Positions 1 to 64,000 of a DNA stretch of 64,000 nucleotides are shown one piece after another (the first letter of the stretch is position 1; every line of letters starts with the position of its first letter). Where the stretch lies: NCBI GenBank assembly GCA_965221905.1, contig OZ244922.1:672001-736000 (forward strand), read 5' to 3'. The notes under the pieces are model-generated. The model saw only the letters and a program-made list of their open reading frames with translations, did no database searches and was not told the DNA's origin. The DNA comes from Chloroflexota bacterium. Its GTDB lineage: Bacteria; Chloroflexota; UBA11872; VXOZ01. The translations under genes and the position numbers were made by a program.

Positions 1-3000
1 CCTCGGCGTTCTCCGGTGTGATGCGCACTTCTTTGCGCCATTCGCCGCTTGCCAGCACGACGGTCATATCGACGTTTGAGCCCACCTCTGCGGTGAAGGA
101 CGCCAGGCCCTGGAGACTGACAACCGTATCTTGCGTCGAGTCGTAACCGCCCAGCGCATTGCGCTGTCCGACGAGCCACTTGGCCGCCTGGCCGGCATTT
201 GCCAAGTCGTCATGCGCCAACAGGGTAAGCAGCGCGTAGCCGGTTGTCTCGATAGCGGCGCTGCGGTACCCGTGCCCGCCGCCCCAATTGAGCGCGCCAT
301 TTGCATCCTCTTCAGCCATGGTCATGAGCTTGGCGTGGGCGTCTGCCGCCAGCGCGCTATCGGCAATTGCCAGCGCGTAAGCGACTATCGCCATGGTGTA
401 GGGATCTTCTATGGCCTCCAGCTTGCCTTCTAGGTACTGGATCGCGGGAAAGGCTCCGTAGAAGGCCCCAAAGCTGGGACCGGCTTCCATGAGGGCAATC
501 GCCACGTACGCCGTGAGGGCATCGCGCCCATGCAAGCCCCCAAGGAGACCTTGATTGTGGACGAAACCGACGCTCTCAAATGAACCGTCAGCCAATTGAT
601 GTCGCTCGATCCAAGCTGCGGTACGTTCTAGAACCACGGGGTCGATATAGATAATCTCCCGCGACTCGGCAAAGGTCTTGAGGACGAATGACGTAAGCCA
701 CAGGCTGCCCTCGGCGTCGCTGTCGCCGTAGGCGGAAAAACTGCCGTCACGCCGCTGGTACGTCATTTCCCGCTGATAGCCAACCAGCATGAGGTGTTCG
801 GCCTTGGCCATGATTTCGGGCTTCAGTTGATCGGTCTCCTTCAGGTACCGCGTGACGAACACGTTCGGTGCGAAGAGAACCATGTTCTGCTCGCCGCAGC
901 CGAAAGGCATTTGCAACAGCTTATCGAGGCCTTCGATGCTTTGCGTCATGAGGCTGCCCGTCAGCGCGATGTACGCGCGGCCGGAACCCGCGATGGCATC
1001 GGACGGCAGGTAGGGCAGGAATTCATGGTGGAATACACCGGTCAGCAGATGGTTGCCGACGATTTCAACCGGGATGCCCTCAGGTTCCACCTGCAGGTTC
1101 TTGATGACGGCGTCAGCCGCCTCTGTGCTGCGGGCGGTAATCTTGATGGGGTTACGGCCTAGTCCCGTGGGGCGAATCATGAACTCTACGCCGCCGATGT
1201 CATTGGCGTCAACCGTAACCGACTGCAGGGACTCGTCGAGCAGATCGAACCAATCGGCCTCCTCGATCTCGACGAAGAATTCCTGCGACGTTTCACGGTA
1301 ATTGAAGAGGGCAATCTTGACCGGCAGTTCCTCGCCGCGGATCGCGGAAACCGGCAAGTCAACGGTCAGGAAGAACGGCTGGAAGACGCGCAGTGTGCTG
1401 TCTCCCATACCCAAGCCGTGTTCCTTGGACATGCCTACGCCACGGAGCACCCACGTGGTGATACTGTCGGGGGCCGTAACCGGCAGGACGGCGCGGCCGT
1501 CTGCGTCCGTCTGGACGTCTTGCCAGATCCACGTCTCCGGGAAGAATTGGCGCACCCGCTGGACTTCCGCGAGGTTTTCTGAAGGGGCGGATTCGGCTTC
1601 TGCCATTTCCTCCTTCATCTCTGCCGCAGGCGCTTCTTCCATGGCTGGAGCGCTTGCGGCACCCCACGATTCGAACCAACTCCGCCGCCGCGGCGGCCGA
1701 TAAAGCCATCTGCCCTCCGGCACCTCCTTGTTCGTTAAGACGACCGCCCCGGCGGCAGCGAAGGTCTCGGAGGCGCCGCGCGTTTCAATCGTGTAGGAAA
1801 TATCTACGTCGTGGAGTTCAATTTGCGGCTGTTGGTAGAGCCGCTCAAGCTCATTGAAGATTTGCTGGAGATTGAGCCTGTTCTCGGCCAGAATGAATAC
1901 CGATCTGTCGACAGCCACGAGTCCGACCCGCGACTCTCCTTCTGTTTGGACGTTGACGTCAACCGGGTCTCCCGGCCTGACCTCCTCCGCGCTAAAGCCG
2001 ACCTGTACGTCGTGGGCATACGCCCCCTGGACGCTGAACGGCAGATAGTCGGCGGCGATCTCGTTATTCGGCAGAATCTGGTAGACGAGAATGCGGGATG
2101 ACGGCGCCATAAGTTCCGTTGCCGTGAAGGAAATGTCCGGGCTTGAAGCTACATCAGTAAATACCACGGCGCCTCTGGAAAGCACCTCGTAGTAGAAGTT
2201 GCGCGCTTCGCGCGTCGAATGGACGCGAAACTGCACCGCATCGCCAACAGCGATGTTGCCTTCAGTTACCTGCTCGACGTGGATGAAGTTGTCCGAAGGC
2301 GAGTGGCCCGACCGCAATACTAAGGACGTGTACGATCTACCCGCGCGCGCCTCAAGGCTCAAAGCGGCGGCAAATGCAGGCGCGGTGGCCTTTACGATGG
2401 CCTTGCCTCTTTCAGTCACAACTCGGATCGTCTCTGTTGATGCTTCCTGGAAGGCCTCGTTTAAGTAGGTGATGGTGATGGATACGTCGGTATCGACCGG
2501 CGTGCCGTCGGGAGTCTGGGCGATGATGAGGTATCCCATTGGCAAGCAGGGCTTGAGTATGCGGCTTTCCGGAATTACCTTGAGTGTTGCGGTTGCGGCC
2601 GCGACCGTGAGCAACTTCGATGTCTTCTGCTCATAGCCAGTGCTCTTCTCGCGGACGGTCACCTCGAGCGAGACGTTCCCTTGACCGCCGGACTGGGGAA
2701 TACCGGCCACGAATCGCACCGGCGGCAACTCGAAGGTAGTCTCGCCGTCAATAGGGCCGCTAAAGCGGGCATATTCCTCCCATCGGCCGACGTAGCGCGA
2801 TGCCACAATCTCGACCTCCCCCACCACCGGCTTGCCGAACGAGTATTCGCTAGCGACCGTACCGGTGATCGGTTCGTCGGCGAGCACCCAATCACGTTCG
2901 GTCGCAATACTGACCTCATACTTGGGCAGAACATACCGCTCGACGCGCACGTCAAGTTGGGTCTTCTGATCGCCCGCCAGCGCGGTGAGTTTCCACACGC

Positions 3001-3664
3001 CGAGGTTTGGCTCGACCGACAAGGGCATGTCAACAGTCACCATGCCATAGTCGTCGGTATCGACCTCTTTTCTAAAGACCTTGATGCCTTTGGCATCTTG
3101 CACTTCGATGGTCGCGGCAGAGGGCCAGGGCTTGAGTGCGGCGTCCAGAGTCATGAGACGTATGTGTACCGTCTGGCCGGGTTGGTAGATGGGCTTGTCG
3201 GTTTCAACGAAGAGGAGCAGACCGTCTACGACATCCACAAACGCTCTGCGCACTTCCGGCACATTGTCTACTCGCACTTCCACCTCGTACCGAGAGCGCT
3301 CAAGGCGCGGCACTGGGAGCATGACATTAGCCGTCCCCACCACTGTGGCGGTGATAGCTTGGACCGCAGTGCCACCGTCGAAGAGGGATACCCGCACGTT
3401 ACCGGAGGCGGGCCGGTCGCCGTTGAAGAGTGATATCGAAATCTGCTCGGTGTAGCCCCGGCGCAGCCTTTGCGGCACGACTGCGACGTAGCTGTCCGGC
3501 TTGAGGTTAAGGTCTACCACCCCGGCTTGCGGCAATATGCCGGTTGACGCGGTCTCCTGCGGGCACTTCTTATCAAGATATTTGATTACTTCCGGACCCT
3601 CGCCGCAGCTTGCTAGCGCCAGCATGAGGATTGCCATTAGGACGAAGGTCGTGAGCTTCCGCAT
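1..3664 (-). CDS. Alpha-2-macroglobulin/thioester-containing lipoprotein (3' end runs off the window)
   Basis: Not in the ORF track because it is open at the left edge. Hand translation from ATG 3664 (GGGAG upstream) gives MRKLTTFVLMAILMLALAS-C (lipobox). The same frame contains RQFFPETWIW (~1525-1553), the thioester LLQMPFGCGEQNM (~881-919) and ALTAYVAIALME. Confidence 0.93.
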   Translation of the reverse strand, partial: MRKLTTFVLMAILMLALASCGEGPEVIKYLDKKCPQETASTGILPQAGVVDLNLKPDSYVAVVPQRLRRGYTEQISISLFNGDRPASGNVRVSLFDGGTAVQAITATVVGTANVMLPVPRLERSRYEVEVRVDNVPEVRRAFVDVVDGLLLFVETDKPIYQPGQTVHIRLMTLDAALKPWPSAATIEVQDAKGIKVFRKEVDTDDYGMVTVDMPLSVEPNLGVWKLTALAGDQKTQLDVRVERYVLPKYEVSIATERDWVLADEPITGTVASEYSFGKPVVGEVEIVASRYVGRWEEYARFSGPIDGETTFELPPVRFVAGIPQSGGQGNVSLEVTVREKSTGYEQKTSKLLTVAAATATLKVIPESRILKPCLPMGYLIIAQTPDGTPVDTDVSITITYLNEAFQEASTETIRVVTERGKAIVKATAPAFAAALSLEARAGRSYTSLVLRSGHSPSDNFIHVEQVTEGNIAVGDAVQFRVHSTREARNFYYEVLSRGAVVFTDVASSPDISFTATELMAPSSRILVYQILPNNEIAADYLPFSVQGAYAHDVQVGFSAEEVRPGDPVDVNVQTEGESRVGLVAVDRSVFILAENRLNLQQIFNELERLYQQPQIELHDVDISYTIETRGASETFAAAGAVVLTNKEVPEGRWLYRPPRRRSWFESWGAASAPAMEEAPAAEMKEEMAEAESAPSENLAEVQRVRQFFPETWIWQDVQTDADGRAVLPVTAPDSITTWVLRGVGMSKEHGLGMGDSTLRVFQPFFLTVDLPVSAIRGEELPVKIALFNYRETSQEFFVEIEEADWFDLLDESLQSVTVDANDIGGVEFMIRPTGLGRNPIKITARSTEAADAVIKNLQVEPEGIPVEIVGNHLLTGVFHHEFLPYLPSDAIAGSGRAYIALTGSLMTQSIEGLDKLLQMPFGCGEQNMVLFAPNVFVTRYLKETDQLKPEIMAKAEHLMLVGYQREMTYQRRDGSFSAYGDSDAEGSLWLTSFVLKTFAESREIIYIDPVVLERTAAWIERHQLADGSFESVGFVHNQGLLGGLHGRDALTAYVAIALMEAGPSFGAFYGAFPAIQYLEGKLEAIEDPYTMAIVAYALAIADSALAADAHAKLMTMAEEDANGALNWGGGHGYRSAAIETTGYALLTLLAHDDLANAGQAAKWLVGQRNALGGYDSTQDTVVSLQGLASFTAEVGSNVDMTVVLASGEWRKEVRITPENAE

Positions 3665-3988
3665 CGCACATCTACTCCCGAAACTCGGTGTGTATCCCAC
3701 TGCCTACGGTTAGGCTGGTTTCTAGCGCCGGAGGAATGCGTTGTGAGGCGCATTGACTGGATGAAACTTCGAATGGGTTTGCCAATTGTCCCAATGGTAG
3801 CTACAACAGGACCCGTGCACAAGCTTTGCGTTGGCCGCTAGACTCTGCAACGCAAGTAATCTGTGGGAAGACTCATGTCCTTGCCTGAGTGGTCCGTGGC
3901 CGAGGCGGCCTCATCCCGTCACTCCTCCACGTCCGCTCAAGACGTTAGGGTCGCTCACAACCGGCGCCCAGGGCAGCGAAATGAGGCG

Positions 3989-5605
3989 CTACCGATCCAA
4001 GAGCCGTTGGGCGATTTCCTTCGCCTCGTCGAGGCTCTTGACGAAGTGCGCGGTGGGCACCCGGTGCAGCACGTTGAGCGCCCGCAGAGTCGCGGCGGGC
4101 GGGCCGGTGAGGCCCATGATGATGCACTCGGTTTCCTCAGCGATAGCGCTATCGATCATTTGCTCGACCACCAGTGCGGCGCTGTCGTCTACGTAGACCG
4201 TATCGGAGAAGTCGAGAATCACGATCTCGTGGTCCCGGATGTCCACGCTGATGGTGTTGATCAGCTTGTTCGAGGAGGCGACGGAGAAGCTGCCTCTCAG
4301 CGCCACCAGGCCCACGCGCGCGGAGAATTCATCTGTCTCTTCCGCGCTTTCGTCACTCTCCAGGAAACTCTGGTCCAGCAGCGGCACCGAGACCACTCTA
4401 TCGAGTTCCAGGCGCTCGAACTGGCGTGCGCCGGCCATGCCGGCGGCAATCAGGCCGATGGCGACGGCGGTAACCAGGTCTACGAAGACGGTGAGCGCCA
4501 GGGTGATCAGCATGACGAGCAGGTGTTCGCGCTGCACGCGGTGAATCCGCAAGATGAATCGCCAATCGATGATGTCCCAGCCGACCTTCATCAGGATGCC
4601 GGCGAGCACCGCGTGGGGAATCGCCTCAACGTACTTGCCGAGACCCAACACGAGCGCCAGCAGGATTGCCGCCCGCAAGGCTCCCGATACTTGCGTCTGT
4701 CCGCCGGCGCGGATGTTCACCACCGTCCCCAGGGTGGCTCCGGCGCCCGGCAGGCCGCCGATAAATCCGGCTACTACGTTGCCGATCCCCTGGCCTACCA
4801 ACTCGCGGTTTGGGTTGTGACGAGTGCGGGTCATGGCATCGGCGATGAGGGAGGTAAGCAGGCTGTCGATGGAGCCGAGCAGCGCGAGGATCAATGCGGG
4901 TTCTATGGCTCTTACCAATAAGGAGAGAGAAAGCACGGGCAGCTCTATTTGCGGCAAACCGGTAGGTACCTCGCCAATCACCGGCGTGTTCGTCAACCAC
5001 AGTACGCCGAGCAGCGTACCGGCAACGAGGGCCGCCAATGTGGGAGGAAAATATCTCCGCAATTGCTGGGGCCACAACACGCCTACCGCGAGAGTCACTG
5101 CGGCAATGGCGAGCGCACTGAAGTTGGCGTTATTAATCGCGTTCGGCAAGGCCCGAACTACCCCAACCGGCCCGCCCGTGGCGCCGGTCGCGCCCAGGAA
5201 CGGCAGAGTCTGCAAGAGCATGATGATAATGCCGATGCCGGACATGAACCCGGAAATCACCGAATACGGCGTGAAGGCGACGAAGCGGCCGATGCGCATC
5301 ACGCCCAGCAGGATTTGTATGATGCCGGCCATGATAACGATGGTGAAGGCTTCGGCGAGGGTGTCGGCGTGGGTGGTGACGATAACCGCCATGGCCACGG
5401 CCATGGGGCCCGTGGGACCCGAGATTTGAGACCTCGTTCCGCCGAAAACCGTCGCGAAGAAGCCGACAGCAATTGCCCCGTAAATGCCGGCAAGCGCTCC
5501 CAGACCGGACGCCACACCGAAGGCCAACGCTACCGGCAGGCCCACCACGGCAGCGGTAATGCCGCCGAACAGGTCGCCCCGAAGTGTTTGAAGGTTGTAG
5601 GTCAC
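3989..5605 (-). CDS. SulP/SLC26 anion transporter with STAS domain (BicA-like)
   Basis: GDLFGGITAAVVGLPVALAFG, GGTRSQISGPTGPM, NRELVGQG, C-terminal STAS (ILDFSDTVYVDDSA). GTG 5605 is the likely start within ORF 3989..5683. Confidence 0.92.
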   Translation of the reverse strand: MTYNLQTLRGDLFGGITAAVVGLPVALAFGVASGLGALAGIYGAIAVGFFATVFGGTRSQISGPTGPMAVAMAVIVTTHADTLAEAFTIVIMAGIIQILLGVMRIGRFVAFTPYSVISGFMSGIGIIIMLLQTLPFLGATGATGGPVGVVRALPNAINNANFSALAIAAVTLAVGVLWPQQLRRYFPPTLAALVAGTLLGVLWLTNTPVIGEVPTGLPQIELPVLSLSLLVRAIEPALILALLGSIDSLLTSLIADAMTRTRHNPNRELVGQGIGNVVAGFIGGLPGAGATLGTVVNIRAGGQTQVSGALRAAILLALVLGLGKYVEAIPHAVLAGILMKVGWDIIDWRFILRIHRVQREHLLVMLITLALTVFVDLVTAVAIGLIAAGMAGARQFERLELDRVVSVPLLDQSFLESDESAEETDEFSARVGLVALRGSFSVASSNKLINTISVDIRDHEIVILDFSDTVYVDDSAALVVEQMIDSAIAEETECIIMGLTGPPAATLRALNVLHRVPTAHFVKSLDEAKEIAQRLLDR

Positions 5606-6068
5606 TATGGCTCTTCCAAGAGAATTGAGCGGAGTGTGCTTACTGCAAATCCTTGGTAACCGGTCTGGCCGCAAGTCACCCAATGGGAAGGCGCGGCTGC
5701 TCGGATGTCTGCCGGGAGGTAGCAGTACCGCACGCTGCTGGGCCTTGCTGGCGGGCTCTCACGACTCTGCCGACGGCAGCTTCTCCAAGCGTTGGAAAAC
5801 GAATATTCAAAGGTCACTAAATATTCCACAGCGAGTAAAATGCTACCACAACAGAATTGGCACGTCCGGGCTAGTCCACCGACACGAGTCGCTCAGAATA
5901 AGACCCGTTTAGTGGGGCCGGCAAGAGGATTTCCCCATAGATCGACGGAACAAAGTGCAGGGTGGGTTAGCATCGTTCCGCGCTTGAGATTCGAGCGCCT
6001 CGTGCGCGCAGAGAAGCAAGAATTTAGCAGACTGGCGGCACCACGAGCGCGAGAAGAGAAAGACCGCG

Positions 6069-7094
6069 TCAGGCTTCGTGTTCCAAGTGCCGCAGTTGCT
6101 CGTCGTGCCCCACCAGCACAACCCTATCGCCCGATTCCATGATCGTTTGCTCATCCGGTGTGAGCAGCAACCTGCCGCCTAGCTTGCTTACCGCGAGCAC
6201 TCGCACTTGATGCCCTGTTTCTAGTCCGGCAATGGTTGCTCCCACGAGCATCGAACCGGGCGCGACGGCAATCTCGGCGATCCGAGGGCTGACGCGGGCG
6301 TGATCCACGACACTATCGAAGTAGTCTGCCGCGAGCGGCTTGACGGCAGAGAGCGCCATGCGCCGCCCACCGATGCGGTACGGCGTGACGACCCGATCTG
6401 CGCCCGCCAACCTGAGCTTATCTCTGGTTTCAACGGCATCAGCGCGCGCGACTATGGTGAGATTGGGGTTGATAGCGTTGGCGGTAAGGGTTATGAGGAC
6501 GTTGTCGCTGTCGCTGCCGGTGGCGGCGATGAGGCCCCGGGCACGTTCGATCCCCGCTTCGAGGAGGGTCGCATTGTGGGTGGCATCTTTGCAGATGGCC
6601 AGGAGACCGTCCTCCTCCGCAGCGGCTATGGCGGCATCAGTGCTGTCAACGACGACTACGTCCACGTCTTCACCTTGAATCGCGGCGGCGGCTTCACGGC
6701 CCACTCTGCCGAAACCACAGAGTATGAAATGCGCTTCCACCGCATCGATCTTCTTTTTCATTCGTCGCCTCCGCATGAATACTCTGAGTACCTCGTCCTC
6801 TACCACGGTCTGCACGGTCACGGTGAGAATGTAGAGCATCAGCCCGACACCGCCCAACATGATGAAGAGGTTGAAAACGCGACCGAGCGGTGAAAGGGGC
6901 TGCACCTCTTCATACCCTACCGTCGTCATGGTGAGCACCGTCATGTAGACGGCGTCGAAAAGGCTCCAGCCTTCGATCACCACGTAGCCCGTGGAGCCCA
7001 CCAGAAAGATGATAGCAAGCGCCAGCCCGCCGCGCGTGAGACGGCTCGCGGCAATTGCCGCTAGGATATCGTGTAGATGGTGTCTGATAGCCAC
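6069..7094 (-). CDS. Two-TM potassium channel with RCK (TrkA-N/TrkA-C) domains
   Basis: Pore helix/filter YMTVLTMTTVGYEE, Rossmann CGFGRVG, C-terminal TrkA-C (GDRVVLVG). Confidence 0.9.
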   Translation of the reverse strand: MAIRHHLHDILAAIAASRLTRGGLALAIIFLVGSTGYVVIEGWSLFDAVYMTVLTMTTVGYEEVQPLSPLGRVFNLFIMLGGVGLMLYILTVTVQTVVEDEVLRVFMRRRRMKKKIDAVEAHFILCGFGRVGREAAAAIQGEDVDVVVVDSTDAAIAAAEEDGLLAICKDATHNATLLEAGIERARGLIAATGSDSDNVLITLTANAINPNLTIVARADAVETRDKLRLAGADRVVTPYRIGGRRMALSAVKPLAADYFDSVVDHARVSPRIAEIAVAPGSMLVGATIAGLETGHQVRVLAVSKLGGRLLLTPDEQTIMESGDRVVLVGHDEQLRHLEHEA

Positions 7095-7466
7095 GTTTAA
7101 TCTCTGGGGGCCTTAGCTGAGATTGGGAAACTGACGGTACAGAAAGGTGAGCCCTGCGCTTGGCTCTCAGCCGGAGATATTGGATCGAGTACTGCCTCCG
7201 CCCTTGCCGCGCACAATCGGCTCAAGCGAGCGGTGTTTCTAATTTACTCCAGCAATTCTAGCACACGCATGTGCGAGTGAATTTTCTCCAGATTGGGTGG
7301 CTCAAAGGAGCTAAACTCACTTGAAATCGAGCTAACTTGGAGAGAGTTCATTCGCGTGGTATGTTTCTGATAGTGGACTTTGACACGCGAATCTAAGCAG
7401 CCTGCCTGGTTTCCATGGGGTAGCGCGTAGCGGTTTACTATCGACAGGTTGGAGTTAGAACCAGCA

Positions 7467-7784
7467 ATGATGCTCAAACAAGAAGTCTTGGAAGACATTA
7501 TCAACAGAATTGTCGAGACTGTCCGACCAGAGAAGATAATTCTATTCGGCTCGGCCGCTCGCGGCGAGATGGGACCGAACAGCGACGTCGACTTGCTCAT
7601 AATCCGAAAGGGTGGACACTCGCGCAAATTGGTGGGGCAGATTTACCGCAACTTGCATGGCGTCGGTGCGGCAGTGGACGCCGTTATGGTCTCTCCCACG
7701 GACGTGGAGCGCTATAAAGACAGCCACGCGCTGATTATCAAACCGGCACTGGCGGAGGGAAGAGTCGTGTATGATGCCTCCTGA
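7467..7784 (+). CDS. Minimal nucleotidyltransferase (MNT) antitoxin
   Basis: IILFGSAARGEMGPNSDVDLL (GS-x10-DxD), about 105 aa, overlaps the downstream HEPN gene. Confidence 0.88.
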   Translation: MMLKQEVLEDIINRIVETVRPEKIILFGSAARGEMGPNSDVDLLIIRKGGHSRKLVGQIYRNLHGVGAAVDAVMVSPTDVERYKDSHALIIKPALAEGRVVYDAS

Positions 7785-8163
7785 ACGCTTCCCACCGGAT
7801 GACCCCAGGGAATGGCTGAACCGCGCCAAGAGCAATCTGGCAATGGCAATCAACCGAACCCCCGATGTCTATTTGGAGGACCTGTGCTTTGAGGCCCAAC
7901 AGGCGGCGGAGAAGGCTATTAAGGCCGTAATGATGATGCGCGGCATCGACTTCCCCTATGTGCATGACTTGGCTCGGCTGCTGTCTTTGCTCGAGGAAAC
8001 AGGGGAATCACTGCCGGAGATCGTTACACAGGCTGAGGAACTGACTCAATACGCTACGGCGACGCGCTATCCAACCCTCGAACAACCGGTTACCGAACGG
8101 GACTACAATGAAGCAATAAGGGTCGCCGAGGCCGTTGTTCGCTGGGCCGAGGGACTCGAATGA
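7771..8163 (+). CDS. HEPN domain protein (partner of MNT)
   Basis: CFEAQQAAEKAIKA...HDL...RYP signature, 130 aa, overlapping the MNT gene. Confidence 0.88.
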   Translation: MMPPERFPPDDPREWLNRAKSNLAMAINRTPDVYLEDLCFEAQQAAEKAIKAVMMMRGIDFPYVHDLARLLSLLEETGESLPEIVTQAEELTQYATATRYPTLEQPVTERDYNEAIRVAEAVVRWAEGLE

Positions 8164-8293
8164 CAAACTCTACAGTCTCCCCTCGGCGACTAGACTCTTG
8201 ACTGGGAATCTCGTGTGAAAACCCATATGCCGTGCAATTTGGTGATTGAGATGTGCTCTCCTTAGAGCATTGCAAATTCGTTTCCATCTTACG

Positions 8294-9616
8294 TCAGCAT
8301 TTTTCTTGGCCCAAGACCTTCATAAGCTCCCGCAACAACTGGTTGAACTGTCTCTTCAGCTCCTCCAAGTCTCGTCCCCTATGGTCCCAGCGAACATTCG
8401 CCGTGTTTATTGAGAAAGTCCACTGAGAGTCTTGGGCGTCGGCGCTACTCACAATTCGCATGACCGCTCCCTCATTCTGATTGCCCTGGAATCTCGAAAA
8501 ATAGACTAGTAACTCTGCGGAAATAGAGTGCAACTCATCTAGTTTGGTTTCGAAATCTAAGAGAGGCTGTAAGTTTTCTGAGCTGCTGCATACTTGAACT
8601 ATCTTATTCTCTCTGGTGTTTGCGTTGACACTTATCATCGTATTCACTTCACCAAAGACATCCAATAGACGATCGTTCTTGTCCATACAGTACTTGAAGA
8701 ACGGATGCAAGACGGACTCGACATACTCCTTTGCAAGAAATTCCCGATCCCTCGTGCTCATAAGAGATTGCTTGAAGAGTGCGATCTCTTTGTCGATGTC
8801 ATTGATGTCGTCGGTCAGTTCGCCACGGGCGGCCTTTAGATGAAGTTTGAGGGCATACTCACAACACTGCGCAATGTAGTTTATGAACTCAGTTAGGTCC
8901 TCAGTCTTGTCAGCCCCCTCGAGTCTGTTCAGGTACTCGTTTCGGTCGTCTTGCCGGATCAATGCCACTGTGAATCCGTGCTTGATGAGGATCATGTTCA
9001 TCAATAGGCGGGCCATGCGCCCGTTGCCATCATCGAAAGGGTGGATACGCACGAAGCTGTAGTGGAAGGTGGCGGCGATGATTATCGGGTGTTCGCCTTC
9101 ACGCTCCTTGGTTCTATACCAGGCAAGGAGGTCGGACATCGCTGGCTTTACTTGCTCAGGGGGTGTGAAGTAGTAGATCTCTCCGGTCGATGTCACGACG
9201 TTATTGGGTGTGGACTTATAGTCACCAAGTGATATCCTGCGCCTCACTCGTTTTCCGTCCGGGGTCATAGCCTCGGTTTCATAAGGTTCCTTCAGCAACA
9301 CGCTGTGGAGATTGCGGATGAAGACCCCGTTCAGCTCTAGGTCGTCTCTCACCGCAGCCTCAATCGCCTTTACCGCGTTGTCATGTCCTTCTATGTCTAA
9401 GTGGTCCCGCAATGGCTTCCCGTGAGCGGTAAGTCCGTGCAGGATGAGGCTACGGGTCTCTCCGAGCGTCAGTGAGTTGCCTTCGATGGCGTTGGAGTTA
9501 AAGTTCGCCTCGAGCCGCAGCTTCTGTTCAACCTGAGCAAGGACAGTTGGCGGCAGCGGACGCAGACTGTCCAGCTCTTCCTTCAGCTTCGTGATAGTCT
9601 CAAGGATGTTGGCCAT
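8294..9616 (-). CDS. Fic family protein (AMPylase) with N-terminal auto-inhibitory motif
   Basis: Canonical HPFDDGNGRMAR motif; SNAIEGN matches (S/T)xxxE(G/N). Likely start MANILE at 9616. Confidence 0.9.
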   Translation of the reverse strand: MANILETITKLKEELDSLRPLPPTVLAQVEQKLRLEANFNSNAIEGNSLTLGETRSLILHGLTAHGKPLRDHLDIEGHDNAVKAIEAAVRDDLELNGVFIRNLHSVLLKEPYETEAMTPDGKRVRRRISLGDYKSTPNNVVTSTGEIYYFTPPEQVKPAMSDLLAWYRTKEREGEHPIIIAATFHYSFVRIHPFDDGNGRMARLLMNMILIKHGFTVALIRQDDRNEYLNRLEGADKTEDLTEFINYIAQCCEYALKLHLKAARGELTDDINDIDKEIALFKQSLMSTRDREFLAKEYVESVLHPFFKYCMDKNDRLLDVFGEVNTMISVNANTRENKIVQVCSSSENLQPLLDFETKLDELHSISAELLVYFSRFQGNQNEGAVMRIVSSADAQDSQWTFSINTANVRWDHRGRDLEELKRQFNQLLRELMKVLGQEKC

Positions 9617-9926
9617 TTGACGTTCGATTCCCTCTTCCAAGGGTCGCGCCTGAAACTCGTGATTGCGAGCTTCTTGGAGCAGGTGTGACAACGGACTTTC
9701 AAGAAACTCTCAGTGCCTCCCAAGCCCTTGGATTCCATATCATTATAAGGCTTGATGAAGATGGTTCGCCCATTGAGACAAAGTACGGCGGCTGCCAGGG
9801 GCGGGGAGAGTTTGGGTTAAACCCTGTTGTGTTTCGCCGAATCAAGGGGCCAATTGAAGCCTTATTGACCCTAAGGATGGGTGATTAAGTACTACAATCT
9901 CTTCTTCTAACTTGCCCGTGCCAAAA

Positions 9927-10293
9927 GACAGCGGGCGCAGGTTGCAAACCTACGCTACCGGAGACAAGACACATGAATCGGCTAACTCTCAAGTGATGAT
10001 CGGTCGCGGAGGCGTAACGGCCCTTGGCGACAGTAGTGGGTCGGCGTCAAAAGTTTTGGATCGATATTGCTTTCGGCATGAGCAGGCTAAAAGACAGCGG
10101 GCGCAGGTTGCAAACCTGCGCTACCGGAGCCAAGAGACGCGAACCGGCTAACTGTAAGGTAATGACTAGTCCCGGTGGCCAAACGGCCCTCGGCGGCAGT
10201 TTTGTCTCGTTGTCACGAGTGTTAGATCGGTACCGGTTCCGGCATGCGCCGCCAGACGACAGCGGGCGCAGGTTGCAAACCTGCGCTACCGGA
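9927..10293. repeat. Three direct copies of a palindromic GTAG-type REP (GACAGCGGGCGCAGGTTGCAAACCTRCGCTACCGGAG) at about 166-bp period
   Basis: Copies start at 9927, 10093 and 10258; the two spacers are diverged homologues of each other. Confidence 0.9.
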
Positions 10294-10373
10294 GTGGAAC
10301 CGATTCAAGCCGCTGTCTTTGCGCCGGCACCGTATTTGAGGTGGTGGCAGAGCGCAGTTAAATTGCCAGACGA

Positions 10374-11423
10374 TCAGCCCCCCTTGGCGCCGGTGATGTC
10401 GCGGCGTTGGAAGAGCCAGAACGTCAATGCGCCGAAGACGAGTGTGTAGGCGGCAAGCACAAGAACGGCGGGGAGCAATTCGGGCTGAGCCGCTTCGCTG
10501 CTGCCGTTGATCGAAATGGAGACCTCACCGTAGCTCGCTTGGAGCACGGTCGTGACGTTGGGGCTCAGCAAGTATTCGGAGATGCGCTGGAACCAGTCGA
10601 AGTTGTTGAGGATAGGAGAGGCCGTGGTCTCGATCAAGTAGTAGACCACGAAGGCGGTGATGCCCAGAGCCGTCGACGAGGTCAACGCCGTGGCGAGCAG
10701 CGCCAGCATCACATAGGGAAGAAAGCTAAGCAGCAGCGTTCCCATCTTGATTGGGACGTTGAGCCATTCTGCCGAGCCTTGCAGAGAGTCACCTTCCAGG
10801 CCGAACAGTCCTATGATGAGGCTGCTTAGCGCGACCGTAGCTGCGGCAACGACCAAGCCGGCCAGCGCTGTCACCATAAGCGCCAAAACCTTTGCCAGCA
10901 TGAACTGCCACCGACCCGTGCCCTTCGTCAGCACCGTCCGCAGCGTGCCCCAGCCGTACTCGCCCCCCAGCGCTGCCGCGGCCAGGATGCTGACGAGAAA
11001 GAACAGTGTGCCCTGCAACATCGTAAATGCCAAGAGGATGCTATTCGGCAGTAAGACCGCGTGGCGGGTAAAGTCGCGTACTTCCTCATAGCCTTCGCAT
11101 GATTTCCGGAACTCCTCGACACTCGCGAGGGCGCTATCGCGATGCCCGTCAGCGAGCTCTTCGATTCCCGGCGGAATGCGGTCTCCACGCACGTCCTTGC
11201 ACTTCCATTCCGCTTCGAAGACTGCTTCCTTGTTTTCGCCTTCGGTATCGCTCAATTGGATGCCATGTGTAGGCGAGAAGGGTTCGCTGCGATGCACCAC
11301 ATAGGCGCCCCATACTGCCGCCTGCATCAGGACTACAACTATTGCCAAGAGTACCCACGGCAACCAACGGCGGCGGACTTTGTGCCATTCCCAAACGGAG
11401 AGACGGAAGATGTGGGAGATCAC
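10374..11423 (-). CDS. ABC-2 type transporter permease
   Basis: Multi-TM, EYGWGTLRTVLT motif, C-terminal FQRRDI; abuts the ATPase gene. Confidence 0.87.
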   Translation of the reverse strand: MISHIFRLSVWEWHKVRRRWLPWVLLAIVVVLMQAAVWGAYVVHRSEPFSPTHGIQLSDTEGENKEAVFEAEWKCKDVRGDRIPPGIEELADGHRDSALASVEEFRKSCEGYEEVRDFTRHAVLLPNSILLAFTMLQGTLFFLVSILAAAALGGEYGWGTLRTVLTKGTGRWQFMLAKVLALMVTALAGLVVAAATVALSSLIIGLFGLEGDSLQGSAEWLNVPIKMGTLLLSFLPYVMLALLATALTSSTALGITAFVVYYLIETTASPILNNFDWFQRISEYLLSPNVTTVLQASYGEVSISINGSSEAAQPELLPAVLVLAAYTLVFGALTFWLFQRRDITGAKGG

Positions 11424-12337
11424 TAGTCTTCTCCTTCCTCTGCGGTTATTTCAAGGAAGTAGCTCTCCAGGGATTCCTTGCCTGAGGTCATTTCTGTGAC
11501 ATAGATTTCGTCTTTACTGAGAGCGGCGCTCAACTCCGATGCGCGCTCAGGCGGCGCGGTGACAACCACAAACCCGTCTTCAATTCTCGCGTCCTCGACC
11601 CAATCCAATGCCGTGAGGACTTTGAGCGCTTGGTCGTTGTCGGTGGTGCGTAGGCGGATCTGCCCGCGCCCTTTGAGAAGATCAGCCACCGAACCCTGCG
11701 CGATTAGCTTTCCTTTGGAGAGAATCACCACGCTATCGCACACTTGTTCGACCTCATTGAGCAGGTGACTGGAAAGGAAGACTGTCCGGTCTTCCGTGCC
11801 GAGGCTGCGAATCAAGTCGCGAATCTCGGCCATGCCGGCGGGGTCCATGCCGTTGGTCGGTTCGTCCAGAAAGAGCAACTCAGGATCGCCTAGCAACGCA
11901 TAGGCCAGCCCCAGGCGCTGCTTCATGCCAAGGGAGTAGGTGTGAAAGCGGTCGTTACCCCGGTCGGCCAAACCCACCTTTTCGAGCAGGTCGTCGAGTT
12001 CCTGCGGTGTGCCTCGTCCCAATATGCCCTGGAAATAGGCGAGATTTCGGCGTCCGGAGAGGTACGGATAGAATGTCGGGGTCTCAACGATAGCGCCCAC
12101 GCGGCGCAGAGCCTCTTGATGGCGGGTGTGCGCGCCGAACAGGCGAAAACTTCCGGCGGTCGGCCGCGTGAGACCCAGCAGCATGCCCATGGTCGTGGTC
12201 TTGCCGGAACCGTTGGGACCCAGCAGACCGAAGACGTGCCCGCGCGGCACCGTCAACGAAAGATTATCCACGGCAACGATCTTGCCGAACCTCTTGGTCA
12301 GCCCTTCCGTTTGGATTACCGGACTAGCGTCCATCAT
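11423..12337 (-). CDS. ABC transporter ATP-binding protein (BcrA-like exporter)
   Basis: Walker A GPNGSGKTT, YSLGMKQR, LDEPTNGMD; GAGGAGG precedes ATG 12337. Confidence 0.93.
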   Translation of the reverse strand: MMDASPVIQTEGLTKRFGKIVAVDNLSLTVPRGHVFGLLGPNGSGKTTTMGMLLGLTRPTAGSFRLFGAHTRHQEALRRVGAIVETPTFYPYLSGRRNLAYFQGILGRGTPQELDDLLEKVGLADRGNDRFHTYSLGMKQRLGLAYALLGDPELLFLDEPTNGMDPAGMAEIRDLIRSLGTEDRTVFLSSHLLNEVEQVCDSVVILSKGKLIAQGSVADLLKGRGQIRLRTTDNDQALKVLTALDWVEDARIEDGFVVVTAPPERASELSAALSKDEIYVTEMTSGKESLESYFLEITAEEGED

Positions 12338-12791
12338 GCGCACCCTCCTCAAGTCCTAACGTGGAAGTGATTGCGCGCTTGGCGGCGTATACAACCTGAA
12401 CGCCCGGATACCTTCACGTTTGCCTCCTAACCTCTTGTTTAGAATTCCGACCCTCTCGACCAGTATAGAGTATGGTTTCACAACATGCAACTAAAATATT
12501 AGTAATATATGACTATATTCGGTAAAATATGGCGATTAATGTATTGTAGTGTTTCGTAAAGTTGAACATAAGACTTTACGTGTGCGCACTTCAATGAAAA
12601 CGCAAGCCGGGGGAAAGTGCACGTGAGTGCCCCTGGCTCGGTGACGTCATGCATCCGAGCACAGTCGCGGACACGCGGTGGCGGGTAGTAGGGGGATCCA
12701 TTAGGCGTTTGCATTGCGCCATACGAGGGAGCTTTCAGCTAACCAGCGGCGCCCAGAACCCGATCCAAGAATAGGCAGTGGTGAATGGCCG

Positions 12792-14363
12792 CTAACCCCG
12801 CTGCAGCGCTCGTCCCGGCCGCGCGCCGGTGGGGGCACTGTCTGTAATGATGGGCGTGCCGTTCACGAGCACGTGCTCGATGCCCACGGGGAACTGGCGG
12901 GGGTCATCGAAGGTAGAACGGTCGATGACGGTAGCCGGATCAAAGACCACGATGTCAGCGGCCATGCCGTTGCGGATGATGCCGCGGTCGTGCAAGCCGA
13001 AGCGCTGCGCCGGAAAGCCGGTGAAACGCCGAATCGCGTCTTCGAGTGTAAAGAGACCGAGCTCGCGGGTGTAGTGGCCGAGGTAGCGCGGATAGGTGCC
13101 GTAGGCGCGCGGGTGCGGTGAGCTTCCCATCATGATGGCATCGGTGGAACCCATGTGCGCAGGGTGTTTGATCACCGCCTGCACGTCAGCCTCATTGCCG
13201 AAGTGGAACGTGAAGCCGATATCCAGCGCGGTCTCATCGAGGAGTCTGAGCAGGAGCACGTCAGGCGCTTCGCCGCACTCGTCGGCGACGTCCGCCAAGC
13301 GGCGGCCCTCCCACTGCCTGTACTGCTCCAGCCCGATATGGGTGATCTGCATGCGGGCATAGAAATCTCGTTCCCGGCCCTGGATTTCGTCGAGGACTTG
13401 CGCCATTACGTTGGGTGAGCGCACGCGCGCCAGCATGGCTTTTGGACCATCAGCGCCCATCCAGAGCGGCAGCACGAACATGCCGGTGGTCGAGCCCGCG
13501 GGATAGCAGTACGCGTCGTAGGTAACGTCCAATCCCTCGGCGCGGGCTGAATCCACCAGCGCCAGCCGTTGGCTGCTCAGCCCCCAGGTGTGGATGCCGG
13601 AAATCAGGTAGTGGGCGATGTGTACCGGAATATCGGCCTGGCGTGCCACGTCCAGCGTCTCGTGCACCGGATCGAGAAACTGGTCCCCGAGATGGTAGCG
13701 CATGTGGGTGTTGTAGACCCCGCCGTATGCCGCTACGGCTTTGCTGATGGCGACGAGTTCCTCCAGCGTGCTAAAGACGTGCGGGTGGTACGAGAGGCCC
13801 GTAGCAAAACCCACGCAACCCTGTTCCATCGCCTCTGCAGCCAGACGCGCCATTTGCCTGAGGTCATCCTCCGTGGCGGCGCGATTTTCCCAGCCGATGA
13901 CCGCAAGCCGCAGCGCATTGTGCGGTACCTGGTAGGCGACGTTTACGGCTACTTTCCGGTCGAAGCGGTCCATGTATTCGGGAATGGTCTGCCAAGGCTC
14001 CACGTCCCGCGGCAGACCGCCGTTGATGGCGCGGTAAAGTTGCGTGGTCTCGCGCAAGTGTTTTGGCGACATCGGCGCGTAGCCAAGACCGTCGGAGCCG
14101 AGGATCTCGGTGGTAATGCCCTGCGCGACTTTGGGGGTATGGTCCGGTTCGCGCAGCAGAATCAGGTCGGAGTGATTGTGGACGTCAATGAAGCCGGGAC
14201 AAATCACTTTGCCTTTGGCATCAATCACGGCCTCTGCGTTGCTGGAATCCAAGCGTCCGACGGCGGCTATGCGCCCCTGGCTAATGCCCACGTCAGCGGC
14301 AAACCACGGGTTGCCGAGCCCGTCGATCACATGGCCGTTGCGAATTAGGAGGTCAAATGTCAT
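12792..14363 (-). CDS. N-acyl-D-amino-acid deacylase / D-aminoacylase family amidohydrolase
   Basis: PGFIDVHNHSD, HPRAYGTYPR, ADIVVFDP...GIEHVLVNG. Confidence 0.88.
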   Translation of the reverse strand: MTFDLLIRNGHVIDGLGNPWFAADVGISQGRIAAVGRLDSSNAEAVIDAKGKVICPGFIDVHNHSDLILLREPDHTPKVAQGITTEILGSDGLGYAPMSPKHLRETTQLYRAINGGLPRDVEPWQTIPEYMDRFDRKVAVNVAYQVPHNALRLAVIGWENRAATEDDLRQMARLAAEAMEQGCVGFATGLSYHPHVFSTLEELVAISKAVAAYGGVYNTHMRYHLGDQFLDPVHETLDVARQADIPVHIAHYLISGIHTWGLSSQRLALVDSARAEGLDVTYDAYCYPAGSTTGMFVLPLWMGADGPKAMLARVRSPNVMAQVLDEIQGRERDFYARMQITHIGLEQYRQWEGRRLADVADECGEAPDVLLLRLLDETALDIGFTFHFGNEADVQAVIKHPAHMGSTDAIMMGSSPHPRAYGTYPRYLGHYTRELGLFTLEDAIRRFTGFPAQRFGLHDRGIIRNGMAADIVVFDPATVIDRSTFDDPRQFPVGIEHVLVNGTPIITDSAPTGARPGRALQRG

Positions 14364-14440
14364 GGTAAACGCCTAGCGGCTGATAGTTTGACTATTGCTG
14401 CACTTCGCGGCGAAGGCGACCCACGAAAAGAGCGACCGGA

Positions 14441-14788
14441 CTACGCACGAGAGAGTAATTCCTTTGCTTCTAGCTCAGTTTCGTGCAGACCCTCGAGGAA
14501 GACCGCGTCCCGCATGACCAATTCGCGCGCGAAGGGCTTGATGCTACTCTCCGTGATCACGTCTACTTTCCGCTGAAAGTGAACGTTCAGGAAGTCTTGG
14601 AGTCCGAAGAAATTCTTGAGCGTGATTTTTCCACGCGGAATGTCCACAACGAAGTCAATGTCGCTGTCGGCACGTGCAGTGTTGCGGGCAACCGAGCCGA
14701 AAACCGCGATCCGGCGAACGCCAAACGACCGCAGCGTCGCACGTACTTTGAAGAGCTCTTCCAATACGTATTCTCGCGTGGGAATCAT
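14441..14788 (-). CDS. MNT/MntA-type nucleotidyltransferase antitoxin
   Basis: FGVRRIAVFGSVARNTARADSDIDF, RKVDVIT. ATG 14788 overlaps the upstream stop (ATGA). Confidence 0.87.
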   Translation of the reverse strand: MIPTREYVLEELFKVRATLRSFGVRRIAVFGSVARNTARADSDIDFVVDIPRGKITLKNFFGLQDFLNVHFQRKVDVITESSIKPFARELVMRDAVFLEGLHETELEAKELLSRA

Positions 14789-15132
14789 GGCGCGCTTCCC
14801 AGTATGTCCTCTAGTTGCTTCAAGAGACGCGGGGCATGCTCCCCTGCTGCCCGCCAGACGATTTCGTCTTCGGTAGTCATATACCCGTGAACTATGTGGT
14901 TGCGAATGCCAGTTACCTGGCGCCACGGCACATCCGGATGCTGTACTTTGAATTTGTTGGAAACATGTGTCGCCGCTTCGCCGACAATTTCTAGCGACCG
15001 TTCTGTAGCGAAGCGCAGCGGAAAATTGTCCGCAGCGGTGTATTGCTCCAAGGAAATGCCGGTAACCAGGGTCACGGCCTTCTGCGCGGCGTCCGCCATG
15101 TGGAGCAAGCGCGTTCTATCCTCCTCCGTCAT
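14785..15132 (-). CDS. HepT-like (DUF86) HEPN ribonuclease toxin
   Basis: ERSLEIVGEAA, PDVPWRQVTGIRNHIVHGY (RX4HXY). Likely start MTEED at 15132. Confidence 0.88.
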   Translation of the reverse strand: MTEEDRTRLLHMADAAQKAVTLVTGISLEQYTAADNFPLRFATERSLEIVGEAATHVSNKFKVQHPDVPWRQVTGIRNHIVHGYMTTEDEIVWRAAGEHAPRLLKQLEDILGSAP

Positions 15133-15236
15133 AACGTATATCCGGCCTAACCCTGTGACTTTCTGAGAACTGCGCTCACCTTCTTTAACAAGCATACCAT
15201 TCAGTAGCTGCGGCGCACCGTCATTGCCGAAAAGTG

Positions 15237-16205
15237 CTACGGCAAGTATCGCTTCGGAAACTTGGCGACTACGGTATAGTTCGGATCGACCACGTTGCCA
15301 ACGCGGGTGCGCCCCACCTGGGAGACAACTTGGAATGCTTCCCAGAGATCGAAGCCGTAGTCGCTGGCGAGCCAGCGGATAAGTTCCACGTGAGCGATGC
15401 GGTAGGCATCCATGAGGGGACGGGCGTTGCCCGCGGCCATAATCCACTCGTCATCCTCGAAGCGCGGCCAGCCGATTGGCTCGCCACCCTTGCAAACTTC
15501 GACCTCCACTTCCACTTCCGCAGTTGTTTCCAGCGCGACACCGCATAGCTCGCCATCGCCCTGGGCAGCGTGCACGTCGGCGAATTGGAGATAGGCGCCC
15601 TTAACAAACACCGGCAGGTAGACCGTCGTACCGGGCTGAGTCTCTACGCAGTCCATATTGCCGCCGTGGTTGGCGGATGAAAGTGTGCTGATGTGTTCGC
15701 CGAAGCGTGGAGCCACGCCGATGCAGCCGAGGAAAGGTTGACAAGGAATGGTGATGCTGCCGAGTTTGCTTTCGGGCAGTTCCAGCGTTGCCGTGTGACT
15801 TGCGTGGTCGAGTTCCCAGTGATAGTACTTCTGCGGCAGCGGTTCATTGAGACCGGTCGGCCCGCCGGGGTAGTCCTCCACGCCCAAGTTGCCAAAACCG
15901 GGATTGAAGCGCGAAAAGGCCCAACTGCGGTTCAGGTCTACGCGCCGGATGTGGACGCACAAGATGTCGCCGACTTCGGCCTCTTCCACGTAGTAAGGGC
16001 CGACCTGCGGGTTGGATTGGCGAAACTCGGTATCGGCACGGGCCTGACGCAATTCCTGCGGCAACTGCTCGCCGTTGCTGTCCCAATGGCCGGCGTCAAC
16101 TGTCTGCACTATCACCCGATCGCCCGAATGTATACGCAGCGCCGGTTCGTGCGGGGCGAACGTATAGTAATAGATGCTCGGTTCGTGTCGGTGTACGGTA
16201 GCCAT
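15237..16205 (-). CDS. Acetamidase/formamidase family protein
   Basis: GGNMD, DVHAAQGDGELCGVALE motifs. Confidence 0.9.
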   Translation of the reverse strand: MATVHRHEPSIYYYTFAPHEPALRIHSGDRVIVQTVDAGHWDSNGEQLPQELRQARADTEFRQSNPQVGPYYVEEAEVGDILCVHIRRVDLNRSWAFSRFNPGFGNLGVEDYPGGPTGLNEPLPQKYYHWELDHASHTATLELPESKLGSITIPCQPFLGCIGVAPRFGEHISTLSSANHGGNMDCVETQPGTTVYLPVFVKGAYLQFADVHAAQGDGELCGVALETTAEVEVEVEVCKGGEPIGWPRFEDDEWIMAAGNARPLMDAYRIAHVELIRWLASDYGFDLWEAFQVVSQVGRTRVGNVVDPNYTVVAKFPKRYLP

Positions 16206-16233
16206 GAAACGCACCTTTCTCTGAAAATACAGG

Positions 16234-17928
16234 TCAGCCGCCCATGTGACGATACTCGTCTACGTCAATCTCAACCGCTACGAGCGCCGGTTGATTTAAC
16301 GCCAAGGCTTCCTGGAGCTTAGGCGCGCATTCGTCTTTACGCTGAATGTGTACGGCTGGCAGGTCGAATGCGGCTGCGAGCTTCAGGTAGTCAGTGTGCC
16401 CGAAGTCGTTCTCCCGTCCTTCATATCCACGCTCCTCCGATTTCATGCGGATTAGGGCCAGTGTGGAATCAACCAAGACAATTATCAGGAATGGCGCATC
16501 GCTCTGCGGCGCAAGACGCTTGACAGTTTCCAATTCACCGGCGTACATCAGCAGGCCGCCGTCACCGGTTACGCAGACCACAGGACGATCCGGATAGCAG
16601 AGCTTGGCAGCGAGGGCCGCCGGCACGCCGAAGCCCATGGTCGAAAGGCCGTTAGAGACCAGAAACGTTTGCGGTTGCGTGCTCTGCCACCATTGGCATG
16701 CAAGCAGCTTGTGCGACCCCACGTCGCAAGCAAAAACCGTCTCCGGCACTGTGAGCTCACGGAGCGCGGAAAGCAGAACTTGCGGGGCAACGGTTGACTT
16801 CGTCGAAGACGCCGACTTCGTCGAAGACGCCGACTTCGTCAAAGTCGCAGTGTCGCTGCCCGTGTGCTTGGGCGCGAGCCCCTGCCGAATCTTCTGGCGG
16901 CAGGCCGCTGCCGCGCGCGGCCCCCACTCTCCTTGGTGGGAGAGTTCCGGGGTGAGCATACGCACCGTTGCATCCAGGTCGCCAACCAGCACATAGTCCG
17001 CGCCAAAGGCGGAATCGACTTCGGTGTGCGCATGGACCGCAATCGTGGTCGCTTCCGTCTGCCAGGGATGGATGAAATCGGAGCCGTCAAGTCCGACCGC
17101 CAGGATGCAGTCAGCCTGATTGAGAAACTCATCAACGATTGTGTAGCCGTACACACTGTGGATACCGGCAAAGAGCGGGTGATCTTCGGGAAAGACCCCC
17201 TTACTCATGGGCATGTTGATCACCGGCGCGCCCCACTGTTCCGCCAGTGCGACGATAGACTCTTGTTCTAGTTGGTGGTTGGTCTCCAGGCCCAATACGA
17301 TCACCGGCGCATCGCAGGTAGTCAAGCGCGCAAGCGCCGTGTGTGGCAGGGGCGCCGCGTTCAGTATGCCGATGGGACGGGCCGGGATATGTAGCGGCGC
17401 GGCGTCCAACGTCCGGCGCGCCACGGCTGCAGGCAGCGCGAGGTGCACCGGGCCGGGACGTCCCTGGGCCGCTACCGCCCAGGCGTAGGCAAGCGCGTCC
17501 GCCACGTTGGCAGGTGTCAGGCGTACGTTCCACTTGGTGATGGGACGCAAGAGCTCCAGCAGAGGGACATTTTGGTGGGTAGCAAATTCGACAGTGGGGT
17601 CTTCGAAGTCGGCGGTGATGACAATGACCGGGACCCGTGCGAGAAACGCATCGGAAACGGCATTGATCATGTTCGTGGCGCCGGGACCCAAGGTCGTCAG
17701 GAAGACCGCCGGAGCGCCGGTAAGGAGGGCTGTATTCTGCGCTAAGAACGCGGCGGTGTTCTCGTGATGGACGAGCTGGAAATCTATCTCCTCCGCGTAA
17801 CAGGCATTGATGAGATCCACGTTCTCGCCGCCGGTTATGCCCCAAAAGCGTTGAATGCCCTGCTGACGGAGGAATCTGGCAATATACGCGGCGACAGTTT
17901 GGCTAGGAGGCTGTGGAATCGCAGTCAT
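16234..17928 (-). CDS. Thiamine-diphosphate-dependent enzyme (acetolactate synthase large subunit-like)
   Basis: HHENTAAF, TLGPGATN, SNGLSTMGFGVP, GDGG; likely start MTAIPQ. Confidence 0.88.
   Translation of the reverse strand: MTAIPQPPSQTVAAYIARFLRQQGIQRFWGITGGENVDLINACYAEEIDFQLVHHENTAAFLAQNTALLTGAPAVFLTTLGPGATNMINAVSDAFLARVPVIVITADFEDPTVEFATHQNVPLLELLRPITKWNVRLTPANVADALAYAWAVAAQGRPGPVHLALPAAVARRTLDAAPLHIPARPIGILNAAPLPHTALARLTTCDAPVIVLGLETNHQLEQESIVALAEQWGAPVINMPMSKGVFPEDHPLFAGIHSVYGYTIVDEFLNQADCILAVGLDGSDFIHPWQTEATTIAVHAHTEVDSAFGADYVLVGDLDATVRMLTPELSHQGEWGPRAAAACRQKIRQGLAPKHTGSDTATLTKSASSTKSASSTKSTVAPQVLLSALRELTVPETVFACDVGSHKLLACQWWQSTQPQTFLVSNGLSTMGFGVPAALAAKLCYPDRPVVCVTGDGGLLMYAGELETVKRLAPQSDAPFLIIVLVDSTLALIRMKSEERGYEGRENDFGHTDYLKLAAAFDLPAVHIQRKDECAPKLQEALALNQPALVAVEIDVDEYRHMGG
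16796..16840. repeat. In-frame 18-bp tandem repeat (GACTTCGTCGAAGACGCC x2.5) encoding TKSASS repeats
   Basis: Seen directly; protein reads TKSASSTKSASSTKST. Confidence 0.85.
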
Positions 17929-18023
17929 GAGAGCAGGCAAGATGATGTATAAATAGTGAAGGAGACCTGCATTTAGCTTGCGCGTCGCCATGTGCATTGT
18001 CAACTTGAGGCAAGGTGCAGGGC

Positions 18024-18052
18024 TTGAGACAAGCTGCGGGAGGCGGTAGTAT
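18024..18052 (+). promoter_or_regulatory. Putative sigma70 promoter of rplI-dnaB
   Basis: TTGAGA-17 nt-TAGTAT, followed by an AAGGAG RBS before ATG 18090. Confidence 0.5.
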
Positions 18053-18089
18053 AGCTCTACAGCGTTTAATGAACTAAGGAGTGCAGTCT

Positions 18090-18542
18090 ATGCGTGTCGT
18101 CTTGCTCAAGGATGTGCCCGAATTGGGTCAGGCAGGCCAGGTAAAGGATGTTGCTGACGGCCATGCGCGCAACTACCTCATTCCTCGCGGCTTTGCACAA
18201 ATGGCGACCAAGGGCGCGGAGCGCTTGTGGGATGTACAGAAGGAGGCCACGGTACGGCGCGCTGCGACCGAGCGGCAGGAGGCCGCGGAAACCGCCGCCA
18301 AACTGAGCGGCGCGACCGTTGTGGTCACAGCGCGCGTCGGCGAACAGGACCGCCTCTATGGATCTGTTACCGGTCAACATATTGCCGAGGCCATCAAAGA
18401 ACAGACTGATTTCGAGATCGACCGGCATGCTCTTGAAATAGAGCAGCCGATTCGCGACCTGGGTACCTATACCGTTTCGATCAAGCTCGGACATGCCGTG
18501 GAAGCGGCGATTTCGGTGGAAGTGCAAAAAGAGGAAGTGTAA
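18090..18542 (+). CDS. rplI: 50S ribosomal protein L9
   Basis: MRVVLLKDVPELG...VADGHARNYLIPRG, RLYGSVT. Confidence 0.97.
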   Translation: MRVVLLKDVPELGQAGQVKDVADGHARNYLIPRGFAQMATKGAERLWDVQKEATVRRAATERQEAAETAAKLSGATVVVTARVGEQDRLYGSVTGQHIAEAIKEQTDFEIDRHALEIEQPIRDLGTYTVSIKLGHAVEAAISVEVQKEEV

Positions 18543-19916
18543 GTGGCGGCTGACTTCGTGGCAAACACCAATACTGAGCGCCTGCCCCCGCAGAACATCG
18601 AGGCGGAGCAAGCGGTATTGGGCAGCATGCTCATCGATTCTGAGGCCGTCGAGCGTGTCGCGCAGTTTCTTCAGCCTGAAGATTTCTACCGGCAGGCGCA
18701 CCAACACATCTTCCGTGCGGGGATCGCGCTGTACGAGCGCCGTGAGCCGAGGGACTTCGTGACCGTCTGCGATGAGCTGCAACGGATGCAGCAGCTTGAT
18801 GAGGTCGGCGGCGAGACTTACATTGCTTCTCTAGTCAATGTTACGCCAACGTCGGTGCACGCGGAACACTATGGGCACATCGTCGAACGCTGTGCGGTGA
18901 TGCGGCGCATCATCAGTGCCGCTAGCGAAATCGCTGCGATTGGCTACGATACGCAGCTCGACGTTGAAGATGCTTTGGATAGGGCGGAGCAAGTGCTCTT
19001 CGGTCTCGCCCGTCACGCCGCAGACCAAGACTTCGTGCATATTCGCCCCATAGTGGACGAATACTGGGAAAAGCTGACGGGTGCCCGGCACGGCGAACAG
19101 GCAGCGCCCGGCATTCGTTCGGGGTTCAAGGGCCTTGACCGCCTCACGGCCGGATTGCAACGATCGGATCTGATCATCATTGCCGGTCGGCCCTCCACCG
19201 GCAAGACCACTTTGGCACTTAACATTGCAAGTAAGCTCGCTATCATGGAGCCTAAAGTGCCGGTGGGCATCTTCAGCCTGGAGATGTCCGCCGAGCAGCT
19301 AGCGCAAAGGTTTCTCTGCATGCTCGCCCGTGTCGATTCTCACCGTCTCCGTTTGGGCGAACTGACCGACAGAGAATGGGAGAACCTGACCGGCACGGTT
19401 GGAGCTTTGACTGAGGCGCCGATCTACGTGGATGACAGCGGCTTTCTCAATTCCATGGACTTGCGCACGAAAGCGCGACGACTCCAAGCGAGAGCAAACA
19501 TCGGCCTGCTCGTCGTGGATTACCTGCAACTCATCCAAGGCCGCCGTGGCGGCGAAAACCGCGTGCAGGAAATCTCTGAGATATCCCGCTCGCTCAAGGC
19601 GCTGGCACGCGAACTCAATATTCCCGTGATCGCGCTCTCGCAGCTCTCACGCGCCGTGGAACAACGGGAGAATCACCGACCGATGCTCTCTGACCTGCGC
19701 GAATCGGGCGCCCTGGAACAAGACTCCGACTTGGTGATGTTCGTTTACCGCGACGAGATGTACGACGAGGATTCGCCCCGCAAGGGGGAGGCGGACATCA
19801 TCCTGGCCAAACACCGTAACGGGCCTACGGGAACGGTGACTCTAAAGTTCCTAAACCAGTATTTCGCGTTTGAAGATAAGCCGGAGCCGCAACAGACGAA
19901 CGGCGCGCCATTCTAA
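18543..19916 (+). CDS. dnaB: Replicative DNA helicase
   Basis: PPQNIEAEQAVLG, AGRPSTGKT, VDYLQL, SDLRESGALEQD, KHRNGPTG; no intein. Confidence 0.98.
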   Translation: MAADFVANTNTERLPPQNIEAEQAVLGSMLIDSEAVERVAQFLQPEDFYRQAHQHIFRAGIALYERREPRDFVTVCDELQRMQQLDEVGGETYIASLVNVTPTSVHAEHYGHIVERCAVMRRIISAASEIAAIGYDTQLDVEDALDRAEQVLFGLARHAADQDFVHIRPIVDEYWEKLTGARHGEQAAPGIRSGFKGLDRLTAGLQRSDLIIIAGRPSTGKTTLALNIASKLAIMEPKVPVGIFSLEMSAEQLAQRFLCMLARVDSHRLRLGELTDREWENLTGTVGALTEAPIYVDDSGFLNSMDLRTKARRLQARANIGLLVVDYLQLIQGRRGGENRVQEISEISRSLKALARELNIPVIALSQLSRAVEQRENHRPMLSDLRESGALEQDSDLVMFVYRDEMYDEDSPRKGEADIILAKHRNGPTGTVTLKFLNQYFAFEDKPEPQQTNGAPF

Positions 19917-20080
19917 CGGAGCCCGCGGCTGCGGTTTGCCGGCGCCGGTCAAGTGCGAAAGGTCTACAGCCAGGGTGCTTCGTGTGGTGGCAGTATGAAA
20001 AGAGTGCCCGGGCGAGTCCTACGTACGGTGGGCTGAATCCAACTTTCCAGGCCGCGTAGGACGACGGTAGGTTCCATTCC

Positions 20081-20875
20081 ATGAATACGATTCGCATTGG
20101 ACTCGCGCCACTGAGACAGCCGGATTCCGTGCTGCATGGCGTCGAGAAGATTGACGCTGTGCTCGCCGCGTGCGCGGACGAACAGGTTGGCATCGTTTGC
20201 TTTCCGGAGGCCTACCTGCCCGGGCTGCGCGGGGCGAGCTTCGACCTGCCGGCTGTAGATCAACCGGTTATGGAGGAGGCGCTCAAGCGCCTGCGCGCTG
20301 CCTGCCGCGCCCACCACGTAGCGGCGATTGTCGGGCTGGAGTGGGAGAGTGAACTGGGGCTAGAGAATCGCGCCGTGGTGATCTCCGCTGCCGGCCGCGT
20401 GCTGGGTTACCAGACGAAGAATCAAATCACACCGGGCGGCGAATCGAGAAACTACGTGCCGGACGGCAAGCGGCGGATCTTCCGCACCGCGGGAGCCGTA
20501 TTCGGCATCACTATCTGCCATGAAGGGTGGCGGTACCCGGAGACCGTACGCTGGCCGACCGTTCGCGGCGCGCGCATCGTCTTCCAACCGCAGGTCACCG
20601 GCAGCGACAAGCAAGGCAAGGCGCTCACCACGTGGGGCGAGTCTCTTTATGAAAAATCCATGCAATGCCGCGCCGCAGAGAATGCCATCTACTTTGCCAG
20701 TGTCAACCAGGCCATGCGCTACCAAAACTCCGCGACAAGCCTCATCGACCCCCAGGGCAACCTGATCGCGTCCGTTCCCTACGGCAAAGAGGACCTCCTC
20801 ATCGCCGACCTGGACTTGACCAAGGCGACGCGGTTCTACGCCCGCCGCTACAATCCGGCGTGGTATCCGGAATAG
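20081..20875 (+). CDS. Carbon-nitrogen hydrolase (nitrilase superfamily)
   Basis: E-K-C triad contexts FPEAY, QTKNQ, ICHEG. Confidence 0.87.
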   Translation: MNTIRIGLAPLRQPDSVLHGVEKIDAVLAACADEQVGIVCFPEAYLPGLRGASFDLPAVDQPVMEEALKRLRAACRAHHVAAIVGLEWESELGLENRAVVISAAGRVLGYQTKNQITPGGESRNYVPDGKRRIFRTAGAVFGITICHEGWRYPETVRWPTVRGARIVFQPQVTGSDKQGKALTTWGESLYEKSMQCRAAENAIYFASVNQAMRYQNSATSLIDPQGNLIASVPYGKEDLLIADLDLTKATRFYARRYNPAWYPE

Positions 20876-20939
20876 GTCTTAGCAATACTGACTTGGCGAA
20901 TTACTTGCAGTTGACTGTCACTGAATGGGGGTAAAGAAG

Positions 20940-21212
20940 ATGGCCGCGCCAGCAAATCAATACAAGCCGGACTATGCAGTTCCGCCGGGCTGGGTATTGG
21001 CTGAATATCTTGAGACTAGAGGCATATCGCAGGCCGAATTTGCGCGCCGGTGCGGCTGCTCGCCCAAGCTCATCAGCGACATAATCGCCGGTGTGGCTCC
21101 TGTAAGCCTCGAGACCGCGCTGCTTTTTGAGAGAGTCTTAGGTCTCAAAGCATCCGTGTGGTTAGGGATAGAATCTGAATATCGGCTTCACCAAGAGCAA
21201 ACGGTCGGGTAG
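20940..21212 (+). CDS. HigA-family HTH antitoxin/regulator (orphan)
   Basis: PDYAVPPGWVLAEYLETRGISQAEFARR...W...Y, typical HigA HTH; no toxin gene upstream. Confidence 0.8.
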   Translation: MAAPANQYKPDYAVPPGWVLAEYLETRGISQAEFARRCGCSPKLISDIIAGVAPVSLETALLFERVLGLKASVWLGIESEYRLHQEQTVG

Positions 21213-21255
21213 CTTGCTTTCGCCGACGGCAGGGGCGTGGTTTGGAAGCGCTTGT

Positions 21256-21741
21256 TTACGTAGTGCCCGTGAATCGCGGCAGGCCGGCTGCGGTGAGAAT
21301 GGCTTCCTCTTGCGCGCGCATCTTCATGTGGTCGGTTTCTACGGAATGAACGTGCCCAATGAGATGCAGGAAGCCGTGGACGAACAGGTAGGCGAGTTCG
21401 CGCTCCTCGCTATGGCCGTAGGCTGCGGCCTGCGCTTGGACGCGCGGCATGGAAATCGCAATGTCTCCCAGGCATTCTCCGCCGTCCGCCGGTAGCGCAG
21501 GTTTGAAACCTGCGTTCTCTAGCGAGGGATCGCGTTGGGGGAATGAGAGCACGTCCGTGGGGGCATTCTGGTGGCGGTAGGTGTGATTCAGCACCTTTAA
21601 GCGTGCATCGTCGGTAAGCAATACCGTGACCTCGACAGACGCGGGCGTGTTCGTAGCCGTGCAGGCTACCATGAAAACGCGCTCGAGCAGCGCGCGCTGG
21701 GCCGGACATTCAGCCATGTCTTCCCACAGGATCGTCAGCAT
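21256..21741 (-). CDS. ybeY: rRNA maturation endoribonuclease YbeY
   Basis: LNHTYR, PTDVLSFP, LGDIAIS, HGFLHLIGHVH (H3xH5xH); start approximate. Confidence 0.92.
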   Translation of the reverse strand: MLTILWEDMAECPAQRALLERVFMVACTATNTPASVEVTVLLTDDARLKVLNHTYRHQNAPTDVLSFPQRDPSLENAGFKPALPADGGECLGDIAISMPRVQAQAAAYGHSEERELAYLFVHGFLHLIGHVHSVETDHMKMRAQEEAILTAAGLPRFTGTT

Positions 21742-22961
21742 GCCGCGTCTGATTGCGCGCCGCCGCGTCGGCGCCACGCCTGATGATAGACTGCCAAGAG
21801 TTTTGACGTGGCGCCGGACCAAGAACGCTCCTGCTCCGCCTTAGCGCGCAGCACGTGCCCCAACCGGCGACGGTGATCGATGTCATCCAGGAGCCCGCGC
21901 AACTTTTCAGCCAGGGACTCCGGATCGCCCACAGCCGCGTAGACGCCGTGTTCGCCGAGTATCTCCTGTGCCACCGGTGTCGCAAATGTCACCGTGGGCA
22001 GCCCGCAGGCCATGTAGTTGAGCAGCTTGCCGTTCCCTTCCGTCTCCGAGAGTTTCGGGGAAACGGCCACGTCGCCGATTGCCAAGTAATAGGGCGCCTC
22101 GGCGTAGGGGATGCGGCCGGGAAAGGTCGTATGCTCGGCGATGCCCATGCGCTGGGCGACGCTCTGGTAGTAGTGGTGTCCCGGGTATCCCATTATCAGA
22201 AAGTGGGTCTGCGGACGCACGGCGACGAGGGACTTGGCAGCCTGCAGCAGGTGTGAAATCCCCTGGTACTCCGCTAACAGGCCCAGAAAAACAACCACGT
22301 CGCGCTCCGGCGGGATCTCGAGATTGCGGCGGAGCGTAGCGGCTCTATCTGCCACGGCGGCATCCGTCCAACCCGGCTTGAACTTTGTGGGATCGACGCA
22401 ATCCGCCACCGTCGTCACACGTTCCGGTGAGATGGCAAAGTCGTCTACGAGCAAGTCCGCCGCGTTCGCTGAACTGGTGATGATATGGTCCGCAAAGCGA
22501 TTGATGGTCCGTTCGGCACGGTCGAGCAGGGGCAGCAGCGGACTGTTCTTCCTAAGGAAGTTGTGGTCGATCATCTCGCGGGTCAGGCTGCCTTGAAAAT
22601 CGAAGACGAGGGGGGATCGGGTGGCTTTGCTGACGATACTGCCGACGAGCGCGCCTTCGTGTAGATGCCCGTGCACGATGTCCACGGGACGCTTTCGGGC
22701 CCATGCCAGCGCGCGGGCGGCCAACAGGGCGTCGAAGTAGAGCTTGTGCCAGTGCGAGCCGACGCGTACATCGCCGTGCCAGGGAATGCGCGGGATCCGG
22801 ATCACCGACAGGCCGGGAGGCGTTGTACCCGTGTGGTAGGTAGCAACGGTGAGGTGGTGCCCCCGGGCCTGCAGGCCGCGCGCCTCCTCCAGAATGCGCA
22901 CATGGCAGCCGTAGTCGGCGAAGAACGAAGTGGGGGCAATCTTCAGGATGTGGTAGCCCAC
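21735..22961 (-). CDS. Glycosyltransferase family 4
   Basis: GT-B fold; VVFLGLLAEYQG, SPKLSETEGNGKLLNYMACGLP. Confidence 0.88.
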   Translation of the reverse strand: MGYHILKIAPTSFFADYGCHVRILEEARGLQARGHHLTVATYHTGTTPPGLSVIRIPRIPWHGDVRVGSHWHKLYFDALLAARALAWARKRPVDIVHGHLHEGALVGSIVSKATRSPLVFDFQGSLTREMIDHNFLRKNSPLLPLLDRAERTINRFADHIITSSANAADLLVDDFAISPERVTTVADCVDPTKFKPGWTDAAVADRAATLRRNLEIPPERDVVVFLGLLAEYQGISHLLQAAKSLVAVRPQTHFLIMGYPGHHYYQSVAQRMGIAEHTTFPGRIPYAEAPYYLAIGDVAVSPKLSETEGNGKLLNYMACGLPTVTFATPVAQEILGEHGVYAAVGDPESLAEKLRGLLDDIDHRRRLGHVLRAKAEQERSWSGATSKLLAVYHQAWRRRGGAQSDAAC

Positions 22962-22964
22962 GGG

Positions 22965-23699
22965 TCAGCTCCGGGTCGGACGCGGTTCGCGCAAGAGGCG
23001 CCACCGCAGCCGCAACACCTCCCGGATTGCGCGCAAAATCACGCGTAGGCTGCCGCCGGTATTCTCGCCGGCGTGACGGGGCAGATGGCTGATGGAAACT
23101 TCCCCGACACGGAAACCGGCGCGCTTGGCTTGGACGAGAATCTCAATGTTGAAGACCGCGCCTGCCGCCTTTACATCGAGTGTGTCCACTACCTCGCGCC
23201 GAAAGATCTTGCAGCCGCAGTCCATGTCGTGCACCACGAACCCAAAGAGGGTGCGGTTGAGGAGGTTCCAAAGCAGCGCAAAGAACAAACGATGTGAGGG
23301 GTCTTTACGCTGAACGCGATGGCCGACCACGACGTCGTAGGAGTCCAGTGCCTTAAGCATCGGCACAATGTCGGCCGTGCGGTACTGTGAGTCGGAGTCG
23401 CGCCAGCCGACGATTTCCATCTTGGCAGTCTTCAGTCCTGTCCAAATAGCAGAACCGTAGCCGCGAATCGGCTGATGTATGAGCCGGACGCGCGCATTCT
23501 CTGACTGGAGCTGACGGACGATATCCGCCGTATTATCCGTGCTGTCATTGTCAACGACAATGACCTCGTAGTCCTGCGCGACCCGTCGCAGGGTTTGTAC
23601 ACAGTCGTCCACCGTAGATGCAATGTCGTCCGCCTCATTAAGCGCAGGCAGTACGAGGGAGACGGTCAATGCGGGCATCGCAGGTGTTTTTGTAGACAT
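22965..23699 (-). CDS. Glycosyltransferase family 2 (polyprenol-phosphate glycosyltransferase/DPM-like)
   Basis: SLVLPALNE, VVDNDSTD, DSD, DMDCGCKIFRR. Confidence 0.88.
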   Translation of the reverse strand: MSTKTPAMPALTVSLVLPALNEADDIASTVDDCVQTLRRVAQDYEVIVVDNDSTDNTADIVRQLQSENARVRLIHQPIRGYGSAIWTGLKTAKMEIVGWRDSDSQYRTADIVPMLKALDSYDVVVGHRVQRKDPSHRLFFALLWNLLNRTLFGFVVHDMDCGCKIFRREVVDTLDVKAAGAVFNIEILVQAKRAGFRVGEVSISHLPRHAGENTGGSLRVILRAIREVLRLRWRLLREPRPTRS

Positions 23700-23896
23700 A
23701 AGTGAATTATACTACGCTTCCACTTCGAGGCAAATCACAAGAGAATTCTGTCGATCCGGTTCTTCTGTTCATCTCGGTGCTCATGGAGCGCATCTAATCC
23801 CATTGATATCGCGAAGGTTGTCGCAAGCCAAGGCCATGGCCGAACAGTTGGTTCCTCCGTGTGAGTGATTCTCAATTAGATGATGTGCCCATACGC

Positions 23897-25321
23897 CTAA
23901 TAGGCTCCCTTGCCGCGCAGCACGATCCAAATCGTCTTCCAAAGTATGATTAGATCGAGGAGCGGCGAATAGTTCTGGATATAGTATAGGTCGTACTGCA
24001 CGTTGTGATGCAGAGGCAGATCGCTCCTGCCGTTGATCTGCCACCAGCCCGTCATGCCCGGCGCCACGGCGAGGCGCTGGCGCTGCCACGGCTCATAGCG
24101 TTCAACCATCCACGGCAACTCCGGACGCGGCCCTACCAGGCTCATCTCTCCCTTGAGCACGTTGATGAGGTTGGGGAGTTCGTCCAAGCTCGTCCTACGC
24201 AGCAAGCGGCCCATACGCGTAACCCGCGAATCATCTCGAGGCTTGTACACTTCTTCCAGACGCGCCCCCTGGGCGATTTTTTCCTCGAACTGGCGTTCGG
24301 CGTCGGCGACCATCGTACGGAATTTGTTCATCATAAAGTGTCTGCCGTTTTCGCCGACGCGGCGCTGCCTGAAGATAACCGGGCCCGGAGAATCGAGCTT
24401 TGTAGCAAGCGCAATGACAATCATGAGCGGCGCCAACACGACAACCGCCAGGGTCGCAAGCACAAGATCGAACACACGTTTCACCACCCTGTCCAAGCCC
24501 GTAATGGCCGGATCGCGAATGCCGATGAGGGGGATGCCGTTCAGGTCTTCGACTTGGGCTCGTGCTGTTGCCAACTCAAGCAGATCGGGCACGATGCGCA
24601 CCCGCACGGGGAGCGCAGCCAGCATTTCCACGGCCGCAACCATCTGCTCGTGTTCTCTTGCAGAAAGAGCTATGATCACTTCTTCGACACGCTGATCTGC
24701 CACGAGCCGCGGCAGATCAGCCATTGTACCCAGAAGACGAATACTGTCGTCATCCGGCTTGTCGGCAGCATCGAGGCCGACGACACCGAGGGGCTGAAGG
24801 AACATCCAATGCCGCTCACGGAGTAATACAATGATCTCTCTTGCGATTTCACCGGTGCCGATTACGAGCACCGGCCGTTGTGCTTCCCAGTCCGCCAGCA
24901 CCGTACGGAGGACTAACCGCACTATCCACCGCAGGTTTACGAGCAACGCAAGGTTTATGGCATAGAAGTAAACGGTTATCAAGCGGGAAAAGAACTCATC
25001 GTAGAAGAAGAGGAAGGCGCTAAAGACCACGGTGGAGACGGTTACGGCGATGAGCAGGGATTGCACTTCCAGGAAGAAGCTATGGGCTCGTCGCTCATCG
25101 TAAACGCCGAAGTACCAGAGGAAGAAAGCCCAGATGAGCAGCGTCCCCACAAACACGCTGGGAGCGAGGAAAACTTGGCTGGAGGCAAACCCTGGATTGC
25201 CAAAGGGAACAGCCGGCAAGGTGCGCCGCAGCCAATCTGCCAGCGAGAGCGCGCCCATTGTTAGGAGCAGGTCGAGAATGAAAATCGTTGCGACGAACTG
25301 AAATCGCGACTGCTTAAGCAC
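23897..25321 (-). CDS. Polyprenyl glycosylphosphotransferase (WcaJ/CpsE-like initiating sugar transferase)
   Basis: N-terminal TMs, KRVFD, KFRTM, DELPNLINVLKGEMSLVGPRP, PGMTGWWQ, DLYYIQN. Confidence 0.93.
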   Translation of the reverse strand: MLKQSRFQFVATIFILDLLLTMGALSLADWLRRTLPAVPFGNPGFASSQVFLAPSVFVGTLLIWAFFLWYFGVYDERRAHSFFLEVQSLLIAVTVSTVVFSAFLFFYDEFFSRLITVYFYAINLALLVNLRWIVRLVLRTVLADWEAQRPVLVIGTGEIAREIIVLLRERHWMFLQPLGVVGLDAADKPDDDSIRLLGTMADLPRLVADQRVEEVIIALSAREHEQMVAAVEMLAALPVRVRIVPDLLELATARAQVEDLNGIPLIGIRDPAITGLDRVVKRVFDLVLATLAVVVLAPLMIVIALATKLDSPGPVIFRQRRVGENGRHFMMNKFRTMVADAERQFEEKIAQGARLEEVYKPRDDSRVTRMGRLLRRTSLDELPNLINVLKGEMSLVGPRPELPWMVERYEPWQRQRLAVAPGMTGWWQINGRSDLPLHHNVQYDLYYIQNYSPLLDLIILWKTIWIVLRGKGAY

Positions 25322-25342
25322 AGATTCCGATACTCCTCTGCA

Positions 25343-26536
25343 TCAACCTGGCCGCCCTTCGCCCGCCGGCGGCGTATTGTGAAGAACGCTCAAGTAGAGT
25401 TCTCCGGTTAGGTCCAGCATACGCTGCTGGGAAAAACGAGTTTCCACAGCGTGCAATGCACTCTCTCCAAGCTCTTGTGCACGCGCGCTATTGCACAGTA
25501 GCTCATGGACGTGGGTTGCCAGTAACTCTACATCTCCAACGGGCGCAAGCATACCAGTTCTATTATGCTCCAGAATATCACTGGTGCCTACTGCGGCCGT
25601 TGCTACTATTGGCTTTGCCAATGCCATCGCTTCCAGGACACTGAACGGCATGCCTTCCCAGCGAGAGGTGAGCAGGAACACGTCAAGCAATCGTACTAAG
25701 CCGAGGGCGTCGGCGCGATAGCCGAGGAAGTGCACCTGTTCCGACAGGCCGAGCGCTGCTGCTTGGGCGCGAATGGCGCTCTCCTGCGGGCCGCCGTGAC
25801 CGATCCAAAGGAAGTGCGCGTCCGGCAGGCGAGCATGGAGGCGCTGAATGACCGCCAACGTGTCTTCCGGCGCTTTCTGAGGAATGAAGCGCGCGAGTGT
25901 GCCGACAAGCGGCGCGTTTTGCGGAATGCCGAATGCTGCACGGTCGGGCGAGTCTTGGGCGCGTTGCTGAACCTCGCGTGAATCCACGCCGTTCTCGATA
26001 AGGGTCACACGGTCCTCAGAGGCCAGCCCGTACTTGACCGCCACGTCGCGCTCAGAGGCTGAGAGCGCCACGAGCCGGTCGGTAAGGCGCCCGGCGAATC
26101 GCTCCAGACTCAGATAGAATTGCCGCCCTAAACCGGAACTGCCGAGGAAGTAGAAGCCCTGGGGGGAATGGACAATCTTCGCGCCGGTTGCCATGCGGCC
26201 CACGACTCTGCCCAGTATCCCGGCTTTCGAGCTATGGGTATGGATGATGTCGAATTGCCCGCGGCGGACGAGTCGGTAAAGGGTGCTCGCGGCACGCGCA
26301 TCTTGCCACGGCCGCACGGCGCGTATCATCGGCACCGGCAAAACCGGGATGCCGGCCTCGCGCAAGTCCGATACGAATGAGGTATCTCCTTGCGCCTCCG
26401 AGCGTACGAGAGGACAAGCCATTACTACGTCGAACGTTGAACTGTCCAGACCGGTGGCGAGGGTGTAACCGTGGCGCTTGGTGCCCCCTATGGTGGCCTC
26501 AAGAACGTGAAGCACACGCACGCGCTGCTGATTCAT
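25343..26536 (-). CDS. Glycosyltransferase family 4
   Basis: HTHSSKAG, SRWEGMPFSVLEAMA (E-x7-E). Confidence 0.9.
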   Translation of the reverse strand: MNQQRVRVLHVLEATIGGTKRHGYTLATGLDSSTFDVVMACPLVRSEAQGDTSFVSDLREAGIPVLPVPMIRAVRPWQDARAASTLYRLVRRGQFDIIHTHSSKAGILGRVVGRMATGAKIVHSPQGFYFLGSSGLGRQFYLSLERFAGRLTDRLVALSASERDVAVKYGLASEDRVTLIENGVDSREVQQRAQDSPDRAAFGIPQNAPLVGTLARFIPQKAPEDTLAVIQRLHARLPDAHFLWIGHGGPQESAIRAQAAALGLSEQVHFLGYRADALGLVRLLDVFLLTSRWEGMPFSVLEAMALAKPIVATAAVGTSDILEHNRTGMLAPVGDVELLATHVHELLCNSARAQELGESALHAVETRFSQQRMLDLTGELYLSVLHNTPPAGEGRPG

Positions 26537-26716
26537 GAATGACTAGTCTGCGGTAGCGGTTTTCGTAGTTGCTGCAAGGGGCAAATCACGTCTGAGGCTA
26601 TGTGGGACAAGCCCTGTGAAACACTGTATTAGCATACCATACGGTGGGTCGCTTCACGCCGCAAGCAGGTGGGACTTAAGTATTCGACTGGTATTGGCAT
26701 GTTGATCAGGTAAGCT

Positions 26717-26752
26717 AAACGCTCGGCTTGGATGGAGATAAGCCGGGCGTTT
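26717..26752. terminator. Hairpin AAACGCTCGGCTT...AAGCCGGGCGTTT, possible bidirectional terminator
   Basis: 13-bp imperfect inverted repeat with A/T tails, downstream of the PT-rich gene. Confidence 0.45.
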
Positions 26753-26970
26753 GCAGTCTTGCAGCGCGAAGTCCGACAGCTTGTAACCGAGCCTACCTCT
26801 GCGAGCATATCGAGCTAGAGTTGCCACGAGAAGGTTGCACATCGGCCTTCAAATGGACTAGGACTAATCCCAAGTAGGAGGTTCAACCCAAATAAAGATC
26901 CATCTTTCCCATCCTCACGATCCTCCAGTAAAATATTGACCTTCGGCATATTCATTAACACCATCAGGAG

Positions 26971-28164
26971 TTACCTAGGGCTAAGGGCGTCCCATTCTTC
27001 AGGGGTAAGTGGGCGAAAACAGATCCAACTTCCATCTTCATAAATAGTACAATCTTCATCTTCAGGAGGAGTTGCCGGTGTTGGCGTTGGTTCCGGCGTT
27101 GGTAAAGGTGTCGGTATAGGCGTTGGTATGGGCGTTGGTATAGGCGTTGGTACCGGTGTTGGTATTGGTGTCGGTGTCGGGGTTGGTGGTGGTGGTGGCG
27201 GTGGGCCTACAGGCGTAGGCGTCGGAGTGGGTGTAGGGGTAGGCGTTGGAGTAGGTGTGGGTGTCAGCGTCGGTGTCGGGGTTGGTGGTGGTGGCGGTGG
27301 GCCTACAGGCGTCGGTGTCGGCGTCGGTGGTGGAGTTAGTGGCCCTGTAGGCGTCGGTGTCGGGGTTGGTGGTGGTGGTGGCGGTGGGCCTACAGGCGTC
27401 GGTGTAGGAGTGGGAGTTACGTTATCGATGGGAGTTTGACTCGAACCGTTTGCCGTGAGTGTAAGCGCGAGCGCGCTAACGCCCGCGGCATTCTTGGGCC
27501 TAATCTCATACTCATAGAGAACACCATCTTCAAGCCCGCACTGTTCATAGCTAGCGTCGGACACTGTTGCAAGCACGGAGAACGTATCTTCCCCGGAGAC
27601 TTCGGGCTTGCGACGCGAAATCTGATAGCCGGTAACCGCACTCGCCTCTTCAGTTGTGCTGTACTGGAATTCCCATGTGAAGCTAGCACACGGTCCCGGC
27701 CAAGGGCTACTGAAGGCAATTCCGGACGTAGGATTAGGAACAGAGCTACTTGTCGCTCGCGCAGTGGCAGGCTGAGGCGTCGGGGTTGCAGTCGGGGTTG
27801 AAATACCACCGCCAGGCGCGTAATCAGGCTCCCACGGGAAGCGCTCAGAATTCAGACGCTGCTGCAGGCCGTTGGGGCCGTTGATCCAGGTATGGTTGCC
27901 GTCGGTGAAAGCGGTGTGGTTGTCCGCATTACGCCAGACCAACAGCCCGCCGGTGGTGGCTTGTGTACTGTCTCCATTTTCGCTGAAATGCTCGTTTTCC
28001 AAGCATTCGCCCACAATTTCATGACCGATGAGGTCGCGCAGGGCCTTGAAGCCTAGGACGAACTCGCAATCAGCAGCTACAGCCGATGCAAGCGTAAGTG
28101 TTATAACGGCCAGCCCAAGCAAGAGTCCGATGAAGGCGCGTCGCAGGCGTATCGGCATTGACAT
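26971..28164 (-). CDS. Secreted Pro/Thr-rich protein: N-terminal Cys-containing domain, Fn3-like domain, long PT/poly-Pro stalk
   Basis: Signal peptide ending AVA/AD, beta-rich segment (W...TGYQISR...[19 protein letters not shown]) typical of Fn3, then about 120 aa of PT/GPPPPPP repeats. Confidence 0.8.
27070..27420. repeat. Low-complexity coding repeats ([13 protein letters not shown] x3 plus PT/PI runs)
   Basis: GGTGTCGGGGTTGGTGGT...GGGCCTACAGGCGT recurs near 27172, 27272 and 27356. Confidence 0.9.
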
Positions 28165-28398
28165 TCCTTACTCTCCCTTGAGTGTATTGCCAGCTTTAGG
28201 ATACTACCATGGTTCTGCAATTCAAGATGCCACAGTACCACCGCTAATATAGAGGCAGCTACAAGTTGCGTCAATGCTGTGCCTTGCGGGTGTTGTGTTT
28301 ACTTAGGTATATAATTCCCAAGCAGGTTGATACAGTAACGACTGCATGCCGTTCTCACTTCTCCGGTGGCGCTAACAATGAATCAGTACGGTACTGCA

Positions 28399-28438
28399 TA
28401 CGTCGGACGGGCCGGGCTAGCCCGGCCCGTCCGACGTA
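28399..28438. repeat. Perfect 40-bp palindrome overlapping the GT4 stop codon
   Basis: TACGTCGGACGGGCCGGGCT|AGCCCGGCCCGTCCGACGTA. Confidence 0.9.
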
Positions 28439-29544
28439 CTGGTCCGCTTACTGCAGGCGGCGTAGACTGCTACGGTCTTTGCTACCATGGCGGCCGCACT
28501 GAAGTGCGCGTGTACACGAGCATGCCCGGCTTTACCCATCTGCCGAGCCCGCGCGGGGTCTCGGATAAGCTCCAGCAACGCGCCGGCCAAGGCGGCGGGA
28601 TCGTCGGGCGGGACGAGTAGCCCGGTTACGTTGTCTTCCACCACCTCGGGAATCGCGCTCACGCGTGTTGCCACGACCGGCTTTGCCGCAGCCATGGCTT
28701 CCAAGAAGACCAGGCCGAATCCCTCCCAACGCGAGGCGAGCACAAAGCCGTCGGCTTGGGCGAGAAGGCGGTCGACATCGTGGCGGACGCCAAGAAACCT
28801 GACGTTTTCCGTGACTCCGAGCTCCGCGCTTAGGCTATGCAACGACGAGCGATAGTCTTCTCCACCGTGTTGGGTATCGCCCGCAATCCACAGGGTAAAT
28901 CGGGGTTCCTCCTGCAGTACGCGGGCCGCGGCGTGAAGCAGGGCTTCATGACCCTTTTGGGGATCGAGCCGTCCGATGCTGATGAAATGTGGCTTGGACT
29001 CTGCCTCAATAGAGTCTTGTAGATCTGGAGGTGCATTCTGGGGCCAGACAATGCCATAAGGGATATGCACGATGCTCGTGGCGGGCACGCGGCCGTGAGC
29101 GCGCATGAATGTTCCGACGTGCTCCGAAATGACGACAATGCGGGAGTTTAGACGTGAGATCAGGCCGTGGACAACGCCAATTGCCGGATTCAGGAGCACA
29201 CGTTCGTCATTGTGCTTGGTACTGACAACAGGTACAGAAGCAAGCATGCCCGCCACTGCTCCCATGGCATCAGCCTTGAGGAGGTGAGTGTGGATAATCG
29301 CAAAGTTGCCCTCTTTGATGATGCGCAGCAGTTGCCAGAGGGCATGCGGTAGAGACGCTTTACCTAGCGGCACCTGGCGCACAGTCCCCACGAGTGGCGC
29401 GAGTTCCGGCCGCATCGCAGGGTCTTTGAAGAAGACGACGTCGCTTTCCCAGCCGTGCGCCGCGAGGCCCGTAACCAGGGTTTTCAGGTGATTCTGTGTG
29501 CCTCCAACCGCAAGCGAAGTGACAATGTGAAGAACCTTAGGCAT
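28417..29544 (-). CDS. Glycosyltransferase family 4
   Basis: MPKVLHIVTSLAVGG, GRLDPQKG, SRWEGFGLVFLEAMA. Confidence 0.9.
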   Translation of the reverse strand: MPKVLHIVTSLAVGGTQNHLKTLVTGLAAHGWESDVVFFKDPAMRPELAPLVGTVRQVPLGKASLPHALWQLLRIIKEGNFAIIHTHLLKADAMGAVAGMLASVPVVSTKHNDERVLLNPAIGVVHGLISRLNSRIVVISEHVGTFMRAHGRVPATSIVHIPYGIVWPQNAPPDLQDSIEAESKPHFISIGRLDPQKGHEALLHAAARVLQEEPRFTLWIAGDTQHGGEDYRSSLHSLSAELGVTENVRFLGVRHDVDRLLAQADGFVLASRWEGFGLVFLEAMAAAKPVVATRVSAIPEVVEDNVTGLLVPPDDPAALAGALLELIRDPARARQMGKAGHARVHAHFSAAAMVAKTVAVYAACSKRTSTSDGPG

Positions 29545-29702
29545 AGGCTGTATTGTAGCGTTAAGCGCCGGAGATGGGCCGTCTGTATGGCCACACCTCG
29601 CTGTCCGCAAGGACTTGAAAGAATTCCGCTTTCCGCCAGCAGGTTGCAACGCCCATGGGTGCTCGCCCTGAGAAGCGGCGACTGTGCGAGTCTTGGATTA
29701 AA

Positions 29703-29740
29703 ACCGACACCGGCCCTTGGGGGAAAGGGCCGGTGTGGGG
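29703..29740 (-). terminator. Strong hairpin / probable intrinsic terminator
   Basis: Minus strand ACACCGGCCCTT-TCCCCC-AAGGGCCGGTGT-CGGTTTT. Confidence 0.6.
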
Positions 29741-29905
29741 TGGTGCGAACAGGAGGAGTATTCAGGAAGAAAGCAGAATCAACAATCCGAGTTGCTGAGA
29801 ATTAATGGGAATCCGTAGATGCCGCCATACGTTAGTTCATAGGCAAACAGGCGGCGTGGAAGTGCCGCAATAAGACGGGAAGAAGTGGGAATGCGGTCTG
29901 TTAAC

Positions 29906-29944
29906 AAAAAAAGAGCTTCCTTGGCTTTACCAGCCAAAAGCTCT
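29906..29944 (-). terminator. Riboswitch expression-platform terminator
   Basis: Minus strand AGAGCTTTTGGC...GCCAAGGAAGCTCT followed by a U-tract, directly 3' of the aptamer. Confidence 0.75.
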
Positions 29945-29950
29945 CTCTAT

Positions 29951-30056
29951 CGCCTACGAGGTTAGCTGTCGGGTTAGGGTGGAAAGAGTCACCCTCCGCA
30001 CGACGGCGGTTCACCCCAAAAGTGCCGGGTCCCCCGCTCCGATATCGGACTTGGCG
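29951..30056 (-). ncRNA. Cyclic di-AMP (ydaO/yuaA) riboswitch
   Basis: Minus strand CGCC...GGAGCGGGGGACCC...TTTTGGGGTGAA...AGGGTGACTCTTTC-CACCCTAACCCGACAGCTAACCTCGTAGGCG matches the ydaO-yuaA consensus, with a closing CGCC/GGCG stem. Confidence 0.9.
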
Positions 30057-30074
30057 CATTTCTTCAGTAACTAC

Positions 30075-30103
30075 AGGATACCATCGTTTTCGCATGAATG
30101 CAA
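30075..30103 (-). promoter_or_regulatory. Putative sigma70 promoter for the riboswitch transcript
   Basis: TTGCAT-17 nt-TATCCT with an extended -10 TG, about 20 nt upstream of the aptamer. Confidence 0.6.
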
Positions 30104-30221
30104 GGGCGAAATAGCGTAGTCGAGCCCAATAATTCAGATTTAATTCGCTTCGTAACGGTATCCAAGGCAAGAACGTGGGAATCTGCGTGCCGGTCGGGAC
30201 CCATCCGGTTCCGAAATGAGG

Positions 30222-31796
30222 CTAGCTGTCAAGATAGACCTGGCTTAGCCATGGTCGGGCGGTGGCTGAGAGTTGAACATCCCCCAGCCAAGGCTTGACG
30301 AGCAAGTAAGACTTGCTGTGCCACAAGGGGGTGACCGGTGCATCTGTTGCCACACGCTGCTCGATAGTAGAAATAGTTGCCAGTCGCCGGTCCCTGTTGC
30401 GCTCGCCACGTGCTTCCAGCAGGAGCGAGTCCACTTCTTGGCTGACGTAGCCGCTATAGTTCGACAAGCTGTTTGAACGGAAGAGCGGATCAAGCACAGC
30501 TATCGGGTCCGGAAAGTCGGCATGCCATGTGAAGAGAAAGAGCTGGTATGGATTATCTCGCCTGTCAAGATTGCTGACAAAGGTAGTCCAGGGCTCGCGC
30601 TGGATCCGAATGCGCGCGCCGAGATGTTGTTGAAACATGTTGGTCAGCGCTAAGACCTGCGGCGGCGCGGGACCGCGCGTGCCCGGCACGGTAAACGTAA
30701 TCTCCGGCAAATTGCCTACGTCGCCGTATCGAGAGTCAGCCAGGGCTTGTCGTGCCTTGGAGACATCGAAAGCTGCCGATGAACTCTCGCCGGATTGCGC
30801 CAGTGAAGGCAGGAGCAGCGAGTCGGCCTTGCCCACGGTTAGAGAGAATATCTGCTCGACGATGGCGGCACGATCGATAGCCATGGCGAAGGCTTGGCGC
30901 ACCCTCTCGTCATCGAAAGGCGGGATGCGGTTGTTCATAGCAAGATACGTCATGTCGAGGCCGTCGTAGACATTCAGGTCCTTATTCAGCGGATTGTTCC
31001 TATCGAGAACCAGCGGTATGTCGTTTGCGCCTACATAGAGAATGTCAAGCGTATCTTGCGCATACCGATCGAGCGAATCCGCATCGACGCCACCAGTGAT
31101 TTCTATGCGATCGAGCATCGGTTCGAAGCCATAGAAGTCTTCATTTCGGGCGAGGGTGAGCACTTTGCCGGGGACCCAGTCGACTACGGCAAATGGGCCG
31201 CTGCCCACCGGCGGAGCTGCTCCCACGATCCCTCCAGGTGGCTGGACATAGGTTAGGGGATGGGTCAGTCTTACCGCAAATGCAAGATCGGTTTCAGAAA
31301 GCTCGACCTCAAGGCTACGTGCATCGGTGGCGCGGATGCCGCTGATGTCTCTCGTTAGTCCGTTGCGGTAGGGGGATACGCCTGATATCTTGCCGAGAAG
31401 CCGGAGCGCCGCCGGCGATTCGATCTGTGGGTCGAGCACACGCTGCCACGTCTCCTTGAGGATTTCTGCCGTGAGCTTCTCTCCGTCATGAAAGCGAACG
31501 TCCGACCGCAAGGGAAATTGGTAGGTTCGACCGTCCGGAGAGATTGACCAACGCTGCGCTATGTCTGGAATTGGCTCGCCTTCAGCATTGAGCGTTACGA
31601 GACCGCTGTACATGTTCACGGCCAACTGCGCGTCCAGGTCGTTCTGCAGTGCCGACGGGTCGAGATCGTCAGGCAACGGCATTTGAATTCGCACAGTCCC
31701 GCCGGACCGATCGTCGCCGCAGGCCGCGAGCAACGGCATCAGCATTCCCATGAGAACGCCTGAAAATGCGCCTGCAAATAGGGTGCGGCGTTGCAC
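30222..31796 (-). CDS. ABC transporter substrate-binding lipoprotein, family 5 (OppA/DppA-like)
   Basis: MQRRTLF...LLAAC signal, ISPDGRTYQFPLRSDVRFHDG, GSGPF, PFDDERVRQAFAMAIDR. Confidence 0.9.
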   Translation of the reverse strand: MQRRTLFAGAFSGVLMGMLMPLLAACGDDRSGGTVRIQMPLPDDLDPSALQNDLDAQLAVNMYSGLVTLNAEGEPIPDIAQRWSISPDGRTYQFPLRSDVRFHDGEKLTAEILKETWQRVLDPQIESPAALRLLGKISGVSPYRNGLTRDISGIRATDARSLEVELSETDLAFAVRLTHPLTYVQPPGGIVGAAPPVGSGPFAVVDWVPGKVLTLARNEDFYGFEPMLDRIEITGGVDADSLDRYAQDTLDILYVGANDIPLVLDRNNPLNKDLNVYDGLDMTYLAMNNRIPPFDDERVRQAFAMAIDRAAIVEQIFSLTVGKADSLLLPSLAQSGESSSAAFDVSKARQALADSRYGDVGNLPEITFTVPGTRGPAPPQVLALTNMFQQHLGARIRIQREPWTTFVSNLDRRDNPYQLFLFTWHADFPDPIAVLDPLFRSNSLSNYSGYVSQEVDSLLLEARGERNRDRRLATISTIEQRVATDAPVTPLWHSKSYLLVKPWLGDVQLSATARPWLSQVYLDS

Positions 31797-32238
31797 TAGT
31801 CGCTACTCCCCGTGCGTGTGTGCGTGGCCCGCCAAAACTCAGCTTGGCAGAAAGGCGCCAAAGGCGGCTCTCTTTCAGGGTGCATGCTTGTATGCGGCCA
31901 ACTGCTTTGCATGGTGTTTTCCCACTGAGAAGACGAGAACCTTCGTGTCACTCTCCTGCAAGAATGCCGTACCACACTTAAGACGAGATGAGACGAGGCG
32001 AGGCAGATGCCATTTCATGCCGGCTGGAACGATGCAAGCACAACGTACTGGTTCTGCACCGGATCCTGTTGCATGCCGGCTCATCATAGAACGAGGCAAA
32101 GCCATTGTTAGAGGTCTGCCTTCTCGTAAGCGGAGGAATGCGTGGAGATTCTCCAACCTCTTTTCACAAGAGCGCGGTCATTGCTCCTCTCGTATAATAT
32201 GCGTTGAGAACCCATACTGTCGAGAGGAGAGATTGTTA

Positions 32239-33180
32239 ATGCTCTATCGGACGTTGGGACGTACGGGTCTGCGGGTATCGTTGCTTGGCATTGGCACCGG
32301 CGGGCCGAGCAACTTTGGACAGAGTACAGGCGTGCCGGAGGCAGATATTCATCGTCTCGTAAAGCGGGCGCTCGACGTTGGGGTGAATATCTTCGATACC
32401 GCCGCTGGGTACCGCGATAGTGAAGCCATCCTGGGACGGGCACTTAAGGGTGTGTCCCGCGACCGCTACTACTTGGCTACGAAATTCACCCCCGAGCACG
32501 AAGAGGAAGTCGTTAAGCCGGAGGACATGGTGGCTTCGGTAGAGCGCAGCCTCACCCGCTTGCGCACGGATGCTGTCGAGGTATTGCAATTCCATGGCGT
32601 GCGTCCGCAGCGGTATCGAGCCGTGATGGAGCGGCTACTGCCCACGGTGTTGAAGTTGCGGGACCAAGGCAAGTGCCGTTGGATCGGCATCACTGAGCAA
32701 TACGGTGAAGACGGGGGGCACGAAACGCTGCAGATGGCGCTGGAGGACGACTACTTCGCTACCGCAATGGTGGGCTACAACATGCTCAATCAAAGCGCCG
32801 ACCGCTTGGTGTACCCCCAATGTCTGGAGCACAACGTTGGGGTCTTCATCATGTTCGCTGTGCGGCGCGTGCTCGCCTCGCCCGCGCGTCTCGAGCAGAC
32901 AATCGCCGATCTAAAGCAGCGGGGTCTCGTGGCGCCGGATGCAGTACCGGATCGGCAGTCTCTTGATTGGCTGATTCATGGCAATGTGGATTCCATAGCG
33001 AGCGCTGCGTACAAATTCACCGCTATGCATCCTGCTGTTAGTACTGTGTTGAGCGGTACCGCCAATCCGGAGCACTTCGAGAGCAACCTGCGCGCGCTTG
33101 AAGATCCCGTGATGCCGGAAGCCGACTACGCGCGCCTGCAGGAGCTCTTCGGGCACATCACCGATCCTATTGGGAATTAG
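32239..33180 (+). CDS. Aldo/keto reductase
   Basis: YRTLGRTGLRVS, FDTAAGY, SEAILG, LATK, SLTRLRTD; GAGGAG before ATG 32239. Confidence 0.9.
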   Translation: MLYRTLGRTGLRVSLLGIGTGGPSNFGQSTGVPEADIHRLVKRALDVGVNIFDTAAGYRDSEAILGRALKGVSRDRYYLATKFTPEHEEEVVKPEDMVASVERSLTRLRTDAVEVLQFHGVRPQRYRAVMERLLPTVLKLRDQGKCRWIGITEQYGEDGGHETLQMALEDDYFATAMVGYNMLNQSADRLVYPQCLEHNVGVFIMFAVRRVLASPARLEQTIADLKQRGLVAPDAVPDRQSLDWLIHGNVDSIASAAYKFTAMHPAVSTVLSGTANPEHFESNLRALEDPVMPEADYARLQELFGHITDPIGN

Positions 33181-33214
33181 CCTCGAGCCGGCGAAGATAG
33201 TTGGCTGTGGCGGA

Positions 33215-34186
33215 TTACTCCCAGCGACCGAAGTGCGGGAGCTGCCTCGTCAGGGCGAGCAGCGGACGAACCAATCTTGGTAGATGGGGCACGACCGGAG
33301 CATCCGTGCGGCCCGTGTCTTCTGCCCGATGCAGGTCTTTATAGAGCATGTAGGCGGCGGGCATGAGGAGCGGTCGAATGAGCTGAATGGCGGCCCACGT
33401 GAGGTCGGGCAAGGCGATCAGAAATAGTGCCTGTTGCGCAGACGGAAGCGCGAGGAGCAACCCGCCTGCCACGAGTCCCAGCGGGAGCGCGATCGGTGCG
33501 CTTGCAAGCACGAGCGTGCCCAGACAGACCCAGAAGGAGCGGCCGCTCAGACGCCACGACTCGATGGTGGCAACTGTTCCCGGCAGATCGCCGTGCACGG
33601 CAAGGAAGGGCGCCAGCAAAGTGCGTGTGTGAATGGCAAGCGCAACACCGCCCGTGGCAACCCACCAGATACCGTCTGCAAACGGCTGGATACTTTCGCC
33701 AAGCGGGACCACGTCTTGCTGTCTGGCATGGAGCCAGACCAGGACGCTGAACGGTATCCAGAAGATGAGGCTTGTATGGGCATTGGTCCAAAGGTAGCGA
33801 AACACCCATTGCAACGCCAGTCGGCTTGCTTGCACGACACCGATCTCGCGTCCCTGCGCGTGGTATGCCACCATCACCATGACAGTGAGCGCCCCAAGCA
33901 CGACCGTAATGGAGCGCAGGACATAACGCAACGCATGCTCCCACAAATTCGGCTCAGGGATAAGCAGGGCCAACAGTGCGACGAGCAGCGACGGCAAGAC
34001 GTAGATTGCTGTGAGCAGCCCGTACGTGTTTCGGTGGCGATTCACGAGAGACAGACCGCGTGAGACGTAGCGCCATGCAGGGCTCGAATAAGCGAGAAAT
34101 GTACTCAACGCACCGTAATCCTCACGTGTCTTAGAAGCTCGATTCCCCTGAGAAAAGGGTAGCATAGGTCTGGTGGGTGCGGGCAC
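33215..34186 (-). CDS. Hypothetical integral membrane protein
   Basis: About 6 hydrophobic segments with a 'SWRLSGRSFW' pattern; start uncertain. Confidence 0.6.
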   Translation of the reverse strand: MPAPTRPMLPFSQGNRASKTREDYGALSTFLAYSSPAWRYVSRGLSLVNRHRNTYGLLTAIYVLPSLLVALLALLIPEPNLWEHALRYVLRSITVVLGALTVMVMVAYHAQGREIGVVQASRLALQWVFRYLWTNAHTSLIFWIPFSVLVWLHARQQDVVPLGESIQPFADGIWWVATGGVALAIHTRTLLAPFLAVHGDLPGTVATIESWRLSGRSFWVCLGTLVLASAPIALPLGLVAGGLLLALPSAQQALFLIALPDLTWAAIQLIRPLLMPAAYMLYKDLHRAEDTGRTDAPVVPHLPRLVRPLLALTRQLPHFGRWE

Positions 34187-34294
34187 GTGTACCTAGGGTC
34201 GTGGCGTGTATTGCGCGAGTTGCATTAGACGCCTAGGCAGGCCCTTGTAACCGTGATGAAGATCCCCTGCTTGCGAAGAGCAGAGGTGTAGACC

Positions 34295-35155
34295 TTAGGT
34301 CGGTTCATCAATCTTGTTTATGCGATCTATGATCTCCGAAAGGCGTGACCAACTCTGAAGCGTCACGGGCAGGACTAAGGCGGATTCAACGAACTCCCAA
34401 GAGTAGCTGATGATGGAAAAGATCCTGCCGACGGTGATCTCCAAGTTCGTCGTCGCGAACCAAAGATTGAAGACGATCAGGCCAAGCATCAGTGTGTAGA
34501 TCGCGCCGTAGACAAAGGCTTCCGTGTCCGACAGTCTGATCCCAATTCGGCGTAGCATATTCAGATGGGACAGAATGCCTGCTGGATGTGCTGACTCTAG
34601 AATGCGGACTTGCTGTTCCGTCTGCTGGTTATACTCGGCGTTCAGTCGATAGAAGCGTCGGTGGGAAACGGCATAGAATACGATCATCAGGACGGTTGCC
34701 GCGCACGTGGCTGCAAACAAGACGGGATGAAAGGCAAAAAGCACGATCAGCGCAATGATCATCTGGACCGCGGAGGCCATCACTGCGGGAGCTTCCTGCT
34801 CTAGGAAGTCGACCAATTCTCGGCTCATCCCCAATCTGGCATTCAGTGTCGAAACCGACACGCCGGCCGAGCGGTCGGTCAGGGCCTTGCCAAGCTCGAC
34901 CCCGACAGTGCCGTAGACACGCGTATCATAGAGGCGGCGGATGACGCTCACGGCGATTAGCACTGCCAAGACTGCGGCGAGTTGCAGGAGTGCGGTCGTG
35001 TCGCCGGCCAGAAGTCCGTCTATGGCAAATCCGATCAGCAGCGGGATAAGCGCTGTCAGCGCTGTCTCGCAGAGCATGAGAAACCAGGTTAAGCTGATCG
35101 GGCGTAGAAACGTCCTGAACAGCACGGCGATCGTGAGCGGTTGGTCTTTCAGCAA
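34295..35155 (-). CDS. ABC transporter six-transmembrane-domain protein (no NBD)
   Basis: PLLIGFAIDGLL, RRLYDTRVY, SRELVDFLE, RLSDTEA pattern of stand-alone ABC 6-TM proteins. Confidence 0.7.
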   Translation of the reverse strand: MLKDQPLTIAVLFRTFLRPISLTWFLMLCETALTALIPLLIGFAIDGLLAGDTTALLQLAAVLAVLIAVSVIRRLYDTRVYGTVGVELGKALTDRSAGVSVSTLNARLGMSRELVDFLEQEAPAVMASAVQMIIALIVLFAFHPVLFAATCAATVLMIVFYAVSHRRFYRLNAEYNQQTEQQVRILESAHPAGILSHLNMLRRIGIRLSDTEAFVYGAIYTLMLGLIVFNLWFATTNLEITVGRIFSIISYSWEFVESALVLPVTLQSWSRLSEIIDRINKIDEPT

Positions 35156-35433
35156 GAGTCTGATTCCGAGTTTGGCGTTGCTGAAGGGTGAATACTCAAG
35201 CTCTCACTTTGACGAGGCTAAATACCGCGCTTGAGCTCGCGATTATCGCTGGGTTCCTTCATGCTAGCAGCATTGTAAGTGCAGTGCCTGTGGGCGTCAG
35301 GCCTTGCGGGCAATGGCGTATGGAAAGGGTATGGTATCGTGAAGCCGTTGCAGGTCGATTATCAAGTTGGTAAGGAAGGGGAGAGAACTCGCGCCGATGT
35401 GCCGCCCCTGCGAGAGGATGGGTTACGCGATCG

Positions 35434-36720
35434 ATGACGAAGACCGGCCTTCCCAATAAAGAGGTAAAAGCGCCAACGGTACCGGAGAGTCGGCCGCGTA
35501 TGCGCCCCTGTGTGGTAGTGCACTATCACGAAGTGGGTTTGAAGGGCCGCAATCGGCCTTTCTTCTTGAGTACGCTCGAACAGAACCTCCACCGTGCAAC
35601 CGCTGGGTTGGGCGTGAAGCAAGTAGAGCGCGCCAGCGGACGCATCTTGCTCTGGCTGGAGCCGGATGCGCCCTGGGAACTCTTGAGCGAGCGCATCGCG
35701 CGCGTCTTTGGTGTGGTGAATTTCGCGCGTGGGTACGCAGTGAGACCGGCGCTCGATACCCTGATACAGGGAGTACTGTCACGGTTGCCGGAGGCGGGCA
35801 ATTTCGCCACCTTTGCCGTGCGCGCGCGGCGGGCATTCAAGGACTTGCCGCTTTCTTCACGCGAGATCGCCGTAGCCTTGGGCGCGGCCGTTCAAAAAAC
35901 GAGCGGCGCCGGCGTAAATCTCAACGCGCCGGACATGACGATCTATGTAGAGGTGCTGCCGCAATTTGCGCTGTTCTTCTTTGATAAGGTACGCGGCCCC
36001 GGCGGTCTGCCGGTGGGTAGCAGCGCGCCGGTCACCGTACTGCTCTCCGGCGGCATTGATTCGCCGGTGGCCGCTTGTCGCATTATGAAACGCGGTTCCC
36101 GCGCCGTACTTGTGCACTTTCATTCGTTCCCGTACCTCAATAGTGCCTCGCAGGAGAAGGCGCGCGAGTTGGCGCAAATCATTAGCGGTTACCAGGGAGA
36201 TACTCCGCTCTACCTGGTTCCGTTGGGCGAGATTCAGCGCCAGATCGTGGTCGCATGCCCCGCGCCCTACCGTGTCGTGCTCTACCGCCGCTTCATGGTG
36301 CGCATTGCCGAGGAATTGGGAAAGAGGCACGGCGCGCAAGCGCTCGTAACCGGTGATAGCCTGGGTCAGGTGGCGTCGCAAACTATCGAGAATCTCATTG
36401 CTGTCGAAGATGCCGCCACCCAGATCATGCTGCGCCCGCTCGTTGGCATGGATAAGCAAGAGATTGCTGACGAAGCCGAGCGCATCGGCACGTATGCCAT
36501 CTCCATCCAGCCCGATCAAGACTGCTGCGCGCTCTTCGTGCCCTCCAATCCCTCTATCCACACCGATTTGAACGGCATCCGCAAAGCCGAATCGGTACTG
36601 GACGTGGATACCCTCGTGCAACAGGGCATAGCGGAGGCGGAGATGGTGGAGTACCAATTGGCCGATAGCGTGGGGCTGAGAACGGTGCCGTCTTCACAAA
36701 AGCGGGTCATGGCTCCATGA
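35434..36720 (+). CDS. thiI: tRNA 4-thiouridine synthase ThiI (THUMP + PP-loop, no rhodanese domain)
   Basis: EVGLKGRNR, GPGGLPVG, LLSGGIDSPVA, GDSLGQVASQT, DCC; start may be 35500. Confidence 0.95.
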   Translation: MTKTGLPNKEVKAPTVPESRPRMRPCVVVHYHEVGLKGRNRPFFLSTLEQNLHRATAGLGVKQVERASGRILLWLEPDAPWELLSERIARVFGVVNFARGYAVRPALDTLIQGVLSRLPEAGNFATFAVRARRAFKDLPLSSREIAVALGAAVQKTSGAGVNLNAPDMTIYVEVLPQFALFFFDKVRGPGGLPVGSSAPVTVLLSGGIDSPVAACRIMKRGSRAVLVHFHSFPYLNSASQEKARELAQIISGYQGDTPLYLVPLGEIQRQIVVACPAPYRVVLYRRFMVRIAEELGKRHGAQALVTGDSLGQVASQTIENLIAVEDAATQIMLRPLVGMDKQEIADEAERIGTYAISIQPDQDCCALFVPSNPSIHTDLNGIRKAESVLDVDTLVQQGIAEAEMVEYQLADSVGLRTVPSSQKRVMAP

Positions 36721-37822
36721 CATTCACGATACGCGGGTTTTGTAAGTGCCACCGCTGACCAACTCGTTCGAGGTCACCTTCTGCGACAACCAGTGCCCTA
36801 TCCTGATGAGCCCGGATAGCAAGGTCATAGACACTCTGATTCAGAATTGTGGTGACCGACTCAGGTTTCTCGTCAATGGAGACCCTCAGAGTTATGGCCC
36901 CAGCTATTTCACTCTCTTCACGCTTCAACCTATGTACAAATCCAAATAGGCGCTCATCCATAATCGGCGCGCGGTTTCGAAATGACCGGGCAGCTTCACT
37001 CAATATCGGAGCATCATCTTGAGCGAAGCGGAAGACTTCCAGCGGCGTCTTCTGAGGAAGCGTATAAGACCAAACCAGACTGACATCCAAAGACGGAAAC
37101 GGCTCGACTAGCTGAGCTAACGCCTCACACAGATTGGCACTTGCACCATGGTTTACAGCTTCAGTAAACGCGTCAGTGTCTCCTCCAACTGCTCTTTCGG
37201 TTGCATTCCGCGTAGCTAACAGGGCTTCGGCCAAGCGCCTTGTCACGCGCCGCTCAATTGGAACGTCATCGTAACTTGAGTCAGGTAATAGAGGTGGCTG
37301 CGTAGGTGGCGGAACTACCGGACTCAAGAGTGTAACAACAAAGCTACCTTGTTCAGTTTGTCCCAGGCGGACTCGGTCTAAGTAGTCACTGGCATCTCTG
37401 TTCGCGCCAGCACGATAGAGTGGTCGTGGATGATGTAGCGAACACGCCGCAGCCAGGAGCATGTCACGCGCGCCTCCCACAAGGTTTATCCCGTCACTCA
37501 TTGTCACGCTGCCATCATAGTCTCCAATTGCTCGCACCCGAATTACGTCGCGGTCAGCAGTAACCAGTGCTCGGTAAAGAGAAACCTCGTCTGTGTCTGC
37601 GACTCTGGCGAAAATCTCGATGAGCTTAGATGTCACACTGGCGTAGTCACCGAGGTTTTGTGTGCGTGGTAGAACAATCTCTGGCAGTCCATCAGCGGCG
37701 TACACATCGGAATGGTCGCCAAAGGTATCGGCCTTGACCCAGCCTGCACTGCGGGCATATGCCGACAACGCCACCGGTGAAACCGCAAACAGAGCATCCC
37801 TATCAAGCATGCTGGCCCTCAT
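36707..37822 (-). CDS. Uncharacterised 371-aa protein coupled to DUF4365 gene
   Basis: Long ORF with ATGA overlap to the upstream gene; GQTEQGSF motif; no function recognised. Confidence 0.75.
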   Translation of the reverse strand: MRASMLDRDALFAVSPVALSAYARSAGWVKADTFGDHSDVYAADGLPEIVLPRTQNLGDYASVTSKLIEIFARVADTDEVSLYRALVTADRDVIRVRAIGDYDGSVTMSDGINLVGGARDMLLAAACSLHHPRPLYRAGANRDASDYLDRVRLGQTEQGSFVVTLLSPVVPPPTQPPLLPDSSYDDVPIERRVTRRLAEALLATRNATERAVGGDTDAFTEAVNHGASANLCEALAQLVEPFPSLDVSLVWSYTLPQKTPLEVFRFAQDDAPILSEAARSFRNRAPIMDERLFGFVHRLKREESEIAGAITLRVSIDEKPESVTTILNQSVYDLAIRAHQDRALVVAEGDLERVGQRWHLQNPRIVNVMEP

Positions 37823-38319
37823 TGAATTCCCCCTGTCCTAGACTGCTCCATCAAGTTTTGCAGACTCTCGATGGTGAACAGGTTGTCTCCTGGAATTGAA
37901 ATAGTGACGGACGTTCGGTTGGTCGCTTCCGGCTGTCCCTTGAGATTCACCCAGAAGGCTCGGCGCCTCAGAATCAATCCATTCTCAGTGATGGACACCC
38001 ATTCGCTCTTTTCGCGCGGCAAGTCAAGTACTACGAGCAGACGGGGAGTTTGGGTTTCATCGCATAGCAAATCATAATTTCGGAGCTTCAGTGGGAAACG
38101 ATAGAGCCCATTCTGCTGGTCGCCAAGATTGATGGTTGCTTTCAACTGTATGTCGATCGCTGGGCGCATTGTCCCGCCTGCCCTGATTTGCAGATCGACG
38201 CCGTCTCTATCAAAGTTAGGCTCAGTGGTGGTATAGCCGGCTCTTGCCGCCACCGCCTCCGTATAAACACGCGATAGTGCTTCTTCCTGGTCGGAATCAG
38301 ATAGCAATGAGTCAGTCAT
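37819..38319 (-). CDS. Stand-alone DUF4365-like PD-(D/E)XK-fold protein
   Basis: QEEALS...DRDGVDLQI...IDIQLKAT...NYDLL...PRLLVV...AFWVNL, a pattern typical of DUF4365. Confidence 0.75.
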   Translation of the reverse strand: MTDSLLSDSDQEEALSRVYTEAVAARAGYTTTEPNFDRDGVDLQIRAGGTMRPAIDIQLKATINLGDQQNGLYRFPLKLRNYDLLCDETQTPRLLVVLDLPREKSEWVSITENGLILRRRAFWVNLKGQPEATNRTSVTISIPGDNLFTIESLQNLMEQSRTGGIQ

Positions 38320-38444
38320 GCAGCCTTGGATGTACAGTCAATTGCTTTCGCCCACTCTTGTTATCACCACGCCTAGCTATAGCATATCATCTAGATTGAG
38401 AGGATTGTACGACCATCTATTCGGCGACGGAATCTAGTCTGACA

Positions 38445-39140
38445 CTAGCCCCGGTTCTTTGAATCAATACATTCGATCAGCGGCAGCAGGTGTTCGTAGA
38501 GTTCTGCCGTGGCGCGGGCGTCGGCCAGGCAGTACCGGGCAATTGAGTCCCAGTCGCCTTCGGCATAGGCCTTGGGCACCGCACTGCCTGTAAGACCCGC
38601 CTTGGAGTCTTCTATGCCGAACTGGTGGCACCAGAATTGCAGGGTGTACGGCGCGGTAGCGCGGTGAAAGGTCAGCGCTTCCATCAAGTCACAGTGGTGC
38701 TGGAAACTGTAGCGGTAAGGCATGAGATTGCGGGACGGACGGACGCCCAGCACGGCGGAGCGCAGCATGAGGATCGGGCAATCAAAAGTGCGGCCGTTAT
38801 AGGTCACAATGGTATCGGAGCGCTGTACGAGCTCCCAGAACTCAGTGAGGATCTCCGCTTCACCCCCGTGAAAAACGCGCGCGCCATCGTAAAGGGCCTC
38901 CCACTCGCGCGTTCCGGTGCTGTTGTTCACCAACACCCCGCCGCGCTGCTCGCCGGGCATCCACATGCCGATGGCAACGACCTGTGCGGTACCGGGATAG
39001 AGCGCCAATTGTTCCGGAAATGCCGCCCGCTCTTCGTCGTCCCGCGCCCGCTCCAGCAGGTAGTCTTGAATCGCGGGCATGAGCCCTTCCCACGGTAAGC
39101 CCACCGTTTCGACGTCTATGGCTAGCGGCTGAGATGCCAT
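38445..39140 (-). CDS. Stand-alone DEDDy 3'-5' exonuclease (PolB-exo/RNase H-like)
   Basis: IDVET, TYNGRTFD, HCDLME, YCLAD. Confidence 0.85.
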   Translation of the reverse strand: MASQPLAIDVETVGLPWEGLMPAIQDYLLERARDDEERAAFPEQLALYPGTAQVVAIGMWMPGEQRGGVLVNNSTGTREWEALYDGARVFHGGEAEILTEFWELVQRSDTIVTYNGRTFDCPILMLRSAVLGVRPSRNLMPYRYSFQHHCDLMEALTFHRATAPYTLQFWCHQFGIEDSKAGLTGSAVPKAYAEGDWDSIARYCLADARATAELYEHLLPLIECIDSKNRG

Positions 39141-39311
39141 GTGGGTCAATTCTCCTTGGGGTGAGGATCTTTGGCGCGCAAACACCTCAGGTGTTCGAGA
39201 CGCATGTCGGTGCTTGGCATAGTATCGCAATTGGAATAGTTGAGGCTATATTTGCTGCTTGCGACGTTGAAAAACCTCACTTTACCCTTTTTTTGAAAGC
39301 GCTAATCCTAC

Positions 39312-39408
39312 TGTCATTTCGAGCGGAGCGAGAAATCTAAGGCGCTTGCCTAAAGAAGATCTGCATGGTGAGGGGCATTCTAGACCCCTCACCTCGTTCG
39401 GGGTGACA
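39312..39408. repeat. Inverted pair of TGTCA-type palindromic repeats
   Basis: TGTCATTTCGAGCGGAGCGAGAAATCT ... AGACCCCTCACCTCGTTCGGGGTGACA; a related copy lies at about 42642-42682. Confidence 0.65.
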
Positions 39409-39525
39409 GCTGAACAGTCTTGCTCGGAGACTGGCCCAACCGACGCGCTGCATAGGGAGTCTTTCCAAGGAATCCGCCAACGTTCGTTGTGGGTAAGTTG
39501 ACACGAGAGAGCCGCCTAGACTGTC

Positions 39526-40824
39526 TCAGGATGAAGCAGCATCGGTCTGGCTATCGCGTTCCCAGGCGCGGAGTTCGTCCTGGTTGCGTTCTAGCTTGTG
39601 GAGAACGTCGAGGAAGCGGTCCATGTCGCTCTGCGGGCCGAGGAACGTAGCATGTGGGAGGCAGAGGGCTTCATCTGCGTAGATGCGCTCAGATTCCGGG
39701 CAGTAGACCTTGCGATAGTCGATCTCCTTACCGTAGAAGGAACAGGTGAAGGGATGCCCTGTGCGTCCGAAATTCATTTCTTGGAAGATCGGGTTGCGGT
39801 AGACCGGGTGCGTGTGGCCCGTGTGGACACGCAGCCCCTCAGCGTTCAAGGCTTTCATAACCGTGTCGCGCCCGATATCTGCGAACTGCGCGCTGTGGTA
39901 CTTGAAGTGCCAGAAGTAGAATCCCCAGCGGGTCACACGGGGATCGCGGAATACCGGGCTGAAACCCTCAAACTGTTCGAGCTGTTGCGACACGTAGGTG
40001 ACGTTCCGCTCGCGGGTGGCGGTTTGCGCTGCCAGGCGAGCGAGTTGCGCGTTGCCGATGGCGCCTTGCCATTCGGTCATGCGTAAATTCGTGCTGGGAA
40101 TGTGGTGCTCGTAGAATGGGCGGCCCGGGTAGCGCCCGATGTTGTGGAAAGAGGATGCGTGCTGCGCAACCTCTTCCCGGTTTGTGAGAACCATGCCGCC
40201 TTCGCCGGTAGTGAGGGTCTTGCCCATCTGGAAGCTGAACCCGCCGCAATCGCCAATAGCGCCGGTGCCGACGCCCTTCCACTGTGAGCCGTGAGAGTGC
40301 GCGCAGTCGGAGACGATGGCGATATCGTGTTTGGTCGCGATGGCGTGCAGCGCGTCCATGTCGCAGGGCATGCCGCCGTAGTCCACCGGCATGACGGCGC
40401 GGGTATTGGGCGTAATGGCGGCTTCCACTGCCGCTGGGTCGATGGTGTAGTTGCGGGGATCGCAGTCTACGAAGATGGGAATGGCGTTGGCCTGCAGCAC
40501 GGCGGAAGCACTAGCCACGAAGGTAACGGCGGGGACAATTACCTCATCCCCCGCCTCGACACCCACCGCCCGCAGCGCCGCCTCGAGCGCCACGGTGCCG
40601 TTAGCCACGGCAATGCCATACTTGGCGTCCTGGAAGGCGGCAAAATCACGCTCGAACCGACCCACTTGGGAATCGTCTTGGTCTGCGTATCCGCCCCGCC
40701 ACCAGATGCCGCTCTCCAGCACGCCTTGCAGCAGGGCTTGTTCCTCTTCGCCGAATACCGGCCAGGAAACGCCCAGCGGTTCTGCAATTGAACGCGGGCC
40801 GCCAGTCAGCGCAAGATTTCCCAT
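39526..40824 (-). CDS. DegT/DnrJ/EryC1/StrS PLP aminotransferase (AHBA-synthase-like)
   Basis: NGTVALE, GDEVIVP, DCAHSHG, FSFQMGKTLTTGEGG. Confidence 0.92.
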   Translation of the reverse strand: MGNLALTGGPRSIAEPLGVSWPVFGEEEQALLQGVLESGIWWRGGYADQDDSQVGRFERDFAAFQDAKYGIAVANGTVALEAALRAVGVEAGDEVIVPAVTFVASASAVLQANAIPIFVDCDPRNYTIDPAAVEAAITPNTRAVMPVDYGGMPCDMDALHAIATKHDIAIVSDCAHSHGSQWKGVGTGAIGDCGGFSFQMGKTLTTGEGGMVLTNREEVAQHASSFHNIGRYPGRPFYEHHIPSTNLRMTEWQGAIGNAQLARLAAQTATRERNVTYVSQQLEQFEGFSPVFRDPRVTRWGFYFWHFKYHSAQFADIGRDTVMKALNAEGLRVHTGHTHPVYRNPIFQEMNFGRTGHPFTCSFYGKEIDYRKVYCPESERIYADEALCLPHATFLGPQSDMDRFLDVLHKLERNQDELRAWERDSQTDAASS

Positions 40825-40844
40825 TCAAATTTACTCCTTGATCT

Positions 40845-41186
40845 CGTCATTACCGCGCAGGGAGGGAATCCATCTTCTCTGCGCCGACACTGGACTTCCG
40901 CTCCGGAATCGGATCTCGGAACATACTTCGCGGGAATCACCATGGCCCTGCGCAGGTCACACATAGGGAGTGACGGAGATAGTTTTCTTTTCCGCACCGG
41001 TAGTCTGCGCCGCGTGGTGAGGTGATCGTCCAAATTTATGGTGGTGAAGGACTGCTATGGTCTTCGCTTTCTCCTACGAGCGCCGCGACGCTCAGATTCA
41101 CCCTCACCCTAACCCTCTCCCGCCGGGAGAGGGGACTTTCTCACCTCGGCAAGGGTTATGCAAAGGTCTCCACGGGGAGAGGGTGA
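40845..41186. repeat. Cluster of CGTC-type and CCCTCACCC...GGGAGAGGG palindromic repeats
   Basis: CGTCATTACCGCG...GGGAATCCA at 40845, inverted partner 40890-40940; CCCTCACCCTAACCCTCTCCCGCCGGGAGAGGG at about 41101. Confidence 0.7.
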
Positions 41187-41197
41187 AATACGCAGCC

Positions 41198-42475
41198 TCA
41201 GACCGCCACTGGCTCGCGGAGACCGAGGAGCACGTCAATTGCGGCTTGGCGAATCAAGGGTTCGCTGGAAGGCGCGATAGCAGCGAGATTGGGCTCCATG
41301 CCGCCCTGGTCGAATGCTTCCGGCGTGGGCACGTAGGCAACCTCTCGTGTCGGGCGGCTGATGACGACCGTGTGCCGAAACGGCGACGCCTCCTTGATGG
41401 CAAGTGCGGTCTCGTGAAACAATTCGCCCGGCATGTGCACGAGGGCGGTGTCGCCCAGCGTGACGACCTTGATCGGGTATCGGATGGTAGGATTCTGCTC
41501 GTACCACTCGTAGAGGAAGCGGTGGTAGCGATCATGCATTCGCTTGAAGTTGAAGCGCATCTCTTCCGGCTCCTCGGGCATCACGCGCGCCGGAATATCC
41601 ACTTCGCGGAAATGCGTCTCCATTGCCGGTGTGCTATCAGGTTTGATCTGCTCGAAGACATACAGCGCTTGGGCGCCGACTGAGCGGCCAATGCGGCGCG
41701 CGGCCCAGCCCTCGCGCTCAATAGGCACAACGTCGCCCAAGCCACCTTGGGCAAAGACAATCGGCAGTCCCGCAACCTCGCCAAAGACATCCGCTACGTA
41801 ACGAGGATAATCGGCGGAGATGCCGCCGTACTTGTCGGTAGAGCAGAGCGCATGACAGCCAAAGTTGATGAATGCGCCGATAGACTCGCCGTCCAGGGTA
41901 TCGAAGCGGAGCACGCTGACTTCATCGTCTTTCCCTTGCTCGACCCACGCGGGATCGGGCGGCGATTCTTGGCGATTGAAGACCATGTGCACGGAACCGT
42001 CCGGCTTGATGAAGCGGCGGTTGTAACACACTTCGGGCGCATGACCGCCCCGTGACGACATGCGCACCGGCACGAGCATATCGAATGCGTCCTGAATGCC
42101 GTCTGCAATGCGCGCGCTAATCTCATCCTCGTAGTTCTCAATGATGAGGTCTTGGGCGAAGATCATAATGTACGCGCCGTAGTTAGAAATCGGTGTGGAA
42201 CCGATGTGAGAAGGGCAAAAGAGCGTGGGAAAGGGCGCGATGCCGCGGGCTTCTAACGCGTCGGCTACTTTCGCGTCGAAGTTGATGCCGAGCTCGAATG
42301 CGTCTACAGCCACGATTGCGGCGGTATGCTCCGCATCTTGGAGGAGCAGGATGCGCGCCTTTAACGGATCGTAAATGGGATAGCTGCGGTCCTTCTTCTT
42401 GCCATTGGTCGCATGTCGGTCCTGGTCGGGAGTGATGTCTACGGCGGTAAAGGCAGCGTGCAAGCCTTCATTCAC
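41198..42475 (-). CDS. Neutral/alkaline ceramidase-like hydrolase (uncharacterised)
   Basis: VDITP, DPLKAR, YNRR, NFGCH, ISADYP, QGGLGD, PGELF, YVPT...GG motifs. Confidence 0.75.
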   Translation of the reverse strand: MNEGLHAAFTAVDITPDQDRHATNGKKKDRSYPIYDPLKARILLLQDAEHTAAIVAVDAFELGINFDAKVADALEARGIAPFPTLFCPSHIGSTPISNYGAYIMIFAQDLIIENYEDEISARIADGIQDAFDMLVPVRMSSRGGHAPEVCYNRRFIKPDGSVHMVFNRQESPPDPAWVEQGKDDEVSVLRFDTLDGESIGAFINFGCHALCSTDKYGGISADYPRYVADVFGEVAGLPIVFAQGGLGDVVPIEREGWAARRIGRSVGAQALYVFEQIKPDSTPAMETHFREVDIPARVMPEEPEEMRFNFKRMHDRYHRFLYEWYEQNPTIRYPIKVVTLGDTALVHMPGELFHETALAIKEASPFRHTVVISRPTREVAYVPTPEAFDQGGMEPNLAAIAPSSEPLIRQAAIDVLLGLREPVAV

Positions 42476-42641
42476 GGGTGCTCTCCTCTACGATTCATGT
42501 GCGTACGTTTACTATATTACCTGCAGTTGCTCAATTGGAAAAGCAGCCAAGACCAGCAGACCCGGAAGTGTCACCTTCGCGGGACTGTAGTTCACGACAT
42601 TTGCATGTTGCTTGAATGCAACATTGTACGTCGCTCCCACG

Positions 42642-42823
42642 TGTCATTCCAAGCGCAGCGGCGAACCAGAGTTCGAGGAATCTAGGGTTTAAGCAAGAAA
42701 AGATGTGCTCGAAACGATAGCGGCTGTCTGCGTTTAGGAGCGGGGGACAAGCCCCCGCGCTACGGTATCCCGGTTCTTGATTTTGGGGTGTGCGTTCGGT
42801 AGCGCAGGTTTGTAACCTGCGTT
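42642..42823. repeat. Cluster of REP-like palindromes (TGTCA type and two GTAG types)
   Basis: GGAGCGGGGGACAAGCCCCCGCGCTAC (42737-42763) and CGGTAGCGCAGGTTTGTAACCTGCG (42797-42821). Confidence 0.8.
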
Positions 42824-43022
42824 TCTCGCCAAAGGATAGGCAAAGAGAGGGCAAGGTCACTCCGCGACCGCAGACGGAGGAGGTCGGATGCCAAATGCGG
42901 ACTATCCCACAGGCAAAGTGGCGTAGGCGCCGCCTCCCAGCAGCCCGCGTGCATTCAACTACCTGCCGCTCGCTTATAATGGATGAGTAGGACTTTTCAC
43001 CTGGAACACAGGAACAGCACTT

Positions 43023-44231
43023 TTGAAGAAGCGTGTGGTGGTGCTGGGCTCCACCGGCTCCATCGGACAACAGACGCTCGACGTCATTCGTGCGAGCCCT
43101 GACGCCTTTACCGTCGTCGGGCTAGCGTCCGGTCGTGACGTGCGCACGCTGGCGGCACAAATTGCTGAGTTCAAGCCGCAGGCGGCGTATTGCGTAGACG
43201 GCAGCGTGGCGCGCCATGTCGGCGCAACTACGCGAGTCTTTTCCGGCGACGACGGTATTACGCAGCTTGTCGAAGCGGTCGAAGCCGACACTACGGTCGT
43301 GGGCACGCCGGGGATGGTCGGCGCACGTGCGACCATGGCTGCGCTTGAGCGTGGACAGGACGTGGCGCTGGCGAATAAAGAGACCCTCGTCATGGCCGGG
43401 GACCTGGTCATGCAGGCGGCATCCGCCAACGGCGCCACCGTATTGCCGACCGATAGCGAACACAGTGCCGTCTGGCAATGTCTGCGGGGTGAAGACGAGG
43501 CGGCCATACAACGACTGATTCTTGCCGCGTCAGGCGGCCCTTTCCGCACGGCGTCAGCGCAATCGTTGGCAAACGTAACGCCGGAGCAGGCCTTGCGGCA
43601 TCCCACGTGGTCTATGGGCGCAAAGATTACCGTCGACTCTGCCACGCTACTGAACAAGGGCCTGGAAATCATCGAAGCGCATTGGCTGTTTGCATTGCCG
43701 TATGCGAAGATCGAAGTAGTGATACATCCGCAGAGCATCGTGCACGCGCTGGTCGAGTTTGTGGATGGGGCGGTGAAAGCGCAGTTGAGCCATCCCGATA
43801 TGCGCTTGCCGATCCAGCACGCGCTGAGCTTTCCGGAACGTTTGCCGGTACATTGGGGCGGTCTCGATTTCGCGCGAGCGCCGGTTCTGGAGTTTTTCGA
43901 GACAGAGAGCGCGCGGTTTCCTTGCCTTGAGCTAGCCCGGCAAGCGGCGGAAACCGGTGGCACCGCGCCCACGGTGCTTTGCGCCGCTGACGAGGTTGCC
44001 GTTGAGCTCTTCTTGAAGGGCAGGATAGGTTTCTTGGATATTCCACGCCTGATTGCACGAGCGTTGGAGGCTCATGCGAGCACGCGGGTAGAGTCGTTGG
44101 ACCATGTGCTCGCCGTGGCCGTTGAGACGAGGCAACGGCTCTTGGAGGATTCTACAACTACCTCCGCTACACCGGTGAAAGCTAGAATCCAAGAGGGCGG
44201 ACAGGATGGATTCCCGCTTTCGCGGGAATGA
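43023..44231 (+). CDS. dxr: 1-deoxy-D-xylulose-5-phosphate reductoisomerase
   Basis: LGSTGSIG, LANKE, PTDSEHSA, HPTWSMGAKITVDSAT, NKGLEIIEAH. Confidence 0.97.
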   Translation: MKKRVVVLGSTGSIGQQTLDVIRASPDAFTVVGLASGRDVRTLAAQIAEFKPQAAYCVDGSVARHVGATTRVFSGDDGITQLVEAVEADTTVVGTPGMVGARATMAALERGQDVALANKETLVMAGDLVMQAASANGATVLPTDSEHSAVWQCLRGEDEAAIQRLILAASGGPFRTASAQSLANVTPEQALRHPTWSMGAKITVDSATLLNKGLEIIEAHWLFALPYAKIEVVIHPQSIVHALVEFVDGAVKAQLSHPDMRLPIQHALSFPERLPVHWGGLDFARAPVLEFFETESARFPCLELARQAAETGGTAPTVLCAADEVAVELFLKGRIGFLDIPRLIARALEAHASTRVESLDHVLAVAVETRQRLLEDSTTTSATPVKARIQEGGQDGFPLSRE

Positions 44232-44279
44232 CGGACTTTCTGACACCAGAGTGGGAATGACGGACTTGCTGATACCAGA
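44207..44279. repeat. CGTC-type REP plus a ~29-bp direct repeat
   Basis: TGGATTCCCGCTTTCGCGGGAATGACGG, then GGGAATGACGGACTTKCTGAYACCAGA twice. Confidence 0.8.
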
Positions 44280-44294
44280 CATGAATCGGGACGT

Positions 44295-45326
44295 ATGATG
44301 TTTATCACGATCTTTGCTTTTGTCTTCGTCCTCTCACTCCTAATACTTGTCCACGAAATCGGGCACTTCGCGGCAGCGAGACGCGTGGGCATCCGTGTGG
44401 AGGAGTTTGGCATCGGTTGGCCGCCGCGGCTCTTCTCGCGACGCATCGGCGAAACTCTCTATTCGATAAATCTGCTGCCGTTGGGCGGCTTTGTGCGCAT
44501 GTTTGGTGAGTTCGGGAGCGCGGAGCCCGGCAGTTTCATGAGCAAGCGGCCGGTAGAGCGAGTGGTGGTGATCTTGGCGGGCGTCGCTATGAACTTCCTG
44601 ATCGCGCCGGTGCTTTTCAGTTTTGCTTTTATGCTTGGAGAGCCGACATATACCGATCGTATCTTCGTGCAGGAAGTGGTACCGGAAAGTCCTGCCGCTG
44701 TGGTGGGGCTAATGGAGGGCGACCGCATTCTCGCGATCAATGATGTTGCCATCACGACGATGTTTCAAGTGCGGGAGCAAATAGGCGAGGTGGAAGAAGG
44801 CACGCCGATTCGCTTATCCATTGAACGGGAAAGCCGGCAAGAAACACTGAGCGTGATACCCAGGTACAATCCGCAGATCGAGCGCTTGGCGATTGGAGTC
44901 GTGCTGTTGCCGGAGCACACGATCAAGCGCTATTGGCCGTGGGAGGCGGCGTGGCGCGGTATCCAGCGGACAGGCGAGATGTTTGCGCTCATTGGGCTGG
45001 GTGTTGCCAGTCTGGTCCAGGGCTCGGAAGAAGCGGATCTGATGGGCCCGGTGGGCATTGCGTCGCTGACCGGGCAAGTGGCCCGCTCCGGCTTCTCGCG
45101 CTTGCTTACGTTTACGGGGTTCTTGAGCATTAACCTCGCAATCATCAATTTGCTTCCCTTTCCCGGTCTCGACGGCGCGCGGTTTGTGTTCACCGTGGTG
45201 GAGATGGTGCGCGGTCGCCCCGTTCCTCCCAAGCGTGAGGCCGCCATTAACTTTGCCGGCATCATCATATTGCTCACCCTCACGGTACTGATCACATACC
45301 GCGATATCGTGCGTCTCATGGGATAG
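44295..45326 (+). CDS. rseP: Site-2 intramembrane metalloprotease with PDZ domain
   Basis: HEIGH, PLGGFV, PDZ (SPAAVVGLMEGDRI), NLLPFPGLDG; follows dxr. Confidence 0.93.
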   Translation: MMFITIFAFVFVLSLLILVHEIGHFAAARRVGIRVEEFGIGWPPRLFSRRIGETLYSINLLPLGGFVRMFGEFGSAEPGSFMSKRPVERVVVILAGVAMNFLIAPVLFSFAFMLGEPTYTDRIFVQEVVPESPAAVVGLMEGDRILAINDVAITTMFQVREQIGEVEEGTPIRLSIERESRQETLSVIPRYNPQIERLAIGVVLLPEHTIKRYWPWEAAWRGIQRTGEMFALIGLGVASLVQGSEEADLMGPVGIASLTGQVARSGFSRLLTFTGFLSINLAIINLLPFPGLDGARFVFTVVEMVRGRPVPPKREAAINFAGIIILLTLTVLITYRDIVRLMG

Positions 45327-45410
45327 TATTCTGTGGTTGCTCTGCGCACTGTGCTACAATGTCCAGCGCAGTCCGTTCGAATTGGCGTGCGCAACGAAGG
45401 GGATTCACGT

Positions 45411-46571
45411 GTGTCGCAGGTATTCTCCTTTCGAATTCCGCAAGCAATTCACTTTGGCCCCGGCGTTTATCATCAGCTCCCTGCACTCGTGCGTGCGCAC
45501 GTACACGAGCGTGCGGCGACAACCGAGCGCATCCTGCTGATTACCGATCCCGGTCTCGTGGCTGCCGGTATCGTTCCGGCGGTTGAGGAAGCATTAGTTG
45601 CTGCTGGTGGCGAAGTTGTGCGCTACCAGGATATTCCACCGGAACCGCATCTCGATGACGTAGAACGTTGCCGCTCGTTTGCTGCTGAGCGGGGTGCTGC
45701 CGTGGTCGTAGGTGTGGGTGGCGGCAGTGTGCTCGATGCCGCCAAGATCGTGGGCGGCTTTGCGGCCAGCGCGAAGCCTTTGGCTGATCTACTCGATCGT
45801 GAAGACGAGGACTTGGCGCCGGGGCTGCCGATCTTTCTCCTGCCCACCACGGCGGGTTCGGGCGCTGAGGTTACTGCCGGCGCAATCGTCTCTTTTCAAG
45901 GTCGTAAGCGCCGCTTGGTCGGACGCTATGCACGTCCCGTGGTTGCCCTCATCGATCCTACGTTCACGCGCAGCTTGCCGGAGAGTGTCACGGTTGCCAG
46001 CGGGTTGGATGCGCTGACCCATGCCATAGAGTCCTATGCAGCGCGGCGTGCGAGCCCAATGAGCAAACTCTATTCACGGGAAGCCTTTCGCCTAATCATG
46101 GCGTGGCTGCCGCGTGTACTGGCGAGTCCGCACGATTTGGATGCACGCAGCAAGATGGCACAGGCGGCACTGTATGCCGGCATTGCCGTGGCAAATGCCG
46201 GCGCTGGGGCGGTACATGCGCTCGCGTACCCGTTGGGCGGGAGGATCAGCGTGCCTCACGGCATTGCAAACGCCATTCTGCTGCCGCATGTGTTGCAAGA
46301 GAACTTGGACGCTAGCCCGGCGGCCTACGCTGCACTCTGCGACGAATCCGACCCGTGCGGCGCGCAGTCACAGGGCGACCGCCTGCTTGACGCAGTGCAG
46401 AGGCTGCTCTGCACACTGGAAACACCGACGCGGCTTGCCGAGTTTGGCGTGCAGCAGAACGCTTTACCATCGCTAGCGGAAGAAGCTCACGGTATTCGCA
46501 GACTTTTGGATAACAATGTGCGTGATTTCAGTCCCGAGGAAATTGAAGCGCTTTACGTAGCCGCCTGGTGA
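45411..46571 (+). CDS. Iron-containing alcohol dehydrogenase
   Basis: GGGSVLD, PTTAGSGAEVT, DALTHAIE, HALAYP, PHGIAN. Confidence 0.92.
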   Translation: MSQVFSFRIPQAIHFGPGVYHQLPALVRAHVHERAATTERILLITDPGLVAAGIVPAVEEALVAAGGEVVRYQDIPPEPHLDDVERCRSFAAERGAAVVVGVGGGSVLDAAKIVGGFAASAKPLADLLDREDEDLAPGLPIFLLPTTAGSGAEVTAGAIVSFQGRKRRLVGRYARPVVALIDPTFTRSLPESVTVASGLDALTHAIESYAARRASPMSKLYSREAFRLIMAWLPRVLASPHDLDARSKMAQAALYAGIAVANAGAGAVHALAYPLGGRISVPHGIANAILLPHVLQENLDASPAAYAALCDESDPCGAQSQGDRLLDAVQRLLCTLETPTRLAEFGVQQNALPSLAEEAHGIRRLLDNNVRDFSPEEIEALYVAAW

Positions 46572-46731
46572 TCTCTCCTCGTCTTTGGTAGTACCGCATG
46601 GCGAGAAAGGAAAGAGTGTTGGCGGGGTTATGCCTTTGCTGCTCGACGGTGGTTTGGCGGCGCGATAATTGCCCCAGTATCTATCACATTAGCTCGGTGG
46701 TCAAGAGAGACTTGGGACAATCTGCGGAGCA

Positions 46732-46820
46732 CCTATCTGGAGAAGTCGACTGAATGTCGATCCGAAGTTGTTACCATGCCTCTATTGGTTCACTCTTTCA
46801 GCCGCCTGATGAACGATGGG
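46732..46820 (+). ncRNA. Possible degenerate glycine-riboswitch-like aptamer
   Basis: Ordered TGGAGA-[TCGAC/GTCGA]-CCGAAG-[ACCA/TGGT]-CTCTTTCAG, closed by CCTATC/GATGGG; several core positions deviate. Confidence 0.3.
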
Positions 46821-46893
46821 ACTGTACTCGCTACCTGAGGAGCGTATACAATCTCTCTAACCGTGTAAGCGCAACCACTAACCAACACCGCCC

Positions 46894-49260
46894 ATGACTG
46901 TACAGCAACGACAGCCCATAGTCATCGACCTTGTCGCACTGGCGAGCTTCTTGCTCATCGTGCTTGTCTTCTTTTGGAAATCGGTCCTCGGACGAGGCGT
47001 AATCGGCAGCTTTGACTTGGTCACGCTGTTCTACCCCTACAAGACCTATATACGCCAGTTAATAGGCGAAGGTGAGTTCCCCTTGTGGAATCCCCTGGTC
47101 TATCTTGGTGTGCCGCTGCTCGCCAATATCCAGACCAGTGTGCTCTATCCGCTGGATGTCCTGTTCCTAATGTTCTCGTTTCCGACGGCGCTCACTTGGA
47201 GTGTGGTTCTGCACATATGGCTGGCGCTGGCGGGGATGTATCTCTTCTTACGCTATGGGTTAGGCACGACGATTTTCGCAGCATGGATTGGCGCTCTGTG
47301 TTTCGGCCTGGGCGGGTTCTTGCTGCCGCACATTGGGCATCTCAACCAGGTGCACACTGCCATTTGGCTGCCGTGGATATTACTCTGTGCGAGACGAGCG
47401 TGTGCACCGTCTACCGTTTGGATTCTCTTGGGCTGCATCGTGACTGCGCTTAGCTTTCTGGCAGGGCATACGCAAGAGTTTTATTACACGTTCGTTGCCG
47501 TGGGATTATTCTGCGCCTACTTAGCATTTGCGTTGCCTACCGAAATGACGTCGCGCTGGTGGGCGTTAGTCGTGCCGGCCCTCTTCGTCCTCGTTGGGGG
47601 AGTCTTGAGCGCAGCGCAACTCTTACCGACGTTAGAAGCCGTAGCGCAATCTTACCGTCTGGGTGGCGTATCGTTGCAGGAAGCGGCCGCGCAAGCGCTG
47701 CATCGAAACGAGCTATCTCTCTTTCTATTGCCCGGCTACTGGAAATCGCCGCCAAGTCTGGAGTCGGCAGGATACATTGGCGTTAGCGGCGCAGTACTCG
47801 CCTTCTTTGGTATCTTGCAGATCATGCGGCAGCGCTGGGTGCCGTTCTTTCTCCTTCTCTCCTTGTTCGCATTCATCTTGGCGCTAGGCACCTATACGCC
47901 GCTCTTTGGCATTCTGCACCAGGTGCTGCCGGGGTTTTCATCGTTTCGGGTTGCCGGGCGGTGGCTCTTTCTCGCCAGCTTTGGCCTCTCGGTACTGGCA
48001 GCGCTGGGCGCCGACCGATTGCGGGACGATCTTCGCCCGGGAGAACGACGCCACATTTCACTGCTATTCCTTACGAGCACCTTGGCGGGCATGTTCTTCT
48101 TGCTTGCATTTATCGGCCGCATGTACCTTGTTCGCTCGCATCAGGCCTTGCCCGAGCCCAAGGTGGTGATGCTTTGGGTGATCGTTGCGCTAATCACATA
48201 CACGACTATTCTATTAGTGCTCAACCACGGTTTAGCGAATACGCTATCGTATGTGCTGCTTGGCGCGCTTGTCGTAACTGAACTCTTCTTCGCCTCCCGC
48301 CCGCTTGAATTCAATCAGGTGATGCCGCCCGAAATCTATCAGCCTTCAACGGAAACTGAACAATTGTCGCAGCACTGGCGTGACTCACGATATGTCAGCA
48401 TGGCGAAAGAGCGCTTCCCCTTGGTGGATGAAGAGTTGCGCAAAGAAGAGCTTTTGGAGTCGTTGCCCGATCTATGGGCGCGTCTTGCACTGCAGTATAA
48501 GCGGTACAGTGACGAGCTTCGCACCAACCTAAACCTACGCTTAGGCATAGCCAGTGCCGATGGGTATGACGGCGGGGTACTTCCTTCCCAGAACTACGTG
48601 CAACTGCGCACGGCCCTGTTCGAACGTTCAGATGTGCCTCCGCACTTTGCCTTGCCGGACGTTGATCTGAAGCAGGTAGACGCAACTCTGTGGGGATTGC
48701 TCAACGTGCGCTATCTCATCACTGATCATCAGCAACGAGAACCGGGACCCGGGTGGAACCTCGTCGGTCAATTGAGAGAGGACGGTCCCCTACTCTTCGA
48801 GAACGAGGAGCTTCTACCGCGGGCCTTCGTGGTCTATGAGACGGTGGTGGAGGATGATCCGCTGCGGCTGCGGACTATTGACGTGGCACGCCAGGCGCTT
48901 GTGGAGCGACCGATTCCCGAGCTTGTTGGATCTACCGGCCAGCCCGTTGCAGCCACGGTGATATCTGAGTCCCCCCGACGAGTCGAGATCCAAGCCTCCA
49001 CGTCGCAACCGGGTCTGCTTGTGCTTTCAGATGCCTTCTACCCGGGTTGGACGGCCACAATTAACGGTAATCCGGCAGAGATACATCTCGTTGACCTGGC
49101 ATTGCGCGGTGTGCTGCTTCCCTCCGGCGATCACACTATCGTATTCCAATACCAACCCCGTTGGTTTCAGGTTGGCGTTGTTGTAAGCCTAGTCGGCTGG
49201 CTTGTCGTGCTGGCATTGCTCTTGCCGCGACTTATGCGCCGGGGCCCTAGACGCCTGTAA
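46894..49260 (+). CDS. YfhO-family GT-C membrane glycosyltransferase
   Basis: FPLWNP...G.PLLAN...LYP, LAGHTQ, AAQLLP, FRVAGRW, LSDAFYPGW, G.H.I.F.Y.P. Confidence 0.85.
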   Translation: MTVQQRQPIVIDLVALASFLLIVLVFFWKSVLGRGVIGSFDLVTLFYPYKTYIRQLIGEGEFPLWNPLVYLGVPLLANIQTSVLYPLDVLFLMFSFPTALTWSVVLHIWLALAGMYLFLRYGLGTTIFAAWIGALCFGLGGFLLPHIGHLNQVHTAIWLPWILLCARRACAPSTVWILLGCIVTALSFLAGHTQEFYYTFVAVGLFCAYLAFALPTEMTSRWWALVVPALFVLVGGVLSAAQLLPTLEAVAQSYRLGGVSLQEAAAQALHRNELSLFLLPGYWKSPPSLESAGYIGVSGAVLAFFGILQIMRQRWVPFFLLLSLFAFILALGTYTPLFGILHQVLPGFSSFRVAGRWLFLASFGLSVLAALGADRLRDDLRPGERRHISLLFLTSTLAGMFFLLAFIGRMYLVRSHQALPEPKVVMLWVIVALITYTTILLVLNHGLANTLSYVLLGALVVTELFFASRPLEFNQVMPPEIYQPSTETEQLSQHWRDSRYVSMAKERFPLVDEELRKEELLESLPDLWARLALQYKRYSDELRTNLNLRLGIASADGYDGGVLPSQNYVQLRTALFERSDVPPHFALPDVDLKQVDATLWGLLNVRYLITDHQQREPGPGWNLVGQLREDGPLLFENEELLPRAFVVYETVVEDDPLRLRTIDVARQALVERPIPELVGSTGQPVAATVISESPRRVEIQASTSQPGLLVLSDAFYPGWTATINGNPAEIHLVDLALRGVLLPSGDHTIVFQYQPRWFQVGVVVSLVGWLVVLALLLPRLMRRGPRRL

Positions 49261-49274
49261 CTTTGTTGCTCTTG

Positions 49275-49306
49275 GCAACTGAGTTGCATTCAGCAACTGA
49301 GTTGCA
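49275..49306. repeat. Two tandem copies of palindrome GCAACTGAGTTGC (18-bp period)
   Basis: At 49275 and 49293, just after the YfhO stop. Confidence 0.75.
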
Positions 49307-49632
49307 CTTTGCAACGAAACTGGAACTGCCACCCCTTTGGCTGCGCGGCTAATCGCGTGGCGTTGCGCTCTTCCTAGTCTTGACTTGGCGGAAACTCTCC
49401 TCTTGGCCGGATCAAGCGCGCTCTCAGAAAAAGCAGTGCTACGGCAAACTGCGTGGGATTCGCGTTTCCTAAACCTGCTGTATCCAAGCAACGCTTCTTC
49501 CGTGGCGCAGCCCCGCAATTTCCACGCTCTCTGCACGCGATCGGAGGCAATTGCAGGATTCTATCAACTGCGCAGGTTAAGTGAAACTGCCCACAAACGG
49601 TCGCACTTTCACAGACGCAGAAAGTACCGCGC

Positions 49633-51297
49633 TTAGGAAATGCCCTCGACATTGCCGGCGTCGTCGATGGTCATGCCATCTGCGGCGGGTACCGCGGGCA
49701 AGCCCGGCAACGTGAGGATATCGCCGGTCAAAGGGACAATGAATCCCGCGCCTGCGGCAAGCTTGACCTCGCGCACTGTGATAGTAAAGTCCTTTGGTCG
49801 GCCAAGTAGGCGGGGATTATCGGAGAACGACGACTGGGTCTTGGCCATGCAAATGGGAAGATGCTTGTGATCGCCGCGCTGAAGCTGCCGCAACATGCGG
49901 TTGGCCGCAGGCGCGTAGTTGACCTTCGCTGCGCCGTAGATCTCTCGGGCAACAGTGGCAATCTTGTCCTTGAGCGGCATGTCGTCGGGGTAGAGCAGCG
50001 CAAAAGTGTTCTCAGCTCCCCTATCAAGGAGACGGAGCACTGCTTCCGCCAAGGCCTTGCCACCTTCAATGCCGCCGGCAAATACGTCTGTCACAGCTAC
50101 GGACACACCTTCAGCCTCGCAAAAATCCGAGACGGCGCGCATGTCATTGGTTGTGTCTGAAGGAAATCGGTTGAGCGCGACCACGACGTCGAGACCGAAC
50201 TTCTTGATGTTCTCTATGTGTTTCTGCAAGTTGGCGAGACCGGCCTGCAAGGCGGCTGGGTTTTCCGTCTCCAAGTCGGCCGGGCGCACGCCCCCGTGGA
50301 GTTTGAGTGCGCGCACTGTGGCAACAAGCACGACTGCCGCAGGCGTGAGGCCGGCACGTCGACACTTGATGTTGAAGAACTTCTCAGCGCCGAGATCCGT
50401 CCCAAACCCGGCCTCCGTGACCACGTAGTCGGCGAGCTTCAGCCCAACGCGCGTGGCAATGATGGAGTTGCAGCCGTGGGCGATGTTGCCGAATGGCCCG
50501 CCGTGAACGAGCGCGGGCCCGCCAGCCATGTTCTGCACGAGGTTGGGGTGAACGGCCTCGCGGAGGAGGATCGTCATGGCGGCGTGGGCGTTCAGGTCAG
50601 CCGCCGTGACCGGCTTGCGGTCGAACGTCTCGCCCACGACAATCCGGCCCAAACGAACCTTAAGGTCGGCAAGGTTGCTGGAGAGGCAGAGGATCGCCAT
50701 GATCTCAGAAGCGGGAGTGATGTCGAATCCGCTTTCCCGCGGCACGCCCTCCGCGCGGCCGCCGAGTCCGATGACGATATTACGCAATGCGCGGTCGTTC
50801 ATATCAATTGTGCGCCGCCAGGTGATCCGCCGGGGATCTATGCCGAGTGTATTGCCCTGGTGCACGTGGTTGTCGAGTATGGCGGCGAGGAGGTTGTGGG
50901 CCGCTGTAATGGCGTGGAAGTCGCCGGTAAAGTGCAGGTTTATCTCGAGCGACGGTTCCAACGTCGCCTTGCCCCCGCCGGTTGCGCCGCCCTTAATACC
51001 GAATACCGGACCGAGCGACGGCTCGCGCGTGCACGAAAGGGCGTTCATTCCCATGCTAAAGAGCGTCTGCGCGAGACCGACGGTGACGGTGGTCTTGCCT
51101 TCTCCGGCCGACGTGGGAGAAATGGCGGTTACGAGGATGAGCTTGCCGTCCGGTTTCTCCGCGAGTCGCTCCAAGACCTGGGTGCGAATCTTACCCATGA
51201 GCGGACCGTAACTACTGAACTCGTCGGACTGCAGGTCGAGACGGCTTGCAATTGCGGTGATAGGTTGCGGTGTGTACGTGTCGGATGCGCTCGGCAC
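49633..51297 (-). CDS. fhs: Formate--tetrahydrofolate ligase
   Basis: TAISPTSAGEGKTT, GIKGGATGGG, HGGPFGNIAHG, TEAGFG, MAKTQ; AGGAG before GTG 51297. Confidence 0.97.
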   Translation of the reverse strand: MPSASDTYTPQPITAIASRLDLQSDEFSSYGPLMGKIRTQVLERLAEKPDGKLILVTAISPTSAGEGKTTVTVGLAQTLFSMGMNALSCTREPSLGPVFGIKGGATGGGKATLEPSLEINLHFTGDFHAITAAHNLLAAILDNHVHQGNTLGIDPRRITWRRTIDMNDRALRNIVIGLGGRAEGVPRESGFDITPASEIMAILCLSSNLADLKVRLGRIVVGETFDRKPVTAADLNAHAAMTILLREAVHPNLVQNMAGGPALVHGGPFGNIAHGCNSIIATRVGLKLADYVVTEAGFGTDLGAEKFFNIKCRRAGLTPAAVVLVATVRALKLHGGVRPADLETENPAALQAGLANLQKHIENIKKFGLDVVVALNRFPSDTTNDMRAVSDFCEAEGVSVAVTDVFAGGIEGGKALAEAVLRLLDRGAENTFALLYPDDMPLKDKIATVAREIYGAAKVNYAPAANRMLRQLQRGDHKHLPICMAKTQSSFSDNPRLLGRPKDFTITVREVKLAAGAGFIVPLTGDILTLPGLPAVPAADGMTIDDAGNVEGIS

Positions 51298-51657
51298 GAT
51301 TATTCTCCTATGGGTCTGAGTTCCGATGCTGTGTCGTGTCAGGTGATTCTGTGGAGTTTCGGCCACAATCTTTGCTGCGATCCTCCGCCGCACCGAGACA
51401 GAGGATTGTCTTCGTTCCAAAATGATGAAACGTCACGTAAAGATTTCTCGTAGCTGCCTGAAGTCTCCACCATGACCGAGCGGGCAATTGCGCTTAACCT
51501 CAAAGCCCTTTACGAGACCTTTGAATAACCCAGTCATTTCGGCGAAAATCGGTATTCAGAGCTGCATGGGTAGTTTCCGATAGCTTGCCGTCAGGCACTT
51601 TCGCCCCTATCCCAACCTTCCCCCATCAAGGAGGAAGGGATTTCCCGATGGTCTCCC

Positions 51658-52995
51658 TTAAGTGACTGCCATCACTGTGCTTGGTTCCGGCCGCACGCCC
51701 TGGCGCAAGAGCGTGTGAATGGCATCCTCCGCCACTTGGAGCGTCCGGTCGATATCGGCATCAGTATGGGCAAAGCTGACGTGGTTGCGCTTGATATTCA
51801 TAGGCAACTTGAAGACGCCCCGTTTGATGCACTCTTGGCGGTAACGCACGAAGAAGTCGGCGTCATTTTGCAGCAGGTCCGTGAAATTGCGTGCGGGACC
51901 ATCCATAAAGTAGGTAACGAACACAGAGCCAAACCCTTCGACGACGGCGGGAACGCCCGCGTTGTCCATTACTTCTGTCAATCCCGCGCGGATCCGGTCG
52001 CCCAGGCGGAAGATTTCCTTGTGTACGCCCTGTGTTTCCATGATCTCGATGGTGGCGAGGGCCGCCACGGTGCCGACGGCGTGACCGTTATACGTACCGG
52101 CAAAGAATGTATCGCCGCCGGGAGTCGTATTGAAGCGCGACATGATTTCTTTCTTGCCGCCAACGGCTGCCATCGGGAAGCCGTTGGCAATGGCTTTGCC
52201 CAGGGTAGTGAGGTCCGGCGTAACGCCCGCGATTTTCTGGTAGCCGCCGAGGTCGTGCCGGAAGCCGGTAATGACTTCGTCGAAGATGAGAACAACACCG
52301 TGCGCGTCGCTGAGTTCGCGCAGCGCTTCCAAGAAGCCCGGTTCCGGGCGCACGCAGCCGATGTTATGCGGAATTGGCTCCACGATGATGGCGGCAACCT
52401 CGCCTTCGTGCGCCATGAGGGTGTCTTCTACCTCATCGGCATCATTGAAGGTGCAGATGAGCGTGGCGTCGGCGGTTTCGTCCATCATCCCCGCCGAGAG
52501 CAGGTCTCGCTTGCCAATCATGTCAGGGGAACTGATGACGTTGCGCAAGACGGCATCGTGCCAGCCGTGGTAGCAGCCCTGGAACTTGATGATCTTCCTG
52601 CGCCCGGTGTACGCGCGGGCGGCGCGCAAGGCATGAAAAGTCGCTTCCGATCCGGCGTTCGTGAACAGGACTTGCTCGATTGACGGGACGTGCTCAACAA
52701 TCTTCTTAGCGAGCGCGATTTCCTGTGGTGTCGCGCCGACGCCGTAGAGGTCCGTCTCCCACAGCGCTTCTTCAACTCGTGCGACCACTACGGGATGCAC
52801 GTGACCCAGAATGAAGGGGCCAAAGGCGGCGTGGTAGTCGATAAACTCATTTCCATCCACGTCCCAGATGCGAGCGCCCTCGGCGCGGTTGAATACCAGC
52901 CGGGGTTCAATATTGCGGATAGACGTATGGACGCCGCCGGGCGCGTACGCCTCGGCTTCCGCGAAGAGTGCTGCACTTTGCTCCGTTCGTACCAT
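51658..52995 (-). CDS. Class III PLP aminotransferase (glutamate-1-semialdehyde aminomutase-like)
   Basis: WDVDGNEFIDY, NAGSEA, GCYHGWHD, FDEVITGFR, LGKAIANGFP; true HemL function uncertain. Confidence 0.88.
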   Translation of the reverse strand: MVRTEQSAALFAEAEAYAPGGVHTSIRNIEPRLVFNRAEGARIWDVDGNEFIDYHAAFGPFILGHVHPVVVARVEEALWETDLYGVGATPQEIALAKKIVEHVPSIEQVLFTNAGSEATFHALRAARAYTGRRKIIKFQGCYHGWHDAVLRNVISSPDMIGKRDLLSAGMMDETADATLICTFNDADEVEDTLMAHEGEVAAIIVEPIPHNIGCVRPEPGFLEALRELSDAHGVVLIFDEVITGFRHDLGGYQKIAGVTPDLTTLGKAIANGFPMAAVGGKKEIMSRFNTTPGGDTFFAGTYNGHAVGTVAALATIEIMETQGVHKEIFRLGDRIRAGLTEVMDNAGVPAVVEGFGSVFVTYFMDGPARNFTDLLQNDADFFVRYRQECIKRGVFKLPMNIKRNHVSFAHTDADIDRTLQVAEDAIHTLLRQGVRPEPSTVMAVT

Positions 52996-53198
52996 TGCAG
53001 TATCCTTTTTGGCTCTGAAAATTCGTTAGCAAGCCCTAACCAATGCGTAGCTGTCTTAAAAATTCTGTGCCAACTAGCACCATAATAGCGGAAAATCTCG
53101 TTGCACACTGGCAAAGGCCGGGGGTGTGGAGCGAGCGCAATTGAGATGTGGGTCGCGGTCTAAGAGGGTGTTTCCAAAAGTGTTGTCTGCACGAGTAA

Positions 53199-53280
53199 CG
53201 TTCGCCCCCGTATCAAGTACGGGACAGGCTCTGAGCTTGTTGAAGGGCAGTTCATACTTCGACAGGCTCAGCACGAACGG
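53199..53280. repeat. Inverted pair of CTGAGCTTGTCGAAG-type REPs with a nested hairpin insert
   Basis: CGTTCGCCC[CCGTATCAAGTACGGGACAGGCT]CTGAGCTTGTTGAAGGGC ... CTTCGACAGGCTCAGCACGAACGG. Confidence 0.8.
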
Positions 53281-53325
53281 TTTTCATGGGCTTTGCAAAC
53301 AGCCTCTAAGACCTGCTCAGGCGCA

Positions 53326-54360
53326 TCAGCGGGAGAGCACAGTCCGCTCCCGCTCCGCCAGCGGCAGGTATACGCGCGCGCCGTTGGACGCATGCGAGGC
53401 ATAGACCGCGACCGCGAGTTCGAGCGCGGCGCGTCCCGCGTGTCCGTCGGAGCGGCTGGGACGGTCTTCCTCGATGCATCGGACGATCTCTTCCACGGCT
53501 CCCTGCATGCCGCTGCGCGGGTATGCGACCAACGGGAAGGGCCGCTTTACCATGGTGCGCGTCGCAGAATCGAACGTGAAGAACTCTGCATCGCTGTTGC
53601 TGAGGCGCAGGCGGCCGGCGGTGCCGATGACGTCGATCTCAAAGATCGGGCCGCTCTGGCCGTCAATAAAGCCCATCGCGCCGTTGTGGAAACCCACGTA
53701 GGCAGTGCCGCCGGCATCCAGTGCTATATCGGCGCCGGACGCGAGACTGCCCATCACCCAGGCCGCCGTACTCTGACTAAAGTTCAGCATCGCGTCCAGC
53801 CAGTGGATGCCCGTATGCACGAGTTCACCGGCGAAATGAACTGAGACGGTGCGAACATTGCCGATCCGGCCCTCTTGAATGAGCGCGAGCGCCGTTTCGT
53901 AGTAAGGGTCCCAGCGCCGCGTGTGGTTGATGACGAGCTTGACGTTGTGTTCTTCGCAGGCCGCAATCATGGCGTCGGCTTCGGAGAGACTGGTGGCAAT
54001 GGCTTTCTCGCAAAAGACTGCCTTTACGCCCGCTTGAACCGCCGCTTGTGTCACCGGCGCATGCAGCGGCGCGTGCGTACAGACGCTCACGATGTCAAGG
54101 TTTTCGTTCTGCAGCATTTCCTCATATGACGCATACGCTGCAATATCGCCGAACACGGGCCGCCATCGCTCCAGATATGCCGCAGTCTTTTGCGAGTCGA
54201 TGTCAGCCACGGCACAGACGCGTGTCTGCGGCACCGCCGCGTATGCATGCGTATGAGAGTAAGGCAGCAGCATACGTCCCGCGTAGCCGGCTACTTCATC
54301 CTGAATGCTGCTGGCTACGCGCCCCAGACCGACAATGCCTACGCGGTACGTCGCTGCCAT
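53326..54360 (-). CDS. Gfo/Idh/MocA family oxidoreductase
   Basis: VGIVGLG, DIVSVCT, FCEKAIA, NHTRRW, GIHWLD. Confidence 0.92.
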   Translation of the reverse strand: MAATYRVGIVGLGRVASSIQDEVAGYAGRMLLPYSHTHAYAAVPQTRVCAVADIDSQKTAAYLERWRPVFGDIAAYASYEEMLQNENLDIVSVCTHAPLHAPVTQAAVQAGVKAVFCEKAIATSLSEADAMIAACEEHNVKLVINHTRRWDPYYETALALIQEGRIGNVRTVSVHFAGELVHTGIHWLDAMLNFSQSTAAWVMGSLASGADIALDAGGTAYVGFHNGAMGFIDGQSGPIFEIDVIGTAGRLRLSNSDAEFFTFDSATRTMVKRPFPLVAYPRSGMQGAVEEIVRCIEEDRPSRSDGHAGRAALELAVAVYASHASNGARVYLPLAERERTVLSR

Positions 54361-54624
54361 GAGCTGCTTGCCCTCCTACCGGACTACCGTATTCTTGCCG
54401 TGTGTCTCTCAATGTCATGTATCTTACACATTTTGCACTCTACCTTGCACACTTCCTCGACCAAGCTGCCTCCAACACGGGGATGGACGTTGATTAGAGA
54501 TTCGCACCGCGCATAGGACGCACCGACCGCGAACTAGCCCCAACACTTGCAGACCGTTACAATGATTGTGATTCCGAGCGCATCTTCCGCACGAGCCACA
54601 GGTCAAAGAGGTGACGCCACCAAC

Positions 54625-55509
54625 GTGCTTCCTGAACGAACTGATACTCCATTGCAGTCATTCCGCATCGGACTTGCGCAGATCAACCCGCACCTTGGGG
54701 ATGTCTCGCGCAATATCCAGAAGCACTTGGACGTGATTGCCCAGGCGAAGGCGCAAGCCGTTGACCTGCTCGTGTTTCCCGAGCTTTCCCTCCACGGATA
54801 CTTCTTGGAAGACCTCGTGCCGGAGACGGCGTGCCGGTTGGATGACCCTCGATTGGAGCCGCTCTTCGCTGCCGGCGAGCGCATGAGCCTTCTCTTCGGC
54901 ATGGTTGAGGAGTCCTCCGACCACCGCTTCTACAACAGCGGCGTGTACCTGGAAGCCGGTCGCGTGCACCACGTGCACCGCAAGGTGTACCTCGCCACCT
55001 ACGGCATGTTTGACGAAGGACGTTACCTGGCGGCTGGCGAGCATCTGCGCGCTTACGACACGCGGTTTGGCCGCTGCGGTACGCTGATTTGTGAAGACTT
55101 CTGGCACCCGTCGGCGGTGAGCATGGTGCATGCCGACGGCGCCGATCTGGTCCTCGGCATCTCGAGCGGTCCCGGTCGCGGGGTGTCCGGCGAGTCGCAA
55201 GACCTGCGCAGCGCGCAGACCTGGCACAACCTCAACAACCTCTACGCTCGCATGTTTACGAGTTTCGTTGCCTACTGCAACCGCGTCGGCTACGAGGACG
55301 GCGTCAACTTTTGGGGCGGTTCGGAGGTCGTAGGCCCGGACGGCACAGTGCTCGTGCGCGCGCCATACTTCGAGGAGACGCTGGTTACGGCGGATATCTC
55401 CGCCAATGCCTTGCGCCGCCAGCGGTCGCTCTTGCCCTTGCTGCGGGATGAGCGGCTGGACCTCACGTATCGCGAGTTGCGCCGCATCTATCGCGAGCGG
55501 TACGCATGA
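54625..55509 (+). CDS. Nitrilase-family glutaminase subunit of NAD synthetase
   Basis: [41 protein letters not shown]; overlaps nadE. Confidence 0.85.
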
Positions 55510-56366
55510 TGAGAGAATCCAAGTCAGACCTCATCGCGAAGGCGCGCACCGCGCTGGACATCAACCTGCCGCTCACCGAGCAGATTCTGCAAAGTTTCAT
55601 CCGGAATGAGGTGCATAAATTCGGCTTTGAGCGCGCGGTGCTGAATCTCTCCGGCGGCATAGACTCCGCGCTCTCCGCCTATTTGGCCGCCGGGGCCTTG
55701 GGGCCGGAGAACGTGCTGGCGCTGTTGCTGCCCTATCGAGAGTCAAACCCCGACAGCCGGAGCGATGCCGAGGCTGTGGTTACGGCGCTGGGCATACCAT
55801 CCAAGCTCATCGACATTACGCCGCTGGTGGACCCCTATTTTGCAGAGTTTGCCGAGATGGACGTGAAGCGGCGCGGCAACGTGATGGCGCGGGCGCGCAT
55901 GATCATCCTCTACGACCACTCCGTCGAATTCGACAGTTTGCCGCTGGGTACGAGCAATAAGACTGAGCTGCTCTTGGGCTATAGCACGCTGCACGGTGAC
56001 ATGGCGAGCGCCGTGAATCCGATTGGCGATCTTTACAAGACCCAGGTGCGGCAATTGTCCCGCCATCTGGGAATTCCGAGGCCAATTATAGAAAAACCGC
56101 CGAGCGCGGACCTGTGGCCGGGGCAATCGGACGAAGGCGAATTAGGGTTTTCGTACGAAGACGTTGACCACGTGCTCTACTTGCTGGTGGACGAGCGCTA
56201 CCGCCCTGAAGAGCTGATAGCGGCCGGAATCGACAAGGAGTTCGTGGATTACGTGACGCGGGTGGTGCAGTCGACGCAATACAAGCGGCGTCCGCCCATC
56301 ATCGCCAAGCTCTCGCAACGCACGATCGAGCGCGACTTTCGCTATCCGCGCGACTGGGGACGCTGA
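55506..56366 (+). CDS. nadE: NAD+ synthetase (synthetase subunit)
   Basis: [43 protein letters not shown]. Confidence 0.96.
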
Positions 56367-56426
56367 TAATGCCGCTTTCTTCGCAGTGGGAGAGTGTTCG
56401 CGAGACTTAGATCGGGGGCACGGAAT

Positions 56427-56615
56427 CCCCTCTCCATCGAGGGAGAGGGCAAGGGTGAGGGTGGATTTTCCGTAATTCGGCCTTGCCCCGTCTGCATGGC
56501 GACAATATGCAAAGCCTAGCTGCAATTGATGCGGAAGTTTCCGTGGGCCGGACTTGCAGCGGATGGCCAACATAGTATGCATTGCATTTGCGTAGCGCAG
56601 GTTTGTAACCTGCGC
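56427..56615. repeat. REP-like palindromes (GGGAGAGGG type and GTAG type)
   Basis: CCCTCTCCATCGAGGGAGAGGGCAAGGGTGAGGGTG; GTAGCGCAGGTTTGTAACCTGCGC at 56592. Confidence 0.75.
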
Positions 56616-56744
56616 CGGCTTGCAGGTGTATCGCAAGATGTGCTCGCCGCGAAGAGAACCGGTACGGTGCTTGCCTTAATCGGCTTTCGTTGGCGGCGGT
56701 AATACGTCTCTGGCGGCGGGATTCAGAAAGGCGTTACCAGGACG

Positions 56745-57425
56745 ATGTCCGGCCTGCTTTACGTAGTGGCTACACCCATCGGCAACCTGGAAGACATTAC
56801 CCTACGCGCTGTCCGAATCCTGCGCGAGGCGGACGTAGTCGCCGCCGAGGATACGCGCCACACGCGAAAACTCCTGGCGCATCTGGACATTCACACGCCC
56901 CTCACCAGTTTTCACGCCCATAGCGGCACTGCCCGCTTGGAGCGCATTCTCCGTACCTTGGAGGAAGGCAAGAGTGTGGCGCTGGTCACGGATGCCGGCA
57001 CGCCGGGCATTGCCGACCCCGGACAGCCGCTTATCGCTGCCGCCGTAGAAAAAGGGATTTTGGTTGTCCCGGTGCCGGGACCGTCGGCAGCCGTTGCTGC
57101 CGTGTCCATTGCCGGGTTTCCGGGGAGCATGTTCTGCTTTCTGGGATTCTTGCCGCGCCGCTCGTCGCGACGCAAGCGTTTGTTGGAAAGCGTGGCGGAC
57201 CTGCCGGTTACGCTCGTAATCTATGCCTCGCCCTATCGCGTGGTAGACGACTTGGAAGCATGCCAGGCGTGCCTCGGCGATCGCGAAGTCGTGATCGCGC
57301 GCGAGCTAACCAAGTTCCACGAGGAAGTTCTGCGGGGTACGATTGCGGAGATGATCGCGCACTACGCGCAGCATCAACCACGGGGCGAGTTTACCCTGGC
57401 GATACGGGGTGTGGGCGTGCGCTAG
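56745..57425 (+). CDS. rsmI: 16S rRNA C1402 2'-O-methyltransferase
   Basis: LYVVATPIGNLEDITLRA, AEDTR, DAGTPGIADPG, RELTKFHEE, GEF. Confidence 0.96.
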   Translation: MSGLLYVVATPIGNLEDITLRAVRILREADVVAAEDTRHTRKLLAHLDIHTPLTSFHAHSGTARLERILRTLEEGKSVALVTDAGTPGIADPGQPLIAAAVEKGILVVPVPGPSAAVAAVSIAGFPGSMFCFLGFLPRRSSRRKRLLESVADLPVTLVIYASPYRVVDDLEACQACLGDREVVIARELTKFHEEVLRGTIAEMIAHYAQHQPRGEFTLAIRGVGVR

Positions 57426-57648
57426 GGAGCGTATAATTCACGGTGATACGTCTTGAGGGAATCGGACAATTTCGGCTTCGCGTGCGCACAGCGTAATGTG
57501 AGCGGAGCGGAAAATTGCACGTTGGAAGTGACCCCGTAGGGGCACGATATGTTGTGCCCTTAGGCTGGAAGCGCAGGCACTAATCGGGCTCGCGAGAATA
57601 CGAGACGCGGCTAACGGCATACCAAATTACAAAAGGGAGCACGTACAC

Positions 57649-58890
57649 ATGAGTGAGAAACTGGCGCGCGACGGCGGTACGCCGGTGCGCACGGCGCCAT
57701 TTCCCACCTGGCCGGTCTGGGATGGTGCGGACGAGAAAGCGCTGCTGGGAGTATTGCGGTCCGGAGTGTGGGGGCGCAACGCCGGCACGCAGACGGAGGC
57801 ATTCGAGGAGGAATTCGCGGCCTTCCAGGGCACAACGTATTGTATTGCGGTGGTCAACGGCACGTGCGCTTTAGAATTAGGACTGCGCGTGCTGGACGTG
57901 GAGTATGGCGACGAGGTGATCGTGCCGTCTTACACGTTTGTCGCCACACCAGCGGCGCCGCTCTTCTTGGGCGCAATTCCCGTGTTCGCTGACATTGACC
58001 CCGACACATTCGAGCTCGATCCCGCTTCGGTGGAAGCCGCCATTACGCCTCGCACCAAAGCGATCATTCCGGTGCATATCGCCGGTCAGCCGCCCGACAT
58101 GGACGGCATCCTGGCGGTTGCGGCCAAGCACAACTTGCGCGTGCTGGAGGATGCGGCGCAGGCCCACGGCGCTGCCTGGCGCGATCAAGGGGTGGGCGGC
58201 GTCGGCGATCTCGGTAGTTTCAGCTTTCAGTCCAGCAAGAATCTCAATGCCGGTGAAGGCGGCGCGATTTGTACGAATGACCAGGAGCTGGCCGAGCTGA
58301 CGTGGTCGCTCATGAACGTGGGCCGCCTGCGGGAAGGCGCCTGGTATCAGCACGAGCGGCTGGGCTGGAACTACCGCCTCAGCGAGTTTCACGGCGCGCT
58401 GCTGCGGGCGCAACTCACCCGTGTGCCCGAGCAAATGGCACGGCGCGAGTCCAACGCGAGTTACCTAGATACGCATTTGGCGGAGATACCCGGTATTTCG
58501 CCGCAATACCGTCCGCCGCACGTGACCGGTCACGCCCACCACCTCTACATGTTCCGCTACGAGAAGGCGGACTTTGGCGGTAACGACCGCGCCGCGTTCA
58601 TCAAGACGCTCAGCGCGGAAGGCATTCCGTGCTCTCCAGGCTACGACTGGCCCTGCCATGAGCAGAACGCCGTCAAGAATTCAGTACGCGACATTCTGCA
58701 AAAGCTTGGGCGAACCGACGATCCGCTGGACCGCCCTCTGCCTAATACCGACCGCATCTCTCACGAGGAAGGCGTGTGGCTGCCGCAGAGCGCGTTGCTC
58801 GCCACTGAGCAGGATATGCAGCAGATCGTCGACGCCGTGGCGAAAGTGCAACAGGCGTTTAGCATGGAGAGAGCCGCAGAGCGGGTCTGA
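57649..58890 (+). CDS. DegT/DnrJ/EryC1/StrS PLP aminotransferase (AHBA-synthase-like)
   Basis: NGTCALE, EDAAQAHG, FSFQSSKNLNAGEGG, GWNYR. Confidence 0.92.
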   Translation: MSEKLARDGGTPVRTAPFPTWPVWDGADEKALLGVLRSGVWGRNAGTQTEAFEEEFAAFQGTTYCIAVVNGTCALELGLRVLDVEYGDEVIVPSYTFVATPAAPLFLGAIPVFADIDPDTFELDPASVEAAITPRTKAIIPVHIAGQPPDMDGILAVAAKHNLRVLEDAAQAHGAAWRDQGVGGVGDLGSFSFQSSKNLNAGEGGAICTNDQELAELTWSLMNVGRLREGAWYQHERLGWNYRLSEFHGALLRAQLTRVPEQMARRESNASYLDTHLAEIPGISPQYRPPHVTGHAHHLYMFRYEKADFGGNDRAAFIKTLSAEGIPCSPGYDWPCHEQNAVKNSVRDILQKLGRTDDPLDRPLPNTDRISHEEGVWLPQSALLATEQDMQQIVDAVAKVQQAFSMERAAERV

Positions 58891-58933
58891 GCGGTTGCGT
58901 TTGCACGGTAATCCCACGCTGAAGTTGGACTTT

Positions 58934-59203
58934 GTAGCGCGGGGGCTTGTCCCCCGCTCCGAACGGCGCACAAGAGAGATTGTATCCACTCTCCCCGTTC
59001 GTGCTGAGCTTGTCGAAGCATAAACGGGGAGAATGCCACTTTGACCCGCCAGGCGGATCCGTAATCGTTCACCCTTCGACGCCACTCACGGCGAACGGAA
59101 CGCTAGAGATCGAAAATGCGTAGCGCGGGGGCTTGTTCCCCCGCTCCGGACAGTTCGTTTACGGCGCGGAGAAGATGGATTCCCGCGTGCGCGGGAATGA
59201 CGG
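58934..59203. repeat. Mixed REP cluster (GTAG, TCGAAG and CGTC families)
   Basis: GTAGCGCGGGGGCTTGTCCCCCGCTCC at 58934 and 59120; CCGTTCGTGCTGAGCTTGTCGAAGCA at 58995; TGGATTCCCGCGTGCGCGGGAATGACGG at 59176. Confidence 0.85.
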
Positions 59204-59342
59204 GTGGAGCGTTGTCTCTTCTACCAAAATGGGTTAAGTGCGATCATGTGCGTGCGGACGGAAGGTGGTTTGCACTGAACGGGATGGAAGACACATGAGT
59301 TTGTCCTTAGCCGAGCCTACCTGACCTTGATTGTGGTCCGAA

Positions 59343-59906
59343 ATGCGGGTCTCCGCAGCGCAGGAATACTATTGGAGTCAACTCTTGGTCGACCCATCGT
59401 TTGAAACCTCCATCACACTGCCTACACTCGGCACTGTGCGCTTCCACTGTCTGCGCACCACGGACGCGGACCTGCTCTACGCGTTTTTCAAGAATCTGGG
59501 CCCGCGGACGCGCGCCTGGTTTCGACCGCACACCCCGTGGACGTATGCCGTGGCGCAGCTACTCGCTGGGGATGCCGAAGACCCCGACTTCATCCGCTTT
59601 CTTGCCCTCGTAGAGAGGGATGGAGAAGTGGTACCGGCGGGCTATGGATTCTTCGAAAACCTGCAATCCACCAGACCGGTCCTCGGCATTGCGGTGGCCG
59701 ACGCATTCCAAGAGTTGGGGATCGGACAAGCAATTATGCAGCACCTCAAGGCGGTAGCACGTCAATTGGACAAAAAGCGTATCATACTCACTGTAGACGG
59801 TGACAACGTGCGGGCGCAGCACGTCTACGCCAAGATGGGCTTCACAATGACACGGCTAATTCCGGGGAGCTCGCATGACGCCCGCGAGATGGAGTGCATG
59901 CTGTAG
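59343..59906 (+). CDS. GNAT family N-acetyltransferase
   Basis: LGIAVADAFQELGIG (motif A), LTVDGDNVRAQHVYAKMGF (motif B); start approximate. Confidence 0.88.
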   Translation: MRVSAAQEYYWSQLLVDPSFETSITLPTLGTVRFHCLRTTDADLLYAFFKNLGPRTRAWFRPHTPWTYAVAQLLAGDAEDPDFIRFLALVERDGEVVPAGYGFFENLQSTRPVLGIAVADAFQELGIGQAIMQHLKAVARQLDKKRIILTVDGDNVRAQHVYAKMGFTMTRLIPGSSHDAREMECML

Positions 59907-59949
59907 CCTGTCGGTTGACGACCGCGACTCTGTATCACCTGAAAGCCTC

Positions 59950-60056
59950 TGGATTCCGGCTCCGTATCGAGTACGGGGGCAGGCTTTTCGCCGGAATGAC
60001 GAGAAAGGGCTGGAATGATCGGAAGTGGCCGGAAATGACCGGAAATGACCGGAGTG
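59950..60056. repeat. CGTC-type REP with nested insert, followed by a 10-bp tandem repeat (CGGAAATGAC)
   Basis: Seen directly; compare the insert-free copy at 63301. Confidence 0.75.
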
Positions 60057-60108
60057 AAAAAAAGATAGTGTGCACTCTCTAAAGCAGCAGGAGGAGAAAA
60101 GAGATCTC

Positions 60109-62802
60109 ATGGCAATCAAGACATGGCCTGCAGAGGTGAACAGCGTCCGCAAAGCAACCGTGGTCCCTTTGGATGAAATAACGTTGCCGGAGAAGATCTT
60201 CATCGTGCCCGGCGCGCATCTGGATTTCGGCTGGTGCGCGGGGATCTCCGAGTGCCTCGCCTACGCCGACGAAATAATCAAAGGATCCATTGACGCCATC
60301 ACCGGGCCGGTGCCGGACTACCGCTTCACGGTCGAATACGCCGCGTTTCTGCGTCACTTCCTGGCGCGCTTCCCGGAGTACCTGCCTACGGTGAAGCAAC
60401 TTGTCAAAGAGCGCAAAATCGAGACGACCGCCGCTATGGTTGGTTACATGGAGGACGTGCTCGACGGCGAGATCATGGTGCGCGAGATCGTGCATGCCAA
60501 GCGCTTCGCCCGTGATGTGCTGGATTGCGACTTGCCCACGGCGCAGCATTCCGACCTTCCCGGCCACACACCGCAAATGCCGCAACTGCTGGCTAAAGCC
60601 GGCGTGAAGTATTTCTCGTACACGCGTTTTCGACCATATACGCCCGTCCACTGGTGGGAGGCCCCCGACGGTTCGCGGGTGCTGGCGGCCAATCATCTCA
60701 ACAACTACGGCTGGGCCTTCATCCTCACGAACCCGGAAATCGGTTGGCTACCCGATTACGAGGGTGATGAGCCTGAGTTGCAGTCGATATCGGAGGCGAT
60801 GCGCATTTGGCCGTTGCCCGTGCTGCTCATGATGGGACAGTCCGACCTGCGTCCGCCAATACCGGGAGATATCGTGCCCGCGGCAAAGAAACTCACCGAC
60901 GAAGGCAAGCTAAACTTCACCTTCTCCACTATCACCGATTTCTTCGAAGCCGCCGAGCGGACCGGCAAGCTGGACGACCTGCCGATCTACGGGGGCCATG
61001 CGCCGTATGCGTTCTACTGTATTCCGGCGTTTGCGCCGCGCGTCTACTTGGAAGCGCGCCATGCGGAGAATGCGCTGGCTGCGGCGGAGAAGCTCTCGGC
61101 CATCCGTGGACTCCTGGGCTTGGGCGCGTACCCACGGGCCGAGCTCGATCCCGCCTGGGAAGATCTTTATAACTGCCATGACCATAACGTTGGGGGCAGA
61201 CATGGAGAGCTCAACGACGACGTGCGCTACAAGACCGCTGTGCACGCCCGCATGATCGGCATGGAAACCGCGCGTGAGGCGAACGTACAGTTTGCCACCC
61301 ACGTGAATTACAATCCTCCAAGCGAGGAGGCGCGCACACTGCTTGTGAGCAACTCGCTCAACTGGGACCGCACGGACGTGGTGCAGGACTACATGGAGTT
61401 TGATGGCGACAACGTAACGGGTATCCGCATTACGGACGGTCAGGGCACCGAGATGCCGTGCCAGGTCATCAAGGCCCAAAACGCCGGCGACGACCGCGCC
61501 GACTTCGCGGGATTCGGCTACTCACGCGTGGACTTTGCGTTTTTGGCCAAGGACGTGCCTTCGCTTGGCTTCAAGACGTTCTATTTGGAGCCGAGGGTCG
61601 GCGCCAGCGACCAGAATACGCGGCGTGGAACGATGGAGCACGTAGTTGAGAACGACCACTTCCGCCTGGACGTAACCGGCGGCATGGTGAAGAGTTTGCA
61701 ATGGAAGCGGTCAGGTGGCGCTAGTGTTGAGCTCGCTGCGGAGGCCGACCATTACTTCAACGAGGTGGTGGTGCTCGAAGACCTGCGCTTCGACCTGGAA
61801 GATTCTCAGGACGAGCAAGCAATGAAAGGCACGCACACCGACGAGGCACTGGCGCTGCAGGCGAGCGGCGAAGACTGGCTGGCGGGCACGAACTTTACCG
61901 GCCGGGAATGGCGGGCCAGCGACGGCCCCACGCAGGTGCAGTGGGTGGAGCGCGGGCCGCTCTGGACAACCGTCTGCCTGCGCAGCCATGTGCTCGGCGC
62001 GCCGATTGTGCAGGAGATCCGGCTGCATAACCAGGAACCGCGCGTGGACCTGATCACCACCATCGACTGGAACGGAACGAAGAATACGCAGTTGCGCATT
62101 GCCCTGCCCTACAACGTGCCGGAGGGCGAGGTCACGTATGAAGTGCCGTTTGCAAACGTGGTCTTTGGCAAGGATGAAATACCGAACACCTATCGCGGCG
62201 ACGGCTCGCGCTGGGTGCAGAAGTGGCTGGATGTTTCCAACGGGGACTACGGCATTACGCAGGGCACCAGCAACTGTGTGCACGCCATCAAGGGTACATC
62301 CGTCTACCCAACGCTGCTTCGCACGGCCTACTCCTGCGGCACGCCGTTCTTCGAATACCCGAACACCGGCGTGCATACCTACCACGCCACCCTCGTACCG
62401 CACGAAGGCGATTGGCGTTCAGCCGGCGCGGAGCGGGTTGGCTGGCAGCACTGGAATCCGTTACAGACCTCTAAGCTGGCAACAGCGGCTCCGATGCAGC
62501 CGTTTGCAGGCAACACGTTCCTCAACGACCAGGAGAGCTTCGTGCGCACAGACGCGCCGAACGTAGTAATCACCACCATCCAGGAGCATCCCGATCGACC
62601 CGGGAACTGGATGCTGCGTCTCTTCGAGGCACATGGCGAGGATACGACGGTTAACCTGCAACTTCCCCGCGACGTGGAATCGGCCTGGGTCACTAATCTC
62701 ATGGGGGATCTGGAGACTGAGCTTGCGGTCTCCGGCAATACGGTCACGGTGCCGTTGGATGCCTACGGGATTGAAACTGTCGCCATTGCCTTTGCAACGT
62801 AG
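60109..62802 (+). CDS. Glycoside hydrolase family 38 (alpha-mannosidase-like)
   Basis: AHLDFGW, DGEIMVR, SDLPGH (nucleophile context), WWEAPDGSRVL, CHD, NSLNW.R, YEVPF, LRLFE. Confidence 0.88.
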   Translation: MAIKTWPAEVNSVRKATVVPLDEITLPEKIFIVPGAHLDFGWCAGISECLAYADEIIKGSIDAITGPVPDYRFTVEYAAFLRHFLARFPEYLPTVKQLVKERKIETTAAMVGYMEDVLDGEIMVREIVHAKRFARDVLDCDLPTAQHSDLPGHTPQMPQLLAKAGVKYFSYTRFRPYTPVHWWEAPDGSRVLAANHLNNYGWAFILTNPEIGWLPDYEGDEPELQSISEAMRIWPLPVLLMMGQSDLRPPIPGDIVPAAKKLTDEGKLNFTFSTITDFFEAAERTGKLDDLPIYGGHAPYAFYCIPAFAPRVYLEARHAENALAAAEKLSAIRGLLGLGAYPRAELDPAWEDLYNCHDHNVGGRHGELNDDVRYKTAVHARMIGMETAREANVQFATHVNYNPPSEEARTLLVSNSLNWDRTDVVQDYMEFDGDNVTGIRITDGQGTEMPCQVIKAQNAGDDRADFAGFGYSRVDFAFLAKDVPSLGFKTFYLEPRVGASDQNTRRGTMEHVVENDHFRLDVTGGMVKSLQWKRSGGASVELAAEADHYFNEVVVLEDLRFDLEDSQDEQAMKGTHTDEALALQASGEDWLAGTNFTGREWRASDGPTQVQWVERGPLWTTVCLRSHVLGAPIVQEIRLHNQEPRVDLITTIDWNGTKNTQLRIALPYNVPEGEVTYEVPFANVVFGKDEIPNTYRGDGSRWVQKWLDVSNGDYGITQGTSNCVHAIKGTSVYPTLLRTAYSCGTPFFEYPNTGVHTYHATLVPHEGDWRSAGAERVGWQHWNPLQTSKLATAAPMQPFAGNTFLNDQESFVRTDAPNVVITTIQEHPDRPGNWMLRLFEAHGEDTTVNLQLPRDVESAWVTNLMGDLETELAVSGNTVTVPLDAYGIETVAIAFAT

Positions 62803-62842
62803 AGGCCTAGGTTGCTGCCATTAACATAGGATTTTGGGGCAG

Positions 62843-62876
62843 GAATGAGGGGGCGCAAAACTGCGCCCCCTCATTC
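62843..62876 (+). terminator. Intrinsic terminator-like hairpin after GH38
   Basis: GAATGAGGGGGCGCA-AAAC-TGCGCCCCCTCATTC perfect 15-bp stem followed by TGTT. Confidence 0.7.
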
Positions 62877-62884
62877 TGTTGTAT

Positions 62885-63258
62885 ACGCCCTGGACGAATT
62901 CCGTGGCGCGGCAGTTCGCGGAGCGTGCCGATGATCCCGACTTCATCCGCTTTCTTGTACTGGTAGCGAGAGACGGCGAAAAGATACCGGCAAGGTACGG
63001 ATTCTACGAGAGCTTGTAATCCGCCAGGCCGGTCCTCGGCATTGCGGTGGCTGACACGTACCATGAGTTGGGGATCGGGCAGGCGATCATGCAACACTTG
63101 ATATAGGTTGCGTGTCAATTAGGAAAAAGGCGTATCATACGTGCAGTAGACCGCGATGACGTGCGGGCGCAGCACGTCTGCGCGAAGATGGGCTTTACGC
63201 GGACGCGGCTAATTCCGGGAAGTTCGCATAACGCCGCGAGATGGAGTGCATACCGTAA
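62885..63258 (+). pseudogene. 5'-truncated degenerate copy of the GNAT gene
   Basis: Aligns base by base with about 59532-59906; in-frame TAA 63017 and TAG 63104, plus a 1-bp deletion near the 3' end. Confidence 0.9.
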
Positions 63259-63375
63259 CTGGAATGTTGACGCCCACCAACGGTAGCACAGTGCTGAGTC
63301 TGGATTCCGGCTTTCGCCGGAATGACGGATTCATGGAGTGTGTCCTTTAGTGCAGCGAGAGGAGCGATAGGTCTC

Positions 63376-64000
63376 ATGGCGATCAAGACATGGCCTGCGG
63401 AGGTCAACAGCGTGCGAACGGCGACGGTGCTATCTCCGGATGAAGTGCAGTTGCCGGAGGAGATATTCATCGTGCCCGGCGCGCATCTGGACTTTGGCTG
63501 GTGTGCGGGGATCTCCGAGTGTCTCGCCTACGCCGATGAACTCATCAAAGGAGCCATCGACACCATCACCGGCCCTGAGCCGGACTACCGGTTTACGGTC
63601 GAATACGCCGCGTTTCTGCGCCACTTCGTCACGCGTTTCCCGGAGTACCTGCCCACGGTGAAGCAGCTTGTTAAGGAGCGCAAGCTCGAGACCACCGCCG
63701 CCATGGTGGGTTACATGGAGGATGTGCTGGATGGGGAGATCATGGTGCGCGAGATCGTGCACGCCAAGCGGTTCGCCCGCGACGTGCTGGACTGCGACTT
63801 GCCCACGGCGCAGCACTCCGACCTCCCCGGCCACACGCCGCAGATGCCCCAGTTGCTCGCCAAAGCCGGGGTGAAATACTTCTCCTACTCGCGGTTTCGG
63901 CCGTTTTGCCCGGTGCATTGGTGGGAGGCGCCGGACGGTTCGCGGGTGCTGGCGGCAAATCATGTTCATAACTACGGCTGGGCCTTCATGCTCACCCACT
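63376..64000 (+). CDS. Second GH38 paralogue (runs off the window)
   Basis: MAIKTWPAEVNSVR... nearly identical in protein to 60109..62802; GAGGAG RBS. Confidence 0.92.
   Translation, partial: MAIKTWPAEVNSVRTATVLSPDEVQLPEEIFIVPGAHLDFGWCAGISECLAYADELIKGAIDTITGPEPDYRFTVEYAAFLRHFVTRFPEYLPTVKQLVKERKLETTAAMVGYMEDVLDGEIMVREIVHAKRFARDVLDCDLPTAQHSDLPGHTPQMPQLLAKAGVKYFSYSRFRPFCPVHWWEAPDGSRVLAANHVHNYGWAFMLTH

Follow-up and report, generated by a model that had tools for sequence, protein, structure and literature searches.

The literature searched describes two classes of bacterial alpha-2-macroglobulin (A2M), both Gram-negative: YfhM/ECAM, encoded with pbpC, and the thioester-less MagD/YfaS (PMC3328433, PMC12939704 and PMC5764988). 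Type I proteins, such as Escherichia coli YfhM/ECAM and Salmonella SaA2M (5a42, 4ziq, 4u48), are lipoproteins that have a bait and a thioester of the CxEQ kind, and are presumed to be envelope-protecting protease traps, the role that we propose below for the present protein. Type II proteins (YfaS/MagD) are defined, in PMC3328433 and PMC5764988, by the lack of a thioester motif and by a mag-like multi-gene lipoprotein operon. Archaeal homologues with CxEQ are noted by Makarova et al. 2021 (PMC8416519), and the supplements of that paper list archaeal homologues that may bear on the archaeal clade discussed below. The literature searched, mostly at abstract level, gave no account of a Chloroflexota family or of a bacterial A2M class with eukaryote-type architecture, and no characterised member among the homologues of Methanosarcinales, Planctomycetota, Acidobacteriota and Omnitrophota.

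The gene described here stands for a third, very large class of bacterial A2M, which databases label only 'alpha-2-macroglobulin' or 'CD109 antigen'. This class has the full animal architecture and no pbpC; in the present case it carries a lipid anchor on a cell without an outer membrane, so that a trap would face the environment directly.

The gene, its domains and the cell envelope

One intact macroglobulin/thioester-containing protein (TEP) gene, encoding 1393 aa, runs on the minus strand from position 3664 to position 1 of the window (the whole 64,000-nucleotide stretch analysed) and for 515 bases beyond it. Codons 1-1221 occupy 1..3664, where the frame passes off the first base of the window, and the last 172 codons, for the rest of the CUB and then the MG8/receptor-binding domain, lie just outside at G000:C1:671486-672000 (L002:13486-14000). 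The initial annotation had left the complete coding sequence to be recovered from adjacent DNA; read from the genome (contig G000:C1), it spans L002:13486-17664 on the minus strand with no stops and no frameshifts, so that the 3' part is intact. Ahead of the start codon, the ATG at 3664, stands GGGAG, and this start agrees with those of relatives. All of the strings quoted in that annotation were found by translation in the single open minus-strand frame, namely the N-terminal MRKLTTFVLMAILMLALASC (3664-3605), the thioester context LLQMPFGCGEQNM (with GCGEQ at 901-887), SLWLTSFVLKTF, IYIDPVVL, GSFESVGFVHNQGLLGG (which holds Asn1037, at 556-554) and ALTAYVAIALME. The gene has a G+C fraction of 0.596 and the window one of 0.586, close enough to indicate native composition.

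The predicted product has the features of the A2M/TEP superfamily, with a chain of macroglobulin (MG) domains that includes a bait-region domain in MG6, a helical CxEQ thioester domain (TED) and MG8. MG1 to MG7 with the bait-region domain are followed by CUB-TED and then MG8. Pfam places MG2 (residues 151-240; PF01835, 62.4 bits) and MG3 (residues 243-299; PF17791, 37.6 bits) at 2768..3214, the bait-region domain A2M_BRD (residues 465-592; PF07703, 101 bits) at 1889..2272 and the A2M (MG7) domain (residues 711-799; PF00207, 91.3 bits) at 1268..1534, all on the minus strand and all over cut-off. The TED follows at 98..964 (minus strand; residues 901-1189; PF07678, TED_complement, 266.6 bits, E 3e-79) and gives 195 bits to the CD109 TED; it is all-helical in the predicted model, in which residues 200-900 are all-beta. 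Its thioester motif G-C-G-E-Q (residues 922-926, with Cys923 and Gln926) lies at 887..901 on the minus strand, and GCGEQNM is kept in 120/120 relatives. The MG8/receptor-binding domain (residues 1297-1383; A2M_recep, 65.6 bits) is encoded outside the window, and the protein ends 10 residues past it with no hydrophobic tail. The TED_complement match, together with an E-value of 9e-141 to CD109, indicates a likeness far beyond chance. No NCBIfam family matches the 1221-aa in-window part.

That the protein is lipid-anchored, as had been proposed, is upheld in the intact frame by a signal peptide with the lipobox L-A-S-C (3605..3664, minus strand), of which Cys20 is the predicted lipidated first mature residue, and Lgt and LspA genes were found in the genome. 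Cys20 is invariant in 18/18 aligned relatives; among 111 full-length relatives, 78 match the strict lipobox pattern; the other 33, judged by eye, mostly have a Cys behind a hydrophobic stretch. MG1 begins about 35 residues past the lipobox, and the tether between the lipid anchor and MG1 (residues 21-56; 3497..3604, minus strand) is poorly conserved (0.26-0.37 vs a family mean of 0.71). The host is a single-membrane, marine-type, Dehalococcoidia-related Chloroflexota bacterium: the expectation of a monoderm agrees with the gene content, since Omp85 is absent from the 99.6 %-complete, single-contig genome and the relatives are Chloroflexota. Of 22 sequencing runs, 20 (from 10 studies) contain the genome, with no RNA run among them, which speaks neither for nor against expression.

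The presumed bait (residues 646-700; 1565..1729, minus strand) is charged and Ala/Glu/Pro-rich, contains an RRR site and directly precedes the stretch that aligns from A2M residue 728 onward. Across 110 relatives residues 651-690 are the least conserved part (0.22-0.26) and the segment ranges in length from 45 to 70 aa; AlphaFold predicts it to be disordered (pLDDT about 30 at residues 658-697).

Fairly probably, in our view, the protein is a protease trap that acts as a monomer and is fixed by its lipid anchor to the outside of this monoderm's cytoplasmic membrane. In its favour are the intact coding sequence and domain set, the invariant GCGEQNM, the hypervariable disordered bait and the standalone gene; against it, the gene is dispensable, being found in only 3 of 10 other genomes of the genus and in 24 of 401 sampled Chloroflexota genomes. 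The protein would be exported by Sec and lipidated at Cys20 by Lgt and LspA, leaving it on a tether of roughly 35 aa, where a foreign endopeptidase, made by a competitor, predator or host, could cut the exposed bait (about residues 650-697). Rearrangement of the MG ring and of the TED would then unmask the Cys923-Gln926 thioester, and attack by a lysine amine of the protease would tie it covalently to the cell-bound trap, sterically blocked, as A2ML1 and ECAM do in their 'snap-trap' mode. We infer thioester formation, bait cleavage and trapping for the Chloroflexota clade from homology. If members are active, they would serve as small models of CD109/A2ML1-type traps that are poor in disulfides and can be expressed in bacteria; their natural His/Asn/Asp variants would allow thioester chemistry to be studied, and they could help to trace where animal thioester immunity came from.

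Comparison with bacterial and animal A2M proteins

The contrast that the initial annotation had drawn with YfhM was checked in E. coli and is correct in each respect: YfhM is 1653 aa long, has CLEQ (PYGCLEQT), carries extra N-terminal domains and directly adjoins pbpC. Its lipoprotein signal (MLALAGC) parallels the LASC lipobox, but beyond the CLEQ, the N-terminal bMG1/bMG2, the bMG10 and the operon with pbpC, it differs in working in a diderm periplasm whereas the present protein would sit on a monoderm surface. The full set of bMG domains in YfhM is bMG1/bMG2/bMG3/bMG5/bMG6/bMG10, and it gives only 33 bits to TED_complement; in the present protein Pfam finds no match to bMG1, bMG2, bMG3, bMG5 or bMG6, and bMG10 reaches 20.6 bits, under the cut-off of 26.2. 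The two proteins have only 43-bit local BLASTP matches, and in a Foldseek search Salmonella and E. coli A2M appear at fold ranks 45-50 with 13-14 % identity. A pbpC gene is not near: the downstream position is taken by a GNAT acetyltransferase gene, no BiPBP_C domain was found anywhere in the genome by a search that was positive in E. coli, Caulobacter and Bacteroides, and tblastn found E. coli PbpC-like sequence in 0/80 related loci. Neither type II trait applies here, as the thioester motif is present and no mag-like operon was found at the locus.

By sequence, the nearest solved proteins are CD109 (474 bits), A2M (437), A2ML1 (401), TEP1 (305), C4 (304) and C3 (267), with E-values of about 1e-141 to 1e-119 for the first three. 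When the predicted model was compared by Foldseek the best match was native CD109 (8s3o; E 1.4e-83 over 1238 columns), then A2ML1, A2M and TEP1, with CD109 and A2ML1 taking fold ranks 1-5 at 27-29 % identity. Human CD109 (PDB 8s3o, 9fx2/9fx3) and monomeric A2ML1 (7q1y) share with the present protein the full order of domains over about 1400 aa, GCGEQNM and a monomeric trap logic, and CD109 also a membrane tether; the CD109 anchor, however, is a C-terminal GPI signal and that of the present protein an N-terminal bacterial lipobox. Human A2M (6tav, 7von) resembles it in the bait region, the thioester and an Asn at the position that defines reactivity, but the present protein is a prokaryotic lipoprotein placed outside the A2M clade, and shows no sign of tetramer formation. 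With only 4 Cys, where members of the animal-like group of our trees have 13 (median), it lacks a disulfide framework. Two marks of complement C3/C4/C5, the anaphylatoxin (ANATO) and the C-terminal NTR/C345C domain, were not found by Pfam at E <= 0.001.

Asn1037 (554..556, minus strand) occupies the position that sets thioester reactivity, and in HMMER alignments it pairs with the His in CD109 VIHSELQGG and, in human A2M, with the first Asn of LLNNAIKGG. The claim that Asn replaces the catalytic His is borne out against CD109 and matches A2M; in complement the equivalent of these two positions is C3 His1104. Among 120 relatives the residue is His in 116, Asn in two (the present protein and P0010) and Asp in one, with one unmatched by the pattern. 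In C3-type proteins a His at the reactive position permits transfer to hydroxyl groups. With Asn in its place, direct reaction with amines should be expected here, as in human A2M, whereas the His-bearing relatives could also acylate hydroxyls, as do C3 and CD109-type proteins.

With His in 116 of the 120 relatives, tagging of the complement/TEP kind is no worse a fit than the inhibition of proteases alone. For the present protein we regard it as the less likely course, though one with a real chance, that it serves mainly as a covalent tagger or adhesin, the activated thioester fixing the cell to hydroxyls or amines of a microbe, host matrix or particle. The nearest solved relative is the membrane-anchored CD109, and at three related loci the gene of a large LRR_8+fn3 surface protein lies 199 nt upstream in the same orientation, both of which would suit such a role. 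The present protein, however, has Asn, the A2M state, keeps the long, hypervariable, disordered bait that marks protease-triggered traps, and has no convertase-like protease or receptor gene linked to it.

Relation to prokaryotic and animal clades

The present protein is a member of a clade of 401 loci from Chloroflexota/Dehalococcoidia, and its architecture recurs widely among prokaryotes, in Methanosarcinales, Altiarchaeales, Planctomycetota, Acidobacteriota and Omnitrophota. The A2M-family proteins of Methanolobus, Methanococcoides, Anaerobaca lacustris, Acidobacteriota and Omnitrophota have the same Pfam set and GCGEQNM in about 1400-1900 aa, with 36-44 % identity, but form separate clades, and many have extra laminin-G/LamG-like, cadherin or dockerin domains. 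The motifs had been called animal-type rather than YfhM-type; the domain set and thioester context agree with the distinction, but 'animal-type' is a misnomer, since motif and domain set are common to thousands of prokaryotic proteins, cultured archaea and Planctomycetota included.

Trees were made with FastTree (121 rows) and with IQ-TREE under LG+C20 (69 rows, 707 columns, from a C-terminal 725-residue cut aligned with MAFFT). Their animal-like group is anchored by look-alikes of CD109, A2M and TEP1 named via PDB searches, and its basal rows P0184, P0187, P0158 and P0171 were called eukaryotic from Cys content and GPI-like tails only, hydrophobic C-terminal tails of a type that the present protein does not have. 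Both trees unite this group in a single clan at 100 % support; the clade of the Chloroflexota proteins, with support of 96-99 %, lies outside it. The tree that the initial annotation had proposed, with A2M, CD109, C3, TEP and YfhM, is matched as to A2M, CD109 and TEP, and the protein is placed outside the animal A2M/CD109/insect-TEP group and, on that placement, is not an animal import. Complement C3/C4/C5 rank below the best 150 relatives, and the trees are without them; rooting on E. coli YfhM gave a branch of 10 changes per column, the deepest part of the IQ-TREE tree lacks resolution, and the root of the FastTree tree was rejected as untrustworthy.

These placements bear on the suggestion of a host-immunity mimic, by which a symbiont would have lately acquired the gene from its animal host and would use it to counter the proteases of the host or to mimic host CD109 or A2M. 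The best matches do carry the database name 'CD109 antigen' (JGI), the best solved matches are human CD109 and A2M, and the few LRR_8 and ankyrin-repeat ORFs that the genome holds could be read in the same sense. Recent capture from an animal is nevertheless very improbable and finds no support, because the architecture is common in prokaryotes and both trees keep the Chloroflexota clade apart from the animal group; identity to the animal-like representatives is about 30-35 %, and the native G+C and the low Cys content also speak against it.

Every deep branch adjoining the animal group is prokaryotic in the trees. An older proposal holds that bacteria acquired A2M from metazoans. We raise only tentatively the opposite idea, that the Chloroflexota clade and the archaeal, planctomycetal and acidobacterial clades are the stock of animal A2M/CD109/insect-TEP; if true, it would reverse that proposal. 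Just as tentatively, the His/Asn/Asp variation within the Chloroflexota clade (116/2/1 of 120) would be a bacterial parallel of the C4A/C4B and A2M/C3 reactivity switch, by which these microbes may tune the targets of their surface thioester.

Neighbourhood, gain and loss

Besides the GNAT acetyltransferase gene, which the macroglobulin gene overlaps by ATGA in this genome, the neighbours encode a SulP permease, a 197-aa protein without a Pfam match, and permeases. No widely conserved neighbour family was found among the 80 related loci, a GNAT neighbour being present in 4 and SulP in 5. GNAT was rejected as a functional partner, as it occurs at so few loci, is retained where the macroglobulin gene is deleted and is duplicated in G270. 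The top cluster of flanking ORFs ('13 of 80 loci') was discarded, as it mixed LRR proteins with macroglobulin fragments.

In five genomes of the same genus that were examined, the flanking permease genes are all kept; deletion relics of about 200 bp are present in two of these (G188 and G310), and the other three yielded none. We conclude that this is an accessory surface-defence gene, gained and lost inside the genus. Such deletions might also suggest that in this lineage the gene no longer has a function and is decaying, but this is most improbable: its 1393 codons are free of stops and frameshifts, and all family-invariant residues checked (Cys20, GCGEQNM and the motifs of the TED and of MG8) are kept.

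Gene, domain architecture and fold

The open frame of the macroglobulin gene runs on the minus strand from window position 3700 down beyond base 1, and its start is likely to be the ATG at 3664, which has GGGAG ahead of it. The complete coding sequence, recovered with the adjoining DNA (L002, the locus that holds it, 13486–17664, minus strand), has 1393 codons without a stop or frameshift, so its 3′ part is not disrupted, and every string quoted in the initial annotation (the lipobox LASC, LLQMPFGCGEQNM, SLWLTSFVLKTF and GFVHNQGLLGG) is found in the translation. It is the sole A2M-domain gene in the genome (a single source contig of 3,520,010 bp, 99.64 % complete), and in G+C content (0.596) it is on a par with the window (0.586). 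The gene is flanked by those for a xanthine/uracil-type permease and, upstream, a SulP permease, which lie 6.1 kb apart here. The 3′ neighbour, which encodes a 181-aa GNAT acetyltransferase, begins at the macroglobulin stop with an ATGA overlap (L002:13483–13486, outside the window); in the four closest relatives that keep it, the GNAT start lies about 10–600 nt further downstream of the matched gene end. Elsewhere in the window, positions 8297–9691 (minus strand) encode a 465-aa Fic/DOC-domain protein, with a G+C content of 0.49 at 8001–9000 against about 0.60 around it; two close relatives (L005 and L007) have homologues of it upstream of their macroglobulin loci, and the stretch may be a small acquired island.

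Pfam matches comprise MG2 (residues 151–240, 62.4 bits), MG3 (243–299, 37.6 bits), A2M_BRD (465–592, 101 bits), A2M (711–799, 91.3 bits), TED_complement (901–1189, 266.6 bits) and A2M_recep (1297–1383, 65.6 bits); bMG10 falls below the Pfam cut-off, and neither an ANATO nor an NTR domain is matched. The best solved-structure match by sequence is CD109 (474 bits, E 9e-141), followed by A2M (437 bits), A2ML1 (401), frog A2M (309), TEP1 (305), C4 (304), C3 (267) and C5 (204), with no bacterial A2M among the best 60 of 85 such matches. An AlphaFold2 model of residues 200–1393, built from a 35-row alignment (mean pLDDT 79.6, pTM 0.57), was compared by Foldseek: native CD109 ranks first (E 1.4e-83), then A2ML1, activated CD109, A2M and TEP1, with the Salmonella and E. 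coli A2Ms at ranks 45–50 and 13–14 % identity.

The type I bacterial A2M of E. coli K-12, YfhM, differs in being 1653 aa long and encoded head-to-tail with pbpC; it matches bMG1, A2M_bMG2, bMG3, bMG5, bMG6, bMG10 and CUB_A2MG, and reaches only 33 bits on TED_complement. Its blastp matches to the macroglobulin protein are local only (43 and 38 bits). Among 80 related loci (the best 80 of 401), none has a PbpC-like sequence within 6 kb of the gene, and the PbpC-specific domain BiPBP_C is absent from the whole genome, a search that was positive in E. coli, Caulobacter and Bacteroides controls. The protein is thus not of the YfhM type, as had been proposed from the sequence, and it has no pbpC partner. 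Published accounts of bacterial A2Ms describe extra MG0/NIE domains (PMC12939704) and two classes (PMC3328433; PMC5764988).

Thioester motif, predicted bait segment and proposed function

Cys923 and Gln926 are carried by LLQMPFGCGEQNM, and GCGEQNM is kept in all 120 of the relatives compared (the best 120 of 1229). Asn1037 lies in GFVHNQGLLGG; in the same 120 the residue five before the GG pair is His in 116, Asn in two (this protein and P0010, another of the 120) and Asp in one, with one sequence not fitting the pattern. hmmer places Asn1037 in the column of the CD109 His (VIHSELQGG) and the first Asn of human A2M (LLNNAIKGG), and most animal-like rows of the multiple alignment have His there. 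We take this position to be that of C3 His1104, the C4B His, the C4A Asp and the A2M Asn. A His at this site opens an acyl-imidazole route to hydroxyl groups; with Asn or Asp the thioester is left to react with amines directly. The copy in the window would thus be A2M-like in its chemistry and its family mostly C3/CD109-like; the initial annotation's A2M-like Asn at the C3 His position agrees with the hmmer alignment, the equivalence to C3 being the one assumed here.

Mean column conservation is 0.71 over 110 full-length relatives, and, the N-terminal tether (0.26–0.38) aside, the least conserved 30-residue windows are 661–690 (0.22) and 651–680 (0.26). The length between the conserved anchors around this segment varies from 45 to 70 residues across relatives, and residues 658–697 have a pLDDT of about 30 in the AlphaFold2 model. 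An RRR site and a long run rich in Ala, Glu and Pro occur in this segment, the predicted bait, which comes immediately before the part of MG7 aligned with A2M from residue 728 onward, the place where a bait lies.

The best-supported reading of this anatomy is a cell-surface monomeric protease trap, each step of whose mechanism we infer from characterised relatives: a protease would cleave the bait, the protein would change conformation, and the thioester would then capture a lysine of the protease. The main rival is a role as tagger or adhesin, which suits the family's His-bearing majority better than it does the Asn copy in the window.

Position within the superfamily

Residues 200–1393 were used for an exhaustive search, in which 11,772 representatives reached E ≤ 1e-3 and 2,795 of them E ≤ 1e-30. 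Five groups can be told apart among the best 150: the Chloroflexota clade, a GCGEQNM prokaryotic group, a small group with a lipobox, a large 'GCFEQT' group and an animal-like group. The second includes archaea (Methanosarcinales, with Methanolobus, Methanococcoides and ANME-2, and Altiarchaeales) and bacteria (Planctomycetota, including Anaerobaca lacustris, Acidobacteriota and Omnitrophota). All prokaryotic groups tested have TED_complement and A2M_recep, not the bMG set. Animal-like members match CD109 (P0216, 1150 bits), CD109/TEP (P0160, 836 bits), mosquito TEP1 (P0167, 754 bits) or A2M (P0195, 868 bits); they have a median of 13 Cys, against 2–5 in the other groups, and the basal rows carry GPI-like C-terminal tails.

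Trees were built from the part between MG7 and the C-terminus. The FastTree analysis used 120 of 151 rows plus YfhM (121), after removal of sequences shorter than 1250 aa and of P0145, P0176, P0228 and P0239, which have duplicated or aberrant thioester motifs; it supports the animal-like group at 100 % and the Chloroflexota clade at 99 %. IQ-TREE (LG+C20+F+G4, 69 rows spanning all groups, 707 columns) gives 100 % and 96 % respectively, and 87 % for Chloroflexota with the other prokaryotic groups. The trees are without C3, C4 and C5 sequences, and because the YfhM branch has a length of 10 their rooting is unreliable and the root is not resolved. On these alignments we regard it as firm that the protein is neither YfhM-type nor nested within animal CD109, A2M or insect-type TEPs. 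The protein had been suggested as a possible host-immunity mimic; its recent acquisition from an animal host is not supported, since the trees place it outside that animal group.

In databases such proteins already go under the names 'alpha-2-macroglobulin' or 'CD109 antigen', and archaeal CxEQ homologues were noted by Makarova et al. (2021; PMC8416519), who took those of Methanomicrobia as bacterial imports. In full-text literature searches neither the Chloroflexota family nor any class of prokaryotic TEPs with animal architecture was found described. The protein is of moderate interest alone, and of more interest with regard to the origin of animal thioester proteins.

Some 'GCFEQT' macroglobulins of 1600–2000 aa (P0257, P0262 and P0243) begin with a zf-HC2 anti-sigma-factor zinc finger; among nine tested, two exceed the cut-off (37.9 and 45.8 bits) and one is just under it (20.2). 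In P0262 the A2M domain is preceded by a T2SSG pseudopilin domain as well. Such a fusion of thioester macroglobulin and anti-sigma factor could be a protease-sensing signal switch.

Distribution, gene loss and predicted surface anchoring

Of 7992 candidates scored in a word-indexed search, 1229 proteins reached E ≤ 1e-3. Identity is 53–93 % for the best 120, and the full-length ones among them have the same Pfam set. With one genome per species, the search patterns matched 474 stretches, 401 of them encoding a relative, and among the best 80 of these loci almost every title names Chloroflexota, Dehalococcoidia or SAR202, two giving only 'bacterium'. The distribution is patchy: a match at E ≤ 1e-30 occurs in 24 of the 401 Chloroflexota genomes sampled, in 18 of 323 of high quality and in 3 of 10 other same-genus genomes. 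Five same-genus genomes without the gene retain both permease flanks (spacings of 1.2, 2.2, 4.3, 7.5 and 11 kb), and two contain TED relics: residues 1112–1210 in G188 (L087:4151–4353, E 6e-16) and 1119–1211 in G310 (L088:7632–7816, E 8e-9); the remaining three show none at E ≤ 1. The relics and kept flanks show that the gene was once present in the genus and has been repeatedly deleted. As the same TED segment is left in both relics, they may derive from one deletion. Although the gene is clearly dispensable, decay of the window's copy is not supported, the copy having 1393 uninterrupted codons and the conserved GCGEQNM.

GNAT was rejected as a functional partner, because it persists where the macroglobulin gene is deleted and is duplicated in another same-genus genome, G270. 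In three related loci (L009, L010 and L051, two of them on one contig with two macroglobulin copies) an LRR_8 and fn3 protein is encoded 199 nt upstream of the macroglobulin gene and on the same strand, that at L009:1954–5799 (plus strand) being 1282 aa long (LRR_8, 569 bits). The genome of the window has three ankyrin-repeat ORFs as well as large LRR_8 ORFs at 52–54, 389–393 and 1953 kb of contig C1, none near the macroglobulin gene.

The best-scoring relatives come from Chloroflexota, Dehalococcoidia and SAR202 MAGs. The genome encodes Lgt (201 bits) and LspA (127 bits) and has no Omp85/BamA, which was detected in 7 of 7 diderm controls; the host cell is therefore monoderm, as first supposed, and lipidation at Cys20 would anchor the protein to its sole membrane, on the outer side. 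Cys20, within LASC, is found in all 18 of the relatives aligned, and the strict lipobox pattern is present in 78 of 111 full-length ones. In most of the other 33 a hydrophobic stretch is, by eye, followed by a Cys; a few have a membrane helix, and about seven replace the lipobox with a plain signal peptide and a D-x-N-D-S-G-F-I-D motif. One Chloroflexota sub-branch (P0040–P0052, P0016 and P0077) lacks the lipobox and has D-x-N-D-S-G-F-I-D-R-D-E, calcium-binding or dockerin-like by eye, after a plain signal peptide; two of its members, P0016 and P0077, have a cadherin domain (PF00028). This suggests alternative means of fixing the trap to the surface.

Follow-up and report, generated by a model that had tools for sequence, protein, structure and literature searches.

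The locus comprises two tightly coupled open reading frames on the minus strand, referred to here as genes A and B, within a window that represents the whole 64,000-nucleotide stretch of Chloroflexota DNA analyzed (Table 1). The stop codon of A and the start codon of B share a single ATGA, read in the sequence within ...CAATGAGG..., and the 3' end of B overlaps the convergent thiI gene by 14 bp (36707-36720). Codon 5 of B is also an ATG and could serve as the start instead; a length of 367 residues is seen in some close homologues.

Table 1. Features of the A-B locus, numbered by position in the window
Feature	Position	Strand or orientation	Description
Gene A (PDC-M02A)	37819-38319	(-)	ORF, 166 aa
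Gene B (PDC-M02B)	36707-37822	(-)	ORF, 371 aa
ATGA stop/start overlap, A to B	37819-37822	(-)	Read in sequence
B N-terminal domain	37556-37822	(-)	Residues 1-89, alpha-beta-beta-beta-alpha, putatively HicA/dsRBD-like, predicted docking surface for A
B middle domain	36968-37555	(-)	Residues 90-285, alpha+beta, most conserved motifs of the family
B C-terminal OB-fold domain and stop codon	36707-36967	(-)	Residues 286-371
thiI	35434-36720	Convergent to B	Pfam ThiI, E 4.3e-61
PolB-like 3'-5' exonuclease gene	38445-39230	Same orientation as A and B	PF10108, E 3.3e-20
Spacer upstream of A	38320-38444	(-)	125 bp
Variable (acquired) segment	36657-38444		Cassette with its 125-bp upstream spacer and the final ~21 thiI codons

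The GC content of the cassette is 53.0% compared with 58.6% for the window, a value as low being found in only 3% of 1613-bp windows, and GC3 is 0.57 for A and 0.49 for B compared with 0.71-0.75 for the neighboring genes. A preliminary description of this DNA had reported the coupled reading frames, their ATGA overlap, their position between thiI and an exonuclease gene and their low GC content, all of which were confirmed by the coordinates, Pfam matches and composition given here. The variable segment as a whole has a GC content of 52.7%, between flanks of 60.4-60.6%. In a genome of the same genus (G004), in which the flanks are 94-95% identical, thiI and the exonuclease gene are separated by only 365 bp, which carry a DUF2283 gene; homology breaks near position 36656 and resumes at 38445, providing a sister site that lacks the cassette. 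Comparison of the sequences indicates that the cassette arrived by horizontal transfer at a small variable site between these two genes. Searches around the segment for a target-site duplication or terminal repeats revealed only short, chance-like repeats.

A consensus scan of the 125-bp spacer revealed no convincing promoter, the one promoter-like site lying on the plus strand, and promoter and terminator counts did not exceed those in shuffled sequences. The exonuclease gene lies upstream in the same orientation, so read-through transcription into the cassette is possible. The wider neighborhood encodes an ABC transporter, ThiI, a DegT aminotransferase and an aldo-keto reductase, and this copy lies outside any defense island.

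Inspection of PADLOC profiles assigned both genes to the same entry. Protein A matched PDC-M02A with an E value of 1.4e-57 (its residues 6-164 covering positions 3-165 of the 167-position profile), all 25 of its PADLOC matches being M02A models, and protein B matched PDC-M02B at 3.1e-120 (its residues 1-370 covering positions 1-375 of the 380-position profile), the best 25 of its 38 matches all being M02B models. The two genes also show the PDC-M02 arrangement, lying side by side on the minus strand with 4 nt shared. They agree with it in order, strand and coupling, and no structural difference was seen; it is therefore nearly certain that the A-B locus is a copy of PDC-M02. NCBIfam contained no match for either protein.

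The earlier statement that the pair could not be matched to a named system was not upheld by these profile matches. The pair corresponds to an already described system, and the novelty that had been proposed for it is gone, although PDC-M02 is itself only a catalogued candidate. PDC-M02 is a PADLOC-DB "phage defence candidate" (PDC) obtained through guilt-by-embedding, the PDCs having been derived from their embedding in type I restriction-modification (R-M) loci according to passages of the preprint by Payne, Hughes, Fineran and Jackson (bioRxiv 10.1101/2024.01.29.577857), in which M02 is not discussed. Neither the name PDC-M02 nor an experimental test of any member was found in the portions of the literature searched. 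The cassette is an ordinary copy of a widespread, already catalogued anti-phage candidate, with PDC-M02 itself being a prediction only.

Domain architecture of proteins A and B

Protein A matched the Pfam family DUF4365 (PF14280) over residues 13-158, corresponding to profile positions 1-137 of 139, with an E value of 8.9e-24 and a score of 84.6 bits against a cut-off of 24.3. The whole 166-residue protein is accounted for by DUF4365, and Pfam recognized no DNA-binding domain. Residues E13, D42, Q58 and K60 were invariant in 60 of 60 aligned homologues, and the acidic plus (E/Q)xK signature is present, consistent with A being a stand-alone PD-(D/E)xK nuclease that has a putative active site formed by E13, D42 and Q58-x-K60. 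The preliminary description of A as a stand-alone DUF4365 protein with E...D...QxK spacing was therefore borne out by both the Pfam match and the residue conservation.

The same effector family and QxK signature occur in the SPARDA systems, which combine a short prokaryotic Argonaute with a DUF4365/DREN-APAZ nuclease (for example TmuRE-Ago and NbaSPARDA), and the QxK pair of A corresponds to Q62/K64 of the SPARDA DUF4365 protein TmuRE, which passages of PMC10810196 propose as the active site and report as mutated to give an inactive control. The SPARDA nuclease, however, is fused to APAZ and paired with a short pAgo, whereas A lacks APAZ, B has no Argonaute/Piwi match, and the neighbors of the cassette are ThiI and the exonuclease. 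A second DUF4365 protein, Divona, is described in passages of 10.1101/2024.07.02.601686 as an experimentally screened integron-cassette defense protein that contains DUF4365, an Mrr-like nuclease and crr6; it shares DUF4365 with A but is, as presented there, one fused polypeptide that carries further domains and has no B-like partner. Searches of the A sequence against solved structures returned only chance-level rows (E of at least 0.31, herpesvirus proteases), and the A-family profile gave no match to solved chains at E ≤ 10, which places the SPARDA structures out of reach by sequence.

Protein B matched no Pfam family at E ≤ 1, including HicA, Argonaute/Piwi, HTH and RHH families, and its sequence matched no solved structure at E ≤ 10. 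In the ESM Atlas, the 30 nearest clusters are all annotated "hypothetical protein", and the nearest cluster with a Pfam assignment (DUF6575, at 0.77) is a lead only. The full-length AF2 model, with a pLDDT of 94.9, was divided into three domains.

Residues 7-89 of the N-terminal domain, taken from the full B model, aligned with the HicA-type structure 1whz_A at Z 7.8 (rmsd 2.9, 70 of 70 residues) and with 5yrz_D at Z 6.8, values within the range that the structure-search tool calls common. The G-x-H loop of B is located before the second strand, as in HicA. H37 of the G-x-H in B, taken as the equivalent of the HicA histidine from secondary structure rather than from a residue-by-residue alignment, is retained by just 18 of the 82 diverse members of the family. 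W28 and P52 are conserved in 82 of the 82, D59 in 81 and Y60 in 74. Structure 1WHZ is the closest structural homologue of Streptococcus pneumoniae HicA, the RNase activity of which needs His36 (PMC6159526). The HicA-like N terminus that had been noted earlier may reflect a likeness of fold, but the rarely kept histidine, the lack of a HicA Pfam match or a HicB partner, and the modeled contact of the G-x-H loop with A (see below) set B apart from HicA.

Conserved residues of the middle domain include D92, R95, the GQTExGS stretch at 154-160, R191, GxSANLC at 226-232 and W251. The GQTEQGSF motif (154-161), to which attention had already been drawn, indeed ranks with the most strongly conserved parts of the family (G154 in 72, T156 in 70, E157 in 75, G159 in 79 and S160 in 78 of 82 members). 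The domain folded alone with a pLDDT of 90.5. When compared with 48,161 solved chains by VIA, it gave a best Z of 5.0 and no chain above Z 5, and the best Foldseek match had an E value of 0.028 and a probability of 0.28. The VIA arrangements were generic ones (ferredoxin-like, RRM or RAMP-like), and no fold was assigned.

The C terminus of B (residues about 285-371) is modeled as a five-stranded OB barrel, in agreement with the beta-rich, OB-like C terminus of the preliminary description. VIA matched it to SilF (Z 9.2), RPA (8.3), the RecG wedge (8.1) and SSB, PriB, MCM and HIN domains (7-8), although an OB fold alone indicates no function and the top match, SilF, is a metal-binding OB protein. 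Foldseek gave probabilities of about 1.0 for SSB, RPA32 and Stn1, with E values of about 1e-2. Conserved residues of this domain are G294, R301, G308, Y332, H339 and G349; conserved R301, Y332, H339 and W358 are candidate nucleic acid contacts. In rare family members, TPR repeats follow the OB domain (P0131) or replace it (P0137).

Predicted A-B complex

Modeling of A with B resulted in a complex score of 0.80, compared with 0.00 for the best of three controls, the score being the model's own confidence and not a measurement. Among reference cases, 116 of 157 solved complexes and 2 of 215 mismatched pairs attained this mark, counts that hold only roughly here because the complex was modeled with our own alignments. 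Contacts agreed between runs to at least 96%, and the partner pLDDT was at least 83.

In the model, the B interface consists of residues 8, 34-38, 40, 47-50, 52, 56-63, 65-66 and 70, and includes the most conserved residues of the N-terminal domain, P52, D59 and Y60. B touches A at residues 41 and 56, which adjoin D42 and Q58, and the G-x-H loop (B residues 34-38 and 40) lies in contact with A instead of making up an RNase site. The N-terminal domain of B is therefore predicted to sit beside the active site of A.

Conservation, spread and genomic context of the pair

Among 41 related genomes, a search with B and an independent search with the A profile identified the same seven genomes, and the two genes were directly adjacent and intact at all eight places found. 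In 80 related loci selected by B, 62 had a near-full A match ending at the B start (59 of the 62 free of stop codons), and in 43 of the 53 loci with an intact adjacent A called as an ORF, the B match begins 4 nt before the A end. Pairwise distances of A and B were correlated (r 0.78, a value reached in none of 999 permutations). Possible A-B fusions were set aside as Rosetta-stone evidence: three of eight odd-length representatives (P0247, P0233 and P0187) carry partial DUF4365 fused to B but were left uncounted because each contains no more than pieces of A and could stem from a frameshift, a deletion or a cut gene call.

Homologues with 48-68% identity were present in many phyla (contig scan, 16-row alignment), and 3356 clusters at 50% identity matched B at E ≤ 0.001. 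Matches were present in 15 of 72,556 plasmid records, and tblastn found none in 50,697 phage records. Separately, BFVD includes a Leptospira phage LE1 protein that is a look-alike in structure over the full length.

The distribution is patchy among relatives: B was found in 7 of the 41 genomes and, within the same genus, in 3 of 16 others. This bears on whether the pair could be a housekeeping or repair accessory, in which a nuclease works with an SSB-like partner and has no part in genetic conflict. OB folds and PD-(D/E)xK nucleases are both common in repair, and an exonuclease gene adjoins the present copy. However, patchiness, foreign composition, the same-neighbor site without the cassette in G004 and a defense-related or mobile context at many loci argue against such a role, which is highly improbable.

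Type I R-M genes were found within 10 kb in 27 of the 80 related loci, and 16 of the 80 had the arrangement hsdM/S-[A-B]-hsdR in one orientation. Pfam was used to scan 135 of 342 neighboring ORFs from 57 loci, equivalent to 22 loci in full and half of one more (L050), and the remaining neighborhoods were searched by tblastn with seven query proteins drawn from the scanned batch; the R-M counts are therefore lower bounds. In the 22 fully scanned loci, with all six flanking ORFs covered, R-M domains were present in nine and housekeeping-type matches only in six; other flanks encoded HEPN/MNT, PIN, Fic, MazF or Schlafen-AlbA_2 proteins or transposases. Co-localization of the two genes and, at many related loci, a defense-type context were observed, points that the preliminary description had proposed to check.

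The embedded arrangement raises the possibility that A-B guards type I R-M in the manner of PrrC or RloC, being silent under the R-M complex and firing when a phage anti-restriction protein disables it. PrrC is cited in passages of bioRxiv 10.1101/2024.01.29.577857 as found embedded in type I R-M almost without exception, and, like PrrC/RloC, A-B lies between hsdS and hsdR at the 16 loci described above; such embedding is also how the PADLOC authors found the PDCs. The proteins, however, are unrelated, A-B having neither an ATPase nor an anticodon-nuclease domain. Furthermore, in 53 of the 80 loci the queries used found no type I R-M gene within 10 kb, albeit with linkage being a lower bound, and in contrast to its embedded relatives the present copy stands alone, flanked by housekeeping genes. 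Given that most copies are not R-M linked, a function that requires the R-M complex cannot be general; PrrC-like dependence was rejected as the general mechanism, and a guard role is very unlikely.

A type II-like toxin-antitoxin (TA) or addiction module was also considered, with A as toxic nuclease and B as antitoxin, stabilizing the DNA in which the pair resides (such as R-M operons, plasmids or hotspots) and with phage defense at most a by-product. The tight coupling of the genes, the predicted position of B next to the A active site, the plasmid homologues and the frequency of neighboring TA genes are all consistent with this. In addition, A was decayed or missing while B was open in 20 of the 80 loci (13 partial or displaced, four with none and three with an in-frame stop), an asymmetry that carries a bias, since an intact B was the basis on which these loci were selected; across the 41 genomes, a set free of this bias, both genes were intact at every place. 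A small, labile antitoxin with an operator-binding domain is not what B resembles: its 371 residues form three folded domains, including a conserved OB fold, with no HTH or RHH domain, and so exceed the needs of an antitoxin. An addiction module is accordingly improbable. Of the earlier proposal that a nuclease and a sensor or partner form an anti-phage or TA module without a named system, the first part gains from a pair that is conserved, co-inherited, horizontally moving and, in relatives, set in defense-type contexts; the lack of a name is the part that fell.

Proposed mechanism and meaning for the PDC-M02 family

The whole of the evidence is best explained by a horizontally acquired copy of PDC-M02 that encodes a sensor-gated nuclease, a reading to which we assign a probability of about 0.5. 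Protein A would be the effector, a minimal DUF4365 PD-(D/E)xK nuclease with no target-recognition domain of its own. Protein B would be its three-domain partner, in which the HicA-like N-terminal domain is predicted to bind A next to the catalytic strands and the OB fold may recognize a nucleic acid cue, most plausibly single-stranded or abnormal DNA from phage replication. Binding of the cue would switch the A-B complex from a restrained to an active state, perhaps by oligomerization as in SPARDA, the nuclease of which is described in passages of PMC10810196 and PMC12205087 as released by its sensor partner and, in the former, as a non-specific DNase once activated. Active A would then degrade DNA and block phage replication, whether by attacking phage DNA itself or through abortive infection. 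That B both tethers and gates A, with the OB domain sensing nucleic acid, is our best guess, at slightly less than even odds.

A restriction-like, two-subunit nuclease would divide the work differently, with B recognizing and A cutting foreign DNA (for example modified, single-stranded or structured) while leaving the cell alive, much as a split type IV or type II enzyme would. The small size of A and its lack of a DNA-binding domain, the OB fold that B is predicted to bring beside the A active site and the frequent occurrence of the pair inside R-M operons are consistent with this arrangement. Conversely, the loci as a rule lack a cognate methyltransferase, none being present among the ORFs scanned in the window, OB folds mostly bind single strands and not specific duplex sites, and the SPARDA DUF4365 nuclease, as noted above, cleaves non-specifically once activated. 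We consider a restriction-like enzyme rather unlikely.

A more detailed form of the sensor-gated reading is possible but doubtful. Here, B would be a sensor-adaptor that consists of a HicA-derived clamp at the edge of the A active site, a signaling domain with a fold not seen before and a C-terminal sensor that can be exchanged (OB, or TPR in the rare relatives), and PDC-M02 would be a guide-free analogue of SPARDA in which the nuclease is released or assembled by phage single-stranded DNA or a phage protein. The two systems would differ in that no guide nucleic acid is implied for A-B and that the middle domain of B matches no solved chain above Z 5.0.

The present copy adds little, being one more example of a very widespread pair that is already in PADLOC. 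The PDC-M02 family, by contrast, merits work at the bench: it is plentiful in many phyla, its B protein belongs to no Pfam family, and it couples a SPARDA-type nuclease to a partner with a middle domain for which no solved relative was found. Together, the interface predicted between A and B and the conserved residues provide concrete mutants with which this candidate may be characterized or dismissed.

Identity and layout of the cassette

Comparison with PADLOC-DB v2 matched protein A to PDC-M02A (E 1.4e-57) and protein B to PDC-M02B (E 3.1e-120), both over the full length. Among the matches listed for the two proteins, all were M02A or M02B models, and the pair belongs to PDC-M02, one of the PADLOC phage defence candidates (PDCs). 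The preliminary description had proposed a nuclease and partner forming a candidate defence or toxin-antitoxin module that matched no named system. It was right as to the kind of thing but wrong as to its unnamed status, and the window's pair is an ordinary copy of a catalogued candidate system. PDCs are gene cassettes located inside BREX, DISARM or type I restriction-modification (R-M) loci and entered in PADLOC as candidates, according to the accessible part of the source (bioRxiv 10.1101/2024.01.29.577857), which mentions neither M02 nor DUF4365. A literature search returned no occurrence of the name "PDC-M02"; the accessible portions of publications on PADLOC PDC-M candidates name M05, M63, M01, M37, M39, M46, M60 and M62, not M02. 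The listed publications mentioning DUF4365 concern, by title and the start of the abstract, SPARDA or incidental annotations, with the A-B pair not among their subjects. RefSeq-derived plasmid records label homologues "hypothetical protein" and "DUF4365 domain-containing protein".

Coordinates of the cassette genes and domain boundaries of protein B
Feature	Position	Strand	Description	Basis
Gene A	37819-38319	minus	ORF, 166 aa	
Gene B	36707-37822	minus	ORF, 371 aa	
B N-domain	residues 1-89		alpha-beta-beta-beta-alpha	AlphaFold2 model
B middle domain	residues 90-285		strongest motifs	conservation, folded alone
B C-terminal domain	residues 286-371		OB fold	structure comparison of model

The layout is exactly as first described. 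The A stop and B start share an ATGA at 37819-37822, the last 14 bp of B also belong to the convergent thiI, and a gene for a PolB-like 3'-5' exonuclease lies upstream of A, with both neighbours borne out by Pfam (ThiI, E 4.3e-61). The lower GC content reported earlier was also found (53.0% in the cassette versus 58.6% in the window); only 3% of equal-sized windows reach a value as low, and GC3 is 0.49-0.57 in the cassette genes versus 0.71-0.75 in their neighbours. At 36706-36721 on the minus strand, a hairpin with a 6-bp stem, followed by CCGCTTTTGT, lies across the region of the B and thiI stops; the number of hairpin-type sites such as this was not above that in shuffles.

The source genome is one 3.52-Mb contig. 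Both neighbours, thiI and the exonuclease gene, have counterparts of 94-95% identity in the congeneric genome G004, where the gap between them is only 365 bp, with a 77-aa DUF2283 gene (E 1.4e-11; 2812-3045 of the related locus L010). Homology between G004 and the window stops near 36656 and restarts at 38445; therefore, 36657-38444 is the variable part, for which no bounding flanking repeats were found. A further genome of the genus, G005, carries the same insert as the window (95% identity across 3797 bases compared). Given that the gap ranges from 365 to 700 bp in four same-genus genomes, the site is a small variable hotspot, and these alignments indicate that the cassette is an acquired insert within it. 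Positions 36657-36720 of the acquired segment encode the last ∼21 codons of ThiI, and the ThiI tails differ completely (...YQLADSVGLRTVPSSQKRVMAP in the window versus ...CQQEDTNSTAVKRKNTQPV in the empty-site G004). The insertion therefore rewrote the C-terminus of a housekeeping enzyme.

Conservation and genomic setting of the pair

A search with B matched eight places in seven of 41 related genomes. An independent A-family profile recovered the same seven genomes, with A directly upstream of the B match in 8/8 places. A further 80 loci from other species were picked by similarity to B, and a near-full A ending at the B start was present in 62; one of the others was cut by a contig end, 13 had a partial or displaced A, and four had no A. 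The two genes behave as a unit. In-frame stops in A were present in 3/62 loci with a near-full A, and all 82 B copies in the B-selected loci were free of stops, an asymmetry that is no evidence for faster decay of A, since an intact B was the basis on which the loci had been chosen. The pairwise distances among A proteins were correlated with those among B proteins (r 0.78 across 60 pairs; 0/999 permutations as high), which shows joint inheritance, not binding.

The B family is very large: 3356 clusters (50% identity) match at E ≤ 0.001, of which 669 remain when the threshold is set to E ≤ 1e-30. Homologues sharing 48-68% identity are spread over Chloroflexota, Latescibacterota, Acidobacteriota, Gemmatimonadota, Proteobacteria, Spirochaetia and Verrucomicrobiae, a spread consistent with frequent transfer.

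Individual loci depart from the common arrangement. Two divergent copies, ∼5 kb apart, are present in each of L020 (4609-6200 and 9504-11107) and L025 (10001-11095 and 15142-16248). Both copies in L020 have A and B, the B proteins being 68% and 32% identical to that of the window; for the second B copy of L025 (59% identity), no A was found by tblastn at E ≤ 1e-3. L084 contains a duplicated ∼1.2-kb insert between A and B (7530-10000), A is interrupted by ∼5 kb in L094 (4818-9741), and A has in-frame stops in L023 and L041/L042. Some A frameshifts may be sequencing errors, since many of the damaged-A loci are long-read metagenome assemblies.

When seven proteins chosen among the Pfam-scanned ORFs were used as tblastn queries against the 80 loci (flanks up to 10 kb), type I R-M genes were found in the flanks of 27; in 16 of the 80, the pair lies between an upstream hsdM or hsdS and a downstream hsdR. 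MmeI-like enzymes were found in three. A Pfam scan of 135 flanking ORFs, which covered 22 loci in full, revealed R-M domains in nine of these. Others had HEPN/MNT, PIN, Fic, MazF, Schlafen-AlbA_2, DUF1828/1829, DUF4145, AAA-ATPase_like/PDDEXK_9 or transposases, and six had housekeeping-type matches only. These counts independently reproduce the embedding signal of the PDCs, and a guard of type I R-M would be one alternative reading of the pair; most copies, that of the window included, stand apart from R-M.

In L031 (6753-9989), a 1078-aa DEAD/ResIII/Helicase_C protein replaces the DUF4365 gene before B, with overlapping stop and start, and the two genes sit among type I R-M genes. The arrangement may reflect exchange of the effector, or else a separate system with a B-like partner. 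TPR proteins adjoin the pair in L023, L031 and L039.

The predicted nuclease and its three-domain partner

Residues 13-158 of A constitute Pfam DUF4365. In TmuRE (SPARDA), the accessible part of the source describes this domain as a PD-(D/E)xK nuclease with Q62 and K64 as proposed active-site residues, and the SPARDA complex as degrading DNA non-specifically once triggered (PMC10810196). The E...D...QxK spacing picked out initially was recovered, with E13, S16, D37, D42, Q58 and K60 invariant in 60/60 A sequences. Given the invariance of E13, D42, Q58 and K60 and the correspondence with TmuRE Q62/K64, A keeps the catalytic signature. Unlike SPARDA, A has no APAZ domain or any domain besides DUF4365, and it is too divergent for the solved SPARDA chains to be reached by sequence or profile search. 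A restriction-like split enzyme would be another reading of such a nuclease and partner.

Protein B matched no family in Pfam or NCBIfam. Its AlphaFold2 model, built with 82 diverse sequences (pLDDT 94.9, pTM 0.89), consists of three domains. The best non-OB matches of the N-domain were 1whz_A (Z 7.8, rmsd 2.9, 70 aligned), the closest structural homologue of HicA (PMC6159526), and the HicBA chain 5yrz_D (Z 6.8). These Z values fall in a range regarded as common, and the proposed HicA-like fold is probable. The proposed catalytic histidine found no support: HicA requires His36 (PMC6159526), and H37 of the G-x-H is retained in only 18/82 members. Nearly invariant are W28, P52, D59 and Y60.

The middle domain carries the strongest motifs of the family (D92, R95, GQTExGS, R191, GxSANLC and W251) and reached pLDDT 90.5 when folded alone; no solved relative was found (best Z 5.0, Foldseek E 0.028). 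The C-terminal domain matched OB folds, as had been guessed, with SilF (Z 9.2), RPA (8.3) and the RecG wedge (8.1) foremost and many SSB, PriB, MCM and HIN domains at Z 7-8; a repair accessory would be a further alternative. In rare relatives, TPR repeats are added after the OB domain (P0131, 752 aa) or replace it (P0137, 453 aa), which suggests that the C-terminus may be an exchangeable sensor.

Among viral predicted structures, B matched over its full length BFVD Q6NE06, an uncharacterised 381-aa protein of the temperate Leptospira phage LE1 (E 2.4e-21, TMq 0.64), and more weakly a DUF6575 protein; DUF6575 is also the nearest named cluster in the ESM Atlas. No match to B was found by tblastn in 50,697 phage records.

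All three runs of the modelled A-B complex scored 0.80, whereas none of the three controls exceeded 0.00; the runs shared at least 96% of contacts, with partner pLDDT of at least 83. That mark is reached by 116/157 solved complexes and 2/215 mismatched pairs, counts that are only rough here because custom alignments were used. The predicted interface comprises residues 8, 34-38, 40, 47-50, 52, 56-63, 65-66 and 70 of the B N-domain and 34-36, 38-39, 41, 49-52, 56, 84, 87-91, 93 and 162-164 of A. It takes in the invariant P52, D59 and Y60 of B and R93 of A, and adjoins the catalytic D42 and Q58. The model supports A-B binding and is compatible with inhibition and activation alike. A toxin-antitoxin pair would be a further alternative reading.

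The computations show that the pair belongs to PDC-M02 and is conserved and mobile, that A has an intact nuclease signature, that B has three domains and that an interface between the two is predicted with confidence. In the mechanism proposed here, B would tether and gate A, an infection cue would be sensed by the OB domain of B (by TPR repeats in some relatives), and the active complex, by analogy with the DUF4365 nuclease of SPARDA, may degrade DNA.
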